From Flavobacteriales bacterium (lineage in GTDB: Bacteria; Bacteroidota; Bacteroidia; Flavobacteriales_F; PHOS-HE28): DNA of 64,000 nucleotides. The notes under the pieces were generated by a model. The model saw only the letters and a program-made list of their open reading frames with translations. It did no database searches and was not told where the DNA came from. Location of the stretch: NCBI GenBank assembly GCA_026129465.1, contig JAHCIA010000001.1, positions 3,243,583 to 3,307,582 of the forward strand. The letters are read 5' to 3'. A program made the position numbers and the translations under genes. This document shows, one piece after another, positions 1 to 64,000 of the stretch (its first letter is position 1; each line of letters begins with the position of its first letter).

Positions 1-1
1 G

Positions 2-640
2 ATGGACCTGCTCGGTGTGAAGAGTCTGGGCATCGTGGCGTTGTTGTCTGTCTTCATGGGCGCGGTGATCACGATCCAGACCAGTTCCAACATCGATGCG
101 GCCTGGATCCCCAGCTACGTGGTGGGCTTCACCGCCCGCCAGAGCACCATCCTGGAGTTCAGCCCCACGATCATCTCCCTGATCCTGGCGGGCAAGGTGG
201 GTTCCAACATCGCCGCGGAGATCGGCTCCATGCGTGTGAAGGAGCAGATCGACGCGCTGGACATCATGGGTGTGAACTCGGCGGGCTACCTCATCCTGCC
301 CAAGATCGTGGCCTCCATGCTCATGAACCCCTTCCTGGTGATGATCAGCATGTTCCTGAGCATCTTCGGCGGCTGGCTCGCGGGGGTGGGCACGGGCATC
401 GTCAGTTCGGTGGACTACATCCAGGGCATCCAGTGGGATTTCGATCCCTACACCGTCACCTACGCCCTGATCAAGACGGTGGTCTTCGCCTTCATCATCG
501 CCACGGTGGCGGCCTACCAGGGCTACTACACCAGGGGTGGCACGCGCGAGGTGGGCATCAGCAGCACGCGGGCGGTGGTCTACAGCAATGTGGTGATCCT
601 GATCGCCAACTACGCCCTCACCCAGATGTTGCTGATATGA
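2..640 (+). CDS. mlaE: ABC transporter permease MlaE/YrbE family (5'-partial at window edge)
   Basis: ORF 2..640. Multi-TM protein with the MlaE signature region (IDALDIMGVNS...YLILPKIVA). Its stop overlaps the start of the following ATPase (ATGA). Confidence 0.8.
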   Translation: MDLLGVKSLGIVALLSVFMGAVITIQTSSNIDAAWIPSYVVGFTARQSTILEFSPTIISLILAGKVGSNIAAEIGSMRVKEQIDALDIMGVNSAGYLILPKIVASMLMNPFLVMISMFLSIFGGWLAGVGTGIVSSVDYIQGIQWDFDPYTVTYALIKTVVFAFIIATVAAYQGYYTRGGTREVGISSTRAVVYSNVVILIANYALTQMLLI

Positions 641-1398
641 TCCAGGTGGAGGGCCTCAGCAAAAGGTTCGGCGAGCTCCAGGTGCTCACGGACATCAACG
701 CCAACTTCGCCAAGGGCCAGGTGAATCAGGTGATCGGCAAGAGCGGGTCGGGCAAGAGTGTGCTGGCCAAGTGCATCGTGGGCCTGCACAGACCCGAGGA
801 GGGCCGTGTGCTCTATGAAGGCCGGTCCTTCCACGAGATGGACGAGAAGGAGAAGCGCGGCATCCGCCAGGAGATCGGGATGCTCTTCCAGGGCTCGGCG
901 CTCTTCGACAGCATGACCGTGCTGGAGAACGTGATGTTCCCGCTGAGCATGTTCGGTGAAATGCCGCGCAGCGAGATGGCCGACCGGGCCCACGATTGCC
1001 TCAAACGGGTGAACATCATCGACAAGGATGGGCTGTTCCCCGCCCAGATCAGCGGTGGCATGCAGAAGCGCGTCGGCATCGCCCGCGCCATCGCCATGAA
1101 CCCCAAGTACCTCTTCTGCGACGAGCCCAACAGCGGCCTCGATCCACAGACGAGCATCCTCATCGACGACCTGATCAAGGAGATCACCGAGGAATACGAC
1201 ATGACCACCATCGTCATCACCCACGACATGAACTCGGTGATGGAGACGGGCGAGAACATCATCTTCATCCACCAGGGCCGCAAGTGGTGGGAGGGCGATC
1301 GCCAGGCGCTGCTGAACAGCGACAATCCCGAACTGAATGAGTTCGTATTCGCCGGCTCGCTCATGCGGCAGGTGAAGCAGGCGATGGAGAGGGGGTGA
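637..1398 (+). CDS. mlaF: ABC transporter ATP-binding protein MlaF-like
   Basis: Start taken as the ATG at 637 (MIQVEGLSKRF) inside the longer ORF 433..1398. Walker A (GKSGSGKS), ABC signature (ISGGMQKRV) and Walker B (LFCDEP) are all present. Confidence 0.85.
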   Translation: MIQVEGLSKRFGELQVLTDINANFAKGQVNQVIGKSGSGKSVLAKCIVGLHRPEEGRVLYEGRSFHEMDEKEKRGIRQEIGMLFQGSALFDSMTVLENVMFPLSMFGEMPRSEMADRAHDCLKRVNIIDKDGLFPAQISGGMQKRVGIARAIAMNPKYLFCDEPNSGLDPQTSILIDDLIKEITEEYDMTTIVITHDMNSVMETGENIIFIHQGRKWWEGDRQALLNSDNPELNEFVFAGSLMRQVKQAMERG

Positions 1399-1523
1399 GC
1401 GGAAGTCGAGTGGTTGGAGGTTGGCAGGTCGATGGTCGTTCCCAATGGACGTCCATTGACGAAATGGTCCTGACGAACCCCCAACCTGCGCAAGTTCAAC
1501 TCGTCAACCTCCACGAACAAGAA

Positions 1524-1554
1524 CCCCCGCGCCGCCGAGTGGCGGACGCGGGGG
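1524..1554. terminator. GC-rich hairpin between convergent mlaF and T9SS cargo gene
   Basis: The sequence cccccgcg-ccgcc-gagt-ggcgg-a-cgcggggg forms an approximately 13-bp interrupted stem. It lies 26-56 nt past the stop of the minus-strand gene that ends at 1580. Confidence 0.4.
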
Positions 1555-1579
1555 GTCCAAGCAGGACCTGATCCGCCGA

Positions 1580-3448
1580 TCAGTGCAGCGTGATGCGCTG
1601 CGTGGCGGTGGCGCTGAGCGTGGAAACGCGCACCAGGTAAACACCGCTCGCGTGGCCCGCGAGATCGATGATGCCGCTGCCCGCGATACGCTCGGTCCGC
1701 ACCAGGCGGCCCGTGGGGTCAAGCACCTCCACCAGGTGGTTCTCCGTGCCATCCGAGCGGAAGTTCAGGATGCCATTCGTGGGGTTGGGGAACAGGCTCA
1801 CGCCCAGGGTGGCGTCCAACTCGGCCACGGAGATCGTGGGGTCGGTGACGAGGCGGATGGCCGCCGCGTTGCCGTTGGTGTAGACCTGGTCGTTGGGGAT
1901 GTAGATGAGGCTGGACAGCGCAGGTTGCGTGGCGGTGAGATCGTTCAGGATGCGCACATCGCTGACGTTGCCGTTGCTGTACATCTCCACGCCGGCGTAG
2001 TAGGGGCCGGGTTGCAGAAGCACGGGGAAGTCGAAGGCCAGTGTGAGGATGCCGTTGGTCACATCCCCCGCAGTGAGGTCGTAGCCAACGGTCTCATCGA
2101 TGGGCGAGGTCACCTGGTCGTTGAGGATGTTGTCCTCGTGGTGCAGCGTGCCATAAAGCAGCGCCCCCGGCACGCTGGTGGTGGTGATCGCCACTTCCAG
2201 GCCGGTCACGTACATCGGGGTTCGCACATCGTAATAGGCGAACATCATGAAGCCATCACTGCCATCGGTAAAGCTGTTGGTGCCAAGAGAACCGACCGAC
2301 TCATAGCCTGGCGGGTGGTTGCCCAGCCCATCCAGCGAGAAGCGCAGCGGGTTCACCTCCATGGTCCGGATGTAGACGTTGTTGGCGAAGTTCACACCGC
2401 TCTGTTCCTGATCGCTGGTCACGGTGAATACCGCGGAGTAGAGGCCGGGTGCAAGGGTGGGGATGTTCACCGACTGGTCCATGAGTGCGGTCTGGCCCGA
2501 GGCCATCGTACCGGCATTCACGTTGGCACTGGCCACCACGTTGCTCTGCGGATCCAGCAGTTGCATGTTCACGGTCACGCCGGTCTGTTGGGCATAGCCG
2601 AAGTTCATGTACTCGCCGCCCACCTGCAGCGTGGTGCCGAGCTGGTTGGCGGGGATGCGGCCGTATTGTTCGCCGGTGGCCACCTGGCTCACTAAGGCGC
2701 TGTTCATCACCACATCGTTCTCGGGCTGTTCCACGATGGCCACGTCATCCACGAACCAGGCATAGCCCCACACACCGGTCCAATGGAAGCGCACCCACAC
2801 CTGGGATTGCCCGCCGGCGGCCTGCGAGATGTTGATGCGCACCTTGGTGGGGTTGTTCACGGGCGCCTGGACTTCCATGCCGGGCCACACGTGGAAAACG
2901 TTGGGCATGCCGCTGATATCGGTCTGCGGGGTGAGGGCCGGCCAATCCGTGTTGTTGGTGCTGATCACCACGTAGCACTCCTCGTTGGTCCACTTGCGGT
3001 AGAATGACTCGAACTCGAGCACCACGTACGGATAGCCCGAGAGATCGATCGGTGCCGCCGTGGTCATGTGGCTGCTTTCGGCGATGCCAGAGTTGTTGTT
3101 GAAGGCATCGGAATCGATCATTGCGCAGCCGTTGTCGTAGGTCGTGCTCTGTATGGTGGCGATGGGATAATCGCCTGTGCATTGCAGACCCACACCGATC
3201 TGCCATGGCACAGGCGGCGTGTTGGGGAAATTGCCGGTGACCCAGGTGCTGGGATCGGAGAGATCGTCGGACCACAGGGCGCCGCCTCCGCCACCGCGTT
3301 CCGCGGGTGCTTCGGGGATGCCGCGGTCAAGCGAGGGGGCCACCCGGTTCTGGATGGGAATGTGCGGGCCATTCAGGGCTTTGGATTGCGCCAGCACGGT
3401 ACCGCCAGCGAAAAGGATCGCCAGGATCGAAGCGTATGATCTTTTCAT
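1580..3448 (-). CDS. T9SS-secreted protein, paralog A (choice-of-anchor-J/MAM-like N-domain, CARDB-like middle, type-A T9SS C-terminal sorting domain)
   Basis: ORF 1580..3496 with the start moved to M17 (MKRSYASILAILFAGGTVLAQ signal peptide). The C-terminal ~75 aa (FPNPTNGILNF...VYLVRVSTLSATATQRITLH) match the T9SS CTD pattern. The internal block W..RFHW...W..DDV is shared with the next two genes. Confidence 0.7.
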   Translation of the reverse strand: MKRSYASILAILFAGGTVLAQSKALNGPHIPIQNRVAPSLDRGIPEAPAERGGGGGALWSDDLSDPSTWVTGNFPNTPPVPWQIGVGLQCTGDYPIATIQSTTYDNGCAMIDSDAFNNNSGIAESSHMTTAAPIDLSGYPYVVLEFESFYRKWTNEECYVVISTNNTDWPALTPQTDISGMPNVFHVWPGMEVQAPVNNPTKVRINISQAAGGQSQVWVRFHWTGVWGYAWFVDDVAIVEQPENDVVMNSALVSQVATGEQYGRIPANQLGTTLQVGGEYMNFGYAQQTGVTVNMQLLDPQSNVVASANVNAGTMASGQTALMDQSVNIPTLAPGLYSAVFTVTSDQEQSGVNFANNVYIRTMEVNPLRFSLDGLGNHPPGYESVGSLGTNSFTDGSDGFMMFAYYDVRTPMYVTGLEVAITTTSVPGALLYGTLHHEDNILNDQVTSPIDETVGYDLTAGDVTNGILTLAFDFPVLLQPGPYYAGVEMYSNGNVSDVRILNDLTATQPALSSLIYIPNDQVYTNGNAAAIRLVTDPTISVAELDATLGVSLFPNPTNGILNFRSDGTENHLVEVLDPTGRLVRTERIAGSGIIDLAGHASGVYLVRVSTLSATATQRITLH

Positions 3449-3546
3449 CGGTGCAGGGATTTGGTTCGACAGAGGGTGCAGAACAAATATGACCATTCAA
3501 GTCCCGGCATCCAACCGATTCCGGTCATCCGCCATGAATGCGAAGG

Positions 3547-3570
3547 GCCGCCCCCAGCGGGGCGGCCCTT
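3547..3570 (-). terminator. Hairpin downstream of T9SS cargo paralog B
   Basis: Perfect 10-bp GC stem (gggccgcccc / ggggcggccc) with a 4-nt loop. It lies about 30 nt past the minus-strand stop at 3598 and is followed on the minus strand by a U-containing tract. Confidence 0.4.
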
Positions 3571-3597
3571 CCAACGTGGCTATTCGGTCCTGGCCGA

Positions 3598-5526
3598 TCA
3601 GCGTACCACGGCCATCCGCTTGGTGCTGCGCGCACCATCCACGGTCAGCGTGTAGGTGTACATGCCTTGCGGCAGCAAACCCGTGTCGATGTCCATGCGG
3701 TAGTCGCCCGCGCCTTGGGTGCCGAAGAAGTTCTCCATCACCAGCTTGCCGCTGAGGTCGTGCATCTGGAAGGATACGTTCCCAGGACGCTCCAGCACGT
3801 AGGGTATGGTGGTCACATCGCTGGTGGGGTTGGGCATGTTCTGGCCCAGGCCGAAACCGGCGGCCATGTCCATTTCCTCCACCGAGACGTTCGATGGTGT
3901 CATGCGCAGACGCACCATGGGGATGAAGTTCAGGTAGAACCAGGTGGTGACGTTGGGGTGGTACACGATGGAAGACACCGGGAGCGCGAAGCCGCTGGTG
4001 GCCACGCGGGTGCGCAGGTCGCCGCCATAAGTGCGCACGCACACGGCGTATTCGACCCCCGCCTCCAACTGTATCGGTGCGAGCAGGTCCAGGTCGTAGA
4101 AGATGGCCTGTCCATTGGGCGTGAGTTCGGCGGTGTTCTGCACGGCCACGATGTCCGTCTCGCCCACGATCTGCGGGGGATCGGTGTCGAAGCGGTAGAT
4201 CACCCCGTCGAAAGCGGCGCCCACCTGGGTGCCGGGAGTGGCCCCTGCCGCACGTGCCAAGGCGATCTGCACCCCATGCGCGGTGGCCGTATTCTCGATC
4301 CAGTACAGGTTGCCCGCGTGGTACTCCGGCCATTGGCCACCGCTTTGTGCGCGGTCATAGGCATTGTCGCGTGCGTTGTTGTCGTACGCATAGATGCCGG
4401 GCGATACGCGGAAGCGGCGCTCAGCCGTGTTGTCCACCGTGCGCTCATCGGGCACGCTCATGCTCAGGTTGTAGTTCACCTTGTACTCGCCTTCCACAGC
4501 CGGAGGTGTGAAGTCCGAGCGGAGGTTGTTCGTCACCACCGCCTGGGCGAGGCTGGCCACGGAAGGATCGGCGTTGAAGACAGGGGCGTTCGCCGGATCG
4601 AGCACCTGCAGGTCGAGCGCCACGTTGTTGGCGACGTTGGAACCCTCGTTGCGCACGGGGCTGCCAAGGCTAAGCGGGCGCAGCTGGCTGTAAGGATAGA
4701 TCGTGTAGGGCAGCACATCGGTGAAGGAGTCGAACACCACGAAGTTGGCGATCCGGGGATCCACCAGACCCACATCATTGTCGTAGCTCTCGTACACATA
4801 TACATCGTCGATCTGCCAGTGGTAGTGGCTCAAGTTGCCTGTGGCCGAACCTTCATGTGCCCAACGGATGCGCACGTTGCCGGGGTTGGAGGCGATGAAG
4901 GAGTGCAGGTTCACACGCATCGTGTAAGTGCCGGGGTCCAGGTTCACGAACTGGTCCTTGATCGCCTCTATGCGCGTGGGCCAGGTGGCGCCGCCGTCGG
5001 TGCTCACATCCACAAAGTGGCCCGAAGCGCCCGAGCAGCACCAACGCAGGCGTTGGGTCCACTCCAAGTGCGCATAAGGCGTGGTGCTCAGATCCATCAC
5101 GGGCGACACCAGGTAGCCATCCCAAGTGACACAGCTGTTGGTGTTCACACAGCCGTTGTTGGCCAGGTTGCTGTCGAAGATCATGAAGCCATTGGCCACC
5201 GATGCGCTCTGGATGCGTTCTGCGGTGCTGCTGAAATCGCCATTGGGGCCGTCGGTGTCATAAAGCCAGGTGGAACCGTGCGGACCTGTTGTGGTCCAGG
5301 CGCCAAGGGGTGTGTTGCCCGCCAGGCCGTTCGCGAAGTTCTCGTAGAAGAGCACGTCACCACCGGCCTTGGCCATGCCATCGCGCGAAGCGTTGTTCTG
5401 GCCCCAGGGCAGTTCCGCCTCCTCCCAATGGGAGAGCACGGGTTGGATCTGGATCTGCGGGCGCTGCGCATGGACCGTGGCGGCCACCGCCAGCAAAGGC
5501 AGTATCGAAGTGTATCGTAGGGTCAT
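3598..5526 (-). CDS. T9SS-secreted protein, paralog B (choice-of-anchor-J-like, CARDB-like, T9SS CTD)
   Basis: 642-aa ORF. Signal peptide MTLRYTSILPLLAVAATVHAQ. N-domain LFYENFANGL...AWTT. C-terminal CTD (HDLSGKLV...GMYTYTLTVDGARSTKRMAVVR). Confidence 0.7.
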   Translation of the reverse strand: MTLRYTSILPLLAVAATVHAQRPQIQIQPVLSHWEEAELPWGQNNASRDGMAKAGGDVLFYENFANGLAGNTPLGAWTTTGPHGSTWLYDTDGPNGDFSSTAERIQSASVANGFMIFDSNLANNGCVNTNSCVTWDGYLVSPVMDLSTTPYAHLEWTQRLRWCCSGASGHFVDVSTDGGATWPTRIEAIKDQFVNLDPGTYTMRVNLHSFIASNPGNVRIRWAHEGSATGNLSHYHWQIDDVYVYESYDNDVGLVDPRIANFVVFDSFTDVLPYTIYPYSQLRPLSLGSPVRNEGSNVANNVALDLQVLDPANAPVFNADPSVASLAQAVVTNNLRSDFTPPAVEGEYKVNYNLSMSVPDERTVDNTAERRFRVSPGIYAYDNNARDNAYDRAQSGGQWPEYHAGNLYWIENTATAHGVQIALARAAGATPGTQVGAAFDGVIYRFDTDPPQIVGETDIVAVQNTAELTPNGQAIFYDLDLLAPIQLEAGVEYAVCVRTYGGDLRTRVATSGFALPVSSIVYHPNVTTWFYLNFIPMVRLRMTPSNVSVEEMDMAAGFGLGQNMPNPTSDVTTIPYVLERPGNVSFQMHDLSGKLVMENFFGTQGAGDYRMDIDTGLLPQGMYTYTLTVDGARSTKRMAVVR

Positions 5527-5661
5527 CGTCCGTGTTTTTCAGGTTGGATGACGAAGCTAAGCAACAGATGACATCCGGCCGAAAACGGGGGCCGGGCGTT
5601 GGGCAAGTGACCGGATGATCGGAGCACCGTAAGCCCCGGGCCGGGCAATGGGTGCCCCTCA

Positions 5662-7458
5662 TCAAGGGGTCGCCACCACGATGGTGCGTACCAGGCGGAT
5701 CCCCTCGCCTTCGAGGCCCAGCAGGTAGGTGCCCGCGGCAAGCCCACTGACGTCGACGGGCATCTGATGGGAACCCTTGCCGAGTGTGCCATGGCTCCGG
5801 CTCCCCACCTCGCGACCCTGCATGTCACGCATCACCAGGCGCAATGCTGCGGAATGGTCCAGCGTGAACGACACCCAACCGCCACCCTGCATGGGCACGG
5901 GGAACACGTGGAGCGAGTTGACCCTCTCCTCGGACACTTCGGTCACTCCCACGCCATAGTCGGCGAAATGCAGGCGTACCATGGGCGTGGCGAGCATCCA
6001 ACTGAGCAGGAAGTTCGGGCCTTCCATGAAGAAGGCGCCTCCCGCCGCTCCGGAGCCGCTCACAAGCACGTGCACCACGCCGTTGTCCGGATCGCTCAGG
6101 CGCTGCATGCCCACGAAGTAGTCACCGGCCGGCAGGGTGGAAGGGTTGGCGAAGGGCAGGAAGAGCGGCTCGCCTACGGCGATGCGGGCCAGGTCCTCCT
6201 CGCTGATCACATGCCGTGTGCTGGTGTCCACCAAGGCCATGTTCAGGTCCATCAGGATCGCGCGTACGACCGTGCTGTCTTCCGTGCCTGCCCCGAAGAC
6301 GGCGCTGATGCCGGTGGGCGCGGTGCCACCCATGGCCAGTTCCATGCGGTTGCCGGCGATGAACACCTCGTCGCCGCCCACGAAACCCACGGGCTGGTCC
6401 TCGTCACGCGCCATGGCGCCATAGCCATCCGCCCAGTCGGGACCGGTGATGCGCATGGTGGCGTTGCCGCTGTTGTCGGTTTCGTCCAGATCGGCGACGC
6501 CGCCCGACACCGTGACACCCACATTGAGGGTCCCGGTGGTGGAAGGCGTCCAACCCGTGGCGATGGGAAGTATGGCGCTTTCGCCGGGCACAAGCAGCGG
6601 TATCGCTTCACCAGCGAAAGGGCCATGGTCCACGCCCTCGTGGTTGATGACCACCGCAGCGTTCACCTGCGGCATGGGCTGCAGTCCGCGGTTCACCACT
6701 TCCACCGCCACGGTGAGTGGCCCGGCCTGTTCCAAGGGCAACAACCGGTAGCGCAGGCTCTGGTCGCCCATGGTGAAGGGGCTCACGGAAGGGTCGTGTG
6801 TGAAGGCCTGGGCAACGCTGAGGTCATAGGCGAGCCTTTCGCGCAGGCAGATGTCATCCACGGCGAAACCGCTGGCCCATTGGCCGTTGTCGCTCCAGCG
6901 GAAGCGCAGGCGCAAGGCCGGCTGTCCGTCGAAGGCGGAAAGGTTCACCACCAGGTCCCGCCAGCCCCCCGGTTGTGCCGGCACCAGGGCCATGGTGATC
7001 CAGCTGGTGCCGTCGATGCTCGCTTCCACGTAGGCCGGCCCACCGCCCAGGGTCTGTTCATGGAACACGCGGCATTCGAGGGCTGTGCCACTGCGGCCGC
7101 CGAGGTCTATCGCCTGTGCGGTGATCGCCACCTGCTGCATGTCGCAGTTGCAGGGCGGCGCATCGTCATTGGCCATGGCGAAGCGGTTGCCGGCGGGCAG
7201 GTCGGGCACGGGGAAGAAGCCGCCCGCGTTGGCCTGCAGGGCATTGCCCACCGTCCAGGCGGGCACGAATTCTCCCAGACCGCTGCCATCGGCGGTCTGG
7301 CGCTCCACCTGCGGGCCGATGTCCCAACCGGCCGGGATGGTGCCGTCCTCGAAATCGACGCTGAAGAAGCAGGGCTGGGCCTTGGCTTGCGCATGGGCCC
7401 GGTGGCCCATGATCATCAGCGGGATCGCGGAGAGGAGCGTGAAGGATAGGGTGCGCAT
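5662..7458 (-). CDS. T9SS-secreted protein, paralog C (choice-of-anchor-J-like, CARDB-like, T9SS CTD)
   Basis: ORF 5662..7461 starts with TTG then ATG. Signal peptide MRTLSFTLLSAIPLMIMGHRAHA. FFSVDFEDGTIPAGWD motif. CARDB-like DLDETDNSGNATMRI. T9SS CTD at the C-terminus. Confidence 0.7.
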   Translation of the reverse strand: MRTLSFTLLSAIPLMIMGHRAHAQAKAQPCFFSVDFEDGTIPAGWDIGPQVERQTADGSGLGEFVPAWTVGNALQANAGGFFPVPDLPAGNRFAMANDDAPPCNCDMQQVAITAQAIDLGGRSGTALECRVFHEQTLGGGPAYVEASIDGTSWITMALVPAQPGGWRDLVVNLSAFDGQPALRLRFRWSDNGQWASGFAVDDICLRERLAYDLSVAQAFTHDPSVSPFTMGDQSLRYRLLPLEQAGPLTVAVEVVNRGLQPMPQVNAAVVINHEGVDHGPFAGEAIPLLVPGESAILPIATGWTPSTTGTLNVGVTVSGGVADLDETDNSGNATMRITGPDWADGYGAMARDEDQPVGFVGGDEVFIAGNRMELAMGGTAPTGISAVFGAGTEDSTVVRAILMDLNMALVDTSTRHVISEEDLARIAVGEPLFLPFANPSTLPAGDYFVGMQRLSDPDNGVVHVLVSGSGAAGGAFFMEGPNFLLSWMLATPMVRLHFADYGVGVTEVSEERVNSLHVFPVPMQGGGWVSFTLDHSAALRLVMRDMQGREVGSRSHGTLGKGSHQMPVDVSGLAAGTYLLGLEGEGIRLVRTIVVATP

Positions 7459-7561
7459 CAATGCTTGGTCCCGGCCACAGGGGGCAGGAGGGGGGCGAAT
7501 TTACCGGACCTGCGCCGGGCGTACCCTGCGCATGCCTCATACCTCATCAGGCGATGCCCCT

Positions 7562-10426
<2,865 letters not shown>

Positions 10427-10454
10427 GTGTGGGAAGGTGTGTGCGAAAAGCCCG

Positions 10455-10462
10455 CAAATATA
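10455..10462 (-). promoter_or_regulatory. Bacteroidota-type -7 element (TAtaTTTG) upstream of gcvP
   Basis: The minus strand reads TATATTTG about 29 nt upstream of the gcvP ATG. This matches the Bacteroidetes sigma-A -7 consensus TAnnTTTG. Confidence 0.3.
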
Positions 10463-10581
10463 CCCGCCGGCATGTGCGCGGAAGGTCGCGTGCCCATGTG
10501 CGGAACACCGCTCCGCTTAGCCTGTTCGCGCTGGATGCCCCGGCTATCTTTGGCGCCGTCCGTGCCAAGCGGACGGTCTCC

Positions 10582-11238
10582 ATGACAAGGTCCCTGCTCC
10601 TGCTGTTCGCCTGTGCCACCGGCATGGCGGTGATGGCGCAGGACGGGAGCCGGCCCCAAGCTCCCAAGCTGGATCGCATCCTGCTGATGAACGGCCAGAT
10701 CATTGACGCGCGGGTGGTGGGCCAGAGCACGCTGGAGGTGCGCTACCTGGAGGAGACGCGCAGGGGCCGGAAGGAGCGCGCCGAACCCACCGAGAGCGTC
10801 TTCAGCGTCACTGACACCCTGGGCCGCGAGCGCATCTGGTATTTCTTCGACACGGTCTTCGGCAATGACCTCACCGTGGAGCAGATGCGCTGGTTCATCA
10901 AGGGTGAACAGGACGCGCGCCGGGGCTACAAACCGCTCTGGCCCATGCTGGGCGGTTTCCTCACAGGTGCGGGGGTCACCATCGCCCTGGACCTGGAAGT
11001 GAACTCCCTGCTCATTCCACCGGTGTACGCGGGTGCCATGGCCTTCCCGCGCGTGCACGTCACCAAGGGTTCCATCAGCGACCCGCTCATGGAGGGCGAT
11101 GAGTTCTATGCCTATGGCTATGCCAAGGTGGGCCGCAGCAAGCGCGTGGTGCGGTCGTTGATCGCCACGGCGGCGGGTGTCGCCACGGGGCTCTTCGTAA
11201 GGCAGGTGCTCATCAATCCCAACCTCTCGGAACGATAG
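10582..11238 (+). CDS. Hypothetical secreted protein
   Basis: ORF 10429..11238 with the start moved to M52 (MTRSLLLLFACATGMAVMAQ signal peptide). No recognisable family. Confidence 0.45.
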   Translation: MTRSLLLLFACATGMAVMAQDGSRPQAPKLDRILLMNGQIIDARVVGQSTLEVRYLEETRRGRKERAEPTESVFSVTDTLGRERIWYFFDTVFGNDLTVEQMRWFIKGEQDARRGYKPLWPMLGGFLTGAGVTIALDLEVNSLLIPPVYAGAMAFPRVHVTKGSISDPLMEGDEFYAYGYAKVGRSKRVVRSLIATAAGVATGLFVRQVLINPNLSER

Positions 11239-11292
11239 GCTGTCGTCGGTCGGATCGCGAAGGCACGGTCGCGGCTACTTTCGCCGTAGTTC

Positions 11293-12570
11293 ATGAGCAC
11301 CTTCGAGAACACCCTCGCTTTCGCACGGTCCCGCGACGCCGCCGATCCCCTGCGGGCATTCCGCCAGGAGTTCCACTTCCCACAGCATGAGGGGCGTGAC
11401 GTCCTCTACTTCACCGGCAACTCGTTGGGCCTGCAGCCGAAGTCCGCTGCCGAAGCGCTGAAGCAGGAGCTGGGCGACTGGGCACGCCATGGGGTGGAGG
11501 GGCATTTCCACGCGAAGCACCCATGGTACAGCTACCACGAGGAACTTACGCCCATGCTGGCCCGGCTGGTGGGTGCGCTGCCTGAAGAGGTGGTGGCCAT
11601 GAACCAGCTTACCAGCAACCTGCACTTCCTGATGGTGTCGTTCTACAGACCATCAGGGAAGCGGAGGATGATCCTCACCGAAACGCGGCCCTTCCCCAGC
11701 GACACTTACGCCTTCGCTTCGCAGATCGCCTACCACGGCGGTGATCCGGAAAAGGATCTGGTCGAAGTACAACCCCGCGCTGGCGAACACACCCTGCGCA
11801 CCGAGGACATCGTTGCGCGGATCAACGAACTGGGTGATGAGCTCGCGCTGGTCTGCTTCGGCGGTGTCAACTTCTACACGGGCCAGGCCTTCGACATGGC
11901 CGCCATCACCCAGGCCGTGCACCATGTGGGTGCGGTTGCGGGCTTCGACCTGGCGCATGCGGCCGGCAACCTGCACCTGAAACTCCATGACTGGAATGTG
12001 GACTTCGCCTGCTGGTGCAGCTACAAGTACCTCAACAGCGGACCCGGCAGTGTGGCCGGCGCATTCGTTCACCAGCGGCATCTGGGCAAAGGCCTGCCGC
12101 TTTTCGCCGGCTGGTGGGGCCATGACAAGGCTGAGCGGTTCAAGATGGAGCGCACCTTCAAGCCCATGCCCACGGCCGAAGCCTGGCAGGTGAGCAACGC
12201 GTCGGTGTTCGGCATGGCCGTGCACCGCGTGGCCCTGGAGCAGTTCGATCGCGCCGGTATCGCGAACCTGCGCGCCAAGAGCGAGCAACTCACCATGTAC
12301 CTCGAGTTCGTCATCACCGAAGTGGCGCAGGCGACCAACACCAAGCTGGAGATCATCACCCCCAGCGATCCCACCCAGCGCGGCGCCCAGCTCAGCATCC
12401 TCGCGCATGGCCATGGAAGGAACCTCTTCGACGGACTCACGCGCTGCGGCGTTGCTGCAGATTGGCGGGAACCCAACGTGATCCGCGTGGCCCCTGTGCC
12501 GATGTACAACAGCTTCGAGGATGTGTGGCGGTTCGGCCAGATGCTGCGAACATGTATTGTCCGCAACTGA
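11293..12570 (+). CDS. kynU: Kynureninase (PLP-dependent)
   Basis: 425-aa ORF. Full-length kynureninase-like sequence (FTGNSLGLQPK..., SYKYLNSGPG PLP-lysine region). Confidence 0.85.
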   Translation: MSTFENTLAFARSRDAADPLRAFRQEFHFPQHEGRDVLYFTGNSLGLQPKSAAEALKQELGDWARHGVEGHFHAKHPWYSYHEELTPMLARLVGALPEEVVAMNQLTSNLHFLMVSFYRPSGKRRMILTETRPFPSDTYAFASQIAYHGGDPEKDLVEVQPRAGEHTLRTEDIVARINELGDELALVCFGGVNFYTGQAFDMAAITQAVHHVGAVAGFDLAHAAGNLHLKLHDWNVDFACWCSYKYLNSGPGSVAGAFVHQRHLGKGLPLFAGWWGHDKAERFKMERTFKPMPTAEAWQVSNASVFGMAVHRVALEQFDRAGIANLRAKSEQLTMYLEFVITEVAQATNTKLEIITPSDPTQRGAQLSILAHGHGRNLFDGLTRCGVAADWREPNVIRVAPVPMYNSFEDVWRFGQMLRTCIVRN

Positions 12571-12595
12571 TGGTCGACCGATTATCCGATCCCCC

Positions 12596-13936
12596 ATGAA
12601 ACACATCACCATCGTCGGCGGCGGTCTCGTCGGAAGCCTGTTGACCGTTTTCCTGGCCAAGCGCGGCCACAAGATCAACGTGTACGAGCGCAGGCCCGAC
12701 CCGCGCAAGACCAACGTCTATGCCGGGCGCAGCATCAATCTGGTGGTGAGCCACCGTGGCTGGACGGCTCTGAAAGCGGCGGGTGTCCATGAAGCCGTAG
12801 AGCGCATCGTGGTGCCCGTGCATGCCCGGATGACGCATGACCGCGACGGCAAGCTCACCCGCCTGCCGTACAGCATCGACGAGCGTCCCATCCACAGCGT
12901 TTCGCGTGGTGAACTGAACAAGGTGATGCTCTCTGAAGCGGAGAGACTCCCCAATGTGAAGCTGCATTTCGGCCAGCGCTGTGCCGAGGTGGACCTGGAC
13001 AAGGCCACCTGCGTGTTCGAGAGCGATGCGGGCGAGCGCACCGAGGTGAAGGCCGACGTGGTCTTCGGCGCCGATGGCGCGCCCAGCGCGGTGCGCCAGG
13101 CCATGATGCGCGGCCGCTTCAACTTCAGCCAGAGCTTCATCGAGCACGACTACAAGGAGATCGCCTTCCCCAGCCATGCGGACGGCAGCCCGCAGATGGA
13201 CCCGCACTGCCTGCACATCTGGCCGCGCCGGCGGTTCATGATGATGGGCCTGGCCAACCAGGACGGCGGTTTCACCGGGACGCTCTTCATGCCGCATGAG
13301 GGCGAGTTCTCATTCGATACCATCAAGGACGAGCAGGACCTGATGCGCTTCTTCGAGGCCCACTTCAAGGACGCCATTAACATGCTGCCCGATCTGGCCG
13401 AGCAGTACTTCCGCAATCCGCAGAGCAACCTCGCCATCATCCGCTGCGGTCCTTGGACGCACAAGGAAAAGGTGGCGCTGATCGGCGACGCGGCCCATGC
13501 CATCGTGCCCTTCTATGGCGAAGGCATGAACGCTGGCTACGAGGACTGCAAGGTGCTGAACGACCTGCTCAACACCCACGGCGATGACAATTGGGCCACC
13601 GTGCTCGACGACTACAACAAGGCCCGCAAACCCAACGGCGATGCCATCGCCGACCTGTCGTTACGAAACTTCGTGGAGATGCGCGACCTGGTGGCCGACC
13701 CGCGCTTCATCCTGCGCAAAAAGATCGAGGGCCGCCTGCAGCAACGCCATCCGGACAAGTGGCTGCCGCTATACAGCCAGGTGAAGTTCAGCGACATCGC
13801 CTATATCGATGCCTGGAACGAGGGCCTGCGCCACGACCGTATCATGGAGCAGGTGCTGGCCATGCCGGGGATCGAGGAGAAGTGGGAGAGCGAGGAGGTG
13901 GAGAGGAAGGTGCTGGGGTTGTTGGGTGCTGTCTGA
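12596..13936 (+). CDS. kmo: Kynurenine 3-monooxygenase (FAD-dependent)
   Basis: Start at M26 of ORF 12521..13936 (MKHITIVGGGLVGSL, FAD-binding GxGxxG). Length and motifs fit bacterial KMO. It lies immediately downstream of kynU. Confidence 0.8.
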   Translation: MKHITIVGGGLVGSLLTVFLAKRGHKINVYERRPDPRKTNVYAGRSINLVVSHRGWTALKAAGVHEAVERIVVPVHARMTHDRDGKLTRLPYSIDERPIHSVSRGELNKVMLSEAERLPNVKLHFGQRCAEVDLDKATCVFESDAGERTEVKADVVFGADGAPSAVRQAMMRGRFNFSQSFIEHDYKEIAFPSHADGSPQMDPHCLHIWPRRRFMMMGLANQDGGFTGTLFMPHEGEFSFDTIKDEQDLMRFFEAHFKDAINMLPDLAEQYFRNPQSNLAIIRCGPWTHKEKVALIGDAAHAIVPFYGEGMNAGYEDCKVLNDLLNTHGDDNWATVLDDYNKARKPNGDAIADLSLRNFVEMRDLVADPRFILRKKIEGRLQQRHPDKWLPLYSQVKFSDIAYIDAWNEGLRHDRIMEQVLAMPGIEEKWESEEVERKVLGLLGAV

Positions 13937-14022
13937 TGCGTGGCTGATCCCCACAGCCCCGCGTTGACACTTTGCCCGCCTTTGATGCGTTGCATGGTCG
14001 AGCCCCGACCAATTTCGTGTTG

Positions 14023-14874
14023 ATGCATCGCCCGCTTGTGCTGCTGCTTGTCTTCCTGCTGGCCTGGCCCACTTTCGGGCAGGGCCTCATGTCGCGCAAG
14101 CGCCCGGACCTGATACCCTTGGATGGCAAGATCCGGCGCATGGGCTTCTATGTCGCACCGGGCGTCACTTACACACTCCCGCGCTTCAAGAACAGCGAGG
14201 AGGAACTGTATCGCGATGGCGACACCAGCCTGACCGCCCTCTACGATCCCAATGGCCGCTTCGGACTCTACCTGGAGGGCGGTGTGAGCTGGTACACACG
14301 CGACCCCGTGGTGGTGGACTACTTCGATGTGGGCCTGGCCTACAAGAACCTGCGGGGCCAGGAGGCCTTCGAGAACACCTTCACCCGGGCCGACAGTGTG
14401 GCGTTGTTCCGCGGTGAGGGCACTTTCGCCGAGCGGTTCATCTCCCTGCACGCCAACGCCAACAAGTTCATCCAGGTGCGCAACTACCAGTTCATCCAAC
14501 TGAGCCTGGGCCTGAATGCCGACTACCGTTTGGGCAGCAGCTACGACCACCCGGGAGACTCCCTGCTCAACGGCCACACTTTTCCGCCGGACCTGATCGG
14601 GCAGCTGCACTTCAAACTGGGCTACGGCTTCAAGGTCACGGGCAGCCTGTTCATCATTCCCGCCTTGGAGACGCCCATCTTCAGCGTGGTGCCCGAGGAC
14701 CAGGGATCCGGCCAGCTGCAATGGTTCAGCAGCCGATACCGCCCCATGATGCTCAGCGTGCGTTTCCTATGGCTGCGCGCGCGCAAGGGCTTCGACTGCC
14801 CGCCGGTGATCAAGCACAACGACTTCGAGAAACAGCGGGTGAAGGAGTACAAGCCGAAGACCTACCACCCCTGA
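14023..14874 (+). CDS. Hypothetical secreted / outer-membrane protein
   Basis: ORF 13972..14874 with the start moved to M18 (MHRPLVLLLVFLLAWPTFGQ signal peptide). The alternating beta-strand-like composition suggests a beta-barrel. No family recognised. Confidence 0.45.
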   Translation: MHRPLVLLLVFLLAWPTFGQGLMSRKRPDLIPLDGKIRRMGFYVAPGVTYTLPRFKNSEEELYRDGDTSLTALYDPNGRFGLYLEGGVSWYTRDPVVVDYFDVGLAYKNLRGQEAFENTFTRADSVALFRGEGTFAERFISLHANANKFIQVRNYQFIQLSLGLNADYRLGSSYDHPGDSLLNGHTFPPDLIGQLHFKLGYGFKVTGSLFIIPALETPIFSVVPEDQGSGQLQWFSSRYRPMMLSVRFLWLRARKGFDCPPVIKHNDFEKQRVKEYKPKTYHP

Positions 14875-14878
14875 GCGT

Positions 14879-15514
14879 TCAGCGCAGGAAGGGGTTGCTG
14901 CGGCGCTCGCGGCCGATGGTGGTGTCCGGCCCGTGGCCGCAATGCACCACGGTATCGTCCGGCAGCGTCAGAAATTTGTCTCGGATGCTGCTGAGCAGCG
15001 TATCCAGGTCGCCGCCGGGCAGATCGTAGCGGCCGATGCTGCCCTGGAAGAGCACGTCGCCGCCGATGATGAATTTCTCCTCTGGACAGTGGAGGGCGAT
15101 GTGGCCCGGAGCATGCCCGGGCACGTGCAGCACTTCAAGCGTCAGCCCTCCGACGGCGACCAGATCACCTTCTTCCAGGAAGCCCTCCGGTTCGGGCGAG
15201 GGTTCGCACGGCACGCCGTAGAGCTGGCCTTGGCGCGGTGCGGCTTCCAGCAGGGCCAGGTCGGCGCGGTGCATCCAGGGGCGCAGGCCGAAGCGCTTGT
15301 GCACCCAAGCATTGCCCAGGACATGGTCGATGTGCGCATGGGTGAGCACAAGACGCACGGGGGTGATCGCGTTCCGCTGGAGGAATTCCTCCAGCGCATG
15401 CTCCTCGCTACGGTTCCAGCAGCCCGGATCCACCAGGATGGCCTCGCCGCCGTGGTGCACGATCCACGTGTTCTCCTGGAAAGGATTGAAGGTGAGCGAG
15501 GACGCGTTCGGCAT
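14879..15514 (-). CDS. MBL-fold metallo-hydrolase (glyoxalase II-like)
   Basis: Start at M50 of ORF 14879..15661. Motifs HAHIDH and HVPGHAPGH are typical of the metallo-beta-lactamase fold. Confidence 0.75.
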   Translation of the reverse strand: MPNASSLTFNPFQENTWIVHHGGEAILVDPGCWNRSEEHALEEFLQRNAITPVRLVLTHAHIDHVLGNAWVHKRFGLRPWMHRADLALLEAAPRQGQLYGVPCEPSPEPEGFLEEGDLVAVGGLTLEVLHVPGHAPGHIALHCPEEKFIIGGDVLFQGSIGRYDLPGGDLDTLLSSIRDKFLTLPDDTVVHCGHGPDTTIGRERRSNPFLR

Positions 15515-15583
15515 GGCCGGAAAAAGCCCGAAATTCGTGGCATGGAAGCCGCCACCGGCCGCCGAAATTAGCCCATCCCCATC

Positions 15584-18500
15584 GTGCGTCGCCCCAAGTC
15601 CATGTGCCGTGCCGCCCTCGCTGGCGTGCTGCTGGCCTTCGCCGGTGCGGGCCAGGGGCAATTCTACTCAGGCTCGCAGCAGCAGTACGGCAAGAACCGG
15701 GTGCAGTACCAGGACTTCCTCTGGCAGCAGTACCGCTTCCCGGAGATGGAGGTGTACTTCTATAAGGAGGGCCGCGATCTGGCGCGCTACACCGCACAGA
15801 GCGCCACGCGCCAGTTGAAGGAGCTGGAGCGCGAGTTCGACTTCGCGCTGGACGAGCGCCTGCAATTCATCGTGTACAACTCGCTCACCGATTTCCGGCA
15901 GAGCAACATCGGCCTGGAGGGCATCGAGGGCGACAACAACATCGGGGGCATGACCCGCATAGTGGGCACGAAGATCTTCGTGTACTTCGAGGGCGACCAT
16001 GTGCTGTTGGACCGCCAGATCCGCAGCGGCATCGCGCATGTGATCATCGACCAGATGATGTTCGGTGGCAACTGGCGCGAGATGCTGCGCAACGCCACCT
16101 TCATGAGCCTGCCCGCGTGGTTCACGGACGGGATCATCTCCTACCACAGCCGCCCCTGGGACGCCGAGTTGAACAACCGCATCCGCGACGGCATGCTGGC
16201 GGGGCGATACGACAAGATCAACCGGTTGGAGGGGCAGGACGCGCGCTTCATGGGCCATGCGCTGTGGAAGTACGTGGCCGACGTGTACGGCCCGGGCGTG
16301 ATACCCAACATCCTGTACATGACCCGCGTGAGCCGCAATGCCGAGAGCGGGTTCCTCTTTGTTCTGGGCGTATCGCTGAAGACCCTCACCGAGGAATGCC
16401 TGGCCTACTACAAGGGCCGCTTCAGTGAAGAGGACCGCATGCGTGCCGAGTTGCCCGGCGATCCGTTGCGCATCCGCACGCGGAAGCAGCGCACCTACAA
16501 TGAGTTCAAGATGAGCCCGGACGGCCGCCACCTGGCCTGGGTGAGCAACGAACTGGGGCAGTACAAGGTGTGGCTGTATGACGTGGAGAAGGGCAAGGCG
16601 AAGCGCATCGCCAAGGGCGAGAAAAAGATGGACCGCATCGTCGACCGGAGCTACCCCGTGCTCGCATGGCATCCCACGGGGCAGGCCCTCAGCTTCGCCC
16701 TCGAACGCAAGGGTCAGCTCTACATGCGCACCTACACGCTGGACGACCGCAAGACCACCGAGAAGCCGGTCTTCATGCTGAAGAAGATACTGAGCATGGA
16801 CTACTCGCCCGACGGCCGCAACATGGTGTTCAGCGCCGTGCGTGAAGGGCGGACCGACCTCTACTACTACCATGTGATCGGCAACCGGCAGGAGCAACTC
16901 ACGGACGACCAGTACGACGACCTCCATCCGCGTTTCGTGGACGGTGGCCGGCGCATCATCTTCAGCAGCGACCGCGCGGACGACACCTTGCGCACCAACG
17001 CCGATGTGGCCCTGGTGAACGGCTACAAGGACATCTTCCTCTACGACCTCGCCAACCGGTCGCCCATCCTTACGCGGCTGACCGCCACGCCCGACGCCAA
17101 TGAACTGATGCCCGCGCAGTACGACCAGCGCAACTACGCCTTCCTCAGCGACCGGGACGGCATCCTGAACCGTTACCTGGTGCGCTATGACAGTGTGGTG
17201 AGCCACATCGACACCACGGTGCACTACCGCTACTTCACCGTGGAGGAAAGGCTCACGGACCTGAGGCGCTCCATTCTGGAGCAGGACATCCATGCCGCGA
17301 AAGGGCGCTACACACAGTTGTTGTACAGCGATGGCCGGTACCGGTTCCACACCGCGCGCACCAGCGAGGACCGTGCGGCCAACACGCCTGCGCTCCCCGA
17401 TCTGGAAACCACCGATGGACAAGGAGGAGGAGGGAGCGAGGAGTTGCGTTCCGTGGTGAAGGTGCCACTACAAACGCCGAGACCCACCGGGGCCGATGCC
17501 GTGGACACGCGCAGCTATGTCTTCAGCGATGAGACCGACGGCCCGCGACCTGCGGCGAGGCAGGTGCCCCCGGGTGCGCGCCCGGCCGTGGCCGAAGCCC
17601 AGCCGGACACGGTGGCCCCCGTGCCCTTCACCTACCCTGAACAGCGCAACTACAACGTGAACTTCACCGTGGACCAGGTGATCACGCAGGTGGACAACAG
17701 TTTCTCCAGCCACTTCTACCAGCCCTTCACGGGGCCCAACTCCCTGAATCCCGGCCTCAGCGCGCTCACGCGCATGGGCGCCAGCGACCTCTTCGAGGAC
17801 CACCGTGTGGTGGGTGGCTTCCGCCTGGCGCTGGACCTGAACAACAACGACTACCTGCTGAGCTACGAGAACGTGAAGCGGCGGCTGGACAAGCGTTTCA
17901 CCTTCCAGCGCCAGAGCTACCAGGGCCTCACGCAGTTCACCGTGCTGAAGGTGCATACGCACAACTTCAGGTACCAGGTCAGCTGGCCTTTCAGTGAACT
18001 GGCCAGCATCCGCGCCAGCGTGATGTACCGCAACGACCGCTTCGTGCTGCAGGCCATCGATCCGCTGAGCCTGCGCGCGCCCAACTTCAACGACAACATG
18101 GTGGGCGGCAAACTGGAGTACGTCTACGACAGCTCGCTGCCACGCGGCCTGAACCTGTGGACCGGCTGGCGCTTGAAGTGGTTCGCGGAGTACTACGTGC
18201 AGCCGGACGACACCCAAAGCGACATGCAGGTGCTGGGCATGGACCTGCGCCACAGCCTGAAGATCCATCGGGAGCTGATCTGGGTGAACCGGCTGGCGGG
18301 CGCCACTTCCATGGGCAGCCGGCGCATCATCCATTTCCTCGGCGGCGTGGACAACTGGCTGTTCGCGCGGGTGGACAACACCATCCCGATCGATCCCACG
18401 CAGAACTACTTCTACCAGACCATGGGCGTGCCCATGCGCGGCTTCCTCTATAACGTGCGCAACGGCAACAGCTTCGCCGTGGTGAACAGCGAGCTGCGTG

Positions 18501-18826
18501 TGCCCATCATCCGCTACCTGGTCAACCGCCCGATCCGGTCTGACCTGTTCAACCATCTGCAGATCGCGGCCTTCGCCGACCTGGGCACGGCATGGACCGG
18601 CCCCGATCCCTATTCGGAGGAGAATTCCTTCAACCAGTTCACCATCTTCCGCAATCCGCTCACCATCACGTTGGACAACCAGCGCGAGCCGATCGTGGCC
18701 GGCTATGGCTTCGGCATCCGCAGCCGGCTGCTGGGCTACTTCGTCCGCGCCGACTGGGCCTGGGGTATCGATGACGGGGTGGTGCAGCCGCGCGTGTTCT
18801 ACTTCTCCCTCAGCCTGGACATCTGA
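15584..18826 (+). CDS. Large outer-membrane protein with an N-terminal unknown domain, PD40/TolB-like beta-propeller repeats and a C-terminal Omp85 (surface antigen D15)-like beta-barrel
   Basis: 1080-aa ORF; the alternative start is the ATG at 15602 (MCRAALAGVLLAFAGAGQG signal peptide). PD40 repeats are MSPDGRHLAWVS, DYSPDGRNMVFSA and RIIFSSDR. The C-terminus (GYGFGIRSRLLGYFVRADWAWGI...FYFSLSLDI) resembles the Omp85 barrel terminus. Confidence 0.6.
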   Translation: MRRPKSMCRAALAGVLLAFAGAGQGQFYSGSQQQYGKNRVQYQDFLWQQYRFPEMEVYFYKEGRDLARYTAQSATRQLKELEREFDFALDERLQFIVYNSLTDFRQSNIGLEGIEGDNNIGGMTRIVGTKIFVYFEGDHVLLDRQIRSGIAHVIIDQMMFGGNWREMLRNATFMSLPAWFTDGIISYHSRPWDAELNNRIRDGMLAGRYDKINRLEGQDARFMGHALWKYVADVYGPGVIPNILYMTRVSRNAESGFLFVLGVSLKTLTEECLAYYKGRFSEEDRMRAELPGDPLRIRTRKQRTYNEFKMSPDGRHLAWVSNELGQYKVWLYDVEKGKAKRIAKGEKKMDRIVDRSYPVLAWHPTGQALSFALERKGQLYMRTYTLDDRKTTEKPVFMLKKILSMDYSPDGRNMVFSAVREGRTDLYYYHVIGNRQEQLTDDQYDDLHPRFVDGGRRIIFSSDRADDTLRTNADVALVNGYKDIFLYDLANRSPILTRLTATPDANELMPAQYDQRNYAFLSDRDGILNRYLVRYDSVVSHIDTTVHYRYFTVEERLTDLRRSILEQDIHAAKGRYTQLLYSDGRYRFHTARTSEDRAANTPALPDLETTDGQGGGGSEELRSVVKVPLQTPRPTGADAVDTRSYVFSDETDGPRPAARQVPPGARPAVAEAQPDTVAPVPFTYPEQRNYNVNFTVDQVITQVDNSFSSHFYQPFTGPNSLNPGLSALTRMGASDLFEDHRVVGGFRLALDLNNNDYLLSYENVKRRLDKRFTFQRQSYQGLTQFTVLKVHTHNFRYQVSWPFSELASIRASVMYRNDRFVLQAIDPLSLRAPNFNDNMVGGKLEYVYDSSLPRGLNLWTGWRLKWFAEYYVQPDDTQSDMQVLGMDLRHSLKIHRELIWVNRLAGATSMGSRRIIHFLGGVDNWLFARVDNTIPIDPTQNYFYQTMGVPMRGFLYNVRNGNSFAVVNSELRVPIIRYLVNRPIRSDLFNHLQIAAFADLGTAWTGPDPYSEENSFNQFTIFRNPLTITLDNQREPIVAGYGFGIRSRLLGYFVRADWAWGIDDGVVQPRVFYFSLSLDI

Positions 18827-19200
18827 TGATCATCGATACCCAGACCATCGGACTGCTCATCATCACCGGTCTGCTTGCCGGTATCCTCAGCGGATTCGTA
18901 GGTGTGGGCGGTGGCATCATCATGGTCCCCGCATTGGTGTGGCTGCTGGGCTACTCGCAGCATCAGGCGCAGGGCACCAGCCTGGCCGTGCTCATGTTCC
19001 CCGTGGTATTCATGGCCGTGCGCAACTATTACCGTGCGGGCATGATCGACCCCAAGGTGGTGCTGGTGATCGCGCTCGCCTTCATCGCCGGCGGCTACTT
19101 CGGAAGCAAATGGGCGCTGGCCTTGCACGCCGGTACGGTGCAGCGCATCTTCGGCGTGGTGATGCTGCTGGCCGCCCTCAAACTCATCTTCGGGAAGTGA
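18826..19200 (+). CDS. Sulfite exporter TauE/SafE-family (TSUP) membrane protein, half-size (4 TM)
   Basis: 124-aa ORF. Gly-rich TM helices (GFVGVGGGIIMVPALV). The start overlaps the upstream stop (TGATG) and the stop overlaps the downstream start. Confidence 0.6.
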   Translation: MIIDTQTIGLLIITGLLAGILSGFVGVGGGIIMVPALVWLLGYSQHQAQGTSLAVLMFPVVFMAVRNYYRAGMIDPKVVLVIALAFIAGGYFGSKWALALHAGTVQRIFGVVMLLAALKLIFGK

Positions 19201-20429
19201 TGGCTCCAGCTCCGCTCAGCCTTGCGGTGCGCGATGGGATCGCAGCGCTGCATGGCGACATGGTAAGCTGGCGGCGGCATCTGCACCGGCATCCGGAACT
19301 CTCATTCCAGGAGCGGAACACGGCATTGTATGTGGCGGACAAGTTGAAGGCCGAGGGGATCGCGGTGCGTGAAGGTGTGGGCAAACTCACGCCAGATGCG
19401 CCAGGAACTGGACTCATCGCCTTCGTCAGAGGAGAGGCCGGACCAGGCGACAACTGTTTCGCCCTGCGTGCCGACCTGGACGCATTGCCGATCGCGGAGT
19501 CCGGCAAGCCGGCGTATCGATCCACCAACCCCGGTGTGATGCACGCCTGCGGGCACGATGCGCACACGGCCATGGTGCTGGGCGCGGGCATCGCCTTGCA
19601 CCGCTTGCGCAAGGCCTGGAGCGGCACGGTGATGCTGGTGTTCCAACCCGGCGAGGAGAAGGAACCCGGGGGCGCTGCGTTGCTGATCCGTGAAGGCGTC
19701 TTCAACGATCCGAAACCCGCGGGCATCCTAGGCCAGCACGTCACACCCGAGCTGATCACGGGAATGGTGGCCTTCCGCGGTGGTCCTTTCATGGCCGCGG
19801 CGGATGAACTCTACCTCACCATCAAAGGCAGAGGAGGACATGCCGCTGTGCGCGATACGCTCGTGGATCCCATCGTGATCATGTCAGCGATGCTTCCCGC
19901 GCTGTACGATGAAGCGCGCCGTTCCATTCCGCCCGAGGAACCCATGGTGCTGAGCTTCGGCAGGGTGATCGCCAACGGTGCCACGAACATCGTTCCGGAC
20001 GAAGTGACCTTGGAAGGCACCTTGAGGACCTTCGATGAAGGCACACGCGCCGCGATGCATGCGTTGTTGCAGGAGCGTTGCCTCGCCCTCGCCCAGGAGC
20101 GGGGTGGTGGCGCTGAGTTGCGGATCGTGAAGGGATCACCGGTGGTGAAGAACGACGACGCCCTCACGGCGCGGATGCGACAAGCCGCCGTGGAGTACCT
20201 GGGCCCTGACCGCGTGCTTGATGCGCCCATGCGCATGGGTGCGGAAGACTTCGCCTACTACACGCAAGTGATGCCCGGCTGTTTCTACCGCCTGGGTACC
20301 GGCGACCCTGCCAAGCCCGGAACCACCTGTGGGTTGCATACGGCGGCCTTCGATGTGGACGAGGATGCCCTGCCGATCGGCGCGGGACTCATGGCGTGGG
20401 CCGCTATCAAGGCCTTGGCCGCTGGCTGA
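19200..20429 (+). CDS. M20-family amidohydrolase (N-acyl-L-amino acid amidohydrolase / hippurate hydrolase-like)
   Basis: Start at MAPAPLSLAV inside ORF 18498..20429. Motifs HACGHDAHT and FQPGEE are typical of M20D peptidases. Confidence 0.85.
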   Translation: MAPAPLSLAVRDGIAALHGDMVSWRRHLHRHPELSFQERNTALYVADKLKAEGIAVREGVGKLTPDAPGTGLIAFVRGEAGPGDNCFALRADLDALPIAESGKPAYRSTNPGVMHACGHDAHTAMVLGAGIALHRLRKAWSGTVMLVFQPGEEKEPGGAALLIREGVFNDPKPAGILGQHVTPELITGMVAFRGGPFMAAADELYLTIKGRGGHAAVRDTLVDPIVIMSAMLPALYDEARRSIPPEEPMVLSFGRVIANGATNIVPDEVTLEGTLRTFDEGTRAAMHALLQERCLALAQERGGGAELRIVKGSPVVKNDDALTARMRQAAVEYLGPDRVLDAPMRMGAEDFAYYTQVMPGCFYRLGTGDPAKPGTTCGLHTAAFDVDEDALPIGAGLMAWAAIKALAAG

Positions 20430-20500
20430 TCCAGCGGGCCTTGTGGTGTGCCGTAGGCCGGCAATCCTCCGACCTCCAACCACGCGACCTTCAGCTCCGT

Positions 20501-22687
<2,187 letters not shown>

Positions 22688-22921
22688 GTGGCAAAAGGGA
22701 CCGGAACGAGGCCGGTTGGATTCAACGCTTAAATGTAACGCATCGCCGCATTCCAGCGAACGACTTTTAACAACGCTTGGCGCAACGGCATGATGACCGG
22801 TGTATTGCGTGTGACCGACGGGACCTGTGCGCAGGACTACAACTTACTTTGTCCTGCCACGAGGGCTCTCGCGGGCATTGGGCCTTGTGCCCGCCGCCCG
22901 AACAACCAGCTACCACATAAC

Positions 22922-24025
22922 ATGGAGAAGCTTCGCATCAGCACCATCATGGACGCCCTGATCCAGTGGGCACCACTGGAATTGCAGGAGGATTATGACA
23001 ACTGTGGCCTGCAGGTGGGTGATCCCTCAAACGAGGTCGATTCGGTGATGGTTTGCCTGGACTGCACCGAAGCCGTTGTGGAGGAAGCGGCGGCCATGGG
23101 CTGTGGACTCATCATCAGCCACCACCCGGTGATCTTCAGGGGATTGAAGGCGCTGACGGGCCGCGACCATGTGGAACGCACGGTTCTGGCCGCGATCAGG
23201 CGCGGCATCGCCATTCTTTCGCTGCACACCGACCTGGACAATGTGGTGGATGGTGTGAATGGTGAGATCGCCCGGCTGCTGGGCTTGAAGTCCGTGGGCG
23301 TGCTCGATCCCAAGCCGGGCCAGCTTCGCAAGCTGGTGGTCTTCGTGCCGCACGAGAAGGCCGAGGCGGTGCGGTCGGCCCTTTTCGCTGCCGGTGCAGG
23401 GCATATCGGGGGCTACGACGAGTGCAGTTTCAACCTGCAAGGAACGGGGACCTTTCGTGCTGGGGCCGGCACCAGGCCCCATGTGGGCCGGCAGGGTGAG
23501 CGGCACCAGGAGCCCGAGACCCGTGTGGAGGTGATCCTTGTGGCGCATAGGGAAGCCGCGATCCTGGCCGCCATGCGCCGTGCCCATCCTTACGAAGAGG
23601 TCGCCTATGACCTGTATCCCTTGGCCAATGAGCATCCGGGCATTGGCAGCGGCCTATTGGGGGAGTGGGAGAAGCCCTTGACCGAAATGGACTTCCTGGC
23701 CCGGTTGAAGGAGGTCTTCCAGCCCGGGATCTTCCGCCATACCAGGTTGCTGGGCAGGCCCATACGGCGCGTGGCCCTTTGCGGGGGATCGGGCGCCTTT
23801 CTGCTGGGCAGGGCCCTTGGCGCCCAAGCGGATGCCTTCATCACCGGGGATGTGAAGTACCACCAGTTCTTCGATGCCGATGGCCGGCTCTTGCTGGCTG
23901 ACATCGGACACTATGCCAGCGAGCGGTCCACCATGCACCTGATCCAGCGCAGGTTAGGGGAACTTTTCCCTACTTTTGCGGTCCGTTTGACGGAAACCGT
24001 CACGGATCCCATACACCATTATTGA
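22922..24025 (+). CDS. Nif3-family dinuclear metal center protein (YqfO-like)
   Basis: Start at M45 of ORF 22790..24025 (MEKLRISTIM). Conserved Nif3 motifs (HHP..F, GDVKYH). Confidence 0.8.
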   Translation: MEKLRISTIMDALIQWAPLELQEDYDNCGLQVGDPSNEVDSVMVCLDCTEAVVEEAAAMGCGLIISHHPVIFRGLKALTGRDHVERTVLAAIRRGIAILSLHTDLDNVVDGVNGEIARLLGLKSVGVLDPKPGQLRKLVVFVPHEKAEAVRSALFAAGAGHIGGYDECSFNLQGTGTFRAGAGTRPHVGRQGERHQEPETRVEVILVAHREAAILAAMRRAHPYEEVAYDLYPLANEHPGIGSGLLGEWEKPLTEMDFLARLKEVFQPGIFRHTRLLGRPIRRVALCGGSGAFLLGRALGAQADAFITGDVKYHQFFDADGRLLLADIGHYASERSTMHLIQRRLGELFPTFAVRLTETVTDPIHHY

Positions 24026-24029
24026 CCCC

Positions 24030-24857
24030 ATGGCGAAGAGCGACGTGAAGGCCCCGGCCAAAAAGGCCAAGGCCCCGGAGACCAATGGCAAAGTATCCGG
24101 GACCATCCCGAAGGCCGATACCACCATCGCGGAGAAGCTTGTGGAACTGTATCGCCTGCAACATTTCGATTCGCAGGTGGACAAGATCCGGATCCAGCGT
24201 GGCGAGCTGCCGCTGGAGGTGCAGGACCTCGAGGATGAGGTGGCCGGCCTGGAAACCCGATTGAAGAAGCTGGAGGAGGACCTTGCCGAGGTGCAGAACC
24301 AGGTGAGCGACCGGCAGAACATGATCAAGGACGCCAAGGCCCAGATCAAGAAGTACGAGGCCCAGCAGTCCAAGGTGCGCAACAACAGGGAGTTCGATTC
24401 CCTGACCAAGGAGATCGAGTTCCAGAACCTGGAGATCCAGTTGGCGGAGAAACGCATCAAGGAGGCCAAGGCCACCTTGGAGACCAAGAACCAACTGGTG
24501 GTGGAAAGCAAGTCGCTCTATGAGGAGCGCTTGAAGGACCTGCAGGTGAAGAAGAAGGAATTGGACTCGATCATCGCCGAGACCGAGAAGGAGGAGAAGG
24601 AACTCTTGAAGAAGAGCGCCACGGCTTCCAAGCACATCGAAGAGCGGCTGCTGAGCGCCTATCACCGCATTCGGAGCAACGCGCGCAACGGTCTGGGGGT
24701 GGTGCCGGTGGAACGAGGCAGTTGTGGTGGGTGCTTCAACGCCATTCCGCCACAGCGCCAGCTGGACATCAGCAGCCACAAGAAGATCATCGTTTGCGAA
24801 CACTGCGGCCGCATCCTGGTGGATGAGTACGTGGTGGACCGCGTCAAGGGCGAGTGA
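24030..24857 (+). CDS. Coiled-coil protein with C-terminal C4 zinc ribbon (conserved Nif3-neighbour family)
   Basis: 275 aa. A long coiled coil followed by CGGC...CEHCGR at the C-terminus. It sits directly downstream of the Nif3 gene, as in many bacteria. Confidence 0.65.
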   Translation: MAKSDVKAPAKKAKAPETNGKVSGTIPKADTTIAEKLVELYRLQHFDSQVDKIRIQRGELPLEVQDLEDEVAGLETRLKKLEEDLAEVQNQVSDRQNMIKDAKAQIKKYEAQQSKVRNNREFDSLTKEIEFQNLEIQLAEKRIKEAKATLETKNQLVVESKSLYEERLKDLQVKKKELDSIIAETEKEEKELLKKSATASKHIEERLLSAYHRIRSNARNGLGVVPVERGSCGGCFNAIPPQRQLDISSHKKIIVCEHCGRILVDEYVVDRVKGE

Positions 24858-24878
24858 ACCCCTCGGCCATTGGGATCG

Positions 24879-24915
24879 CGAAGGCTCCTGTTCCGCAGGG
24901 GCCTTCGTCTTTTAT
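24879..24915 (+). terminator. Rho-independent terminator-like hairpin after the zinc-ribbon gene
   Basis: The imperfect stem cgaaggctcctg...caggggccttcg is followed by TCTTTTAT. It lies between convergent genes. Confidence 0.5.
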
Positions 24916-24923
24916 GTCGGTCC

Positions 24924-26420
24924 TCAAGGGCGCAGGCTCACCGTGAGGAGCGCGTGATAACCGCGCCGGGTCTCCGAGGCGGGGTCGACCGTCCAGGGGT
25001 CGTAGATGAAATGCTCCACGCCCCGCTGCGCATAGTTCAGCCCCAGATCGATGCCCAGATGGTCGCCCCGGTATCCAAGGCCACCCGCGTAGACCTTGAG
25101 CGCCTGGCCTTGGCGAGCATCAGCGTCCACGTAGGGATCCGCACTGATGGACCAGCCGAGCCGGTAGTACCAATGTCCCAACCGCCATTCGGTGCCCACC
25201 CGCAAGGCATGCGCAGGCCGGAAGACGCGCTCGATGACGCTGTTCTCGAAGGCGAAATCGTAGTCGTCCAGGATCCTGCTGCTGGCCCGCATGCGCATGC
25301 GGCGGAAGTCGGTGTATTCATAGTCCACGCTGAAGAGCGCGTGGGCGCCGGCCACATAGGCAGCGCTGAGGATGCCGCGCCAGGGGGTGTTCACGCGGTA
25401 GCTGAAGAGGCCGTCGGGTGAACTCGCGAAGTACTCGAAGGCCCCATTGGCGTCCGGCGTGCGGAACCGGGTGCGCATGCTCGTGTTGTACCCGTCATTC
25501 AACTGCATCCACTGGGGGCTGTGCCAGGCGAGGCCCATGCGGAAGCGTTCGGTGATACGGCCGATGATGCCCAGCTTCACATCGAAGCCGCTGCCAGTGA
25601 TCGTCAGATCCTCCCGGTATCTCACCTCTGCCAGGTCCAGGCTCCCATCGCGCGTGGTCTCCGTGTGCGTGGTGGTGCGTTGGAACCGGTGGCCGGCGAT
25701 ACCCACACTGACGCCCACATAGAGCGCGTCCAGGTAGTTGCCGGAATAGAAGAAGGAAGTGGTGTTGCTGCGACCACGCGATTCGATCGTGTGGATCTGG
25801 TCCGTGGGCGAACCGAAGGGGATTAGACTGACGTAACTGGTTCCAGCGGAGTCCAACGGGTCTATGGCGTAGGTGTCCCAAGCCAGGCCGGCGGTGAAGG
25901 GAAAGAAGGTGAACAGGTCGCTGTCCTGCGTGCCTTCCGCTTCATACACGAAGCCCTGCAGAATGGTGCTTGGCACGTCCCTGCCTTCCACCAACCGGCG
26001 CCAGTTGTGGGTCGCTTGCCTGTCATAGACCACGCCGAAGGTGCCGCTTCGCCAGTCACTGTCGCGGTCCGAAGGGTTGTTCAGGACCAGGGCGACATTG
26101 CCGAGGTTGAACCGGCTTTCCGTGTCGGCCGCGCGGGTGCCATAGAAGTCATTGGCGGCGTCGTTCACCTCCATGGCCGGGGTGATGCTCAGCTCACTGG
26201 TACGATAGAGTCCGAAGCCTGCGGGGTTGATGGAGATCGAGGCCGGATCGGCACCCAAAGCTCCGAACGCGTTGGCCATACCAGCGCTTCGGGCCGTGCC
26301 CAATGGCCGGATGCCGCTGATCCGCAGGGCATCCTCTTCATTCTGCGCCAAGGCCGGAGCGCACGGGAACGATGCCAGCAGGAACAGCCCCCATGGTATG
26401 CGCGCATCCATCCACCTCAT
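24924..26420 (-). CDS. Outer-membrane beta-barrel protein, FadL/TodX-like (hydrophobic compound transporter family)
   Basis: 498 aa. Signal peptide (LASFPCAPALAQ). The N-terminal motif ARSAGMANAFGALGADPASISINPAG resembles the FadL hatch region. The rest has beta-strand-rich composition. Confidence 0.5.
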   Translation of the reverse strand: MRWMDARIPWGLFLLASFPCAPALAQNEEDALRISGIRPLGTARSAGMANAFGALGADPASISINPAGFGLYRTSELSITPAMEVNDAANDFYGTRAADTESRFNLGNVALVLNNPSDRDSDWRSGTFGVVYDRQATHNWRRLVEGRDVPSTILQGFVYEAEGTQDSDLFTFFPFTAGLAWDTYAIDPLDSAGTSYVSLIPFGSPTDQIHTIESRGRSNTTSFFYSGNYLDALYVGVSVGIAGHRFQRTTTHTETTRDGSLDLAEVRYREDLTITGSGFDVKLGIIGRITERFRMGLAWHSPQWMQLNDGYNTSMRTRFRTPDANGAFEYFASSPDGLFSYRVNTPWRGILSAAYVAGAHALFSVDYEYTDFRRMRMRASSRILDDYDFAFENSVIERVFRPAHALRVGTEWRLGHWYYRLGWSISADPYVDADARQGQALKVYAGGLGYRGDHLGIDLGLNYAQRGVEHFIYDPWTVDPASETRRGYHALLTVSLRP

Positions 26421-26438
26421 GCTGATGCTGGCCAGTGA

Positions 26439-27485
26439 TCAACGGGGCCTGCCACCGCCACCGCCACCTGGGCGGCTTCCTCCACCTGCTGGAGCTGGGG
26501 AGGAGAAACCGCCACCACCGCGGTCGAAGCCACCACCACTGTTGCGCTCCCCACCACCACGAAGTTGGAAGCCACCCTGGTCGGGCGAGGGTCGGGATTC
26601 GCGCATTTGACGTGTGCGCGACGGCGGTTCATTGGATGGTCGCTGCTGGGGCAGGATCAAGGGACGGTCGCCGCGATCTTGGAAGCCACCCTGCACGGGT
26701 GCGGTGCGTGGTGGGCGTGAACTGCTCGGCGTGTAGGCCGACTCCCGCACCTGCGGCCTCAGGCTCACCGGGTCGCGGGTTGGCATTCCGGTCTTTGGCC
26801 CGCTGGATCCCGGGCGGCCGCCGCCCCCGCCACTGATGCTGGGACGATGGCCCACCACCGTGCCGCTGGATCCGCCGATGATGACCGGGGAGTAGCAACT
26901 GAAGCAATTGCCCATGGGTCCCCAGTAAGGTCCGTAACCATATCCGCCATAGAAGGGGTCATGCCAACCCATGGGGCCGCCCCATCCATAGGGGTTGCCC
27001 CATCCCCAATTGTTGAAGCCGGCTGGACCCCAAGGGCTGCCCCAGCCGTAGCCCATGCCCATCCACGGGTTGTTCCAACCCATGCCGCTGCCCCAACCGT
27101 AGCCCATGTTCCAGTGGGGCGACATGCCCCAGCCATGGCCCATGCCCATGCCCATGCCCCAACCCGGGCCGTTCCATCCGCTCTGCCAGCCCATGCCGGT
27201 GCCGAATCCGAAACGCCCGTAGTTGTAGTAGTACGGGTCGTTGTAGGCCATGTCATAGTAGTTGCGCGGCGAATTGTACTTGTTCGCTGTCGCGGCGTCA
27301 TAGTAATCGTCCGTGGCGCTGCCCGAAGGTTCGGTGCCGGCCTTCTTGGATGCTTTCGCAGGCGCCTGGGAGGGCATGAAGTACACATCGTCGCGCACCT
27401 GCGCCGTATCACGCATTCCGGCACAGGAGGTCAACAGCACGGCGGCGATCGCCGTGGAAATCAGGATGCTCTTGTTGGTGCTCAT
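26439..27485 (-). CDS. Low-complexity lipoprotein (Tyr-rich, GW/GM-rich and Gly/Arg/Pro/Ser-rich segments)
   Basis: 348-aa ORF. Lipoprotein signal MSTNKSILISTAIAAVLLTSC. Residues ~60-200 carry degenerate YGWG/GMGW/NPWMG repeats (possibly of the YXWGXW type); the C-terminal ~150 aa are RGG/GGF-rich. The DNA shows matching short periodic repeats. Confidence 0.55.
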   Translation of the reverse strand: MSTNKSILISTAIAAVLLTSCAGMRDTAQVRDDVYFMPSQAPAKASKKAGTEPSGSATDDYYDAATANKYNSPRNYYDMAYNDPYYYNYGRFGFGTGMGWQSGWNGPGWGMGMGMGHGWGMSPHWNMGYGWGSGMGWNNPWMGMGYGWGSPWGPAGFNNWGWGNPYGWGGPMGWHDPFYGGYGYGPYWGPMGNCFSCYSPVIIGGSSGTVVGHRPSISGGGGGRPGSSGPKTGMPTRDPVSLRPQVRESAYTPSSSRPPRTAPVQGGFQDRGDRPLILPQQRPSNEPPSRTRQMRESRPSPDQGGFQLRGGGERNSGGGFDRGGGGFSSPAPAGGGSRPGGGGGGRPR

Positions 27486-27536
27486 GTCCTTCCGGTTTGT
27501 CCCCGGCCATCGCCCTTCGGCCCTGACCGGGATGTG

Positions 27537-27544
27537 TACTTTTG
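27537..27544 (+). promoter_or_regulatory. Bacteroidota-type -7 element (TActTTTG) upstream of proS
   Basis: TACTTTTG lies about 43 nt upstream of the proS ATG. A second TAnnTTTG-like motif (TATTTTTG) is on the minus strand at about 27562..27569, facing the divergent lipoprotein gene. Confidence 0.3.
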
Positions 27545-27586
27545 GCCGCCCCGTACAGGAACAAAAATAATACCACGGGGAACGGC

Positions 27587-29056
27587 ATGGCAGACCAGCT
27601 CACCAAGCGTTCCGAGGATCTCGCACAGTGGTACAACGATCTGGTGCTGAAGGCCGATCTGGCCGAGCACAGCGATGTACGCGGATGCATGGTGATCAAA
27701 CCGCATGGCTATGCCATCTGGGAGAAGATGCATGCGGCCTTGGATGCCCGCTTCAAGGAAACGGGCCACATGAACGCCTATTTCCCCCTCTTCATCCCCA
27801 AGAGCTACCTGGCCAGGGAGGCCAGCCATGTGGAAGGCTTCGCCAAGGAATGCGCCGTTGTGACCCACTATCGTTTGAAGAGCGACCCGGAGAAAGGGGT
27901 GGTGGTGGACCCGGAGGCGAAATTGGAGGAGGAACTCATCGTTCGCCCCACGAGTGAGACCATCATCTGGAACACCTACCGGGGCTGGATCAAGAGCTAC
28001 CGCGACCTGCCCATCCTGGTGAACCAGTGGGCCAACGTGGTGCGCTGGGAGATGCGCACGCGACTGTTCCTGCGCACGGCCGAGTTCCTCTGGCAGGAAG
28101 GGCACACGGCACATGCCACGCGGCAGGAAGCGGAAGAGGAAACGCTGCGCATGCTGGATGTTTACGCCCGCTTCGCGGAGGAATGGCTCGCCATGCCCGT
28201 GATCAAGGGTGTGAAGACCGCCAGTGAACGCTTCGCCGGCGCGGTGGAGACCTATTGCATCGAGGCCATGATGCAGGATGGCAAGGCGTTGCAGGCGGGC
28301 ACCTCGCATTTCCTTGGACAGAACTTCGCCAAGGCCTTCGATGTGGTCTTCACCAACAAGGAGAACCGGCAGGAGCATGTCTGGGCCACCAGCTGGGGCG
28401 TCTCCACGCGTTTGATCGGCGCTTTGATCCTCACCCATAGCGACGACCACGGTCTGGTGCTGCCACCGAAACTGGCGCCGGTGCAGGTGGCCATCGTGCC
28501 CATCGCCAAGAACGCCGAACAGCTTGACGCCATACGTGGCTATGTGGCCCCGGTGTTGGGCGCTTTGCGGGCCAGGGGCGTCACGGTGAAGTTCGATGAC
28601 GATGACACCAAGAAGCCGGGCTGGAAATTCGCCGAGTACGAGTTCAAGGGCTATCCGCTCCGCATCGCGGTCGGACCCCGGGACTTGGAGCAGGGCACCG
28701 TGGAACTGGCTCGGCGCGACACGATGGAGAAGATTTCCATCCATATGACGGACCTCGCCGACAAGGTGGAACACCTGCTCGAAGCCATCCAGGACAATCT
28801 GTACCAGAAAGCCCTGGCCATGCGCGACCGCAAGACCCGGGCTGTGGACAGTTATGCGGAGTTCAAGCAGGCCATCGAGGAAGGTGGCTTCATACTGGCC
28901 CATTGGGACGGCACGGCGGAGACCGAGGCCAGGATCAAGGAAGAGACCAAGGCCACCATCCGGTGCATCCCCTTGGATGGTGACGCCTCGCCGGGCAAGT
29001 GCATGGTCACCGGTGCACCGAGTGCCGGGCGGGTCATCTTCGCAAGGGCCTATTGA
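27587..29056 (+). CDS. proS: Proline--tRNA ligase, archaeal/eukaryotic-type class II (no INS editing domain)
   Basis: Start at M16 of ORF 27542..29056 ([20 protein letters not shown]). Class II aminoacyl-tRNA synthetase motifs are present. A length of about 490 aa is typical of Bacteroidota ProRS. Confidence 0.9.
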
Positions 29057-29058
29057 GC

Positions 29059-29757
29059 ATGACGCAGGAGGGTGGCATATCGCGGATGGAGAAAGTGGTG
29101 GACACCCTGCGGTCCAAAGGCTGCATGAAGCAGGACGTCTATGGCCAGGTCCAGGACCTCTTCGCCCGGCTGAAGACACAACTGAAAACGATCAATGATC
29201 AGCTGCGCGAAGCCTGCGCGGCCGACGACCGCCTGGTGGTCTCCTTCATCGACCACGGCGAGACGTCGTGCGAGCTGCGCGTGGCCGGGGACGTCATCAT
29301 CTTCAGTATGCATACCAACGTGTTCAAGCTGGAGCAGGGCCATGCCTTGTGGAAAAGCGGCTATCTGGAGGAGGATGGCATGCGTGGTTACTTCGGGCTG
29401 ATCAACATGTACAACTTCCTCAGCGACTCGCTCCGCTTCAACCGCGAACGCGATCTCGGCTACCTGGTGGCGCGCCTGTTCATCAACAAGGAAGGCCACT
29501 TTCTGGTGCAGGGCAAGCGGCAGCTCGGCTTCCTCTTCAGCGATCTGCAGAGCAACGAGATGGACGACGCACGTCTGCGCGAAGTGCTGCTCACGGTGGT
29601 CGACCACGTGATCGAGTTCGATCTGCTGGTGCCCCCATATGACCAAGTGGACCAGATCACCGTGACCGACATCAAGGAACTGTACGCCAACCGGCCCTTG
29701 AGCACGGGCAAGCGCCTGGGCTTCCGGTTCCAGGCCGACACGGACGACCTGACGTGA
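29059..29757 (+). CDS. Hypothetical protein
   Basis: Start at M21 of ORF 28999..29757; the ATG lies 3 nt past the proS stop. No family recognised. Confidence 0.5.
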   Translation: MTQEGGISRMEKVVDTLRSKGCMKQDVYGQVQDLFARLKTQLKTINDQLREACAADDRLVVSFIDHGETSCELRVAGDVIIFSMHTNVFKLEQGHALWKSGYLEEDGMRGYFGLINMYNFLSDSLRFNRERDLGYLVARLFINKEGHFLVQGKRQLGFLFSDLQSNEMDDARLREVLLTVVDHVIEFDLLVPPYDQVDQITVTDIKELYANRPLSTGKRLGFRFQADTDDLT

Positions 29758-29761
29758 CCGC

Positions 29762-29784
29762 CTTTGGCAGGGTACACGCCAAAG
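29762..29784 (+). terminator. Hairpin (ctttggc...gccaaag) after the hypothetical gene
   Basis: 7-bp stem with a 9-nt loop, followed by CTTTACATTTG. Confidence 0.35.
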
Positions 29785-29787
29785 CTT

Positions 29788-29795
29788 TACATTTG
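29788..29795 (+). promoter_or_regulatory. -7 element TAcaTTTG with a -33 TTG about 21 nt upstream, preceding tRNA-Glu
   Basis: Matches the Bacteroidetes consensus TTG-N(17-23)-TAnnTTTG. It lies about 40 nt upstream of the tRNA 5' end. Confidence 0.3.
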
Positions 29796-29834
29796 CCGAC
29801 CCTTGGCCGAAAAGCCTCGGGACTTTGACAGGAT

Positions 29835-29909
29835 GGCCCGTTCGTCTAGGGGTTAGGACGCGTCCCTTTCACGGATGAAACAGGGGTTCGATTCCCCTAC
29901 GGGCTACCA
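29835..29909 (+). tRNA. tRNA-Glu (anticodon UUC), CCA encoded
   Basis: Manually folded cloverleaf. Acceptor ggcccgt/acgggct (7 bp, one G-U). D-stem gtct/ggac. Anticodon stem cgtcc/ggatg with loop cTTTCac, anticodon TTC. T-stem agggg/cccct with loop TTCGATT. Discriminator A followed by CCA. Confidence 0.8.
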
Positions 29910-29917
29910 ACCATGAC

Positions 29918-29939
29918 GGCCCCCCGGCACCGGGGGGCC
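29918..29939 (+). terminator. GC hairpin immediately after tRNA-Glu
   Basis: ggcccccc-ggcacc-ggggggcc: a perfect 8-bp GC stem beginning about 9 nt past the tRNA 3' end. Confidence 0.4.
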
Positions 29940-30071
29940 GTTCCATTCATGGCCCCTTGTGGATGACACGGAACCGGCCCATGGAGGCCGCATGACATGC
30001 CGACTATCTTTACGGCCCACGGGTTCGACAGACCAATACCCTCACAGGGGCCGGCCAAGCGCAACAACCAC

Positions 30072-30851
30072 ATGCTGAACTACCGCTTCCTGCTCCAGGG
30101 ACTGATGATGACGGTCCTGCTGGTATCCTGTGTCGGCAAGCGCAACATCAACTACCTCCAGGACCCTTCGCTCACGGCCGGCGCCAGCAAGTTGTTCGAG
30201 AACCGGCGCTTCGAGTACCGGATACAGGTGAACGATGTGCTTTCCATCCGGGTGATGGGCCTGGACGAGGCCACGCACCGTTTCTTCAATGTGGAGGCGC
30301 AGAACGGCTTCGTCGGTGTGAACGATGCCGCCCTGTATGTGAATGGCTTCAGTGTGGACCGCAATGGGCACGTGCAATTGCCCACCGTGGGCAAGATCAA
30401 GGTGCAGGGACTCACCGTGGGTGAGGCGCAGGAGACGGTCCAGCGGAAGATCAACGAGTATTTCACCAACGCCACCGTCATCCTGAAACTGGTGAGCTTC
30501 CGTGTGAGCGTGCTGGGTGATGTGTCCCGACCCGGCGCCTACTTCGTGTACAACAACCAGATCACCGTGCTGGAGGCCCTGGCCATGGCCGGCGGCCCCA
30601 ATGAATTCGCGGACAAGACGCACGTGACCATCATGCGCCAGACGGATCGAGGCGTGCAGGCCATCTATCTGGATCTTTCCAGCACCGACGTACTTGCCTC
30701 TGAATACTACTACCTGTTACCGAACGATGTGGTCTACGTGCCCGCGCTGAAAGCGCGAGCTGGCCGCTTGAACCTCGATATATTCCTGATCCTGCTCTCG
30801 ACCTTGAGCACGGCGGCGATCGTCTATTCCATCATCCAGAACACGCAGTGA
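30072..30851 (+). CDS. wza: Polysaccharide export outer-membrane lipoprotein (Wza-like, SLBB domain)
   Basis: Start at M26 of ORF 29997..30851 (MLNYRFLLQGLMMTVLLVSC lipobox). Polysaccharide-export and SLBB motifs (PGAYFV, ITVLEALAMAGG). Confidence 0.75.
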   Translation: MLNYRFLLQGLMMTVLLVSCVGKRNINYLQDPSLTAGASKLFENRRFEYRIQVNDVLSIRVMGLDEATHRFFNVEAQNGFVGVNDAALYVNGFSVDRNGHVQLPTVGKIKVQGLTVGEAQETVQRKINEYFTNATVILKLVSFRVSVLGDVSRPGAYFVYNNQITVLEALAMAGGPNEFADKTHVTIMRQTDRGVQAIYLDLSSTDVLASEYYYLLPNDVVYVPALKARAGRLNLDIFLILLSTLSTAAIVYSIIQNTQ

Positions 30852-33196
30852 TGGGCGAAAGCACCACCTCGGAGTTCATCGATCTGCGGGCCATCGTCCT
30901 CAAGTTGCTGCGGATGTGGTGGCTGTTCATGATCACCTGCGGACTGGCGGTGGCCGCGGGTTGGGCCTACCTGAAGACCACGCCGAAGATCTACCAGGTG
31001 CAGGCCACCATCCTCATGAGTGAGAAGGGCCGAAACAGGCTGGGCGCCGACCAGGAGTTCATCAAGGGCCTTTCCGCATTGGGCGGGCAGTCGGACATCG
31101 AGGACCAGATCGCCGTTCTCACCTCGGTCACCACCATCACCAAGACGCTCAAACGCCTGGATTTCGGGATCACCTATTATGAGCGGCGCAATTTCCTCAC
31201 CCAGCAGAAGTACGACTACCCGCCCTATTATGTGACGTTGGACACGGTGGCGGTGCAGGTGTATGGCGTTCCGGTGCATGTGTCGGTGGACCGCGAGGCG
31301 GGCACCTACCATGTGCGCGCCAAGGCCAAGTACGCTCCGCTCTACAATGTGCAGAAGCAGAACGAGCTGGACGAGTTCCTCACGGAGTATGAAGTGGACC
31401 AGGAGGCACGGATCGGCGAACCTTTCGTGGCCGAGGGCCTGAGCTTCAGCATCGAGTTCCCCGAGGACAGACAGTATCGCTCGGACACTGAATACTTCTT
31501 CACCATCAACAGCCTGGATGGACTGGTCGCGGAGTACCGCGCCCGCACCATGGCCGGTCCCCAGAGCGACGAGAGTAGCATCGTGCATGTGAGCACGGTG
31601 GGCGAGGTGGTCTCCAAGGAGAAGCTCTACATAGACAAACTTCTGGAGACCTACATCGAAGGCGAACTCTACCGCAGGCAGCAGAAGGGACTCAAAACGA
31701 TCAACTTCATCGAGGGGCAGATCGATATCGTGAGTGATTCCTTGCGCAAGGTGGAGACCACCATGGAGGGTTTCCGCGGTGTAAGTGGTGGCATGATGAG
31801 CGCGGCCACCACGAGTGACGCGCTGTTCCAAGAGCGGAGCCGATTGGACCGTGAACGGTCCACCTTGGTGGCACGCCGCCAGTACTGCATGTCCATCCTG
31901 GACAAGGTGCGCAACCAGAGCGACCTGCGCAATGTGCCGGCGCCCTCCTCCTCCGGCATCGATGATCCCGTGCTTAACAACCTGGTGCTGGAGATCACCC
32001 GCCTCTCGGCCGATCTGGCCGCCATGAACGTGAGCACGGGGCCGAGGAACAACCCGGCGGTGATCGCCATGGAACGCCGGCTGAAGAACCTCACCTCCTC
32101 CCTGGCCCAGACCGCCGAAAGCCTGGTGGAGCAGGTGAACATCTCACTCGGTCAAGTGGACCGGAGCCTCGCCCGGATCAACTTCGAATTCAATCAGTTG
32201 CCTGAGAATGAACGCAAGCTGGGCAACATCTCCAGGAAGTTCCAGCTGAGCGAGAGTCTTTACAACTATCTGATGGAGAAGCGCGCCGAGGCCGGCATCG
32301 CCATCGCTTCGGACGATGTGGACAAGTGGGTGGTGGACCGTGCGCGCAACCTGACCGGCAAGCCGGTCAAGCCATCACGCAAGACGGTACTCGGTGGGGC
32401 GTTGCTCATCGGCCTCCTGCTGCCGGTGGCCTTCATCCTGCTGCGCGACCTGTTCAACGACAGCATCACGGACATCGACCAGCTCAAGCGCATTTCACCG
32501 ATACCCATACTGACCACCATCCCAACGGGAAAACGCAAGCGGATCACCATGGACGAGCCCAAGTCCATGCTGGCCGAAGCCTTCCGCACCGCGCGCATCA
32601 ACATGCAATACCTCAATCCGCATGGCCAGCGGCAGGTGGTGGGCTTCACGAGCTCCTCCAGCGGCGAAGGCAAGACGTTCTGTGCGGTCAACCTCGCATC
32701 GGTGATGGCCATCAGCGGCAAACGTGTGTTGCTGCTGGATGCCGACATGCGGAGGCCACGGGTGGCCGAGGCGCTCGAAGTGCCCGCCGGCAAGGGCCTG
32801 TCCACCTATCTGATCGGAGAGGCCGGCCTGGATGAGCTGATCACGCCCACCGATGTGAAGGGACTGGATGTGATCACCGCCGGACCTGTACCCCCGAACC
32901 CGCTTGAACTGGCCGAGCTGCCCACCATGACCACCCTGTTCCAGGTCTTGCGCCAGCGCTACGACCAGATCATTGTGGACGCTTCGCCCATGGGGCTGGT
33001 GAGCGAGTACGTGATCATGATGCGCCACGTGGACCTCACCCTGTACGTGGTCCGGCAAGGACACACGAGCCGGAGTGCGCTTCGGCTCATCAACGAGATG
33101 TACAGGGAGAAGAAGGTGGAGCGTATCGACCTGCTGCTCAACGACGTGAAGGAAGGCCCCGGCTACGGCAAGGGCTACGGCTACTACACCAAGTAG
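30851..33196 (+). CDS. wzc: Polysaccharide co-polymerase / tyrosine autokinase (Wzc-like)
   Basis: 782 aa. Wzz-like periplasmic domain with two TM segments, a Walker A loop (SSSSGEGKT), and a C-terminal Tyr cluster (GYGKGYGYYTK). The start overlaps the wza stop; an in-frame GTG lies at 30848. Confidence 0.85.
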   Translation: MGESTTSEFIDLRAIVLKLLRMWWLFMITCGLAVAAGWAYLKTTPKIYQVQATILMSEKGRNRLGADQEFIKGLSALGGQSDIEDQIAVLTSVTTITKTLKRLDFGITYYERRNFLTQQKYDYPPYYVTLDTVAVQVYGVPVHVSVDREAGTYHVRAKAKYAPLYNVQKQNELDEFLTEYEVDQEARIGEPFVAEGLSFSIEFPEDRQYRSDTEYFFTINSLDGLVAEYRARTMAGPQSDESSIVHVSTVGEVVSKEKLYIDKLLETYIEGELYRRQQKGLKTINFIEGQIDIVSDSLRKVETTMEGFRGVSGGMMSAATTSDALFQERSRLDRERSTLVARRQYCMSILDKVRNQSDLRNVPAPSSSGIDDPVLNNLVLEITRLSADLAAMNVSTGPRNNPAVIAMERRLKNLTSSLAQTAESLVEQVNISLGQVDRSLARINFEFNQLPENERKLGNISRKFQLSESLYNYLMEKRAEAGIAIASDDVDKWVVDRARNLTGKPVKPSRKTVLGGALLIGLLLPVAFILLRDLFNDSITDIDQLKRISPIPILTTIPTGKRKRITMDEPKSMLAEAFRTARINMQYLNPHGQRQVVGFTSSSSGEGKTFCAVNLASVMAISGKRVLLLDADMRRPRVAEALEVPAGKGLSTYLIGEAGLDELITPTDVKGLDVITAGPVPPNPLELAELPTMTTLFQVLRQRYDQIIVDASPMGLVSEYVIMMRHVDLTLYVVRQGHTSRSALRLINEMYREKKVERIDLLLNDVKEGPGYGKGYGYYTK

Positions 33197-33208
33197 GTAC
33201 CCGCTGGC

Positions 33209-34528
33209 ATGCTGGGCAGCGCTGGGTTCCGGAAGTATCTCGCCAACACATCCTGGCTCTTCGCCGAGCGCATGGTACGACTGGTGGTGGTGTTGCTCAC
33301 CGGCATCCTCGTGGCGCGCTATCTGGGTCCGGCGCTCTTCGGCCAGCTCAACTACGCCACGGGTTTCGTGGGCCTGTTCTTCGCGCTCACCACCATGGGC
33401 CTCGATGAGATCGTGGTGCGCGACCTGGTGAAACGTCCGCACCGGCGCGATGAATTGTTGGGAACGGCGGCCGTCATCAAATTGGCGGGCTCCTCCTTGC
33501 TGGTGCTACTGGTCGTCCTCGCCACGCTGGTACGGGGCATGGAGGGGGTCACCGCCACTTTGGTGATCGTCATCGCCGCATCTGAGATACTCCGCCCCCT
33601 GGGGGTGATCGACTGGTATTTCATGGCGCACGTGCGCTCGCGCGACACGGTGGTGGTGCAGATGACGCAGGTCTTTGTCAGCGCAGGCGCCAAGGTGGCC
33701 CTGGTGGTGATGGATGCGCCACTGGTCTGGTTCGCCTGGGTTTACGTGCTGGAGAGCGCTGTGCTGGCGGTGGGCTATGTGGTGATGTACGCCCGCGCGG
33801 GCGAACTGGTGCGCGCCTGGCGGTACAGCAGACGCATGGCCGGATACCTGCTGGGGCAGTCCTGGCCGCTGGTGATCTACGGCATGGCGCTATACGTGCA
33901 GGCCAAGATCGACCAGGTGATGATCTTCGATGTGCTGCGCAGCAGGGTGGGCGAGGAGGCCGCGAACGAGGAGGTGGGCCAATACTCCAACGCATTGAAG
34001 ATGATCGAGGCGCTCGGCTTTCTTCCTGTGATCGTGCAGCGTTCGCTGGCGCCGGCCATCACACGGGCCAAGGTGCAGAGCTCCGAACTTTATGGCGAGC
34101 GGCTGCTGAACCAGTACCGCCTCATGTTCCTGCTCTTCCTGCTCACCGCCATTCCGCTCTACTTCACAGCCCAACCCATCATGGTGTTCCTTTATGGCGA
34201 GGCCTTCCGTCCGGCGGGCATCCTGCTTTCGCTCTTCGCCATCCGCCTGCTGTTCACCAACATGGGTGTAGGCAAGGCGAGTTTCATCACCAATGAGAGT
34301 CTCTTCAAGTATTCCCTGCTGACCGCCCTCGTGGGCGCCGCCATCAACATCGGCATGAACTGGTTCCTCATTCCGCCGTTGAAGGCCATCGGAGCCATCT
34401 GGGCCACCATCGGCTCCTTCACGGTGAGCATCTTCCTTATGGACCTGCTCTTTCCCCAGACCCGCCGCAACCTGCGCTGGATGGTGTGGGGCATGCTTAC
34501 TTGCTGGCGCATCCGAAACGTCAGATGA
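33209..34528 (+). CDS. wzx: Oligosaccharide flippase (Wzx / MOP superfamily)
   Basis: 439 aa with about 12 TM segments. The N-terminal region is typical of polysaccharide biosynthesis flippases. Confidence 0.75.
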   Translation: MLGSAGFRKYLANTSWLFAERMVRLVVVLLTGILVARYLGPALFGQLNYATGFVGLFFALTTMGLDEIVVRDLVKRPHRRDELLGTAAVIKLAGSSLLVLLVVLATLVRGMEGVTATLVIVIAASEILRPLGVIDWYFMAHVRSRDTVVVQMTQVFVSAGAKVALVVMDAPLVWFAWVYVLESAVLAVGYVVMYARAGELVRAWRYSRRMAGYLLGQSWPLVIYGMALYVQAKIDQVMIFDVLRSRVGEEAANEEVGQYSNALKMIEALGFLPVIVQRSLAPAITRAKVQSSELYGERLLNQYRLMFLLFLLTAIPLYFTAQPIMVFLYGEAFRPAGILLSLFAIRLLFTNMGVGKASFITNESLFKYSLLTALVGAAINIGMNWFLIPPLKAIGAIWATIGSFTVSIFLMDLLFPQTRRNLRWMVWGMLTCWRIRNVR

Positions 34529-35808
34529 AGTACGGTACCGACCCCCACCTGGTGCCGCTTTGGCCCACGCCCGAAGATGCGGCCGCCTGTCCCACCTGCG
34601 GCGCTCCCGGCTTGTCCATTGAAGAGGTGTTCTACCCGGGGGTCCATGTGATGGCGCGCAGGCGATGCGGCGCATGCGGTTCAACGTTCCTGCGTGATCT
34701 GCCCGTGGGTTTCGCGGTGAGCCACCCGGTGACCATCCTGGAGTCCACCGGTGAAGTGGTCGCACCCGATCCCAAGTGGTCGTGGCTGGAGGATCCTGTG
34801 AAGGAAGCTTGCAGGGCACCATCCGACATGGAGGTGGGGATCGAACGCACGGTACTCCAGAAGCATAAGCGCGTGGTGATCCTGAACACTCTGGATTTCC
34901 TCTATGGCCATGTGCTGCTGAAGCTGTACAACGCTGACCACTACCTGCGCCGCTACCCCGATGTGGGTCTGGTGGTGATCGTGCCGCGCGCCCTGCGCTG
35001 GCTGGTGCCCAGGGGCACCGCCGAAGTATGGACCGTGGACCTGGGACTCGGGCGCATGCATGGGTGGTACCGTGCGATGGACACGTTCGTGAAGGAGCAG
35101 CTCCCGCGCTTCGAGCAGGCCTGGCTCGGCCGTGCCTATGCCCATCCGGAGTTCCGGAGCATCCGCATCGAACGCTTCACCGGTGTGGAGCCCTTCCGCT
35201 TGGACGGGTTCAATAGCCGGCCACCGGTGATCACCTTCGTGGCACGCGAGGACAGGTTGTGGTTCGCCACACCATGGCACAAGAACCTCTACCGCGTTGT
35301 GAATCGGCTGGGAATGAAACAGGGCATGGCCGGTCGTTGGTTCGTGCGGCAGCAGGACAGGCTGATGAAGCGTACGATGCGGGCCATCAGCAAGCGGCTC
35401 CCGGAAGTACGGTTCAACGTGGTGGGACTGGGACGCGCCGGTGGCATGGACGGCCTGGCCAGCGATATGCGTGTGACCCGCATGGACGAGACCACGGAGC
35501 GTGCCTGGGTGAAGGCCTATGCGGACAGCCAGCTCGTGGTGGGCGTGCATGGCAGCAACATGCTGCTGCCCACGGCCCATGCCGCCGGTTGCATCGAGAT
35601 CCTGCCCTATGACCGCTATGGCAATATCCTGCAGGACATCTCGGTCCGCTGGCACGATCGCATGCAGGCCTACCTGTACCGTTTCGTGGATGAATTCGCC
35701 CGGCCGTCAGACATCGCCCGACATGCGGTGGCCATGTTCCGGGAGTTCGAGAACTTCCGTGGTACGCATGTCCATGGTGGATTCGCTGAGGAGGACCCCG
35801 GCGTCTGA
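34525..35808 (+). CDS. Putative glycosyltransferase, GT61/DUF563-like, with N-terminal CxxC...CxxC zinc ribbon
   Basis: Start at M14 of ORF 34486..35808, overlapping the wzx stop (ATGA). The C-terminal motif VGVHGSNMLLPTAHAAGCIEILPYD resembles the GT61/DUF563 HGAgLtN...iEi.P signature. The N-terminus has CPTCG...CGACG. Confidence 0.45.
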   Translation: MKYGTDPHLVPLWPTPEDAAACPTCGAPGLSIEEVFYPGVHVMARRRCGACGSTFLRDLPVGFAVSHPVTILESTGEVVAPDPKWSWLEDPVKEACRAPSDMEVGIERTVLQKHKRVVILNTLDFLYGHVLLKLYNADHYLRRYPDVGLVVIVPRALRWLVPRGTAEVWTVDLGLGRMHGWYRAMDTFVKEQLPRFEQAWLGRAYAHPEFRSIRIERFTGVEPFRLDGFNSRPPVITFVAREDRLWFATPWHKNLYRVVNRLGMKQGMAGRWFVRQQDRLMKRTMRAISKRLPEVRFNVVGLGRAGGMDGLASDMRVTRMDETTERAWVKAYADSQLVVGVHGSNMLLPTAHAAGCIEILPYDRYGNILQDISVRWHDRMQAYLYRFVDEFARPSDIARHAVAMFREFENFRGTHVHGGFAEEDPGV

Positions 35809-35867
35809 AGCCCGCCCTTGCCGAGCGGGGGCTATCTTGGCACCATACACCGGCAGTCCGCGCAGCG

Positions 35868-37172
35868 TTGCAGATCTCCAAGCGCAAGCTCATCAACACC
35901 CTGTTCCTGCTGGGGTTTCCGTGCTACGGCATCGGGTTCTACCTGGGGGTGAAACAGGCGTTCACCGCCGGGATGGTCTTCTCGGCCCTGCCCTTCATCC
36001 TCATCCTGGCCATCCATGGCATCGACCTCATCTACCGGGGCCAGGCGCGCGTGATGGTGAACCGTATCTACTGGATCGCGCTGGCCTTCCTGATATCCAT
36101 GGCGGCCGGCATGTGGGTGGCCATGCTGCGCGGGTTCCCGGGCTACAATCTGATCAACACCACGGGGCAGACGATCATGATCCTGATCCCCTTCAACGCC
36201 GCCGTGGTGGTGCGCATCGTCAATCTCGATGACCCGCGATTCGACATGGCGGGCCTCATGCTCAAGAGCCTGTCGCTGCTCATCGGCATCAACTTCCTGG
36301 GCTATGCCTCCGGCATGAGCAACCTGGTGCACAGCTTCCCGGGCCGCATCAGCCTGCCCTTCATGCGGGGCATCTATGACGCGGCGCACCTGCTCTCCAT
36401 CATCAACCTGATGCTGCTGTTCCATCTGCGCGACCCCCTGCGCAAGCCCATCACCTTCGCCGTATTGGGCACCTTCTTCCTGGTGAATACGGCGGTGATG
36501 GTCGATGTGAACAGCCGCCTTTCTTTCCTGGTCTTCCTGGTGCTCACCGTGCTGTTCATCACCCGCGTGATGCGCCGGGCGAGGTACGTCTATGCCATCT
36601 CGCTGTTCACCTTGCCGCTGCTACTCAGTTTCGCACTGCTCATCTACCAGGTCCTCACCCTGCCCATTTTCGAGGCCATCCTGTCCCGTGTGAGCAAGGA
36701 GGATGTGACCACCTTCAACGGTCGCTCCTACATCTGGTACGCCGCGTGGGACTGGCTGGTGAACGACCGACGTGGCCTCCTGTTCGGTGGTGGTTACAAC
36801 GCGCAGCATGCCCTGGGTTTCATGAAGCGCATCGCCAGGTTGTGGGGTGTGGAAAGACCAGCGCTCATACACATGCACAGTTCCTCACTGCAGATCCTCA
36901 TGGCACAGGGTGTCACAGGCTTCGCCTTGATGTGCACTTGCCTGTGGTACGCCTATGATCGTTTCAGGAAATTCTTCCGTGCCGACACCAAGGAAGCCCC
37001 GCTATTCGCGGCGGTGGTCTACCTGCTCTTCATCTGGCAGGTGGACATCTTCTGCTATGGCCTGGACTTCGGCATTCCGATACTCTTCTGCATGCTCGCC
37101 TACATCGCCGTGGACACCGCACCGTCCAGGCAGGGTGGCGTGGTCGCCGGTCCGGCCGTTGGAGGTGCCTGA
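35868..37172 (+). CDS. O-antigen polymerase / ligase-family membrane protein (Wzy-like)
   Basis: 434 aa with about 10-12 TM segments. The O-antigen-ligase-like loop is HMHSSSLQILMAQGVTG. The ORF begins with TTG at 35868 and the true start is uncertain. Confidence 0.65.
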   Translation: MQISKRKLINTLFLLGFPCYGIGFYLGVKQAFTAGMVFSALPFILILAIHGIDLIYRGQARVMVNRIYWIALAFLISMAAGMWVAMLRGFPGYNLINTTGQTIMILIPFNAAVVVRIVNLDDPRFDMAGLMLKSLSLLIGINFLGYASGMSNLVHSFPGRISLPFMRGIYDAAHLLSIINLMLLFHLRDPLRKPITFAVLGTFFLVNTAVMVDVNSRLSFLVFLVLTVLFITRVMRRARYVYAISLFTLPLLLSFALLIYQVLTLPIFEAILSRVSKEDVTTFNGRSYIWYAAWDWLVNDRRGLLFGGGYNAQHALGFMKRIARLWGVERPALIHMHSSSLQILMAQGVTGFALMCTCLWYAYDRFRKFFRADTKEAPLFAAVVYLLFIWQVDIFCYGLDFGIPILFCMLAYIAVDTAPSRQGGVVAGPAVGGA

Positions 37173-37182
37173 TGCGGCCTGC

Positions 37183-38331
37183 TCAGGCCACCCGCGAGCG
37201 CCTTGTTTCAACGATGCCCGTGAGCTGGGCGATCACCACGCTCCAAGCCAGGCGCCGCTCATAGTCCGTCCGGGTGGACCGGGCCAATGCCACATACTGG
37301 TCCGCGTCGGACCAGGTGTCGCCTATCCAGGCCGCCATGGCGCCCGCGGTGGAGCCGATCTCGAACATCTGACCATTGACCCCGGAACGCACCACGGTGG
37401 GCACACCTCCCACGTTGAGCGCGACACTGGGAAGGCCATATGTGGCGGCCTCAGCGTACACCATGCCATAGCATTCCGCCTTGGAAGGCACCACCAGGAA
37501 ATGGGAGCCGTGCAAGGCTTCCAGTATGGTGGCCAGGTGCGCCGGATCATCCTTGTTCAACAGACCCTCCACCTTGATGCCGTCCAGGTCCCCGGTCAGC
37601 TTCGGTTCAGTGCCGATGATGACCAGTTGTGAAGGTACGCCCCGCTTCCGCAACTCGCGGTGGATCCGCACCACCAGATCGCCCTGTTTGCGTTCCCAAT
37701 CGTAGCCGATGTAGAGCAGCCGGCAGCGATCGCGCCGCCGCTCCGTGATGGCCCGCATCACGTCCCCGTGCTCCGGTATCTGGTCCAGGTTCGGTCCGAA
37801 GGGGACCACATGCGTCTTCGCTGGATCGGCACCGTGCCGTTCAATGGCCGACCGCGCCGCCCATTCCGAGGAATAGAAGGCCAGATCGGCCTTGCGAAGA
37901 GCTTTGGCTTCGAGCTCCATGCCGTTCCGGATGGTCTCGCGGGCAAGCCGTGAAAATTCCGGATAGAACCCGATCATCCCGGCGAAGGTGGCATCGGTCC
38001 AGAAGGCGATGGGCGCGTTGGTCCGCAGGTAGGGCACGGGCAGCGAACTGGAAGCCAGCACCAGGTCCGGGTCCAGTCCCTTCAGCTGCGCGGAGACCGA
38101 CTCGCACAATTCCTGCACGACACTTTCCTGGCGTTCGGTCTGGAACTGCTTGCCCAGTACCATGTTGATGGCTTTCCGCACACGCCAATAGCCCTGGTTG
38201 CTGATGGGTTCCGGCTGGATGCGCGTGACCCGATGGCCGTAGGCCTCCAGCCCTTTGGCCATGCTCGCCGCCGTGGCGGGCCAACTCCCTTCGGAGCGCA
38301 GCCCCGTGAAGGTGACGAACGCGATGTGCAT
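37183..38331 (-). CDS. Glycosyltransferase family 4
   Basis: 382 aa. GT-B fold with the Ex7E-like region (AECYGMVYAEAATYGLPSV). Confidence 0.8.
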   Translation of the reverse strand: MHIAFVTFTGLRSEGSWPATAASMAKGLEAYGHRVTRIQPEPISNQGYWRVRKAINMVLGKQFQTERQESVVQELCESVSAQLKGLDPDLVLASSSLPVPYLRTNAPIAFWTDATFAGMIGFYPEFSRLARETIRNGMELEAKALRKADLAFYSSEWAARSAIERHGADPAKTHVVPFGPNLDQIPEHGDVMRAITERRRDRCRLLYIGYDWERKQGDLVVRIHRELRKRGVPSQLVIIGTEPKLTGDLDGIKVEGLLNKDDPAHLATILEALHGSHFLVVPSKAECYGMVYAEAATYGLPSVALNVGGVPTVVRSGVNGQMFEIGSTAGAMAAWIGDTWSDADQYVALARSTRTDYERRLAWSVVIAQLTGIVETRRSRVA

Positions 38332-38430
38332 GCCGGTCTGGACGTACCTGGTGTCAGGTCAAATGTAGGTGCCCCCCATTCGTCGCGATTCCATCGCCTG
38401 TAACGGTCCCTGGCAGGGATATGTGTTTTC

Positions 38431-41175
38431 CTATTGTTCCACCATGATCCTCGCGCGGTGCGACAGCGGACCTTCATGCATCACCAAGTGGTACAAGCCG
38501 CTCATCAGTGATCCCTCCACGATGAGACCCTGACCACCGGCGGATACCATGCCCCTCCAGGCTTCACGTCCGGCGGCATCGAACAGTTGGGCCATGGCGG
38601 CATGCTCCATGGGTCGGCCGAAGCGCAACTCAGTGCCGGCCTTCACGGGATTCGGATGCACATGGAACAGGACATTGGCGCCGGGAGTATCCTCCGCACC
38701 GGTGGAAATGCCGCATACGACATCGTCCTCCTGGATCAGCACGATGCCGGTGAAGGGTTGCAGGGCGATGCTGTTGCTGTAGGTGGTGCCGTTCACATCG
38801 CTCCAGCAGCCGTCCAATGGGAAGTTCTGGAGGTTGGTGGTCTCATTGAAGAGCAGGATGTGCCGCTCGTAGGGGTCGATCGGTTGCACCTGCACGCGCT
38901 GCAGGCTCACGTTGTCCAGCCAGTAGGTGGGTTCCGTGTAGTGGTTGATGAATTGTACACGGGCGCCTTCGGTACGGTCGCTTTGGAAGAAGATCTCCAG
39001 GTCGCGGCGTTCATTGCTGAAGGGCAGTTCCTTGTTGAAGAAGGCGTAGGGACCGGTCATCTGCGATTCACCCTTCACCTCATTCTTCAACTTGCCGTGC
39101 GCGGTGGATTGGATGCTGAGACGCAAGCGGTAGAATTCACCATCGATCAACGGCACCATGTTCTGCTGGTGCAGGAAGAAGATGTCGTAGCTGCTGTTGT
39201 CGGCGAAATGCACCTTCATGGCACCATTGTCCAGGAAGGTGTGGTCCTGCGTCACCTGGGCCTGTGTGGGCCAACCGGTCCAGCCGTTCACGTTCTGGGT
39301 GAAATGGCCGTTGGTGATCAGCTCATTGCCGATGACCTGCTGTACGGCGTAGGGTGACAGCCGTTGCTGGCTCCGCGTGGACCCGACGTCCTCGCCGCGC
39401 TCCTGCTGCCAGCGCTCCAAGGTGTATCGGCGGTGCTCGCCCGTGGCGAAGTAGCGCACCATGATGCTCAGTTCGTCGTAGGGATGGAAGAAGCGGTTGT
39501 TGCTGAAGGTGCCGAAGTCCACATCATTGGGCGAGTACACGTTGAACTGGCGCATGCACAGCTGCTCTGGCCGCACGCTGAACATCACATTGCCCGAGTA
39601 GATGGTGTTGTAGGCGGGCACGTGGAAGGGCGGGGTGGAGCCCGGGCCGTTGTTGTTGGAATAGTCGGAGAGGCTCAGTTGCACCGCGTTGTCGAAGAGC
39701 ACGTTGTTGCGGATGATGTTGCCCGCCGAGAGCATGGTGTGGTCCACATGGATGCCCGCCCCGTCGCAGCGCGTCACCACGTTGCGCTCCACGGTGGTGT
39801 TCACGATGTAGGTGTTGCCGAAGTAGATGCCGAAGCCTATCCTGTAGTAGGCGTAGTGCTGGGTGGCCACGCTTTCCAGGTCGCACACCATCTCATCCAC
39901 GATGTTGTCGCGCACGATCACACCGTCCGCATTGTCGAAGGTGATGGCGGCCCCGTCGTTGAGGATGGAGGTGGCACGGCGCACCACGTTGCGTTCCACC
40001 AGGCCGTTGTTGGTGGTGCCGATGCCCAGGTACCCGATGTTCTCCAAGCGGTTGTCACGCACAACGTGGCCATTGCCGGAGATGACGATACCGAAATAGC
40101 CCCAGCCATCCTCGCCCTGGCCGGGCACGATCGCGATGTCCGTCAACGTATTGTTGGCCACGAGGGTGTTGGGCTCGCCATAAATGCTGATGGCCGTGGC
40201 GTAGGTGTCGTGGATGGTATTGTTGATGTACTGGTTGTTGCTGCCGCTGCTGGAAACGGCCTTGTAGCAATAGCGGAAGGTGCAGTTGGTCACCACCACA
40301 TGGTGGGCCACCTCCGTGCTGATGCCCGCGGCGGTCTGCCCCTGGAAGGTCATGTTCTCGATACGGATGTGCTGGCGCTGCCAGCCGGGCACGAAGCCGT
40401 GGTTCACCGTGGAGGCGAGCACCTGCGCGCTGTTGGGATTGGCGTTGCCCGGCAGCCACACGTACAATTGGTTGGTGGCGGCGTCATGGTACCATTCGCC
40501 TGGCGCGTCAAGGGCGGCCAGGCTGTTCTGGATGAAGAAGCCCCAGTCGTGCGTGCCGGGGTTGAGGCCGATCTGCGAGATGTAGAGCGTGCCGTTGCTG
40601 TGGTTGTTGATGTTGGCCTTTTCGTAGGACCAGTTGCTGGTGCGGATGACGATCTGCGCGCCGTTCCATTGGCCGTTGGGCTGGTCCAACTGGGCCGGAT
40701 TGGAGATCTGCGTGTTGGTGCCCTGCGCGTTGCGGAGCCAGCCGCTGTTGGGGAAGCGCGCCAGCGTGAGAGGCTGTCCATTCACGATGACATACTTGGG
40801 CGCAGTGGTGAGCGTGGCCCGCCAGATGTTTCCCTGGTGCTGCACCCAGTTCGCCACTGGGTAGCCGCCGGAGATCACCGGGTTCTCGCCCGTGCCATAG
40901 GCGCCGAAGACGATCGGGTTGTTGGCAGTACCGTTGGCGTTCAGGTGCAGGATGCCGGGGTAGACCCCCCCGCGCTGGAACATGATCTTGTCACCGGGCT
41001 GCATCCCCTGGGTCACCTGTTGCGCCCGCTGGAGCGTTTGCCAGGGGGTGTTCTGCGAGGTGCCGTTGTTGGCGTCGTTGCCGTTGGGCGATACGTAATA
41101 GGTCACCGCGCCGGCCAGCGAGGGCCAAAGGATGACGGTGAGCGGCAGCAGCTTGCGGAGTATCGATCGGCCCAT
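38431..41175 (-). CDS. T9SS-secreted right-handed parallel beta-helix protein (pectate-lyase fold; putative polysaccharide lyase, hydrolase or epimerase)
   Basis: ORF 38431..41367 with the start moved to M65 (MGRSILRKLLPLTVILWPSLAGA signal peptide). Many PbH1-like repeats (NNTIHDT, VVRDNRLEN, VERNVVRRA, IVRDNIVDE, IIRNNVLFDN). The C-terminal ~80 aa are a T9SS CTD. Confidence 0.65.
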   Translation of the reverse strand: MGRSILRKLLPLTVILWPSLAGAVTYYVSPNGNDANNGTSQNTPWQTLQRAQQVTQGMQPGDKIMFQRGGVYPGILHLNANGTANNPIVFGAYGTGENPVISGGYPVANWVQHQGNIWRATLTTAPKYVIVNGQPLTLARFPNSGWLRNAQGTNTQISNPAQLDQPNGQWNGAQIVIRTSNWSYEKANINNHSNGTLYISQIGLNPGTHDWGFFIQNSLAALDAPGEWYHDAATNQLYVWLPGNANPNSAQVLASTVNHGFVPGWQRQHIRIENMTFQGQTAAGISTEVAHHVVVTNCTFRYCYKAVSSSGSNNQYINNTIHDTYATAISIYGEPNTLVANNTLTDIAIVPGQGEDGWGYFGIVISGNGHVVRDNRLENIGYLGIGTTNNGLVERNVVRRATSILNDGAAITFDNADGVIVRDNIVDEMVCDLESVATQHYAYYRIGFGIYFGNTYIVNTTVERNVVTRCDGAGIHVDHTMLSAGNIIRNNVLFDNAVQLSLSDYSNNNGPGSTPPFHVPAYNTIYSGNVMFSVRPEQLCMRQFNVYSPNDVDFGTFSNNRFFHPYDELSIMVRYFATGEHRRYTLERWQQERGEDVGSTRSQQRLSPYAVQQVIGNELITNGHFTQNVNGWTGWPTQAQVTQDHTFLDNGAMKVHFADNSSYDIFFLHQQNMVPLIDGEFYRLRLSIQSTAHGKLKNEVKGESQMTGPYAFFNKELPFSNERRDLEIFFQSDRTEGARVQFINHYTEPTYWLDNVSLQRVQVQPIDPYERHILLFNETTNLQNFPLDGCWSDVNGTTYSNSIALQPFTGIVLIQEDDVVCGISTGAEDTPGANVLFHVHPNPVKAGTELRFGRPMEHAAMAQLFDAAGREAWRGMVSAGGQGLIVEGSLMSGLYHLVMHEGPLSHRARIMVEQ

Positions 41176-41356
41176 GGTACAGGTTCGTTTGCCGCGTTGA
41201 ACCGAAGCCTGCTCCAGCATGTTCCGAACATTCGACGATCGGCCCTTTTCACCCGATGGATCGGGTTTCTGGCCCTGGCGCGCTTCCACGCCGGTCTGTT
41301 GAAGGGGTGGGCCGTCCCTATCGGGGTGGGCCCGCGATGCCGGGTACTTTCGCGCC

Positions 41357-42490
41357 GTGCGCAACAAGACCGGTCCCCTGCGGGTGCTCGTCGTGGGTCA
41401 GACCCCGCCACCCTTCGGCGGCCAGGCCATGATGATCCAGCACCTCCTGGATGGCCGATACAGCACCATCCGGCTCTACCATGTCCGGATGGCCTTCTCC
41501 GAGGATATGGACAGCGTGGGCCGGTTCGCTTGGCGCAAACTGTGGGTGCTGTTGGTCACCATCCTCAAGGTCTGGTGGGCACGGATCGTGCACAGGCCAA
41601 GGGTGCTCTACTACCCGCCTGCCGGTCCGGGTCGCGTTCCCGTGCTTCGCGATATCGCGCTGCTGCTGGCCACACGCTGGCTCTTCCGGCGCACGGTGTT
41701 CCACTTCCATGCGAGCGGTGTAGCGGATCACATCGGCAGCATGCCCGGCCTTTGGCGTGGGCTGGCCCGCCTGGCCTATGCTCGTCCCACATTGGCCATA
41801 CGCACCGCACCTCAGAATCCTGACGATGGGCAGCGCTTCGGTGCCCGGCGCAGTGTGGTGGTGCCCAATGGGGTGCCCGACCGGCGTGGCAGCGTGGAGG
41901 AACATTCAGCCGTGGAGGGCGGGACCATCACCATCCTCTTCACCGGCGTATTGATCCCCAGCAAGGGTGTGGAAGTGCTGTTGGATGCTTTCACCCGGCT
42001 TGTCGCCAGGGGGGTGGATGCACGTCTCCAACTCATGGGACGCTGGGGCGATGCGGCATTCGAGCGGCGATGCCTGGACCAGATGCGGCAACAGGGCATC
42101 GCGGATCGTGTGGAGATCCTGGGGGTGAAGCATGGCACGGACAAGGACCACTTTTTTGCCAACTGCGACATCTTCTGTTTCCCCTCGTTCTTCGAGTCCG
42201 AAAGCTTCGGCCTGGTGCTCGTGGAGGCCATGAGCTTCGCCAAACCCGTGGTCGCCACCCGATGGCGCGGCATCCCCTCGGTGGTGGAGGATGGGCGCAA
42301 CGGCATCCTGGTGCCGGTAAGCGACGCCCAGGCCCTGGCCGATGCGCTGCTGCGGCTGTGCCGTGATCCGCGACTCCGCCGTGCCTTGGGTGATGAAGGC
42401 CGGCGCATCTTTGAAAAGCGCTTCACGTTGGAAGCCTTCCACCAAGCCATGGAACACGAACTTCTTCAAGCTGGCATATACGATCGATGA
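41357..42490 (+). CDS. Glycosyltransferase family 4
   Basis: 377 aa with a GTG start. GT-B fold; FESESFGLVLVEAMSFAKPVV matches the GT4 catalytic region. Confidence 0.8.
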   Translation: MRNKTGPLRVLVVGQTPPPFGGQAMMIQHLLDGRYSTIRLYHVRMAFSEDMDSVGRFAWRKLWVLLVTILKVWWARIVHRPRVLYYPPAGPGRVPVLRDIALLLATRWLFRRTVFHFHASGVADHIGSMPGLWRGLARLAYARPTLAIRTAPQNPDDGQRFGARRSVVVPNGVPDRRGSVEEHSAVEGGTITILFTGVLIPSKGVEVLLDAFTRLVARGVDARLQLMGRWGDAAFERRCLDQMRQQGIADRVEILGVKHGTDKDHFFANCDIFCFPSFFESESFGLVLVEAMSFAKPVVATRWRGIPSVVEDGRNGILVPVSDAQALADALLRLCRDPRLRRALGDEGRRIFEKRFTLEAFHQAMEHELLQAGIYDR

Positions 42491-43515
42491 GCATGCGGTT
42501 GTTGGTCACGGGCGGTTCAGGCTTCATCGGTACCAACCTGATGGCGCGTTTCATCGACCAAGGCGTCCCGCTGCTGAATCTCGATTGGGCACAACCCCTG
42601 GACAGGTCCCACCAGGCTTGGTGGCGCGAAGTGGACATCATGGATCGTGCTGGGCTGGAGAACGCCTTCAATGACTTCAGGCCCACCCATGTGGTCCACC
42701 TGGCCGCCCGGACGGACACGGACGAGAAGACCGATGTGGAAGCCTATGTGCAGAACCATGAGGGCACCCGCATCCTGCTGGAAGCGGTGCGCAACAGCAC
42801 TGCGGTGGAACGCGTCATCGTCACCAGTACGCAATTCGTCTGCGAGGCGGGCTACCAGCCCAAGGACGACCTCGACTTCAAGCCATTCACGGTATATGGG
42901 GAATCGAAGCGCCTCACGGAACTGGTCACGCGTGATGCCGGACTATCCTGTGCCTGGACCATCATCCGCCCCACCACCATCTGGGGACCCTGGTCCTTGC
43001 GCTACCGGGATGTGATGTTCAAAGTGATGCGCAAGGGTCTCTATTTCCATCCAGGCCGCCAGCGCGTGATCCGATCCTACGGATACGTGGGCAACGTGGT
43101 GTGGCAGATCGAGCGCATGCTGTTGGCTGAAAGAAGCGCGGTGGATGGCAGGGTCTTCTATGTCGGCGACCCGCCTTTCGATCTGAAGACCTGGGTGGAG
43201 ACCGTATCGCGCGAGCTTACCGGGCGGACGGTGCGCTACATCCCGGCCTGGTTCGTCAAGGCCACAGCGCTGTTCGGTGATGCGATGAAGGCCCTTCACC
43301 TTCCATTCCCCATCAACAGTGGACGTTTCCGCAGCATGACCAGCGACTACATCACACCCATGGACCGCACCATCGAGGCTTTCGGTGAGGCACCTTGGTC
43401 GATCGAAGCCGGTGTGAAGGAAATGGTCCGCTGGTACGACGAGGTGAGCCATGGTGTGGCCGTACCTCCGCATCGTGTGGCCAAGCGCATCAACACGGAT
43501 AGCGAGCGGGCATGA
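42487..43515 (+). CDS. NAD-dependent epimerase/dehydratase (SDR family)
   Basis: 342 aa. Motifs GGSGFIG and YxxxK (YGESK). The start overlaps the upstream stop. Confidence 0.8.
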   Translation: MSMRLLVTGGSGFIGTNLMARFIDQGVPLLNLDWAQPLDRSHQAWWREVDIMDRAGLENAFNDFRPTHVVHLAARTDTDEKTDVEAYVQNHEGTRILLEAVRNSTAVERVIVTSTQFVCEAGYQPKDDLDFKPFTVYGESKRLTELVTRDAGLSCAWTIIRPTTIWGPWSLRYRDVMFKVMRKGLYFHPGRQRVIRSYGYVGNVVWQIERMLLAERSAVDGRVFYVGDPPFDLKTWVETVSRELTGRTVRYIPAWFVKATALFGDAMKALHLPFPINSGRFRSMTSDYITPMDRTIEAFGEAPWSIEAGVKEMVRWYDEVSHGVAVPPHRVAKRINTDSERA

Positions 43516-44276
43516 TCCGGACACTCCCCAAGCGCCGGGTACTCACGGTGGACGTGACCACGGGTACTTTCCAAGAGCAGGTGGCTAGGATCATGGACCA
43601 GGCTGCGGCAGGAAACCCGTCTTACGTGTGTTGCGTGAATGTCCACATGGCCATGGAGGCTCGTGACCCCGGATTCGCTGCCGTGGTGAACGCCGCAGGG
43701 ATGGCCACGCCTGATGGTATGCCCATCGTACGCAGCTTGAAACTCCTGCACGGCATCCGGCAGGATCGGGTGGCTGGCAACGACCTGATGCCAGCCTTGC
43801 TGGCCGAGGCGGCGCGCATGGGGGTCGGGGTGTTCCTCTATGGGGGAGCTGCCGAAACATTGGCCATGATCGTAGCGCGTGCGCGGCAGGAGTTCGTGGG
43901 GATCCGGATCGTGGGCACCTACGCACCGCCGTTCAAACCATTCGCGGAAATGGCGTTCGATGCGGATGCCCGGCGCATCGCCGACTCAGGCGCGGGGCTG
44001 GTCCTCGTGTCGCTCGGGTGCCCCAAGCAGGAACGCTGGATGGCTCAAATGCAGGGTCGTTTCCCGGCTGTGAGCGTCGGCCTGGGTGGTGCCTTTCTAC
44101 TCTACGCTGGCATCGATTCCCGCGCCCCGCGTTGGATGCGCGACCTCTCTTTGGAATGGCTTTATCGCCTGGCTTTGGAGCCCGGAAGGCTTTGGAAACG
44201 CTACCTCATCACCAATACGCGCTTCATCGCCATGTTGGTGGGCGCACTCCTGAGAGGCAGGTCCAGGCGGAAGTGA
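43512..44276 (+). CDS. WecB/TagA/CpsF-family glycosyltransferase (GT26, WecG-like)
   Basis: 254 aa. Family-typical spacing FLYGG....GIRIVG...G.PKQE.... Confidence 0.8.
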   Translation: MIRTLPKRRVLTVDVTTGTFQEQVARIMDQAAAGNPSYVCCVNVHMAMEARDPGFAAVVNAAGMATPDGMPIVRSLKLLHGIRQDRVAGNDLMPALLAEAARMGVGVFLYGGAAETLAMIVARARQEFVGIRIVGTYAPPFKPFAEMAFDADARRIADSGAGLVLVSLGCPKQERWMAQMQGRFPAVSVGLGGAFLLYAGIDSRAPRWMRDLSLEWLYRLALEPGRLWKRYLITNTRFIAMLVGALLRGRSRRK

Positions 44277-44541
44277 TCGACGGAACCGCGATAGGGTTCG
44301 ACGAATATCAACAGGTCTTTCCATTGCCACGCGAATGACCATGGTCAGTGCAATCTTCTGATATCCAGTTGTTTGAGAACCTGGACCGTGGCACCATGTC
44401 CAGGCCTTGGCATGGAGATGAACCGGTTATCAACATCGACGAAAGAATGATTTTGTCCGACGAACTTGACAGGGGTTGAGTGGTCCGATAGCTTTGCGCC
44501 CTGTCGGTGGTCGATCCATCGGCGGTCCGCCCAACCTCCGC

Positions 44542-45684
44542 ATGGACAAGACCACTACGCTTACTCCCGATCTTGGTACCGAGCGCAATGCGCGCACGGA
44601 GTTGGCCAACGACCTTGGCAACCTGCTTCGCGCGAGCCGCTTTTCGCTTCAGCACGTGCAGACCGGCCTCAACAAGGTGCTTACGCTCGAACCACTCACC
44701 TCGGTCAAGGACCTGGTCATCGTGGGCGAAGGCCCGGCGGCCGAAGAGATCTTCCAGTATTGCGAGGACCAGACCGTGCGCGGCTACCGCTTCCGGGGCA
44801 TTTTCTCCGACCGGCCATTGGAGGGCCCCTTGGGCGAACGCCGCGTGGGTGACATCCAGGCAGCCAAAGCCTTCGCATTGCAGAACCGCATCGACATCCT
44901 GTATTGCGCGCTGCCGGGCACGCGCCGCCAGGAGATCACCGACCTGATGGAATTCTGCGAGCGCAATACCATCCGCTTCCGGGTCATCCCCAGTGCGGAG
45001 AGCTTCATTCCTGTGGTGAAGACCAGCGACCTGGAGTTCCATGGAGCCGTGCCGGTGAGCAAGTTGCGCCGCGAACCCTTGGAGAGGGTCTCCGGCCGCA
45101 TCCTCAAGCGGGCCTTCGACCTGGTCTTCTCCACGGCCGTCATCGTGCTGGTGTTCACTTGGCTTTTCCCCTTGCTGGCCCTGTTGGTGAAGCTTTCCAG
45201 CTCCGGCCCGGTCTTCTTCAAACAATCCCGCCTCGGCCGGGACAACAAGCCCTTCACCTGCTGGAAGTTCCGCAGCATGCGCATGAACAAGGAGGCCGAC
45301 AGCAAGCAGGCCACCAAGGACGACCCCCGCGTGACCCGCGTGGGCAGGTTCCTGCGCAAGAGCAACCTGGACGAGATGCCCCAGTTCTTCAATGTGCTGC
45401 TGGGCCACATGAGCGTGGTGGGTCCCCGTCCGCACCCCTTGAAGCTGAACGACCAGTATCGGGACATCATCGACAAATACATGGTACGCCACTTTGTGCG
45501 CCCGGGTATCACCGGTTGGGCCCAGGTGAACGGCCTGCGCGGCGAAACGCGCACCCCTGAACTTATGGAACGCCGGGTGGAACTTGATGTCTGGTACCTG
45601 GAGAACTGGTCCTTCTGGCTTGACCTGCGGATCGTGGTGCTCACCGTGACCCGGATGTTCGGCAAGGACCCCAACGCCTATTGA
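44542..45684 (+). CDS. Polyprenyl-phosphate sugar phosphotransferase (bacterial sugar transferase, WbaP/EpsL-like priming enzyme)
   Basis: ORF 44476..45684 with the first ATG at 44542. The C-terminal catalytic domain has KRAFDLV..., PVFFKQSRLG, KFRSM and DE.PQF.NVL.G.MS.VGPRP. Confidence 0.75.
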   Translation: MDKTTTLTPDLGTERNARTELANDLGNLLRASRFSLQHVQTGLNKVLTLEPLTSVKDLVIVGEGPAAEEIFQYCEDQTVRGYRFRGIFSDRPLEGPLGERRVGDIQAAKAFALQNRIDILYCALPGTRRQEITDLMEFCERNTIRFRVIPSAESFIPVVKTSDLEFHGAVPVSKLRREPLERVSGRILKRAFDLVFSTAVIVLVFTWLFPLLALLVKLSSSGPVFFKQSRLGRDNKPFTCWKFRSMRMNKEADSKQATKDDPRVTRVGRFLRKSNLDEMPQFFNVLLGHMSVVGPRPHPLKLNDQYRDIIDKYMVRHFVRPGITGWAQVNGLRGETRTPELMERRVELDVWYLENWSFWLDLRIVVLTVTRMFGKDPNAY

Positions 45685-45779
45685 GCTTCTCCCCCGGTCT
45701 TTTCACCCAACCGGTTCTTCGGGAAGGCAAGACCGCTATATTTGCGGCCCCTCGCCAGGGGGCAAGACCGAAAAACACG

Positions 45780-46034
45780 ATGGCCAATCACAAGTCAGCA
45801 CTCAAGCGGATCCGCCAGACGGAGACCCGCAACGAGTTGAACCGCTACCAGCACAAGACCACGCGGAACGCCTTGCGCAAGCTGCGCGGCACCGAGGACA
45901 AGAAGGAGGCGGAGAAGCTCCTCCCGGAGGTGTCCTCCATGCTGGACAAGCTCGCCAAGCGGAACATCATCCACCGCAACAAGGCCGCCAACCTCAAGTC
46001 GTCCATCCAGAAACACGTCAGCGGGCTGAAGTGA
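45780..46034 (+). CDS. rpsT: 30S ribosomal protein S20
   Basis: 84 aa (MANHKSALKRIRQTETRN...). Start at M34 of ORF 45681..46034. Confidence 0.9.
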   Translation: MANHKSALKRIRQTETRNELNRYQHKTTRNALRKLRGTEDKKEAEKLLPEVSSMLDKLAKRNIIHRNKAANLKSSIQKHVSGLK

Positions 46035-46054
46035 TCCCGCACGTGGCTTACCTT

Positions 46055-46088
46055 GGACAGGTCCTCCATCGGGGGACCTGTTCTTTTT
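46055..46088 (+). terminator. Rho-independent terminator after rpsT
   Basis: 10-bp stem (ggacaggtcc / ggacctgttc) with a 9-nt loop, followed by TTTTT. It ends about 8 nt before the radC ATG. Confidence 0.6.
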
Positions 46089-46095
46089 CCAGCCC

Positions 46096-46803
46096 ATGAG
46101 CGAACAGGAGGCACCGGAAAGCCGGCGAAGCATACGGGAATGGGCCGAGGATGACAGGCCCCGCGAGAAGCTCATGACCCTGGGCGCCGGAGCGCTTTCC
46201 AACGCCGAGTTGATCGCCATCCTCATCCGCAGCGGCAGTCAGCGGGAAAGTGCCTTGGACCTGGCCAAGCGCCTGTTGGGCGACCTGGGCGATGACCTCA
46301 ACACCCTGGGCCGTGCAGGTGTGGCCGATCTCACACGATACAAGGGGCTGGGGGAGGCGAAAGCCATCAGCATCGTGGCGGCTCTGGAATTGGGCCGGCG
46401 CCAAAGGGCCACAGGTCCGAAGGAGCGCCCGCTGATCGCCACCAGCCAACATGCCCTCGAAGCGATCCGCCATCGCCTTGCCGATCTGGCGCATGAGGAG
46501 TTCTGGCTGTTGATGATGGACCGGGGCAATCGGCTCATCGGCGACCAACGCGTGAGCCAGGGAGGCATCCATGGCACCGTGGCCGACCCGAAGGTCATTT
46601 TCAAGAAAGCGCTGGACCATCGGGCCTCATCGGTGATCCTATGCCACAACCACCCCAGCGGCCAATTGCGCCCCAGCGAGGAGGATATCAAACTCACCCG
46701 CAAACTCACGGACGGTGGCCGGCTGTTGGATATCACCGTGCAGGACCACCTGATCGTCACCTCCACCGGTTACTTCAGCTTCGCCGACAACGGCATGATG
46801 TAG
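46096..46803 (+). CDS. radC: RadC-family JAB/MPN domain protein
   Basis: 235 aa. HhH region followed by a JAMM motif (HNHPSG..PS..D). Confidence 0.85.
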   Translation: MSEQEAPESRRSIREWAEDDRPREKLMTLGAGALSNAELIAILIRSGSQRESALDLAKRLLGDLGDDLNTLGRAGVADLTRYKGLGEAKAISIVAALELGRRQRATGPKERPLIATSQHALEAIRHRLADLAHEEFWLLMMDRGNRLIGDQRVSQGGIHGTVADPKVIFKKALDHRASSVILCHNHPSGQLRPSEEDIKLTRKLTDGGRLLDITVQDHLIVTSTGYFSFADNGMM

Positions 46804-47952
46804 ATGGCGGGTCCTCTGCGCATTCTCACGGTGGTGGGCGCCCGCCCGCAGATCATCAAGGCCGCGGCCGTCAGCAGGGCTTTCGCCGCTGCGGGTGCTT
46901 CGCGTTTGGCCGAGACCATCCTGCACACCGGCCAGCACTATGATGACAGCATGTCGCGGGTGTTCTTCAGGGAGCTTGGAATTCCCGATCCGCGGATCCA
47001 GCTGGGTGTGGGGTCGGGCAACCATGGGGCGCAGACCGCGCGCATGCTGGAAGGCATTGAGCAGGCCTTGGACAAGGTGAGGCCCGATCTGATGCTGGTG
47101 TACGGTGACACGAACAGCACACTCGCCGCATCGCTGGTGGCGGCCAAGGCGCATGTGCCGCTGGCGCATGTGGAAGCGGGCCTTCGCTCCTTCGACAAGT
47201 CCATGCCCGAGGAGGTGAACCGCATCGTGTGCGACCACTGTTCAACCTGGCTTTTCTGCCCGACACCGGCCGCTGTGGACAACCTGGTCAAGGAGGGCTT
47301 CAACAGCGACCGGAAGGGTGTGCCCAATGCCGATCATCCCGCTGTGCTGCTTGTTGGCGATGTGATGTACGACAACAGCCTGTACTTCGCCGGGATCGCG
47401 GATCAACGCAGCACCCTTTTGAAGGAACTCGGATTGGAGCGCGAGGGGTTCTTCCTGGCCACGGTACACCGTGCGCACAACACGGACGATCCGGTCAGGT
47501 TGAAGGCCATCATGGAGGCGCTGGTCGCCGTGCATGCGACGCATGGGCTTCCCGTGGTACTGCCCCTTCATCCGCGCACGAAGGACCGGTTGGAAACCTT
47601 GGACAACGGGGCGTGGTGGCGCAGCTTGAAGGCGAGCAAAGCGCTGCAGCTGGTCCCGCCGGTCGGATTTCTTGACATGGTGGCGCTGGAGCGCGGTGCC
47701 AGGCTGGTGCTCACCGATTCGGGTGGCGTACAGAAGGAGGCCTTCTTCTTCGGGAAACCCGTGGTGGTGCTGCGCGCCGAGACCGAATGGGTGGAACTGG
47801 TGGAGCATGGCCAGGCGCGTCTGGCGGACGCCGATCCGGAGCGGATCCTGACGGCCGTGGGCGCATTTCTCGCCGCACCATGGGGCGGGGCCCCCGCGTT
47901 GTATGGCGACGGCCATGCGGCGGAGCGCATCAGCCAGGTGCTCGTCGGTTGA
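46804..47952 (+). CDS. wecB: UDP-N-acetylglucosamine 2-epimerase (non-hydrolysing)
   Basis: 382 aa with a highly conserved N-terminus (RPQIIK...HTGQHYD). The start abuts the radC stop (TAGATG). Confidence 0.9.
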   Translation: MAGPLRILTVVGARPQIIKAAAVSRAFAAAGASRLAETILHTGQHYDDSMSRVFFRELGIPDPRIQLGVGSGNHGAQTARMLEGIEQALDKVRPDLMLVYGDTNSTLAASLVAAKAHVPLAHVEAGLRSFDKSMPEEVNRIVCDHCSTWLFCPTPAAVDNLVKEGFNSDRKGVPNADHPAVLLVGDVMYDNSLYFAGIADQRSTLLKELGLEREGFFLATVHRAHNTDDPVRLKAIMEALVAVHATHGLPVVLPLHPRTKDRLETLDNGAWWRSLKASKALQLVPPVGFLDMVALERGARLVLTDSGGVQKEAFFFGKPVVVLRAETEWVELVEHGQARLADADPERILTAVGAFLAAPWGGAPALYGDGHAAERISQVLVG

Positions 47953-47985
47953 CCGGTACACGCCGCCTACCTTGGCCCGAACAGG

Positions 47986-49305
47986 ATGGCCACCGAGAAA
48001 CCCAGGGTCCATGTGTACATCGAGAAACCTGCGCCGCGGGCCGTGTATGCTGTGCGTGAGCTGCTCGGAGGTGTGCTTGGTCTGGAGGTCGTGCAGCATA
48101 CCGATCCCGCATCGTGCGCCACGGCTGATGGTGCGAAACTGAGCTATGGTGAAGCGGAAGTTCCCGGTGCCTTCCGGGTCACGCCTGCGGGTCTGTTGCA
48201 GGAGGAGGGCGTTCGCCCCCTGGAACCGAAGGTCACCGTCCACCATGGGTTGCCGACCATGTTCCCGGTGGAAGGCGGCGCCCTTCCATTCGACCCCTTC
48301 GCAGCGGCTTTCTACATGTGGACCCGGTATGAGGAAGTCGCCGGTATGGAGTCCGACTCGCATGGCCGGCCGGTCACCACTGGTTTGCATGCCGCACGCC
48401 ATGGACACCTCGAGCGGCCCGTGGTGGATGAATGGGCCGCGCGCCTGGTCGAAGCATGGCGGGCCGCCGATCCGGGTCTGCTGCTGGTGAAGCGCCGGTA
48501 CACACAGACCTGCACCATCGATCTGGACCGCGGATTCAAATACCTCGGGAGACCCTGGTGGCGCCAAGTCGCGGGTCTTTTGCGTGATGCCGGAAGTGGC
48601 GATCGAAGGGCCGTGGCGGAACGGATCCGGGTCCTTGCTGGCAGGATGCGCGATCCCTATGACGTGTATGCGGAGCTTGCCCGGGTGCTGCCCCGCCATG
48701 CGCAACGCACCATCTTCTTCGCACTGAGCGCACCACCAGGACCCATGGACCATGCGGTGCCGGTCCGCAACAAGCACTATCGGCAGCGGTTGATCGGCCT
48801 CTCCAACTGGGCCGAGGTGGGTGTCCATCCCGGCTATGACAGCAGCGAGATCGTGGAGCACATCGGACGTGACATCCAGGCGCTTGCCGCCGCCATCGGG
48901 CTGCCGGTCCATGTGGGCCGGCAACATTTCCTCCGCATGCGGATCCCGTTCACCTACCGCGAGTTGGAGAAGGCCGGCATTCGCGAGGACCACAGCATGG
49001 GCCTGCACGATCGGATCGGTTTTCGTGCCGGCACCTGCACACCTTACCGCTGGTACGATCTGCAGCAGGAGTGCGCCACCGAACTGATGGTCCATCCTTT
49101 CGCCGTGATGGACGACGCGCTGCACCGCAAGATGGGCCTGGCACCGGACGCGGCGGTGGACCAGGTGCGCCATGTGGTGGACCGCGTGCGGGCCGTGTCG
49201 GGCAGCTTCGTAGGTCTGTACCACGAGGCCTATCTCGGCGACGATCCCACGCTCGCTGGATGGCGGGCGGCCATACACCGCATCATTGAAGAAGCGCGCC
49301 CATGA
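47986..49305 (+). CDS. Hypothetical protein, possibly polysaccharide-deacetylase-like (WalW-type)
   Basis: 439 aa. Only weak resemblance to CE4-like proteins found in Bacteroidota polysaccharide loci. The call is uncertain. Confidence 0.35.
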   Translation: MATEKPRVHVYIEKPAPRAVYAVRELLGGVLGLEVVQHTDPASCATADGAKLSYGEAEVPGAFRVTPAGLLQEEGVRPLEPKVTVHHGLPTMFPVEGGALPFDPFAAAFYMWTRYEEVAGMESDSHGRPVTTGLHAARHGHLERPVVDEWAARLVEAWRAADPGLLLVKRRYTQTCTIDLDRGFKYLGRPWWRQVAGLLRDAGSGDRRAVAERIRVLAGRMRDPYDVYAELARVLPRHAQRTIFFALSAPPGPMDHAVPVRNKHYRQRLIGLSNWAEVGVHPGYDSSEIVEHIGRDIQALAAAIGLPVHVGRQHFLRMRIPFTYRELEKAGIREDHSMGLHDRIGFRAGTCTPYRWYDLQQECATELMVHPFAVMDDALHRKMGLAPDAAVDQVRHVVDRVRAVSGSFVGLYHEAYLGDDPTLAGWRAAIHRIIEEARP

Positions 49306-50204
49306 CCCATCACCTGCGGCACGGTGATATCGACAAGGACCAGTGGGACGCGCTGCTGATGCGTTGCGCCGATCGCCTGTGGTACGCGCAAAGTTGGGTG
49401 CTTGATCTCGCTTGCCCAGGTTGGGAAGCCTTGGTGGACGAGGACAATGGCACGATCATGCCGTTGACCTGCCGCACCAAGTGGGGCATCCGCTACCTCT
49501 TCCAGCCGCTGGGCCTGCAACAACTCGGTGTGTTCTCGCCCGCACCTTCAGCTGCGGACCATGCCCATTTTCTGCGCGCCATACCGAAGCCATACCGCTA
49601 CGCGGATATCCACTTGAACATCGTCGGGGTGGACCAGCGGGTACCGGACTTCACCTTCGAGCAGCGGACAAACCAGGTCCTTGCCTTGGATCGTCCGATC
49701 GGGGAGTTGCGCGCGGCCTACGCGCAGGGCCATCGGCGCAATCTGCGCGCCGCGGATGGATCGATGCGCATCACGGCCATGCCGGTTGCCGCGTTCGCCC
49801 AATTGTTCCGGGCCACCACGGGCGCCCGATATGGGCCTTCCTCGCTGAAAGGATTCGATGCTTTCACACATGTCATGCAAGCGGGTGTAGACTTTGGCCA
49901 ATGCGAGATCGTGGCGCTCAGCGATGCGCAGGGTCCCGTGGCCGCGGCCTGCTTCGCCGAATGGCAGGGGCGGTGCATCCTGCTGAAATCGGCCAACACG
50001 GAAAGGGGTCTGGCCGCACGCGCCATGTTCCGCATCGTGGACGACCGCCTCGCACGGCATGCGGGCACAGGGATGCTGCTCGACTTCGCCGGATCGATGA
50101 CGCCATCTGTGGCGCGCTTCAATGCAGGGTTCGGGGCGGTGGATGCGCCCTACCTTCGCGCGGTGATGAACAGACTGCCGTGGCCCCTGCGGTGGCTCAA
50201 GTGA
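49302..50204 (+). CDS. Hypothetical protein, putative GNAT/FemAB-like acyltransferase
   Basis: 300 aa, translationally coupled to the upstream gene. No diagnostic motif confirmed. Confidence 0.35.
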   Translation: MTHHLRHGDIDKDQWDALLMRCADRLWYAQSWVLDLACPGWEALVDEDNGTIMPLTCRTKWGIRYLFQPLGLQQLGVFSPAPSAADHAHFLRAIPKPYRYADIHLNIVGVDQRVPDFTFEQRTNQVLALDRPIGELRAAYAQGHRRNLRAADGSMRITAMPVAAFAQLFRATTGARYGPSSLKGFDAFTHVMQAGVDFGQCEIVALSDAQGPVAAACFAEWQGRCILLKSANTERGLAARAMFRIVDDRLARHAGTGMLLDFAGSMTPSVARFNAGFGAVDAPYLRAVMNRLPWPLRWLK

Positions 50205-50206
50205 CG

Positions 50207-50863
50207 ATGCCCATGGTATTCGAACTGGTGAAAAGGCCCAGCGTGGCCAACCACTTCCTCGCCGAGTTGCGTGATGTGGCGGTGCAGAAGGATCCCATGC
50301 GTTTCCGCCGCAACCTGGAGAGGCTGGGCGAAGCACTGGCTTTGGAACTGAGCCGCACCATGCCGTTCTCGGAACAGGAAGTGACCACGCCATTGGGCAT
50401 CGCCCGCGTGCAGCTCCTTGCCGAGCAACCCGTTCTCAGCACCATCCTCCGTGCCGGCCTGCCCATGCACCAGGGCATGTTGAACGTGTTCGACCGGGCG
50501 GACAACGCCTTCATCAGCGCCTACCGCAAGCACCGCAAAGGCACGGATGAGTTCGACATCGAGGTGGAGTACCTCTCCAGCCCGAGCTTGGAGGACCGTG
50601 TGCTGGTGTTGTGCGACCCCATGCTCGCCACGGGGCAGAGCATGGTGCTTGTATACAAGGCCTTGCTGCGCATGGGCAAGCCGCGCGAATTGCATGTGGT
50701 GTCCGCCATCGCCAGTGCCGAGGGGCTCGCCTATGCCCGTCTGCACCTGCCGCCCGGCACGCGTTTCTGGGTCGGTGCCATCGACGAGGAGATGACCGCG
50801 CAGGCCTATATCGTCCCCGGCCTGGGCGATGCCGGCGACCTGGCCTACGGCGAGAAAGCCTGA
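50207..50863 (+). CDS. upp: Uracil phosphoribosyltransferase
   Basis: Start at the ATG at 50207 within ORF 49412..50863. The PRPP-binding motif is VLVLCDPMLATGQS. Confidence 0.85.
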   Translation: MPMVFELVKRPSVANHFLAELRDVAVQKDPMRFRRNLERLGEALALELSRTMPFSEQEVTTPLGIARVQLLAEQPVLSTILRAGLPMHQGMLNVFDRADNAFISAYRKHRKGTDEFDIEVEYLSSPSLEDRVLVLCDPMLATGQSMVLVYKALLRMGKPRELHVVSAIASAEGLAYARLHLPPGTRFWVGAIDEEMTAQAYIVPGLGDAGDLAYGEKA

Positions 50864-50867
50864 AGCC

Positions 50868-51311
50868 ATGGGCGCCATCGCGGAGATCTTCTCCATCCTG
50901 GTCACCAGCATGGTCAAGTTCGCCTTTTCGCCTCTGCTGGCCTACCAGCTTGGCTATGGCTTCCTGGATACGCTGATGATCACGGCCCTGGGCGGCTGCT
51001 GCGGCGTGCTGTTGTTCTATGGCGCCAGCGGCTGGCTGATGGAGCGCGCCCGGCGGAAGCGCGTCGCGCGCGAACTGGCCGGTGCCGCCCGCAAGCGCTC
51101 GTTCACCCGCACCAACCGCATGATCGTGCGCGTGAAGCGGCGCGGACTCGGTGGCCTGGCGGCGATCACACCGGCCATCCTCTCCATTCCCATCGGGTCC
51201 ATCATCGCCGCCAAGTACTACCGGGACGACCGTCGCACCCTGCCCATGCTGCTGGTATCCGTGCTCGCCTGGGCCATCCTACTCAGTGGATTCTGGACCT
51301 TCGCGAGGTGA
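50868..51311 (+). CDS. Hypothetical small membrane protein (3-4 TM)
   Basis: Start at M14 of ORF 50829..51311. Hydrophobic helices flank a basic loop (RRKRVARELAGAARKR). Confidence 0.45.
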   Translation: MGAIAEIFSILVTSMVKFAFSPLLAYQLGYGFLDTLMITALGGCCGVLLFYGASGWLMERARRKRVARELAGAARKRSFTRTNRMIVRVKRRGLGGLAAITPAILSIPIGSIIAAKYYRDDRRTLPMLLVSVLAWAILLSGFWTFAR

Positions 51312-52003
51312 GGCGCTACCGGCACATCTTCTTCGATCTGGACCACACCCTGTGGGACTTCCGCACCAACTCGCGCGCGACGTTGGAAGAACTCCATCGG
51401 GACGAGGGACTGCGAGCCATGGGCGTCACGGATTTGGAAGCATTCATCGCCACTTACGAGGAGGTGAACACCGTGCTATGGGGCCGCTACGAGCGCGGAC
51501 GGTTGCACCGCGATGTGCTGCGCGTGCTGCGCTTCACCAACACGCTGCGCGCATTCGGCATACGCGATGAGAAACTGGCGGTGCGACTAGGGCGTGCTTA
51601 TCTGGAGCGATGCCCATTGCGCACCGCGCTCATGCCCGGCGCGCTGGAACTGTTGCACGAACTGCGGCCCACGCACGGTCTGCACATCATCACCAATGGC
51701 TTCGATGAGGTGCAGCGCACCAAGCTCACCGCGAGTGGCATCGCGCATCTCTTCGGGGCCGTCATCACCAGCGAGCGCGCGGGCGCCCGCAAACCCGACC
51801 CGCGCATCTTCGCCAAGGCGCTGCACGATGCCGGCGCCGAAGCGCAGGAGAGTCTGATGGTGGGCGATGACCGCGAAGCCGACATGGCCGGCGCGCGTGG
51901 ATCGGGTCTGGACCATGCGCATTTCGCGGCGGAGACCGAACCGGACCCCCTGGCCACCTACCGCATACGCGACATGCACGAGCTGCGCGCGATCCTGTGC
52001 TGA
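51308..52003 (+). CDS. HAD-family hydrolase (YjjG-like pyrimidine 5'-nucleotidase subfamily)
   Basis: 231 aa with a GTG start overlapping the upstream stop. HAD motif I (FFDLDHTLWD), motif III (K at ARKPDP) and motif IV (GDD). Confidence 0.75.
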   Translation: MRRYRHIFFDLDHTLWDFRTNSRATLEELHRDEGLRAMGVTDLEAFIATYEEVNTVLWGRYERGRLHRDVLRVLRFTNTLRAFGIRDEKLAVRLGRAYLERCPLRTALMPGALELLHELRPTHGLHIITNGFDEVQRTKLTASGIAHLFGAVITSERAGARKPDPRIFAKALHDAGAEAQESLMVGDDREADMAGARGSGLDHAHFAAETEPDPLATYRIRDMHELRAILC

Positions 52004-52477
52004 TCAGTCCGGAATGAAGCGGTAGACCATCACCTGCCGCTTGCCGGTGATATGGCTTTGACGCAACAGGCTCAGGTCTCCCTCGGGCGTGATGTTGCCG
52101 CTGTAGGAGATCTCGCCGCGGCGTGGTGTGGTCACGAAGAAGAGGCTGTCGTTGCGCACGTCCACCATCACGTTGTAGTGGCCACGGTCCGGGTCGGGCA
52201 CCGCATCGCGCACCAGGTTCCCCGGCAGCTCATCCTCGATCTGCCGCACTCCATTGATCAACACCGCGTTGCCTTCCGGGAACAGCCGGATGAGGTAGAC
52301 GATGTCGGCGGCCTCCGACTTGTAGTAGCCATCATAACGCGTGGAGAGGCCCTCGAATGGACCGGTGCGTGGCGATGATGGCTTGTTGTTCCCTTCCGTC
52401 GCAGCACCGGTGTCGCTTCCGCCACAAGCCGCCAGGAGTGAGATGAACAAGAGGCAGGGGATGTTCGCTGGTCGCAT
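52004..52477 (-). CDS. Hypothetical lipoprotein
   Basis: 157 aa. Lipobox LLAACGG. No family recognised. Confidence 0.5.
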   Translation of the reverse strand: MRPANIPCLLFISLLAACGGSDTGAATEGNNKPSSPRTGPFEGLSTRYDGYYKSEAADIVYLIRLFPEGNAVLINGVRQIEDELPGNLVRDAVPDPDRGHYNVMVDVRNDSLFFVTTPRRGEISYSGNITPEGDLSLLRQSHITGKRQVMVYRFIPD

Positions 52478-52481
52478 GGGG

Positions 52482-53144
52482 TCAATTCCTGAATCGTGCG
52501 ATCGCCGTGGAGGTGCCGGTGACCTTTTGTCCGATGCTCACGGTCACTTCCGCATCAAGGGGGAGGAACACGTCCACGCGCGACCCGAACTTGATGAAGC
52601 CGAACTCGCCGCCTTGAGCAACGGTCTCCCCTTCACGGCTGTAGGTGCAGATGCGCCGGGCCAGTGCTCCCGCGATCTGCCGGAAGAGCACTTCGCCATG
52701 CCTGGGGTGCTGCACAACCACGGTGCTGCGCTCGTTCTCGGTGCTGCTCTTCGGGTGCCAGGCCACCAGATATTTGCCCGGGTGATACTTGAAGTATGAC
52801 GTGGTGCCCTTGACGGGATACCAGTTCACATGCACGTTCAACGGCGACATGAAGATGCTCACCTGCCTGCGGCGGTCGCCGAAGTACTCCAGTTCCTCCA
52901 CCTCTTCGATCGCCACCACCTTGCCATCGGCGGGAGCCATCACCTGGCCATCGTCCAGCAAAGGGGTCCGTTTGGGCACCCGGAAGAAATGGAATACCAG
53001 GCCCAGGACGGCGAGCAATGCGATGGTGACCGCGATGATGACGACCTTGGGCAACACGGGCCATTGCCACATTGCGAACAGGGCGAAACAGACCAGTGCG
53101 GTGACGAGGAGCAGGGTGGGAGTCCCTTCGCGGTGCAGGCGCAT
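52482..53144 (-). CDS. psd: Phosphatidylserine decarboxylase proenzyme (short, archaeal-type Psd)
   Basis: ORF 52482..53264 with the start moved to M41 (N-terminal TM, then GKYLVAWHPKSS...FGSRVD with the LGS/GSR-like self-cleavage region). Confidence 0.75.
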   Translation of the reverse strand: MRLHREGTPTLLLVTALVCFALFAMWQWPVLPKVVIIAVTIALLAVLGLVFHFFRVPKRTPLLDDGQVMAPADGKVVAIEEVEELEYFGDRRRQVSIFMSPLNVHVNWYPVKGTTSYFKYHPGKYLVAWHPKSSTENERSTVVVQHPRHGEVLFRQIAGALARRICTYSREGETVAQGGEFGFIKFGSRVDVFLPLDAEVTVSIGQKVTGTSTAIARFRN

Positions 53145-53187
53145 GGGCGTAGACGAGCGGCCCAAAGATAGCCGGGCGTTCCAGCCG

Positions 53188-53985
53188 TCAAGCGCGGGCC
53201 AGCAGGAAGAGCATGGCCGCCGGTGCGGCGAGCAGCAGCCCATCGAAACGGTCCAGCATGCCACCGTGGCCAGGCAGGATCGTGCCCGAGTCCTTCACAC
53301 CCGCAGCGCGTTTCAACGCCGATTCCAGCAGGTCGCCCAGCAGGCTTGTGGCCGTGATGATCACCGCCAGCGCCATCCAGGCGGCAAGGCCCAGGCTGCC
53401 GGTCCAGGAACCCAGCCAAACGGCCACCAACAGCGCAGCGACCAGTCCGCCTACCGCCCCTTCCATGGTCTTGCCTGGGGAGACGGCGGGCATCAATTTG
53501 GTGCGCCCGATGCTCTTGCCCACGAGGTAGGCGCCGGTGTCGCCCGCCCAAAGCAGGAACATGAAGCCGGCGAATGTCTTGAAGCCCATGGCCGCCAGCA
53601 GGGGCAGCAGCGCGAATGGGATGGCGATGTAGAACACATGGGCCAGTATCGCACCGAGTCCGGCCACCGCGCTTTCACGTTGCGAAGTGAGGATCGCCAA
53701 TACGGCGATACACATCACGCCCATGGCGAGGAGCAGGGCATTGGCGAAGTTCCAGTCGGGGTGCACGGCCACCACGGATACGCACAGGTACACGATGCCG
53801 GACAGCCCCACCGTCAGCTCCATGCGTGGCCCGCCCGTGCGCCAATGCAGGTGATGGTATTCGGCGGCGGCGATGGCGCAGGCGGGAAGGAAAAGCAGGC
53901 AGGTGGTGACCGGACCAGCCCAGGCCGCGCCCAAAGTGAGCGCCACGTAGACCGCACCGGTGAGGGCGCGGATCGCTAGATTCAT
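53188..53985 (-). CDS. cdsA: Phosphatidate cytidylyltransferase (CDP-diglyceride synthase)
   Basis: 265 aa, multi-TM. C-terminal CdsA signature SxxKRxxGxKDxGxxxPGHGGxxDRxD. Confidence 0.85.
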   Translation of the reverse strand: MNLAIRALTGAVYVALTLGAAWAGPVTTCLLFLPACAIAAAEYHHLHWRTGGPRMELTVGLSGIVYLCVSVVAVHPDWNFANALLLAMGVMCIAVLAILTSQRESAVAGLGAILAHVFYIAIPFALLPLLAAMGFKTFAGFMFLLWAGDTGAYLVGKSIGRTKLMPAVSPGKTMEGAVGGLVAALLVAVWLGSWTGSLGLAAWMALAVIITATSLLGDLLESALKRAAGVKDSGTILPGHGGMLDRFDGLLLAAPAAMLFLLARA

Positions 53986-54191
53986 TCGACCTGCTGGTGT
54001 TTGCGCACAAGGTACAGGGCGCGCACCACATCCTCGGGCCGCACCAGTACCACGGCTTCACCCATGGGCGGATAGGGCGAGGCCACCTGGTCCAACACCA
54101 CCGCGGCGATGCCATGGGTTTCCAACAGGCCCTTCACCAATTGCGCCTCCTGCGGGCCACTGGCGCTGTAGATCGCTTTCCAGTCGCCCAT
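53982..54191 (-). CDS. DUF2007-like small protein (putative signal-transducing protein)
   Basis: 69 aa. Lies between ftsH and cdsA; its stop overlaps the cdsA start by 4 nt. The beta-alpha-beta composition is typical of DUF2007. Confidence 0.5.
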   Translation of the reverse strand: MGDWKAIYSASGPQEAQLVKGLLETHGIAAVVLDQVASPYPPMGEAVVLVRPEDVVRALYLVRKHQQVE

Positions 54192-54218
54192 GGCGGAAGT
54201 GCAGTCGTTGGGCGGTGA

Positions 54219-56216
54219 TCAGGCCGTGCCGGCAGCGCTGTCCTCGCGCTCCACGGGCCGCTCCTCCTGGGTGCCGCCACCATTGTTGGAGGACGCGGGC
54301 TCGGCCTTCACGAAGGGGCGCACGCCGAAGATCTTCTCCAGGTCCTCCTTGAAGATGACCTCCTTCTCCAGCAATTGCGTGGCCAGCGCGGTGAGCTTGT
54401 CCTTGTTGTCCGAGAGGATGCGTTTGGCACGCGTGTATTGCCCCTCGATGATCTTGCTCACCTCCTCGTCGATCACGCGCGCGGTCTCTTCGCTGTAAGG
54501 CTTGCCGAAGGCGTATTCGTTCTGCCCGGAGCTGTCGTAATAGCTCACATTGCCCAGGCGCTCGTTCAGGCCGAACATGGTCACCATGGCGTAGGCCTGC
54601 TTGGTCACCTTTTCCAGATCGCTGAGGGCGCCGGTGCTCACCTTGCCGTACATCACGTCCTCGGCGGCACGCCCACCCAGCGCGGCACAGATCTCATCGA
54701 GCATCTGTTCGGCGGTGGTCAGGTGGCGCTCATCGGGCAGGTACCAGGCGGCACCCAGCGAGCGGCCGCGCGGCACGATGGTGACCTTCACCAGCGGCGA
54801 GGCGTGCTCCACCAACCAGCTGATGGTGGCATGTCCGGCCTCATGGTAGGCGATGGCGCGCTTCTCCTCGTCGGTGATGATCTTGTTTTTCTTCTCCAGC
54901 CCACCGATCACGCGGTCCACGGCGTCAAGGAAATCCTGCCGGTCGATCGCGTTCTTCTTGCGGCGCGCGGCGATCAGTGCGGCCTCGTTGCAGATGTTGG
55001 CGATGTCGGCACCGCTGAAGCCCGGGGTCTGTTTGGCCAGGAATTCCACATCCACCGAGCGCGTGTCGAGTTTCAGCGGCTTCAGGTGCACCTTGAAAAT
55101 GGCCATGCGCTCGTTGAGGTCGGGCATGTCCACGTAGATCTGGCGGTCGAAGCGGCCCGGCCGCATCAGCGCGCGGTCCAGCACGTCGGCCCGGTTGGTG
55201 GCGCCCAGGATGATCACCCCGGTGTTGGTGCCGAAGCCGTCCATCTCGGTGAGCAACTGGTTGAGCGTGTTCTCGCGCTCATCGTTGGCGCCCATGCTCA
55301 CGCTGCGGCCACGTGCGCGTCCGATGGCGTCGATCTCGTCGATGAAGATGATGCTGGGGGCCTTCTCCTTGGCCTGCTTGAAGAGGTCGCGTACGCGGCT
55401 GGCGCCCACCCCCACGAACATCTCCACGAAGTCCGATCCGCTGAGGCTGAAGAAGGGCACGTTGGCCTCGCCGGCGATGGCTTTGGCCAGCAGCGTTTTG
55501 CCCGTGCCCGGCGGACCCACCAGCAGCGCGCCCTTGGGGATCTTTGCGCCGAGGTCCGTGTACTTCTTCGGTGTCTTCAGGAAGTCCACGATCTCCTGGA
55601 GCTCCTCCTTGGCCTCGGCCAGGCCGGCCACATCGTTGAAGGTGACGTTGGTACTCTTGCCGGCCTCGAAGACCTGTGCGCGGCTCTTCCCGATGTTGAA
55701 GATCTGCCCGCCGGGTCCGGCACCGCCACCGATGCGGCGCATGACGAAGATCCAGATGGCGATCATGATGCCGAAAAAGAGCACCCAATTGAGGATCTCG
55801 CGGCCCCAGTTGTCCTGTGTCTCGAAACGGTAGGCCACGTTGTGCGTCTCGGCGCCCTCCACCAGGCGGTCCTTCAGCATGTTGCCGGAGCCGATGTTGA
55901 ACACGTAGTGCGGCCCCTGCACATTGGGCCCCGAAATGGGCGAACCCTTGATCCGGTCCGCATGCTCACGCTTCTCCAGGCGATCGCGCTTGATGTGCAC
56001 CTTCACGATCTGGTCGTTCACCACCGTGATGCGGTCCACGTCGCCAGCCTCCAGCATCTTCTGGTACTCGGTGGGGTCGATCGGCACCATCCCGCCCGAG
56101 TAGTTGAACAGGTTGATCGACAGGATCACCAGGATGATGATCCCATAGATCCAATAGAAATTGAAGGAGCGTTTCGGGCGCTCCTTGTTCTCGTTCCTTT
56201 CCTCGTTGTGCTCCAC
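54219..56216 (-). CDS. ftsH: ATP-dependent zinc metalloprotease FtsH
   Basis: 665 aa with a GTG start. Two TM segments, an AAA+ Walker A (GPPGTGKT), an SRH region and the HEAGH zinc site. Confidence 0.9.
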
Positions 56217-56236
56217 CGCGTGTTCCTTATCGGCCC

Positions 56237-56611
56237 TCAGGCCACGTTCTCATAGACCCTCCGCGTGGCATCGCCCCACAGGTCCTCCAGGGCGTAATGC
56301 GCGCGCTTGTCCCGGTGGAAGATGTGCACCACCGTGTCCACCAGGTCGATCAGCACCCATTCGGCGTTGCGCTCGCCTTCCACATGCCTGGGCTTCTCGC
56401 CCGTGCGTTCGCGCAGGGTTTCCAACACCGAGCGCGTGATGGCCTCCACCTGGGTGGCCGATTCGCCATGACAGATGATGAACTGGTCGCATACGGTGTT
56501 CGGCACTTCGCGCAGGTCCAACACCACGATGTCCTTTCCCTTGACCTCCTGGATGCCTTCCACGATCGCATCCACCGTACGGGCGGACATGGCGCCCCGT
56601 GCCTTGCTCAT
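56237..56611 (-). CDS. rsfS: Ribosome silencing factor RsfS (Iojap family)
   Basis: C-terminal 117-124 aa of ORF 56237..57181. Possible starts are the ATG at 56611 or at 56590. Conserved VLDL...DYFVI-like core (IVVLDLREVPNTVCDQFIICHG). Confidence 0.8.
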   Translation of the reverse strand: MSKARGAMSARTVDAIVEGIQEVKGKDIVVLDLREVPNTVCDQFIICHGESATQVEAITRSVLETLRERTGEKPRHVEGERNAEWVLIDLVDTVVHIFHRDKRAHYALEDLWGDATRRVYENVA

Positions 56612-56678
56612 CAGGTCGTGCTTGTTCGGTTCAAAGGTAGCAAGATACCTTCCGGCCTTCCCCGGGACCATCCGCCCC

Positions 56679-57455
56679 ATGGACCGCCTGTCACAAGCCA
56701 TCGGTGTCACGCTCATCGAGTTGCCTTCGGTGGAAAGCACCAACAGGACGATCGCGGGCATGGCGGTCCGCTCCGAGCTGCCGCATGGGGCCGTGCTGCT
56801 GGCCCATGAGCAGACCGCCGGGCGCGGCCAGCGTGGCCGGCAGTGGATCTCCGCCGCGGGACTGGACCTGACCTTCAGCCTGCTGCTGCGGCCGCAGGAC
56901 ATGCGCGCCGATGAACAGTTCATCATCGCGCAAGTGGCGGCACTGGCCGTGCATGACACCCTGGTGGGGCATGTGCCCGGGGCGGTGCGGATCAAATGGC
57001 CCAACGATGTGCTGGTGGAGCGGCGGAAGGTGGCGGGCATCCTCATCGAGAATGAACTCATCGGCGATCGGGTGGGACAGTCCATCGTGGGTATCGGGCT
57101 GAATGTGAACAGCCGCGACCTGGACGCCGGCCTGCACGCCACAAGCATGTGCCTGGAAACCGGAGGGACCCTCGATCGCATGGCCGTGTTCGGGCAATTG
57201 ATGGAGCACCTGAGGCGGCGGTATGCCCAAGGAAAGGAGGCCCCGGCCCGGCTTCGGGCGGACTATGCCGAAAGGCTTTGGGCCAGGGGCCGCTGGGCGG
57301 ACATGCTGCTGGACGGGCAGCCCGCCAGCCTGCGCCCCATGGATGTGGACGGCCTGGGCAGGCTGCTGGTGGAGCATCCGGACGGGAGCGTCAGGGCCCA
57401 CGGTCTGGACCGCCTCCGCTTCGCGCCTTTTCAGGGGGGAATGGCCGTTCCCTGA
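56679..57455 (+). CDS. birA: Biotin--[acetyl-CoA-carboxylase] ligase (BirA, group I, no DNA-binding domain)
   Basis: Start at MDRLSQ within ORF 56475..57455. The biotin-binding motif is GRGQRGRQW. It is divergent from rsfS. Confidence 0.8.
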   Translation: MDRLSQAIGVTLIELPSVESTNRTIAGMAVRSELPHGAVLLAHEQTAGRGQRGRQWISAAGLDLTFSLLLRPQDMRADEQFIIAQVAALAVHDTLVGHVPGAVRIKWPNDVLVERRKVAGILIENELIGDRVGQSIVGIGLNVNSRDLDAGLHATSMCLETGGTLDRMAVFGQLMEHLRRRYAQGKEAPARLRADYAERLWARGRWADMLLDGQPASLRPMDVDGLGRLLVEHPDGSVRAHGLDRLRFAPFQGGMAVP

Positions 57456-57494
57456 AAAGGTCTACTTTTGCCGTCCTTTCCAAGTTCAGCGGCG

Positions 57495-57650
57495 ATGAAA
57501 CGCACCTACCAGCCCAGCAAGCGCAAGCGCGCGAACAAGCACGGTTTCCGCACGCGGATGAGCTCTGCCGCCGGCCGTGCCGTGCTGGCCAGCCGCCGCC
57601 GGCAGGGCCGCCACAAGCTCACGGTGAGCGACGAGGCCTCCCACAAGTAA
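57495..57650 (+). CDS. rpmH: 50S ribosomal protein L34
   Basis: 51 aa ([22 protein letters not shown]...). Confidence 0.9.
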
Positions 57651-57784
57651 GCCTCCATGGGTGGTCCCTTGCCAGGGCCGCTCCCGGGCCGCGGTCTTGC
57701 GGTCTTGGTCCCGAACTTCCGTTATGCCCATTGGGCTTGCGGCAGTCCGTCATGGCTGATCCACGGTGATCTTCCGCATCGGCC

Positions 57785-59026
57785 ATGGTGAAGAGCCTGA
57801 TCCGCTATCTGCGCTACTTCGGCCATGCGGTCTTCGTGGGCAAGACCCGGCGGCTGGTGTGGCTGGATGTGAAGCGCTGGCTGCTCGGACCCAGGATGCG
57901 GTCCAACACCACCATCATCCCATGGTCCACCAGGACCTATGGCCGCGAGGAGCGGGCCGCTGCGCGTGAGGCCGCCGTTCGCTGGCTGTTGCGCGCCCAG
58001 GAGGCCACCGGCGACATGGGCTTCGCCACACACCGCCTGGTGGAGGGCTGGACCAGCACCTACGTGGAGACCACGGGCTACATCATCCCCACCTTGCTGG
58101 ACCATGCCCGCCGGACCGGTGATGACCATGTCCGGGCCCGCGCCTTGGCAGCTGCCGATCGCCTGGTGGCGCTGCAACTGCCCAGCGGAGGCTGGCAGGG
58201 CGGCTACGTGGCCGATGGAAAGCCGGAGGTGGTCTTCAACTCCGCCCAAGTGGTGCGCGGCCTGCTCGCTGCGCATGAAGCGACCGGAAGCGCTGTATAC
58301 CTGGATACGGCTCGGCGCGGCTGTGAGCGCTTGTGCGACCTGCAGGACCCTGATGGTGCCTGGCGGAAGCATGCCTTCATGGGCGTGGCCAGGGTGTACG
58401 ACAGCTATGTGGCGGCGCCCCTGCTGCTGGCCCACCGCGCCACGGGCGAAGCACGCTTCAAAGCGACCGCCGTACGCGACCTGGAGTGGATCCTGGCGCA
58501 TGGCCTCACCGCCAACGGGTGGTTCCGCGATTGTGACAATACGCTCAAGCACAACCAGCGGCCCATCCTGCACACCATCGCCTACACGCTGGACGGACTG
58601 ATCGACTGCGGAGAGCTGCTGGGCGAGGAGCGCTACATCGCCGCGGCCCGGAAGGGTGCCGACGACCTGTTCGGGACCTTCAACCGCCGCAAGACGCTAC
58701 ATGGCCGTTTCGACAAGGATTGGCGGGGATCGGAGCACATGATACCCACCGGTTGCGCGCAACTGGCCATTGTTTGGCTGAAGCTCCACCGCATCTCCGG
58801 TGACGTCCAATACCTCAATGCGGCGCTCAAGTTGAACGACCAGTTGATCGCCATCGTGGATCGAGGCGCGCAGGAGCACCCCGACACGCGCGGCGCCCTG
58901 CCGGGATCCTTCCCCATCTGGGGTCGATACGAGCCCTTCGCCTTCCCCAACTGGGCCACGAAGTATCTTGTGGATGCGCTCTCCTTGGAGCAAGAACGCC
59001 TCGACGCGATCATGGCCCAGCGATGA
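57785..59026 (+). CDS. Prenyltransferase/squalene-oxidase (QW-motif) repeat protein, alpha/alpha-toroid fold
   Basis: 413 aa. QW-type repeats are RLVALQLPSGGWQGG, RLCDLQDPDGAWR and ILAHGLTANGWF. Function unknown. Confidence 0.5.
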   Translation: MVKSLIRYLRYFGHAVFVGKTRRLVWLDVKRWLLGPRMRSNTTIIPWSTRTYGREERAAAREAAVRWLLRAQEATGDMGFATHRLVEGWTSTYVETTGYIIPTLLDHARRTGDDHVRARALAAADRLVALQLPSGGWQGGYVADGKPEVVFNSAQVVRGLLAAHEATGSAVYLDTARRGCERLCDLQDPDGAWRKHAFMGVARVYDSYVAAPLLLAHRATGEARFKATAVRDLEWILAHGLTANGWFRDCDNTLKHNQRPILHTIAYTLDGLIDCGELLGEERYIAAARKGADDLFGTFNRRKTLHGRFDKDWRGSEHMIPTGCAQLAIVWLKLHRISGDVQYLNAALKLNDQLIAIVDRGAQEHPDTRGALPGSFPIWGRYEPFAFPNWATKYLVDALSLEQERLDAIMAQR

Positions 59027-59820
59027 AAGCGGGTATCACCACCTACGACCTTGGCGACCGCTACTTCCTGGTGCAACTGGCCGCGCTGTTGCGTGCGGGC
59101 GTGACACCTGATGTGGTGATCCACCACGGCGGCGGTCCATGGTTCGGCACTTGGAAACGGCTGCGGGGCCTCTGGCGCACACTGGACACCCACCGTTCCG
59201 GTGCGTTGCGGCAGCTGCTGTCGAAAGCATCAGGCGCGGAGCGGCGCGCGGATGCCCTGGCCTCCATCGATAGGGAAGTGGCCGATGCGAAGCGCTTCCT
59301 CGGAGCTGCGCGGATCGTGACCACCGGGGACATCACATCGCGCTCCTGCCTGAACGCGTTGCGCGGAGCGGGGCCGCTGGCGCTGGTGTGCAACAGTGGA
59401 CTGGTGCGCGGGCCGGTGCTGGGAATGCGTGAGGTCGTCCTGCTCAATGTGCACGTGTCGAAGCTGCCGCGCTTCCGAGGCATGAACAATGTGGAGTGGG
59501 CGCTTTTCCACGGGGAGCCGCTCTGGGCCACCGTCCACCGGATCGATCGCGGCATCGACACCGGCGACATCCTCCTGCAGCGGCCGATCGACCCGCCGAC
59601 GGGCATCACCACCATCGCCGCCGCGCGCGACCACGCCTTTCTTCAAGGGCACCGGCTCGTGGGCGAAGCGGTGGTGGCGCTCTTGCGTGGCGATGCCAGT
59701 TGGCGGCCGCAACCCGGCCCCGTGTCGCCGCTTGACCAGTACTATGTGATGCACCCCTTGTTGCGCGCCGTGGTGGAGCAACGCCTTCTGGAAGGCAGTT
59801 TACCGCCGCGCGACGCCTGA
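59023..59820 (+). CDS. Formyltransferase-family protein (Fmt/PurN-like N-terminal domain)
   Basis: 265 aa. The catalytic region LLNVHVSKLPRFRGMNNVEWALFHGEPLWATVHRIDRGIDTGDIL matches the formyl-transferase N/H/D motif arrangement. The start overlaps the upstream stop (ATGA). Confidence 0.65.
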   Translation: MKAGITTYDLGDRYFLVQLAALLRAGVTPDVVIHHGGGPWFGTWKRLRGLWRTLDTHRSGALRQLLSKASGAERRADALASIDREVADAKRFLGAARIVTTGDITSRSCLNALRGAGPLALVCNSGLVRGPVLGMREVVLLNVHVSKLPRFRGMNNVEWALFHGEPLWATVHRIDRGIDTGDILLQRPIDPPTGITTIAAARDHAFLQGHRLVGEAVVALLRGDASWRPQPGPVSPLDQYYVMHPLLRAVVEQRLLEGSLPPRDA

Positions 59821-60642
59821 TCAGGATCGACCCGCACCGAGCAGCGTGGCGATGGCCATACCCAGTTCGCTGGTCAGCAGCACATGGCCCAGTGGAAGAT
59901 GCTGGATGCTGACGGTCTCCGGAGCGTGCTTCCGCAGCCTTTGGCCCAGCCTGCCGGGGATCACCCGGTCGAACTCCCCGAAGAAGAGGTGGACCGGTAT
60001 GCCGCGCCGTTCCGCGTTGGCGGCCACCGTGGCCAGGTCGGGCTCGATGCGACGGTAACTCAGCCACACATCGTGCACCAGCCGGCGCTTCTCGATGGTG
60101 TCCGTTTGCCCGATGAGGAAGCGGTGCATGCGCTCATTCATCAGGCGGATGGCCTTCAGCAGATGGATGACGGCGTGGATGCGCTGCGGATGGGTGATGA
60201 AACGCTTGTACAGCCATCTTCCGAAGCGCGAAGTGGCCAGCCCGCGGTACCAGGGGCGCGTCTTCAGCCCATCGGGCGCGGCCAGGAAGGCCCGTTCCAC
60301 CCGGAGGGGGACCTGTTCCAGCAGGTTGAGCACGGTGCGCCCGCCGAAGCTGTAGCCCAGCAGCAGCACCTTGTCCGCACCAAGGTGGTCCATGAACGCC
60401 GTGAAATAGTCGGCCAACTCCTGCGGCGTGTAGGGCCTTTCGGCCCGGATCGGTTCCGAAGGGCTGTTGCCATGGTAGTGCAGGTCGAAGGCGTAAATGG
60501 TGCACAGTCCGCCCAGCGGCCCTTCCAGGATGTGGAAGTCCTCGCCGGTGCGCCCGAAGCCGTGGAAGGCCAGCAGCGGCAGGGGGCCGTGTCCGTAGGT
60601 GCGGTAGGCGAGGGTGGGGCCGTGGGTGAAATAGGAGACCAT
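59821..60642 (-). CDS. Alpha/beta-fold hydrolase
   Basis: ORF 59821..60828 with the start moved to M63. HGFG oxyanion region, nucleophile elbow GYSFGG, and a C-terminal His. Confidence 0.7.
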   Translation of the reverse strand: MVSYFTHGPTLAYRTYGHGPLPLLAFHGFGRTGEDFHILEGPLGGLCTIYAFDLHYHGNSPSEPIRAERPYTPQELADYFTAFMDHLGADKVLLLGYSFGGRTVLNLLEQVPLRVERAFLAAPDGLKTRPWYRGLATSRFGRWLYKRFITHPQRIHAVIHLLKAIRLMNERMHRFLIGQTDTIEKRRLVHDVWLSYRRIEPDLATVAANAERRGIPVHLFFGEFDRVIPGRLGQRLRKHAPETVSIQHLPLGHVLLTSELGMAIATLLGAGRS

Positions 60643-60840
60643 GTTCCAGTATGAAGACCACAGAGCCACAGGGTCCTCAGGGCGATTCCTGCCCCGGCGG
60701 CAAAGAAACGAGTGCGCACCCCAGTAGCTTCTTCGTTCGCTGTGCATCTCCGCGTCCCCGTGCCGCTGTGGTCTTCTTCCGCAGTTCTCCACGATCCCCC
60801 CGCCTTTTCCACAACCAGGGCCCCGCACCCGCTGCGCGGG

Positions 60841-60848
60841 TACATTTG
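60841..60848 (+). promoter_or_regulatory. -7 element TAcaTTTG upstream of carB
   Basis: TACATTTG lies about 25 nt upstream of the carB ATG. Confidence 0.3.
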
Positions 60849-60872
60849 CGCTCCGGTATCCAACTACCGGAC

Positions 60873-63683
<2,811 letters not shown>

Positions 63684-63701
63684 CCCGGATAGCCAGACCG
63701 C

Positions 63702-64000
63702 ATGGAAGGGAATCAGAACGATGGAGCGCTTGCCAATCAGCGTTTCAATGTCTTCATCAAGACACAGATGCGGTCCTACAGCCTGTTGGATCTCTCAAGG
63801 AGCGACTTGGACGGGATTGTTGTAGCCTTTGATAGTGGAGAGGCAGACATCCTGTTGGACGGAAAGAAGTACTTCATTCAGAACATCTGGGAAATTCGCG
63901 TGTACACCCACGATCAGCGCGAGAAGTTTCCGGGTAATTCACTCCTCAAGTTCTGTGTGGAGAACAGGCTGGCGGGCTCCAACCTGTATGGGACAGAACC
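63702..64000 (+). CDS. Hypothetical protein (3'-partial at window edge), atypical lower-GC codon usage
   Basis: An ATG about 19 nt after the carB stop opens a frame that runs to the window end (MEGNQNDGALANQRFNVFIKTQMRSY...). It is not in the supplied ORF track, presumably because it lacks a stop. GC is about 50% against about 66% in the rest of the window. Confidence 0.3.
   Translation, partial: MEGNQNDGALANQRFNVFIKTQMRSYSLLDLSRSDLDGIVVAFDSGEADILLDGKKYFIQNIWEIRVYTHDQREKFPGNSLLKFCVENRLAGSNLYGTE

Follow-up and report, generated by a model that had tools for sequence, protein, structure and literature searches.

How three neighbouring genes for an outer-membrane barrel, a small membrane permease and an M20 amidohydrolase relate to one another is the question raised by a locus in a 64,000-nucleotide stretch of a Flavobacteriales genome (the window). 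The original prediction had read their tight coupling as one functional unit, with the barrel as an outer-membrane gate, perhaps in a route of uptake or processing. The best overall explanation, to which we give about an even chance, is instead a compact operon in which a POTRA-less WD40-like Omp85 protein is accompanied by accessory half-TSUP and M20D genes.

Gene organization

Three plus-strand genes make up the locus (Table 1), and both the ORFs and their junctions are as first described: the A of the gene 1 stop codon (TGA, 18824-18826) is also the first base of the gene 2 ATG (18826), and the A of the gene 2 stop codon (TGA, 19198-19200) is the first base of the gene 3 ATG (19200), forming two TGATG overlaps. 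Gene 1 can start at GTG 15584, giving 1080 aa (the form of NCBI MCW5900324.1), or at ATG 15602, giving 1074 aa, where an identical 1074-aa database protein (P0001) begins. In relatives the exact overlaps vary (-1, +3, +6 or some tens of nt), whereas the close spacing is conserved. No terminator-like site, sigma-70-like site or TAnnTTTG box was detected on the plus strand between 15.4 and 20.5 kb, by scans that model Bacteroidota signals poorly. We infer that the three genes are co-transcribed as a compact operon.

A gene for an MBL-fold hydrolase is a recurrent upstream neighbour of gene 1, lying on the opposite strand in 75/75 close and 29/72 distant loci.

Table 1. Coordinates of the genes, domains and motifs at the locus (positions within the window)
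Feature	Position	Strand	Description
MBL-fold hydrolase, 211 aa	14879..15514	-	Divergent from gene 1; Lactamase_B E 1.6e-36
Gene 1	15584..18826	+	WD40-like (TolB-propeller) Omp85-family outer-membrane protein; ORF
Signal peptide	15584..15658	+	Read from sequence; predicted cleavage before Q26 (AGQG/QFY)
Gluzincin-fold pseudo-peptidase domain	15659..16459	+	Residues ~26-292
H152-V-I-I-D156	16037..16051	+	At the HExxH position
Six-bladed TolB-like beta-propeller	16481..17368	+	Residues ~300-595
Pro/Ala/Gly-rich linker, ~95 aa	17369..17653	+	Residues ~596-690; predicted disordered, pLDDT <50
Omp85-type beta-barrel	17654..18823	+	Residues ~691-1080; about 16 strands
Loop-6 motif M951-R-G-F954	18434..18445	+	
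Strand-13 motif (FxDxG) F997-A-D-L-G1001	18572..18586	+	
Gene 2	18826..19200	+	Half-size TSUP/TauE membrane protein, 124 aa, single 4-TMS repeat
Gene 3	19200..20429	+	M20D-type amidohydrolase, 409 aa

The gene 1 protein and its family

From its N terminus, the gene 1 protein starts with a signal peptide, continues with a gluzincin-fold domain and a six-bladed TolB-like propeller, and ends, after a linker, in an Omp85 barrel. The predicted signal peptide cleavage site matches the Bacteroidota 'Q-rule' (PMC5837995), and A/G-QFY is kept at this point in 99 relatives. The gluzincin-fold domain has H152-V-I-I-D156 in place of HExxH, a motif present in 0 of 140 relatives, and we therefore regard the domain as a dead peptidase; one homologue carries Pfam Peptidase_MA_2. 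PD40 matches the protein at E 1.4e-11 (Pfam). The position of the linker is maintained and its alignment shows few gaps, but its sequence is poorly conserved, the mean top-residue frequency being 0.25-0.34 versus 0.55-0.74 in the rest of the protein.

The four domain assignments originally made (Omp85, PD40, TauE and M20) all held in profile searches, with Pfam Omp85 scoring 19.8 bits, under its gathering score of 24; this profile also went undetected in 30/30 distant family members. As foreseen, there was no POTRA match. The full-length AF2 model, of moderate quality (mean pLDDT 65; barrel 60-85; first ~50 barrel residues poorly modelled), contains the anticipated barrel and propeller, with no POTRA domain ahead of the barrel, and Foldseek matched it to TolB and BamA, with S9 and tricorn-type peptidases also among the fold matches. 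The loop-6 motif ([MLV]RGF) is present in 98/99 relatives and the strand-13 motif in 99/99. Both are described as essential Omp85 signatures, and every solved Omp85 structure shows the salt bridge between them (PMC7644211, PMC12611786); these 'lid-lock' motifs hold L6 inside the lumen of solved Omp85 proteins, partly blocking it (PMC7644211).

The original prediction did not recognize the arrangement as a described system, but the union of propeller and Omp85 barrel was catalogued computationally in 2014 by Heinz and Lithgow as the 'WD40-like Omp85' cluster of the Omp85/TpsB superfamily (PMC4104836). This class, defined by computation alone, takes in Bacteroidetes members, and its supplement lists fold matches to BamA/TamA (4k3b, 4c00), to TolB (2w8b, 2ivz) and to M1 aminopeptidases or collagenase folds (1z5h, 4kxd, 3qnf, 4ar1) (PMC4104836). 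The gene 1 protein likewise has a C-terminal Omp85 barrel after a TolB-like propeller, without POTRA, and recovers the same three folds, a likeness seen at the level of architecture and folds. We are highly confident of both the domain architecture and the family assignment. The gene 1 family comprises 1290 clusters (50% identity) at E<=1e-30, and our literature search found no experimental work on any member.

Two other known systems invite comparison. Against TolB the protein scores 70.7 bits (equivalog cut-off 343), the propeller alone being matched; unlike TolB of Tol-Pal, this propeller is fused to a membrane barrel, and the flanking sequence contains neither tolQRA nor pal. PlpD, of type Vd (patatin passenger, POTRA, Omp85 barrel), similarly carries a non-POTRA N-terminal functional domain and an Omp85 barrel on one chain, and its order of passenger and C-terminal barrel (PMC4104836), together with a long flexible linker whose position outlives its sequence, would suit a barrel that translocates its own N-terminal domains and displays the propeller and gluzincin-fold module on the surface for binding. 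We consider such self-export very improbable: type Vd proteins have a POTRA between passenger and barrel, which is missing here, the passenger-like part lacks a catalytic motif, nothing in the data places the N-terminal domains outside the cell or indicates their release, and the nearest propeller relatives are periplasmic TolB proteins.

The two downstream genes

Gene 2 scores 81.9 bits against PF01925 (TauE; gathering score 32.6; E 7e-23), matching only profile positions 127-237 of 237. TSUP proteins arose from 4+4 TMS, i.e., two 4-TMS repeats (PMC7176098). Gene 2 amounts to one of the two repeats of TSUP/TauE/SafE transporters (TC 2.A.102), with 124 aa against ~280, and belongs to a very large half-size family, the profile search returning thousands of homologues of 117-135 aa. 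SemiSWEETs are a precedent for half-size transporters. The gene 2 product would act as a dimer on a putative substrate.

The gene 3 protein has no signal peptide. It reaches 309.6 bits against TIGR01891 (cut-off 153.75) and matches Peptidase_M20 (E 2e-36) and M20_dimer in Pfam. Its nearest solved relatives, aligned over the full length at E 6e-63 to 9e-44, are B. subtilis YxeP, plant ILL2, S. aureus Sapep and Corynebacterium N-acyl-glutamine aminoacylase. At the equivalog level there was no match (CpsA, 297 vs 500; DoeB2, 224 vs 550).

Conservation of the neighbourhood

Gene order is fully syntenic across 80 close Flavobacteriales genomes. Of the close loci, 68 extend far enough downstream to be classified: 58 are omp-TauE-M20 and 10 are omp-M20, lacking the half-TSUP. 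Among 62 distant relatives (37-46% identity, GC 28-55%), the order is omp-TauE-M20 in 12, omp-M20 in 15 and omp-TauE in 5, with neither partner in 30; an M20D gene thus follows the Omp85 gene in 27/62 and a half-TSUP gene in 17/62. Median gaps are 35 nt from omp to TauE (a few reaching several hundred), 3 nt from TauE to M20 and 16 nt from omp to M20. The three-gene neighbourhood does recur, but only in part of the distant lineages. The arrangement occurs on both sides of a family tree (midpoint-rooted NJ, crude and without support values) and under two different upstream genes, an MBL-fold or a DUF1573 gene, whereas only 2-3 of 84 loci still have the neighbours kyn, kmo and recQ. Its presence on both sides of the tree and the loss of these neighbours argue for a linkage that is old and non-random, yet facultative, and we hold an ancient but facultative operon linkage to be quite probable. 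Persistent gene order can, however, stem from shared descent rather than shared function.

Does this linkage imply one envelope-spanning route, in which N-acyl amino acids or peptides would enter through the barrel, be captured by the propeller and the peptidase-like domain, be carried across the inner membrane, as such or as a product, by a half-TSUP dimer, and be deacylated or cleaved in the cytoplasm by M20D? Such a route would draw on the old, non-random adjacency, on the half-TSUP following the Omp85 gene, usually closely, wherever it is present (4 of 7 sampled half-TSUP genes lie ~10 nt downstream of an omp homologue), on the gating of peptide access by propeller and peptidase-fold modules in S9 and tricorn-type peptidases, and on the activity of M20D relatives towards N-acyl amino acids and dipeptides. 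Against it, half-TSUP genes also stand away from any such Omp85 gene, beside mltG and murB (3/7 contexts), the transporter, the enzyme or both are absent from most distant loci, a PNPOx-like gene fills the same downstream slot in one clade with an equally tight 1-2 nt gap, and the peptidase-like domain is catalytically dead. Tight coupling, then, is not peculiar to these two partners. The retained lid-lock motifs favour a barrel that inserts or translocates proteins over an open solute gate, leaving uptake through the barrel unsupported. No Omp85 protein is known to act as a solute importer, and we judge this route unlikely.

The interchange of unrelated genes (M20D, half-TSUP, PNPOx-like) in the downstream slot, together with the switching upstream neighbour, the loss of both partners in half of the lineages and the dispersal of the three products over three compartments with no known common substrate, would also suit an operon of convenience, in which the Omp85 protein acts alone and a housekeeping gene is merely co-expressed from a long-shared transcript. 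This is a minority reading, to which we give perhaps one chance in four, since the M20D/half-TSUP adjacency has outlasted deep divergence in identity and GC content, under different upstream genes and on both sides of the tree, unlike the almost entirely lost neighbours kyn, kmo and recQ, and since the half-TSUP adjoins the Omp85 gene in those four of seven independent look-ups.

Discussion

In the compact operon that we prefer, the gene 1 protein would be exported and cleaved before Gln26, its C-terminal ~390 residues would fold into the outer-membrane Omp85 barrel, and the flexible linker would tether to it the propeller and the dead gluzincin-fold domain, both assumed to be periplasmic from the default Omp85 topology. 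There they would bind an unfolded or peptide-like client, to be inserted or translocated at the barrel. Because both L6-locking motifs are kept and protein- or peptide-binding folds are tethered to the barrel, envelope protein handling appears the most likely task of gene 1. In the inner membrane, two 4-TMS half-TSUP units would probably pair as a dimer, and the M20D amidohydrolase would be a cytoplasmic enzyme. These two are presumably accessory genes of long standing, co-expressed and often kept; since roughly half of the related lineages have neither beside the Omp85 gene, they are not obligatory subunits.

By analogy, the gene 1 protein may combine on one chain what E. coli BAM distributes over separate proteins, namely BamA, the propeller lipoprotein BamB and the M48 metalloprotease/chaperone BepA. 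The differences are considerable: unlike BamA it has no POTRA, and BamA's way of receiving clients is thus not simply transferable; its propeller is six-bladed and TolB-like, whereas that of BamB is eight-bladed; and its zincin module is M1/M9/M30-like and inactive. The likeness may therefore indicate a possible working mode, not membership of the BAM system, and a BAM-like client-handling function is put forward only tentatively.

Beyond the catalogue of Heinz and Lithgow (2014), the present analysis adds to the WD40-like Omp85 family the complete loss of HExxH in the Bacteroidota branch of gene 1, the long disordered linker of its protein, and the recurrent M20D/half-TSUP neighbourhood.

Organization of the locus

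The three genes under study encode an Omp85-barrel and propeller protein (gene 1, omp), a half-size TSUP/TauE protein (gene 2, half-TSUP) and an M20D amidohydrolase (gene 3), and they follow one another with TGATG at both junctions, where the A of the stop codon doubles as the A of the next ATG. Both overlaps, as given in the original prediction, were borne out by the open reading frames and the junction sequence, and all three genes lie on the forward strand. In its 1080-aa form, gene 1 equals NCBI MCW5900324.1 ("PD40 domain-containing protein [Flavobacteriales bacterium]"), and an alternative start at ATG 15602 is that of an identical 1074-aa database protein.

Genes of the locus and its flanks (window coordinates)
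Feature	Coordinates	Strand	Remarks
Kynureninase and kynurenine 3-monooxygenase (kyn, kmo)	11293-13936	+	side by side, further upstream
orf300	13972-14874	+	300 aa; signal-peptide-like start; between the kynurenine genes and the MBL-fold gene
MBL-fold gene	14879-15514	-	211 aa; divergent, upstream of gene 1
Gene 1 (omp)	15584-18826	+	ORF, 1080 aa, GTG start
Gene 2 (half-TSUP)	18826-19200	+	ORF, 124 aa
Gene 3 (M20D)	19200-20429	+	409 aa from an ATG within a longer ORF opening at 18498
recQ	20501-22687	-	convergent, downstream of gene 3

On the forward strand between 15.4 and 20.5 kb, our scans returned no terminator-like site, no sigma-70-like promoter and no TAnnTTTG box. We infer co-transcription of the three genes from the lack of consensus terminators and promoters inside the unit, which is the sole indication of it and a weak one, since the scans had no good model of Bacteroidota signals. 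The TAnnTTTG motif (the Bacteroidota -7 promoter box) occurs 13 times in the window against 4.9 expected from shuffled sequences, with no copy within or just upstream of the trio, and the GC content of the window (60-67%) is unusually high for Flavobacteriales.

Among the flanking genes, orf300 had no match in Pfam or NCBIfam and is kept at its place in the close Flavobacteriales clade only; upstream of the omp locus, the kyn-kmo pair is found both in that clade and on a small number of distant contigs (L085, L086, L175). The MBL-fold hydrolase shows a weak likeness, with scores under the cut-offs, to the GloB or persulfide-dioxygenase type; its gene stands divergent from omp in 75/75 close and 29/72 distant loci, and its position is occupied in a different clade by a triple-DUF1573 protein of 366 aa.

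Gene 1 has the architecture of the WD40-like Omp85 proteins

Judged from its sequence, the gene 1 protein is a member of the Omp85/TpsB superfamily, with a barrel that carries both motifs of working Omp85 proteins. These essential signatures are (V/I)RG(Y/F) at the tip of loop 6 (L6) and (F/G)xDxG on strand 13, and in all solved structures a salt bridge between the two keeps L6 in the lumen (PMC7644211; PMC12611786). In gene 1 the loop 6 motif reads M951-R-G-F954, with M/L instead of V/I at the first position in the family, and MRGF, LRGF or VRGF is present in 98 of 99 relatives (~37-100% identity); the strand 13 motif reads F997-A-D-L-G1001, and FxDxG is found in all 99. The AlphaFold2 (AF2) model, built from a 51-sequence alignment, numbered as the 1080-aa form minus 6 and of moderate quality (mean pLDDT 65), consists of a helical N-terminal domain, a propeller, a disordered stretch (591-735) and a C-terminal barrel of ~16-17 strands. 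At its C-terminus, gene 1 has a transmembrane beta-barrel that is of the BamA/TamA/FhaC type and counts ~16 strands, in keeping with the original prediction, which the model and both motifs support on this point.

Profile searches likewise recovered the domains first read from the sequence, i.e., Omp85, PD40, TauE and M20D, the Pfam Omp85 match (PF01103) being sub-threshold at 19.8 bits, where the gathering score is 24. None of 30 distant family members matched PF01103 at E<=0.01, and by sequence the barrel of this family is evidently very divergent. As had been predicted, POTRA repeats are missing from gene 1: there was no PF07244 match, and what precedes the barrel in the AF2 model is a linker that is disordered and has no POTRA fold. 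The TamL model matched 84 residues with 19.8 bits against a cut-off of 400. Since it lacks POTRA and scores so low against the models, gene 1 was rejected as BamA, TamA or TamL, and we do not class it as TpsB either. We also entertained a type V-like surface display by this barrel, to which we assign only a very slight probability.

The N-terminal parts of the protein, which would be periplasmic under the default Omp85 topology, proved to be of two kinds. The propeller, with a PD40 match at E 1.4e-11, is well modelled (model residues 298-586, pLDDT 80-90). The domain preceding it, when modelled alone (pLDDT 77, pTM 0.71), has the fold of a gluzincin (thermolysin-like) catalytic domain, and one distant homologue of gene 1 has a precomputed Peptidase_MA_2 match. 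The HExxH motif was found in the first 330 residues of none of the 140 full-length representatives of the family, its position reading H152-V-I-I-D156 in gene 1 and EVIIN, QVILN, TVILN, etc., in relatives. Therefore, we regard the domain as a pseudo-peptidase and do not count it as a peptidase, and an active periplasmic metalloprotease was rejected on account of this family-wide loss. Gene 1 as TolB was rejected as well, since its score to the TolB equivalog TIGR02800 (70.7 bits) stays below the cut-off of 343 and the match covers the propeller only, and since kyn, kmo, MBL and recQ, rather than tolQRA or pal, are found in the flanks.

The signal peptide ends right before an invariant Gln (…AGQG|QFY…; A/G-QFY in relatives), and this predicted cleavage site fits the "Q-rule" for signal peptidase I substrates of Bacteroidota (PMC5837995). 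The mature N-terminus, QFYSGSQQQYGKNRVQYQDFLWQQYRF (15659-15739, residues 26-52), ranks with the best conserved segments of the family and has a pLDDT below 50 in both AlphaFold models; this segment could be a piece that binds a partner or plugs the barrel. Pro, Ala and Gly abound in the linker (residues ~596-690), which is poorly conserved, with a top-residue frequency of 0.25-0.34 versus 0.55-0.74 elsewhere.

The architecture of gene 1 has a published counterpart. When the Omp85/TpsB superfamily was split into ten groups, one of these was named "WD40-Omp85", with an N-terminal part most like the TolB propeller, and was compared to a BamA-BamB fusion (Heinz & Lithgow 2014, PMC4104836). For about 90 such proteins, including L0G1A4, C6VY37 and D0MEQ5, the fold matches tabled were BamA/TamA (4k3b, 4c00) and TolB (2w8b, 2ivz), and most members also had an "aminopeptidase" match (1z5h, 4kxd, 3qnf, 4ar1) (PMC4104836 and supplement). 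The same three folds were recovered in gene 1, namely a BamA/TamA barrel, a TolB-like propeller N-terminal to it and, at the extreme N-terminus, an aminopeptidase/collagenase-like fold. By architecture and folds, gene 1 is very probably a new member of this already catalogued WD40-like Omp85 subfamily, so that the arrangement, first taken as undescribed, has been on record since 2014 as far as the protein is concerned, the M20D/half-TSUP neighbourhood being the part that had gone unremarked. No experimental work on these proteins came up in our literature search, and the TamA homologues listed in a Flavobacterium johnsoniae study (TamL) include no such protein. The family is large, with 1290 clusters at E<=1e-30 in a profile search of a 50%-identity library, and the best 150 of these are mostly full length, with 31-47% identity to gene 1.

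The half-size TSUP and the M20D amidohydrolase

Gene 2 matched TauE (PF01925) with 81.9 bits (gathering score 32.6, E 7e-23) at profile positions 127-237 of 237 only, i.e., the second 4-TMS repeat, whereas TSUP proteins have 4+4 TMS derived from an internal duplication (PMC7176098); the full 4+4 (7-9 TMS) topology is absent. A truncated pseudogene was rejected in view of thousands of homologues of equal length: with a profile built from 17 half-size TSUPs, 7995 of the 8000 candidates scored reached E<=1e-5, and the 120 matches listed are 120-150 aa long, nearly all of them 120-135 aa. No solved structure matched gene 2 by sequence, and the protein would be expected to work as a dimer. In Bacteroidota, half-size TSUP/TauE proteins (117-135 aa, a single 4-TMS repeat) make up a very large family, and such a "semi-TSUP" presumably acts as a dimer.

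The sequence of gene 3 marks it as a typical M20D amidohydrolase, with Peptidase_M20 and M20_dimer domains in Pfam and 309.6 bits to TIGR01891 (cut-off 153.75). Among proteins of solved structure, the nearest to it are YxeP, ILL2, Sapep and an N-acyl-glutamine aminoacylase (E 6e-63 to 9e-44). There was no match at the equivalog level (CpsA 297 vs 500 bits, DoeB2 224 vs 550 bits), and no signal peptide was seen when the sequence was read directly.

An old and optional neighbourhood

In 80 close loci from a species-level genome collection (all uncultured Flavobacteriales, 58-88% identity), the entire region kyn-kmo-orf300-MBL(-)-omp-TauE-M20-recQ(-) is syntenic, and gene order there consequently says little about function. 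Among the 68 with enough downstream sequence, 58 have omp-TauE-M20 and 10 have omp-M20; where TauE is missing, the gap between omp and M20 is 3 nt in nine of the 11 loci listed.

Another homologue search, combined with a scan of metagenomes, yielded 84 non-redundant distant loci at 37-46% identity, with a GC content of 28-55% versus 63% here. At least 1.7 kb of downstream sequence was available for 62 of them, which comprised 12 omp-TauE-M20, 15 omp-M20, 5 omp-TauE and 30 with neither partner; directly downstream of omp, M20D was thus recorded in 27/62 and half-TSUP in 17/62, with median gaps of 35 nt (omp-TauE), 3 nt (TauE-M20) and 16 nt (omp-M20). As a comparator, the other window neighbours were kept in very few of the 84 loci (kmo 3, kyn 2, recQ 2, orf300 0). 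When the Omp85 proteins were placed on a neighbour-joining tree rooted at its midpoint, both main halves contained the (TauE)-M20 arrangement, which is also found with two different upstream genes, MBL-fold or triple-DUF1573; the linkage is therefore old and far from random. The linkage of M20D and half-TSUP is far above chance, yet facultative; the arrangement recurs in distant relatives and on both sides of the tree, and nearly half of the distant loci have neither partner next to omp.

Looking up half-TSUP genes in the reverse direction, we found four of seven about 10 nt downstream of a 1064-1119-aa omp homologue, two of these four without M20 (one in a 2.8-Mb Cryomorphaceae record), and the remaining three alone by mltG/yceG and murB (L170, L173, L174; gene 5001-5375). 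In one clade, a 145-aa gene of the PNPOx_N type takes the same slot with a gap of 1-2 nt, sometimes after the TauE gene, which indicates that tight coupling is a property of whatever follows omp. These findings, and the loci with neither partner adjacent, speak against a fixed unit. That the trio is an operon of convenience seems to us rather unlikely. We hold the M20D/half-TSUP partnership to be a genuine, previously unremarked and optional neighbourhood. The PNPOx_N (YhbP-like) gene follows omp in place of M20D in L083 (9284-9730), L101, L102, L108 (8321-8755), L109, L123, L131, L134 and L165, and it comes after a half-TSUP gene in L097, L099, L107 and L135.

Possible functions and meaning

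BepA is a zincin that also serves as a chaperone at BAM, and the propeller fold is common to TolB, BamB and the gene 1 protein. Because the barrel keeps the residues of working Omp85 proteins and is tethered to protein- or peptide-binding folds, our best guess is that the chain may form an auxiliary device for handling envelope proteins, a BamA/BamB/BepA-like assembly within a single polypeptide, with half-TSUP and M20D as accessory, co-expressed genes. Argued from analogy, the protein-handling function itself is tentative and stands somewhat short of an even chance, and we consider the statement as a whole, accessory genes included, to be about evenly balanced.

In the original prediction, the three genes made up one functional unit, which could be an uptake or processing route for N-acyl amino acids or peptides, leading from the Omp85 barrel through the half-TSUP to the M20D enzyme. 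We know of no Omp85 protein that imports solutes. Since L6 partly blocks Omp85 barrels (PMC7644211), both partners are dispensable and the peptidase-like domain is inactive, we give this route low weight and think it improbable.

Still more speculatively, and with very little expectation on our part, the trio might represent a so far undescribed turnover pathway for amide-linked compounds of the Bacteroidota envelope, such as N-acyl amino-acid lipids, sulfonolipids or peptides derived from peptidoglycan, with the Omp85-like protein in the outer membrane, a half-TSUP dimer in the inner membrane and M20D in the cytoplasm. In this reading the substrate receptor would be formed by the dead peptidase and propeller, and alternative downstream enzymes would be supplied by the MBL-fold and PNPOx-like genes nearby. 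These candidate substrates follow from the general chemistry of the two partners, which is that of sulfonate and sulfite for TSUP and of N-acyl amino acids for M20D.

Recent work has shown that Bacteroidota build their outer membrane in ways that differ substantially from E. coli (PMC12611786). To the large family of WD40-like Omp85 proteins, known since 2014 solely as a computational category, the present analysis adds several handles for experiment: a conserved dead gluzincin fold, intact Omp85 barrel motifs, the odd conservation of the mature N-terminus and linker, and an operon partnership with half-TSUP and M20D that is old, recurrent and dispensable. If that partnership is functional, an Omp85 protein tied to small-molecule metabolism would be new; if it is not, the locus would be an ordinary member of an uncharacterized family.

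Follow-up and report, generated by a model that had tools for sequence, protein, structure and literature searches.

What could a lipoprotein composed almost entirely of low-complexity sequence be doing beside the gene for an outer-membrane (OM) barrel, in a position that is conserved across at least two classes of Bacteroidota? The question is raised by a gene in the window, i.e. the whole 64,000-nt stretch of DNA analysed here (Flavobacteriales bacterium, GenBank assembly GCA_026129465.1, contig JAHCIA010000001.1, positions 3,243,583 to 3,307,582). Pairs of a lipoprotein and a barrel organise much of the Bacteroidota OM, as in SusCD, BamG-BamH and the PorV complexes of the T9SS, and the characterised lipoprotein partners are all folded; here, by contrast, the presumed partner consists almost wholly of low-complexity sequence, and purifying selection acts on it nevertheless. 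The gene and the parts of its product are laid out as follows.

26439..27485, minus strand: lipoprotein gene with ATG start, 348 aa plus stop (ORF listing)
27423..27485, minus strand: signal peptide and lipobox LLTS-C21, aa 1-21 (sequence inspection)
27369..27398, minus strand: conserved motif VRDDVYFMPS, aa 30-39, 9-18 residues past the lipidated Cys
27297..27311, minus strand: conserved motif DDYYD, aa 59-63 (alignment A1 of the family)
27201..27263, minus strand: conserved Tyr-rich motif NYYDMAYNDPYYYNYGRFGFG, aa 75-95 (alignment A1)
26919..27197, minus strand: uncharged aromatic/Gly low-complexity block, aa 97-189 (composition)
26757..26918, minus strand: conserved segment with C194xxC197, PVxIGG..VVGHRPS and RDPVxL, aa 190-243 (alignment A1)
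26439..26756, minus strand: basic Arg/Pro/Ser/Gly tail, aa 244-348, with RPR at its end, and the stop codon (composition)

Is this a gene at all? The DNA of the site is 63% GC and gives long spurious ORFs in several frames, and a lipoprotein without any family-model match could be an over-called ORF, or else a product of misassembly. Against this, comparison with a relative of 97% identity shows that synonymous changes prevail in the lipoprotein frame: over the whole gene 39 codons differ synonymously and 10 non-synonymously, the aromatic block contributing 7 and 1, and the tail about 21 and 2 together with a GG indel (counted from the position list), while NYYDMAYNDPYYYNYGRFGFG carries no non-synonymous change. 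The aromatic block is equally long in that relative, where a Gly-Gly indel is the sole length difference, so that the concern of the initial annotation over a repeat collapsed during assembly can be set aside; two Logan assemblies (SRR12908352 and SRR12908353, which may share their reads with the source genome) show 0 differences across 5,047 nt. There are, moreover, 228 homologues at E<=1e-3 and 85 homologue clusters at 50% identity (654 with a wider profile), which have invariant motifs and gene order in common, and the positional counterpart in Flavobacterium johnsoniae, Fjoh_4940, has been seen by mass spectrometry. Together, the synonymous excess, the homologues, the identical assemblies and the detected counterpart refute an over-called ORF or artefact, to which we leave practically no chance; against the former the initial annotation had already argued. 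The ORF is a genuine gene under purifying selection, its aromatic block and its Arg-only tail included.

What, then, does it encode? At the N terminus, an n-region with K and a hydrophobic core precede a signal peptidase II lipobox, MSTNKSILISTAIAAVLL-TS-C21 (lipobox calls were made by the pattern [LVI][ASTVI][GAS]C). Of 280 full-length members of the family, 261 have a lipobox, and C21 is invariant in alignment A1, which bears out the clear lipoprotein signal (LLTSC) first read from the letters alone; the Y/N/D-rich stretch noted at the same time corresponds to NYYDMAYNDPYYYNYGRFGFG. The aromatic block was recognised correctly by its odd G/W/M/Y/N/P composition (G33, W15, M10, P9, N7 and Y7 make up 87% of the residues), but it extends over 93 aa and not over about 140. 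A single D is its only charged K, R or D residue, an aromatic residue occurs every 3.8 positions, and its summed Wimley-White interfacial energy is -28.6 kcal/mol. Much the same applies to the tail, described initially as some 150 aa of RGG, GGF and PS repeats: an R/P/S/G tail with 16 R, 0 K and a net charge of +8 does exist, but it is 105 aa long and holds only 2 RGG and 4 GGF. The matching periodicity of the DNA dwindles to three short tandem arrays of 18-37 bp, the only ones that Tandem Repeats Finder detected. Between the two blocks lies a 54-aa segment (aa 190-243) reading GNC194xxC197YxPVxIGG..VVGHRPS plus RDPVxL; it had been overlooked in the initial annotation, as had the operon with a FadL-fold barrel beside proS. 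A single O-glycosylation sequon of the type D-[ST]-[AILVMT], D26-T27-A28, occurs in the protein and is not conserved in alignment A1.

The first impression that the architecture fits no described family has held. The lipoprotein matches nothing in Pfam even at E<=10 and nothing in NCBIfam at E<=0.1, the family profile, run against the sequences of the PDB, met with nothing beyond chance similarity to disordered chains of eukaryotes (E>=0.07), and a literature search found no paper on a Trp/Arg-rich disordered Bacteroidota lipoprotein. The lipoprotein family is nonetheless conserved across Bacteroidota and merits a Pfam or NCBIfam model even if the functional reading given below should fail. 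Some family records carry ‘Vitellogenin II’ labels that need correction. The related genomes are largely activated-sludge and freshwater MAGs, as judged from isolate names only.

Conservation in this family takes two forms. The first is a set of motifs. In VRDDVYFMPS, residues D32, Y35 and P38 are invariant in alignment A1 and D33 and V34 nearly so, and a DD(V/I)Y-like motif recurs in 250 of 261 members; in DDYYD, Y61 is invariant and D60 and Y62 are nearly so, and 166 of 280 members have a comparable motif. Conservation is strongest in NYYDMAYNDPYYYNYGRFGFG, with Y77, D78, Y81, N82, D83, P84, R91, G93 and F94 invariant in the same alignment, in which G192, C194, Y198, P200 and R214 of the segment between the blocks are also invariant (C197, R237, P239 and L242 nearly so), as is R348 at the very end of the tail. 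The second form is composition. Trp makes up about 10-11% of the equivalent region, in a Gly/Asn matrix, in high-GC and low-GC clades alike, and R accounts for 17-21% of the tails and K for 0.3-0.5%, even in genomes of 35-42% GC whose ProRS has more K than R, so that Arg exceeds Lys by about 40:1 whatever the GC of the genome. Trp is kept and Arg is preferred over Lys by a selection that is independent of clade; what is conserved is the composition and not the sequence, and the family offers a natural example of this in an extracytoplasmic bacterial protein. At long range the alignment is weak: profile-profile comparison of the core clade with the lipoproteins of Flavobacteriaceae and Pedobacter aligns only 32 N-terminal columns, around VRDDVYFMPS, and BLASTP with the window protein finds no match to the Pedobacter lipoprotein P0401. 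Because full-length alignment fails across clades, distant members are assigned to the family by their gene order, their architecture and the N-terminal motif. The window protein shows the family architecture throughout, with a lipobox, the DD(V/I)Y motif, an aromatic Gly/Asn block and an Arg-rich, Lys-free tail.

The same comparison bears on the possibility that the block binds soft metals, Cu(I) or Ag(I), in the periplasm. Sites made of Met, His and Trp occur in CusF-type and Met-rich copper-resistance proteins, and the block combines 10 Met and 3 His with 15 Trp in 93 residues, including Met-containing runs such as GMGMGMGHGWGM; Met also amounts to 6.6% of the region across the high-GC clade. 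In low-GC relatives, however, Met falls to 0.5% while Trp is retained, the conserved neighbourhood is devoid of copper-resistance genes, and there is no family match. Since Met is not conserved across clades, the idea was rejected; its probability appears minimal.

The composition invites comparison with another class of proteins, too. An AlphaFold2 model based on a 22-sequence alignment gave no fold for the lipoprotein (mean pLDDT 47.6; 244 of 348 residues below 50, the aromatic block lying below 50 as well), and the sole predicted secondary structure is a hairpin at aa 201-212 of low confidence. The lipoprotein is therefore predicted to be intrinsically disordered, almost without folded structure. 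The likeness to eukaryotic RGG/FG domains that had been pointed out at the start is real as an analogy, both blocks being under selection. Might the protein then form a membrane-tethered condensate or gel, using an aromatic-arginine ‘sticker’ grammar of the FUS or FG type as a periplasmic phase or sieve below a channel? An aromatic residue at every 3.8 positions of an uncharged Gly matrix, the roughly 40:1 preference for Arg that is independent of GC, the retention of composition without sequence, and the abundance of the F. johnsoniae counterpart in OM fractions would all be in keeping with this. On the other hand, the argument proceeds from composition alone, only 2 RGG motifs are present, and the aromatic density is far above that of known phase-separating domains and may favour adsorption to membranes or aggregation instead. 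We consider such a condensate very unlikely. A more general version, in which condensate grammar is used outside the cytoplasm and a lipid-anchored gel or phase beneath or around the channel carries hydrophobic cargo through the periplasm or glues the OM to peptidoglycan or the inner membrane, seems to us quite unlikely, yet if it were true, an extracytoplasmic condensate would be a new physical principle of envelope organisation, in a phylum not known to possess Braun's lipoprotein.

Perhaps more can be learned from the company that the gene keeps.

24924..26420, minus strand: FadL-fold barrel gene, 498 aa (or 495 aa), 18-27 nt 3' of the lipoprotein stop
24878..24908, strand not assigned: hairpin with a 14-bp stem, located where the barrel gene and the Zn-ribbon gene converge (terminator-like scan, consensus match only)
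27562..27569, minus strand: TATTTTTG, 76 nt 5' of the ATG, matching the Bacteroidota -7 promoter consensus TAnnTTTG (pattern match only)
27587..29056, plus strand: proS, prolyl-tRNA synthetase, divergent neighbour, 489 aa (Pfam tRNA-synt_2b, HGTP_anticodon and ProRS-C_1)

The order of a divergent proS, the lipoprotein gene and a gene for a barrel of about 500 aa holds in loci L001-L084 wherever the contig reaches, and again in the distant locus L085, in Pedobacter frigoris (L088) and in Flavobacterium saliperosum (L089). In the window, the lipoprotein gene likewise lies between proS and a FadL-type OM protein gene, on the strand of the latter, as is characteristic of the Fjoh_4940-type family. 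The lipoprotein and barrel genes are separated by 0-30 nt or overlap across loci, and from this arrangement they apparently share one operon, of which the hairpin is likely to be the end. The adjacent proS is a conserved positional marker and plays no functional part in the system. The barrel orthologues of F. saliperosum and Pedobacter are 27-29% identical to that of the window (E 5e-52 and 4e-47).

What kind of barrel is it? The AlphaFold model has 14 strands (mean pLDDT 86.6) and the features of FadL and TodX, namely a hatch at the N terminus whose NPA is invariant (N65 and P66 invariant) and a kinked S3, the strand being broken at 137/140. Foldseek returned BamG (9hiv_F, 3e-15), E. coli FadL (3pgs, 6e-14) and TodX, within a range of 3e-15 to 1e-10. 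Against Pfam PF03349 the window barrel scores 13.1 bits, below the cut-off of 29.7, and many of its orthologues carry a precomputed PF03349 match. Large loops extend on the extracellular side, with a conservation equal to that of the strands (0.63 versus 0.67), the periplasmic turns are of only 2-6 residues, and the mature N terminus, QNEEDALR, is invariant and about 7 residues longer than that of FadL by manual count. The FadL-type barrel is probably the working partner of the lipoprotein.

The top structural match raises the prospect of a second pair of the BamG/BamH type, in which the barrel would have the scaffolding role that BamG has in the BAM complex of Bacteroidota. The best hit is BamG of B. 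thetaiotaomicron, and the BamG proteins of F. johnsoniae and P. gingivalis are in the top ten. Moreover, PMC12611786 and PMC12578637 describe BamG as binding the N-terminal tail of BamH and list the paralogues BamG2/BamH2 as Bt1785/Bt1786, i.e. under consecutive locus numbers. QNEEDALR is reminiscent of the conserved extension of BamG, and the conserved motifs of the lipoprotein follow directly past its lipidated Cys. However, the barrel and BamG are only about 11% identical, E. coli FadL is an equally good match, and neither sequence nor profile searches of the PDB, with BamG structures in the library, found any chain. Because these searches were empty, orthology of the barrel to BamG was rejected despite the match in fold. 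BamH, furthermore, is a folded two-domain protein at the surface, unlike the disordered lipoprotein of the window, which lacks an export signal; nor are Fjoh_4940 and Fjoh_4941 among the BamA co-purifying subunits named in PMC12611786. A pair of this kind is thus a rather remote prospect.

On which side of the membrane does the lipoprotein reside? Export of Bacteroidota lipoproteins to the surface is signalled by at least two acidic residues just after the lipidated Cys, according to the criterion quoted in PMC12578637. The window protein reads C-AGMRDT at this place, with one acidic residue, and across the family D/E at +2 to +7 is absent from 214 of 261 members, occurs once in 44 and twice in 3. 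As the surface-export signal is missing, the lipoprotein would stay anchored in the OM's inner leaflet and face the periplasm.

The F. johnsoniae locus speaks to the same point. There the positional counterparts are Fjoh_4939 (ProRS), Fjoh_4940 (lipoprotein) and Fjoh_4941 (FadL/TodX OM protein), the link to Fjoh_4940 being made by gene order (PMC12045153 supplement) and through a sequence-verified member of the same genus, F. saliperosum P0394, which matches the lipoprotein family profile with E 9.6e-24. Fjoh_4940 (UniProt A5FA28) is listed as an SPII lipoprotein, predicted to face the periplasm and without annotated domain (PMC12045153), and each replicate of the OM fractions yielded about 46 of its peptides (PMC12045153 and supplement; bioRxiv 10.1101/2024.10.17.618404). 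In that study, vesicles, which carry surface lipoproteins, contained Fjoh_4941 and not Fjoh_4940, and depletion of TamL raised Fjoh_4940 and Fjoh_4941 2.6-fold and 5.6-fold, respectively (PMC12045153). The absence from vesicles may, however, reflect a problem of detection, because the OM proteomics tables of PMC12611786 also include Fjoh_4941 (A5FA29) and miss Fjoh_4940 (A5FA28), and the protein yields few useful tryptic peptides. A literature search by locus name found Fjoh_4940 and Fjoh_4941 only in the TamL study.

It was suggested at first that the protein is a cell-surface adhesive or matrix former. It might reach the surface with the help of the adjacent barrel, its tail binding extracellular DNA or anionic polysaccharide and its block binding glycans or forming a gel. 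The composition is sticky indeed, the large and conserved extracellular loops of the barrel would offer a contact, the sludge and freshwater provenance suggested by the isolate names of related genomes would suit such a role, and Neisseria NHBA (PMC6104945 and PMC3308885), a surface lipoprotein, provides a precedent. These points have to be weighed against the absence of an export signal from 214 of 261 members and the assignment of Fjoh_4940 to the periplasmic side, in OM fractions and not in vesicles. Typical adhesins differ, too, from a gene that keeps its place among housekeeping genes, strictly syntenic from class to class; and the length of the block is constant among close relatives instead of varying. 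The surface role is consequently unlikely, and we do not retain it.

The reading preferred here, for which the scales are evenly poised, is that of a disordered OM lipoprotein of the Fjoh_4940-type family that works with the downstream FadL-fold barrel, the counterpart of Fjoh_4941. What we infer of its orientation, its contact with the barrel, its binding targets and its physiological role is as follows. The lipoprotein would be exported and lipidated at C21. The motifs close to the anchor (VRDDVYF, DDYYD and YYDMAYNDPYYYNYGRFGFG) and the CxxC segment might then touch the periplasmic rim of the barrel, its hatch or its membrane-facing wall, while the uncharged Trp/Tyr/Gly block could adsorb to the membrane interface, self-associate, or both. 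The Arg-only tail, in turn, may bind anionic components of the envelope, such as phospholipid head groups or the carboxylates of peptidoglycan, or alternatively the aromatic block via cation-pi contacts. All this would make the lipoprotein a flexible and sticky tether in the periplasm, below a FadL-type channel. Such a tether could link barrel and OM with the envelope underneath or, alternatively, take up hydrophobic cargo as it passes from the channel into the membrane. Some considerations count against this reading. The short periplasmic turns and the large, conserved extracellular loops leave more room for a partner on the surface side than on the periplasmic one, and those Bacteroidota FadL-like proteins for which a partner is known (BamG, and PorV per PMC12578637) all bind it extracellularly.

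Why would such a tether matter? A tether or a relay for hydrophobic cargo, if true, would fill a gap in how OM and envelope are coupled in Bacteroidota. The F. johnsoniae counterpart is abundant in OM fractions, and it is raised by depletion of TamL, which belongs to a system of lipid and OM homeostasis.

How does the locus compare with systems already known? The 14 strands, the N-terminal hatch with NPA and the kinked S3 relate the window barrel to E. coli FadL and Pseudomonas TodX, from which it differs by about 75 additional residues and by a sub-threshold score in Pfam; we know of no canonical FadL channel with a dedicated lipoprotein partner. BamG-BamH does join a 14-stranded barrel of the FadL fold to a lipoprotein, as described in PMC12611786 and PMC12578637, but BamH is folded, surface-exposed and equipped with an export signal, and the window lipoprotein is disordered and lacks one.

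Among low-complexity proteins, the Pfam YXWGXW family, to which the aromatic block had been likened, is equally rich in Trp and Gly, but the resemblance goes no further: Pfam has no match at E<=10, the pattern Y.WG.W occurs zero times in the window protein, and a literature search found no paper with ‘YXWGXW’. The FUS-type prion-like and RGG domains and the FG nucleoporins are the aromatic or RGG low-complexity domains of eukaryotes. They share with the window protein the aromatics set in Gly/Ser/Asn spacers, the Arg/Gly-rich and Lys-poor region and the retention of composition without alignable sequence, whereas the window protein is bacterial, lipid-anchored and extracytoplasmic, favours Trp over Tyr and Phe at a several-fold higher aromatic density, and has 2 RGG. 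Indolicidin, tritrpticin and lactoferricin (reviews PMC6017362 and PMC9916935) likewise combine Trp with Arg and have a strong affinity for the anionic membrane interface, and the interfacial energy of the aromatic block is favourable as well; in these toxins, however, Trp and Arg are interleaved in a 10-15-mer, while the window protein is a self protein with separate blocks of about 100 residues. Neisseria NHBA (PMC6104945 and PMC3308885) is likewise a lipoprotein, in which an extended disordered region goes together with an Arg-rich stretch that binds polyanions (heparin). However, it is surface-exposed, its C terminus folds into a beta-barrel domain, its Arg stretch is short and an aromatic block is missing, and it is not homologous to the window protein.

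There remains the pair Fjoh_4940/Fjoh_4941 (Giovannercole et al., PMC12045153), in which the order of proS, an SPII lipoprotein and a FadL/TodX-type OM protein is the same. The comparison is one of position and not of sequence, the lipoproteins of different clades sharing only the architecture and the N-terminal motif. Like the window protein, Fjoh_4940 has neither export signal nor annotated domain; Fjoh_4941, at 55 kDa, is in line with the window barrel of about 500 aa, and the gene that follows it in F. johnsoniae encodes a 49.5-kDa protein, in agreement with the 438-aa radical-SAM gene of F. saliperosum.

The reading frame given as 26439-27485 in the initial annotation is present exactly there; it lies on the minus strand, opens with ATG and encodes 348 aa. 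Its signal peptide carries the lipobox LLTS-C21, also as claimed. Sequence and alignment divide the mature chain into four regions:

aa 22-96: region rich in Tyr, Asp and Ala, in which three motifs are conserved (VRDDVYFMPS, DDYYD and NYYDMAYNDPYYYNYGRFGFG)
aa 97-189: uncharged aromatic block of 93 aa, 87% G/W/M/P/N/Y (G33, W15, M10)
aa 190-243: conserved segment, GNC194xxC197YxPVxIGG..VVGHRPS, then RDPVxL
aa 244-348: Arg/Pro/Ser/Gly tail of 105 aa, with 16 R but not one K, a net charge of +8 and a C-terminal RPR

The extreme aromatic/Gly composition of the block, with one aromatic residue per 3.8 positions, and the Arg/Pro/Ser/Gly character of the tail bear out the earlier description, the lengths of ~140 and ~150 aa do not; RGG occurs only twice, and the aa 190-243 segment had been absent from that description. 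The short periodic repeats attributed to the DNA dwindle to three arrays of 18-37 bp (Tandem Repeats Finder), i.e. there is no meaningful periodicity; GC content is ~62-63%. AlphaFold2, run with a 22-sequence alignment, returned a mean pLDDT of 47.6 with 244 residues below 50, predicting only a weak hairpin (aa 201-212) past the signal helix. As had been suspected, the protein belongs to no described family: neither Pfam (even at E<=10) nor NCBIfam (at E<=0.1) yielded a match, and PDB sequences searched with its profile gave chance matches only. The suggested YXWGXW-type repeat is not supported: its pattern is absent from the protein and its Pfam model gave no match.

Is such a chain encoded by a genuine gene, as the initial annotation had argued? 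Two Logan assemblies (SRR12908352, SRR12908353) contain the same 5,047 nt, this gene included, without a single difference; they were made with a different assembler, though the reads may be those used for the source genome. Comparison with the 97%-identical relative L090 revealed 39 synonymous and 10 non-synonymous codon differences, with ratios of 7:1 in the aromatic block and ~21:2 in the tail, where there is also a Gly-Gly indel. The aa 46-67 linker takes most of the amino-acid changes, so selection acts on the protein sequence of the low-complexity parts. Together with 228 homologues from a word-seeded search, these observations refute a spurious ORF, the chance of which is negligible. 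Block length is stable among close relatives. When 1.84 billion cluster representatives were scanned exhaustively, 85 clusters at 50% identity matched, and all 80 loci kept from the genome collection, like the window itself, derive from uncultured Flavobacteriales/Bacteroidota MAGs. The exact lipoprotein sequence is recorded from the Logan assemblies only, and for the barrel next to it NCBI has a 100%-identical protein, KIT10_13770; in the NCBI MAG record the lipoprotein may lack an annotation or be differently called.

Wherever contigs of the core-clade loci (L001-L084) are long enough, proS shares a strand with an unknown ORF and the genes for the lipoprotein and a ~500-aa OMP diverge from them, and in most loci reaching that far a Zn-ribbon/NIF3 pair converges on the latter two. 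The window contains:

22790-24857, plus strand: NIF3 (DUF34) gene, then Zn-ribbon/CT398-like coiled-coil gene
24878-24908, between the convergent barrel and Zn-ribbon genes: hairpin with 14-bp stem and T-rich flanks, likely a bidirectional terminator
24924-26420, minus strand: FadL-fold barrel gene
28999-29757, plus strand: conserved 252-aa ORF, GTG start, no Pfam match
29835-29909, plus strand: tRNA-Glu(TTC), the sole tRNA in the window
29997-30851, plus strand: Wza-like polysaccharide export gene (Poly_export and SLBB domains), after the tRNA

Since the lipoprotein and barrel genes are separated by 0-30 nt or overlap, they very probably form a single operon; a putative Bacteroidota -7 box, TATTTTTG, was found by pattern match 76 nt 5' of the lipoprotein start codon. 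The barrel start is ambiguous (498 aa from ATG 26420 in the NCBI protein, 495 aa from ATG 26411 in the Logan contigs). The 252-aa ORF, which as listed overlaps the proS 3' end, follows proS in all related loci reaching it (50-66% identity), and in one core-clade locus, L004, Wzz/GNVR and a flippase come after the equivalent of the Wza-like gene.

Profile A4, derived from the remotest matches, recovered 654 clusters, including cultured Flavobacteriaceae (Gaetbulibacter, Olleya, Psychroserpens, Lacinutrix, Formosa, Winogradskyella, Yeosuana, Flavobacterium saliperosum) and Pedobacter frigoris. Every one is annotated either as 'hypothetical protein' or as UniRef 'Vitellogenin II' (e.g. P0309, P0323, P0366, P0375 and the Pedobacter member P0401), the latter almost certainly a composition-driven misnomer prompted by the Ser/Arg-rich tail. 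The order proS, lipoprotein, FadL-type barrel recurs in F. saliperosum, P. frigoris and one distant metagenomic contig, the NIF3/Zn-ribbon pair not being beside the operon in Pedobacter or F. saliperosum; judged by sequence, the barrels of these two species are clear orthologues of the one in the window (27-29% identity, E 5e-52 and 4e-47). Across clades, by contrast, the lipoprotein sequences can hardly be aligned: BLASTP of the window protein against the Pedobacter one gave no match, and between-clade profile-profile comparison aligned 32 N-terminal columns. What is conserved is a grammar, measured on 280 full-length members: a lipobox (261), a DD(V/I)Y-type motif no more than 35 residues from the Cys (250), a densest 60-residue window with a median 87% G/W/M/Y/N/P/F, a median 19 K+R versus 5 D+E in the last 100 residues, and a C-terminal Arg (185). 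Middle-region Trp stays at 10-11% in high-GC and low-GC clades alike and tails contain 17-21% Arg and 0.3-0.5% Lys in both, even though in the low-GC genomes (35-42% GC) Lys outnumbers Arg in the neighbouring ProRS; these features are thus selected rather than by-products of base composition. With falling GC, Gly is exchanged for Asn and Ser. Aromatic-block Met is clade-specific (6.6% in the high-GC clade versus 0.5% in low-GC Flavobacteriaceae, which have more Asn and Tyr instead), while Trp is constant: spacers clearly follow GC and stickers do not. The loss of Met weakens soft-metal binding via Met/His/Trp, a highly improbable role. A membrane-tethered condensate or gel built from aromatic-Arg stickers seems distinctly unlikely. 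The family is widespread in Bacteroidota, unnamed, and defined by position, architecture and composition.

The barrel is modelled (pLDDT 86.6) as a 14-stranded FadL-fold protein with an N-terminal hatch, an invariant NPA and a kinked third strand; its mature N-terminus, QNEEDALR, is invariant. The best Foldseek PDB matches were B. thetaiotaomicron BamG, E. coli FadL, F. johnsoniae BamG and TodX (E 3e-15 to 1e-10, ~11% identity). Neither sequence nor profile searches found any PDB chain, so the barrel represents a distinct FadL-family lineage, and BamG orthology is rejected on the same grounds. Its periplasmic turns are tiny and its extracellular loops large and, unusually for an OMP, conserved like the strands (0.63 versus 0.67), as might be expected if a conserved ligand or partner were bound at the surface.

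In F. johnsoniae, proline-tRNA ligase (Fjoh_4939) is adjacent to Fjoh_4940, an SPII 'periplasm-facing lipoprotein, function unknown', itself adjacent to the OMPP1/FadL/TodX barrel Fjoh_4941 (PMC12045153). Fjoh_4940 is equated with the window lipoprotein by gene order and through a congener, F. saliperosum, whose family member is verified by sequence; the 49.5-kDa product of the gene after Fjoh_4941 fits the radical-SAM gene following the F. saliperosum pair. Outer-membrane fractions contained 37-59 Fjoh_4940 peptides per replicate, TamL depletion raised Fjoh_4940 2.6-fold and Fjoh_4941 5.6-fold, vesicles contained the barrel with the lipoprotein not detected, and the authors proposed a functional link between the two (PMC12045153). 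In the proteomics of a study on the BAM complex, the barrel (A5FA29) was detected and classed as an OMP and the lipoprotein (A5FA28) was absent (PMC12611786).

Of 261 members, 214 lack any acidic residue in the six positions following the Cys; by the criterion applied to surface lipoproteins of Bacteroidota, acidic residues just after the lipidated Cys (PMC12578637), the protein would be retained in the outer membrane's inner leaflet. The adhesive or matrix-forming role proposed initially is unsupported and we consider it unlikely, even with Neisseria NHBA as a precedent for an Arg-rich disordered lipoprotein (PMC6104945, PMC3308885). The anchor-near invariant motifs and the CxxC segment are candidate barrel contacts; by our own reading of the sequence the mature barrel lacks Cys, and the CxxC must therefore act intramolecularly or bind something else. 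The aromatic block, whose summed interfacial partitioning energy is strongly favourable (-28.6 kcal/mol), may settle at the membrane interface. Arg-only composition suits bidentate phosphate/carboxylate binding or cation-pi interactions with aromatics, and the tail could bind such groups or the aromatic block. Predicted orientation, candidate motif contacts, block energy and tail chemistry together favour a sticky periplasmic tether working with the FadL-type barrel, a reading to which we give roughly even chances; the tether might link barrel and outer membrane to the envelope beneath, or else take hydrophobic cargo from the channel.

Overall, the lipoprotein is an unusual, conserved and probably abundant envelope protein rather than, with its barrel, a new system with a demonstrated mechanism, and its role is directly addressable in F. 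johnsoniae. A BamG/BamH-like scaffold pair, in keeping with the barrel's fold, is unlikely. Two points speak against the periplasmic tether: the barrel offers tiny turns on that side and large, conserved loops on the other, and the known FadL-like scaffolds of Bacteroidota bind their partners on the outside (PMC12611786, PMC12578637).
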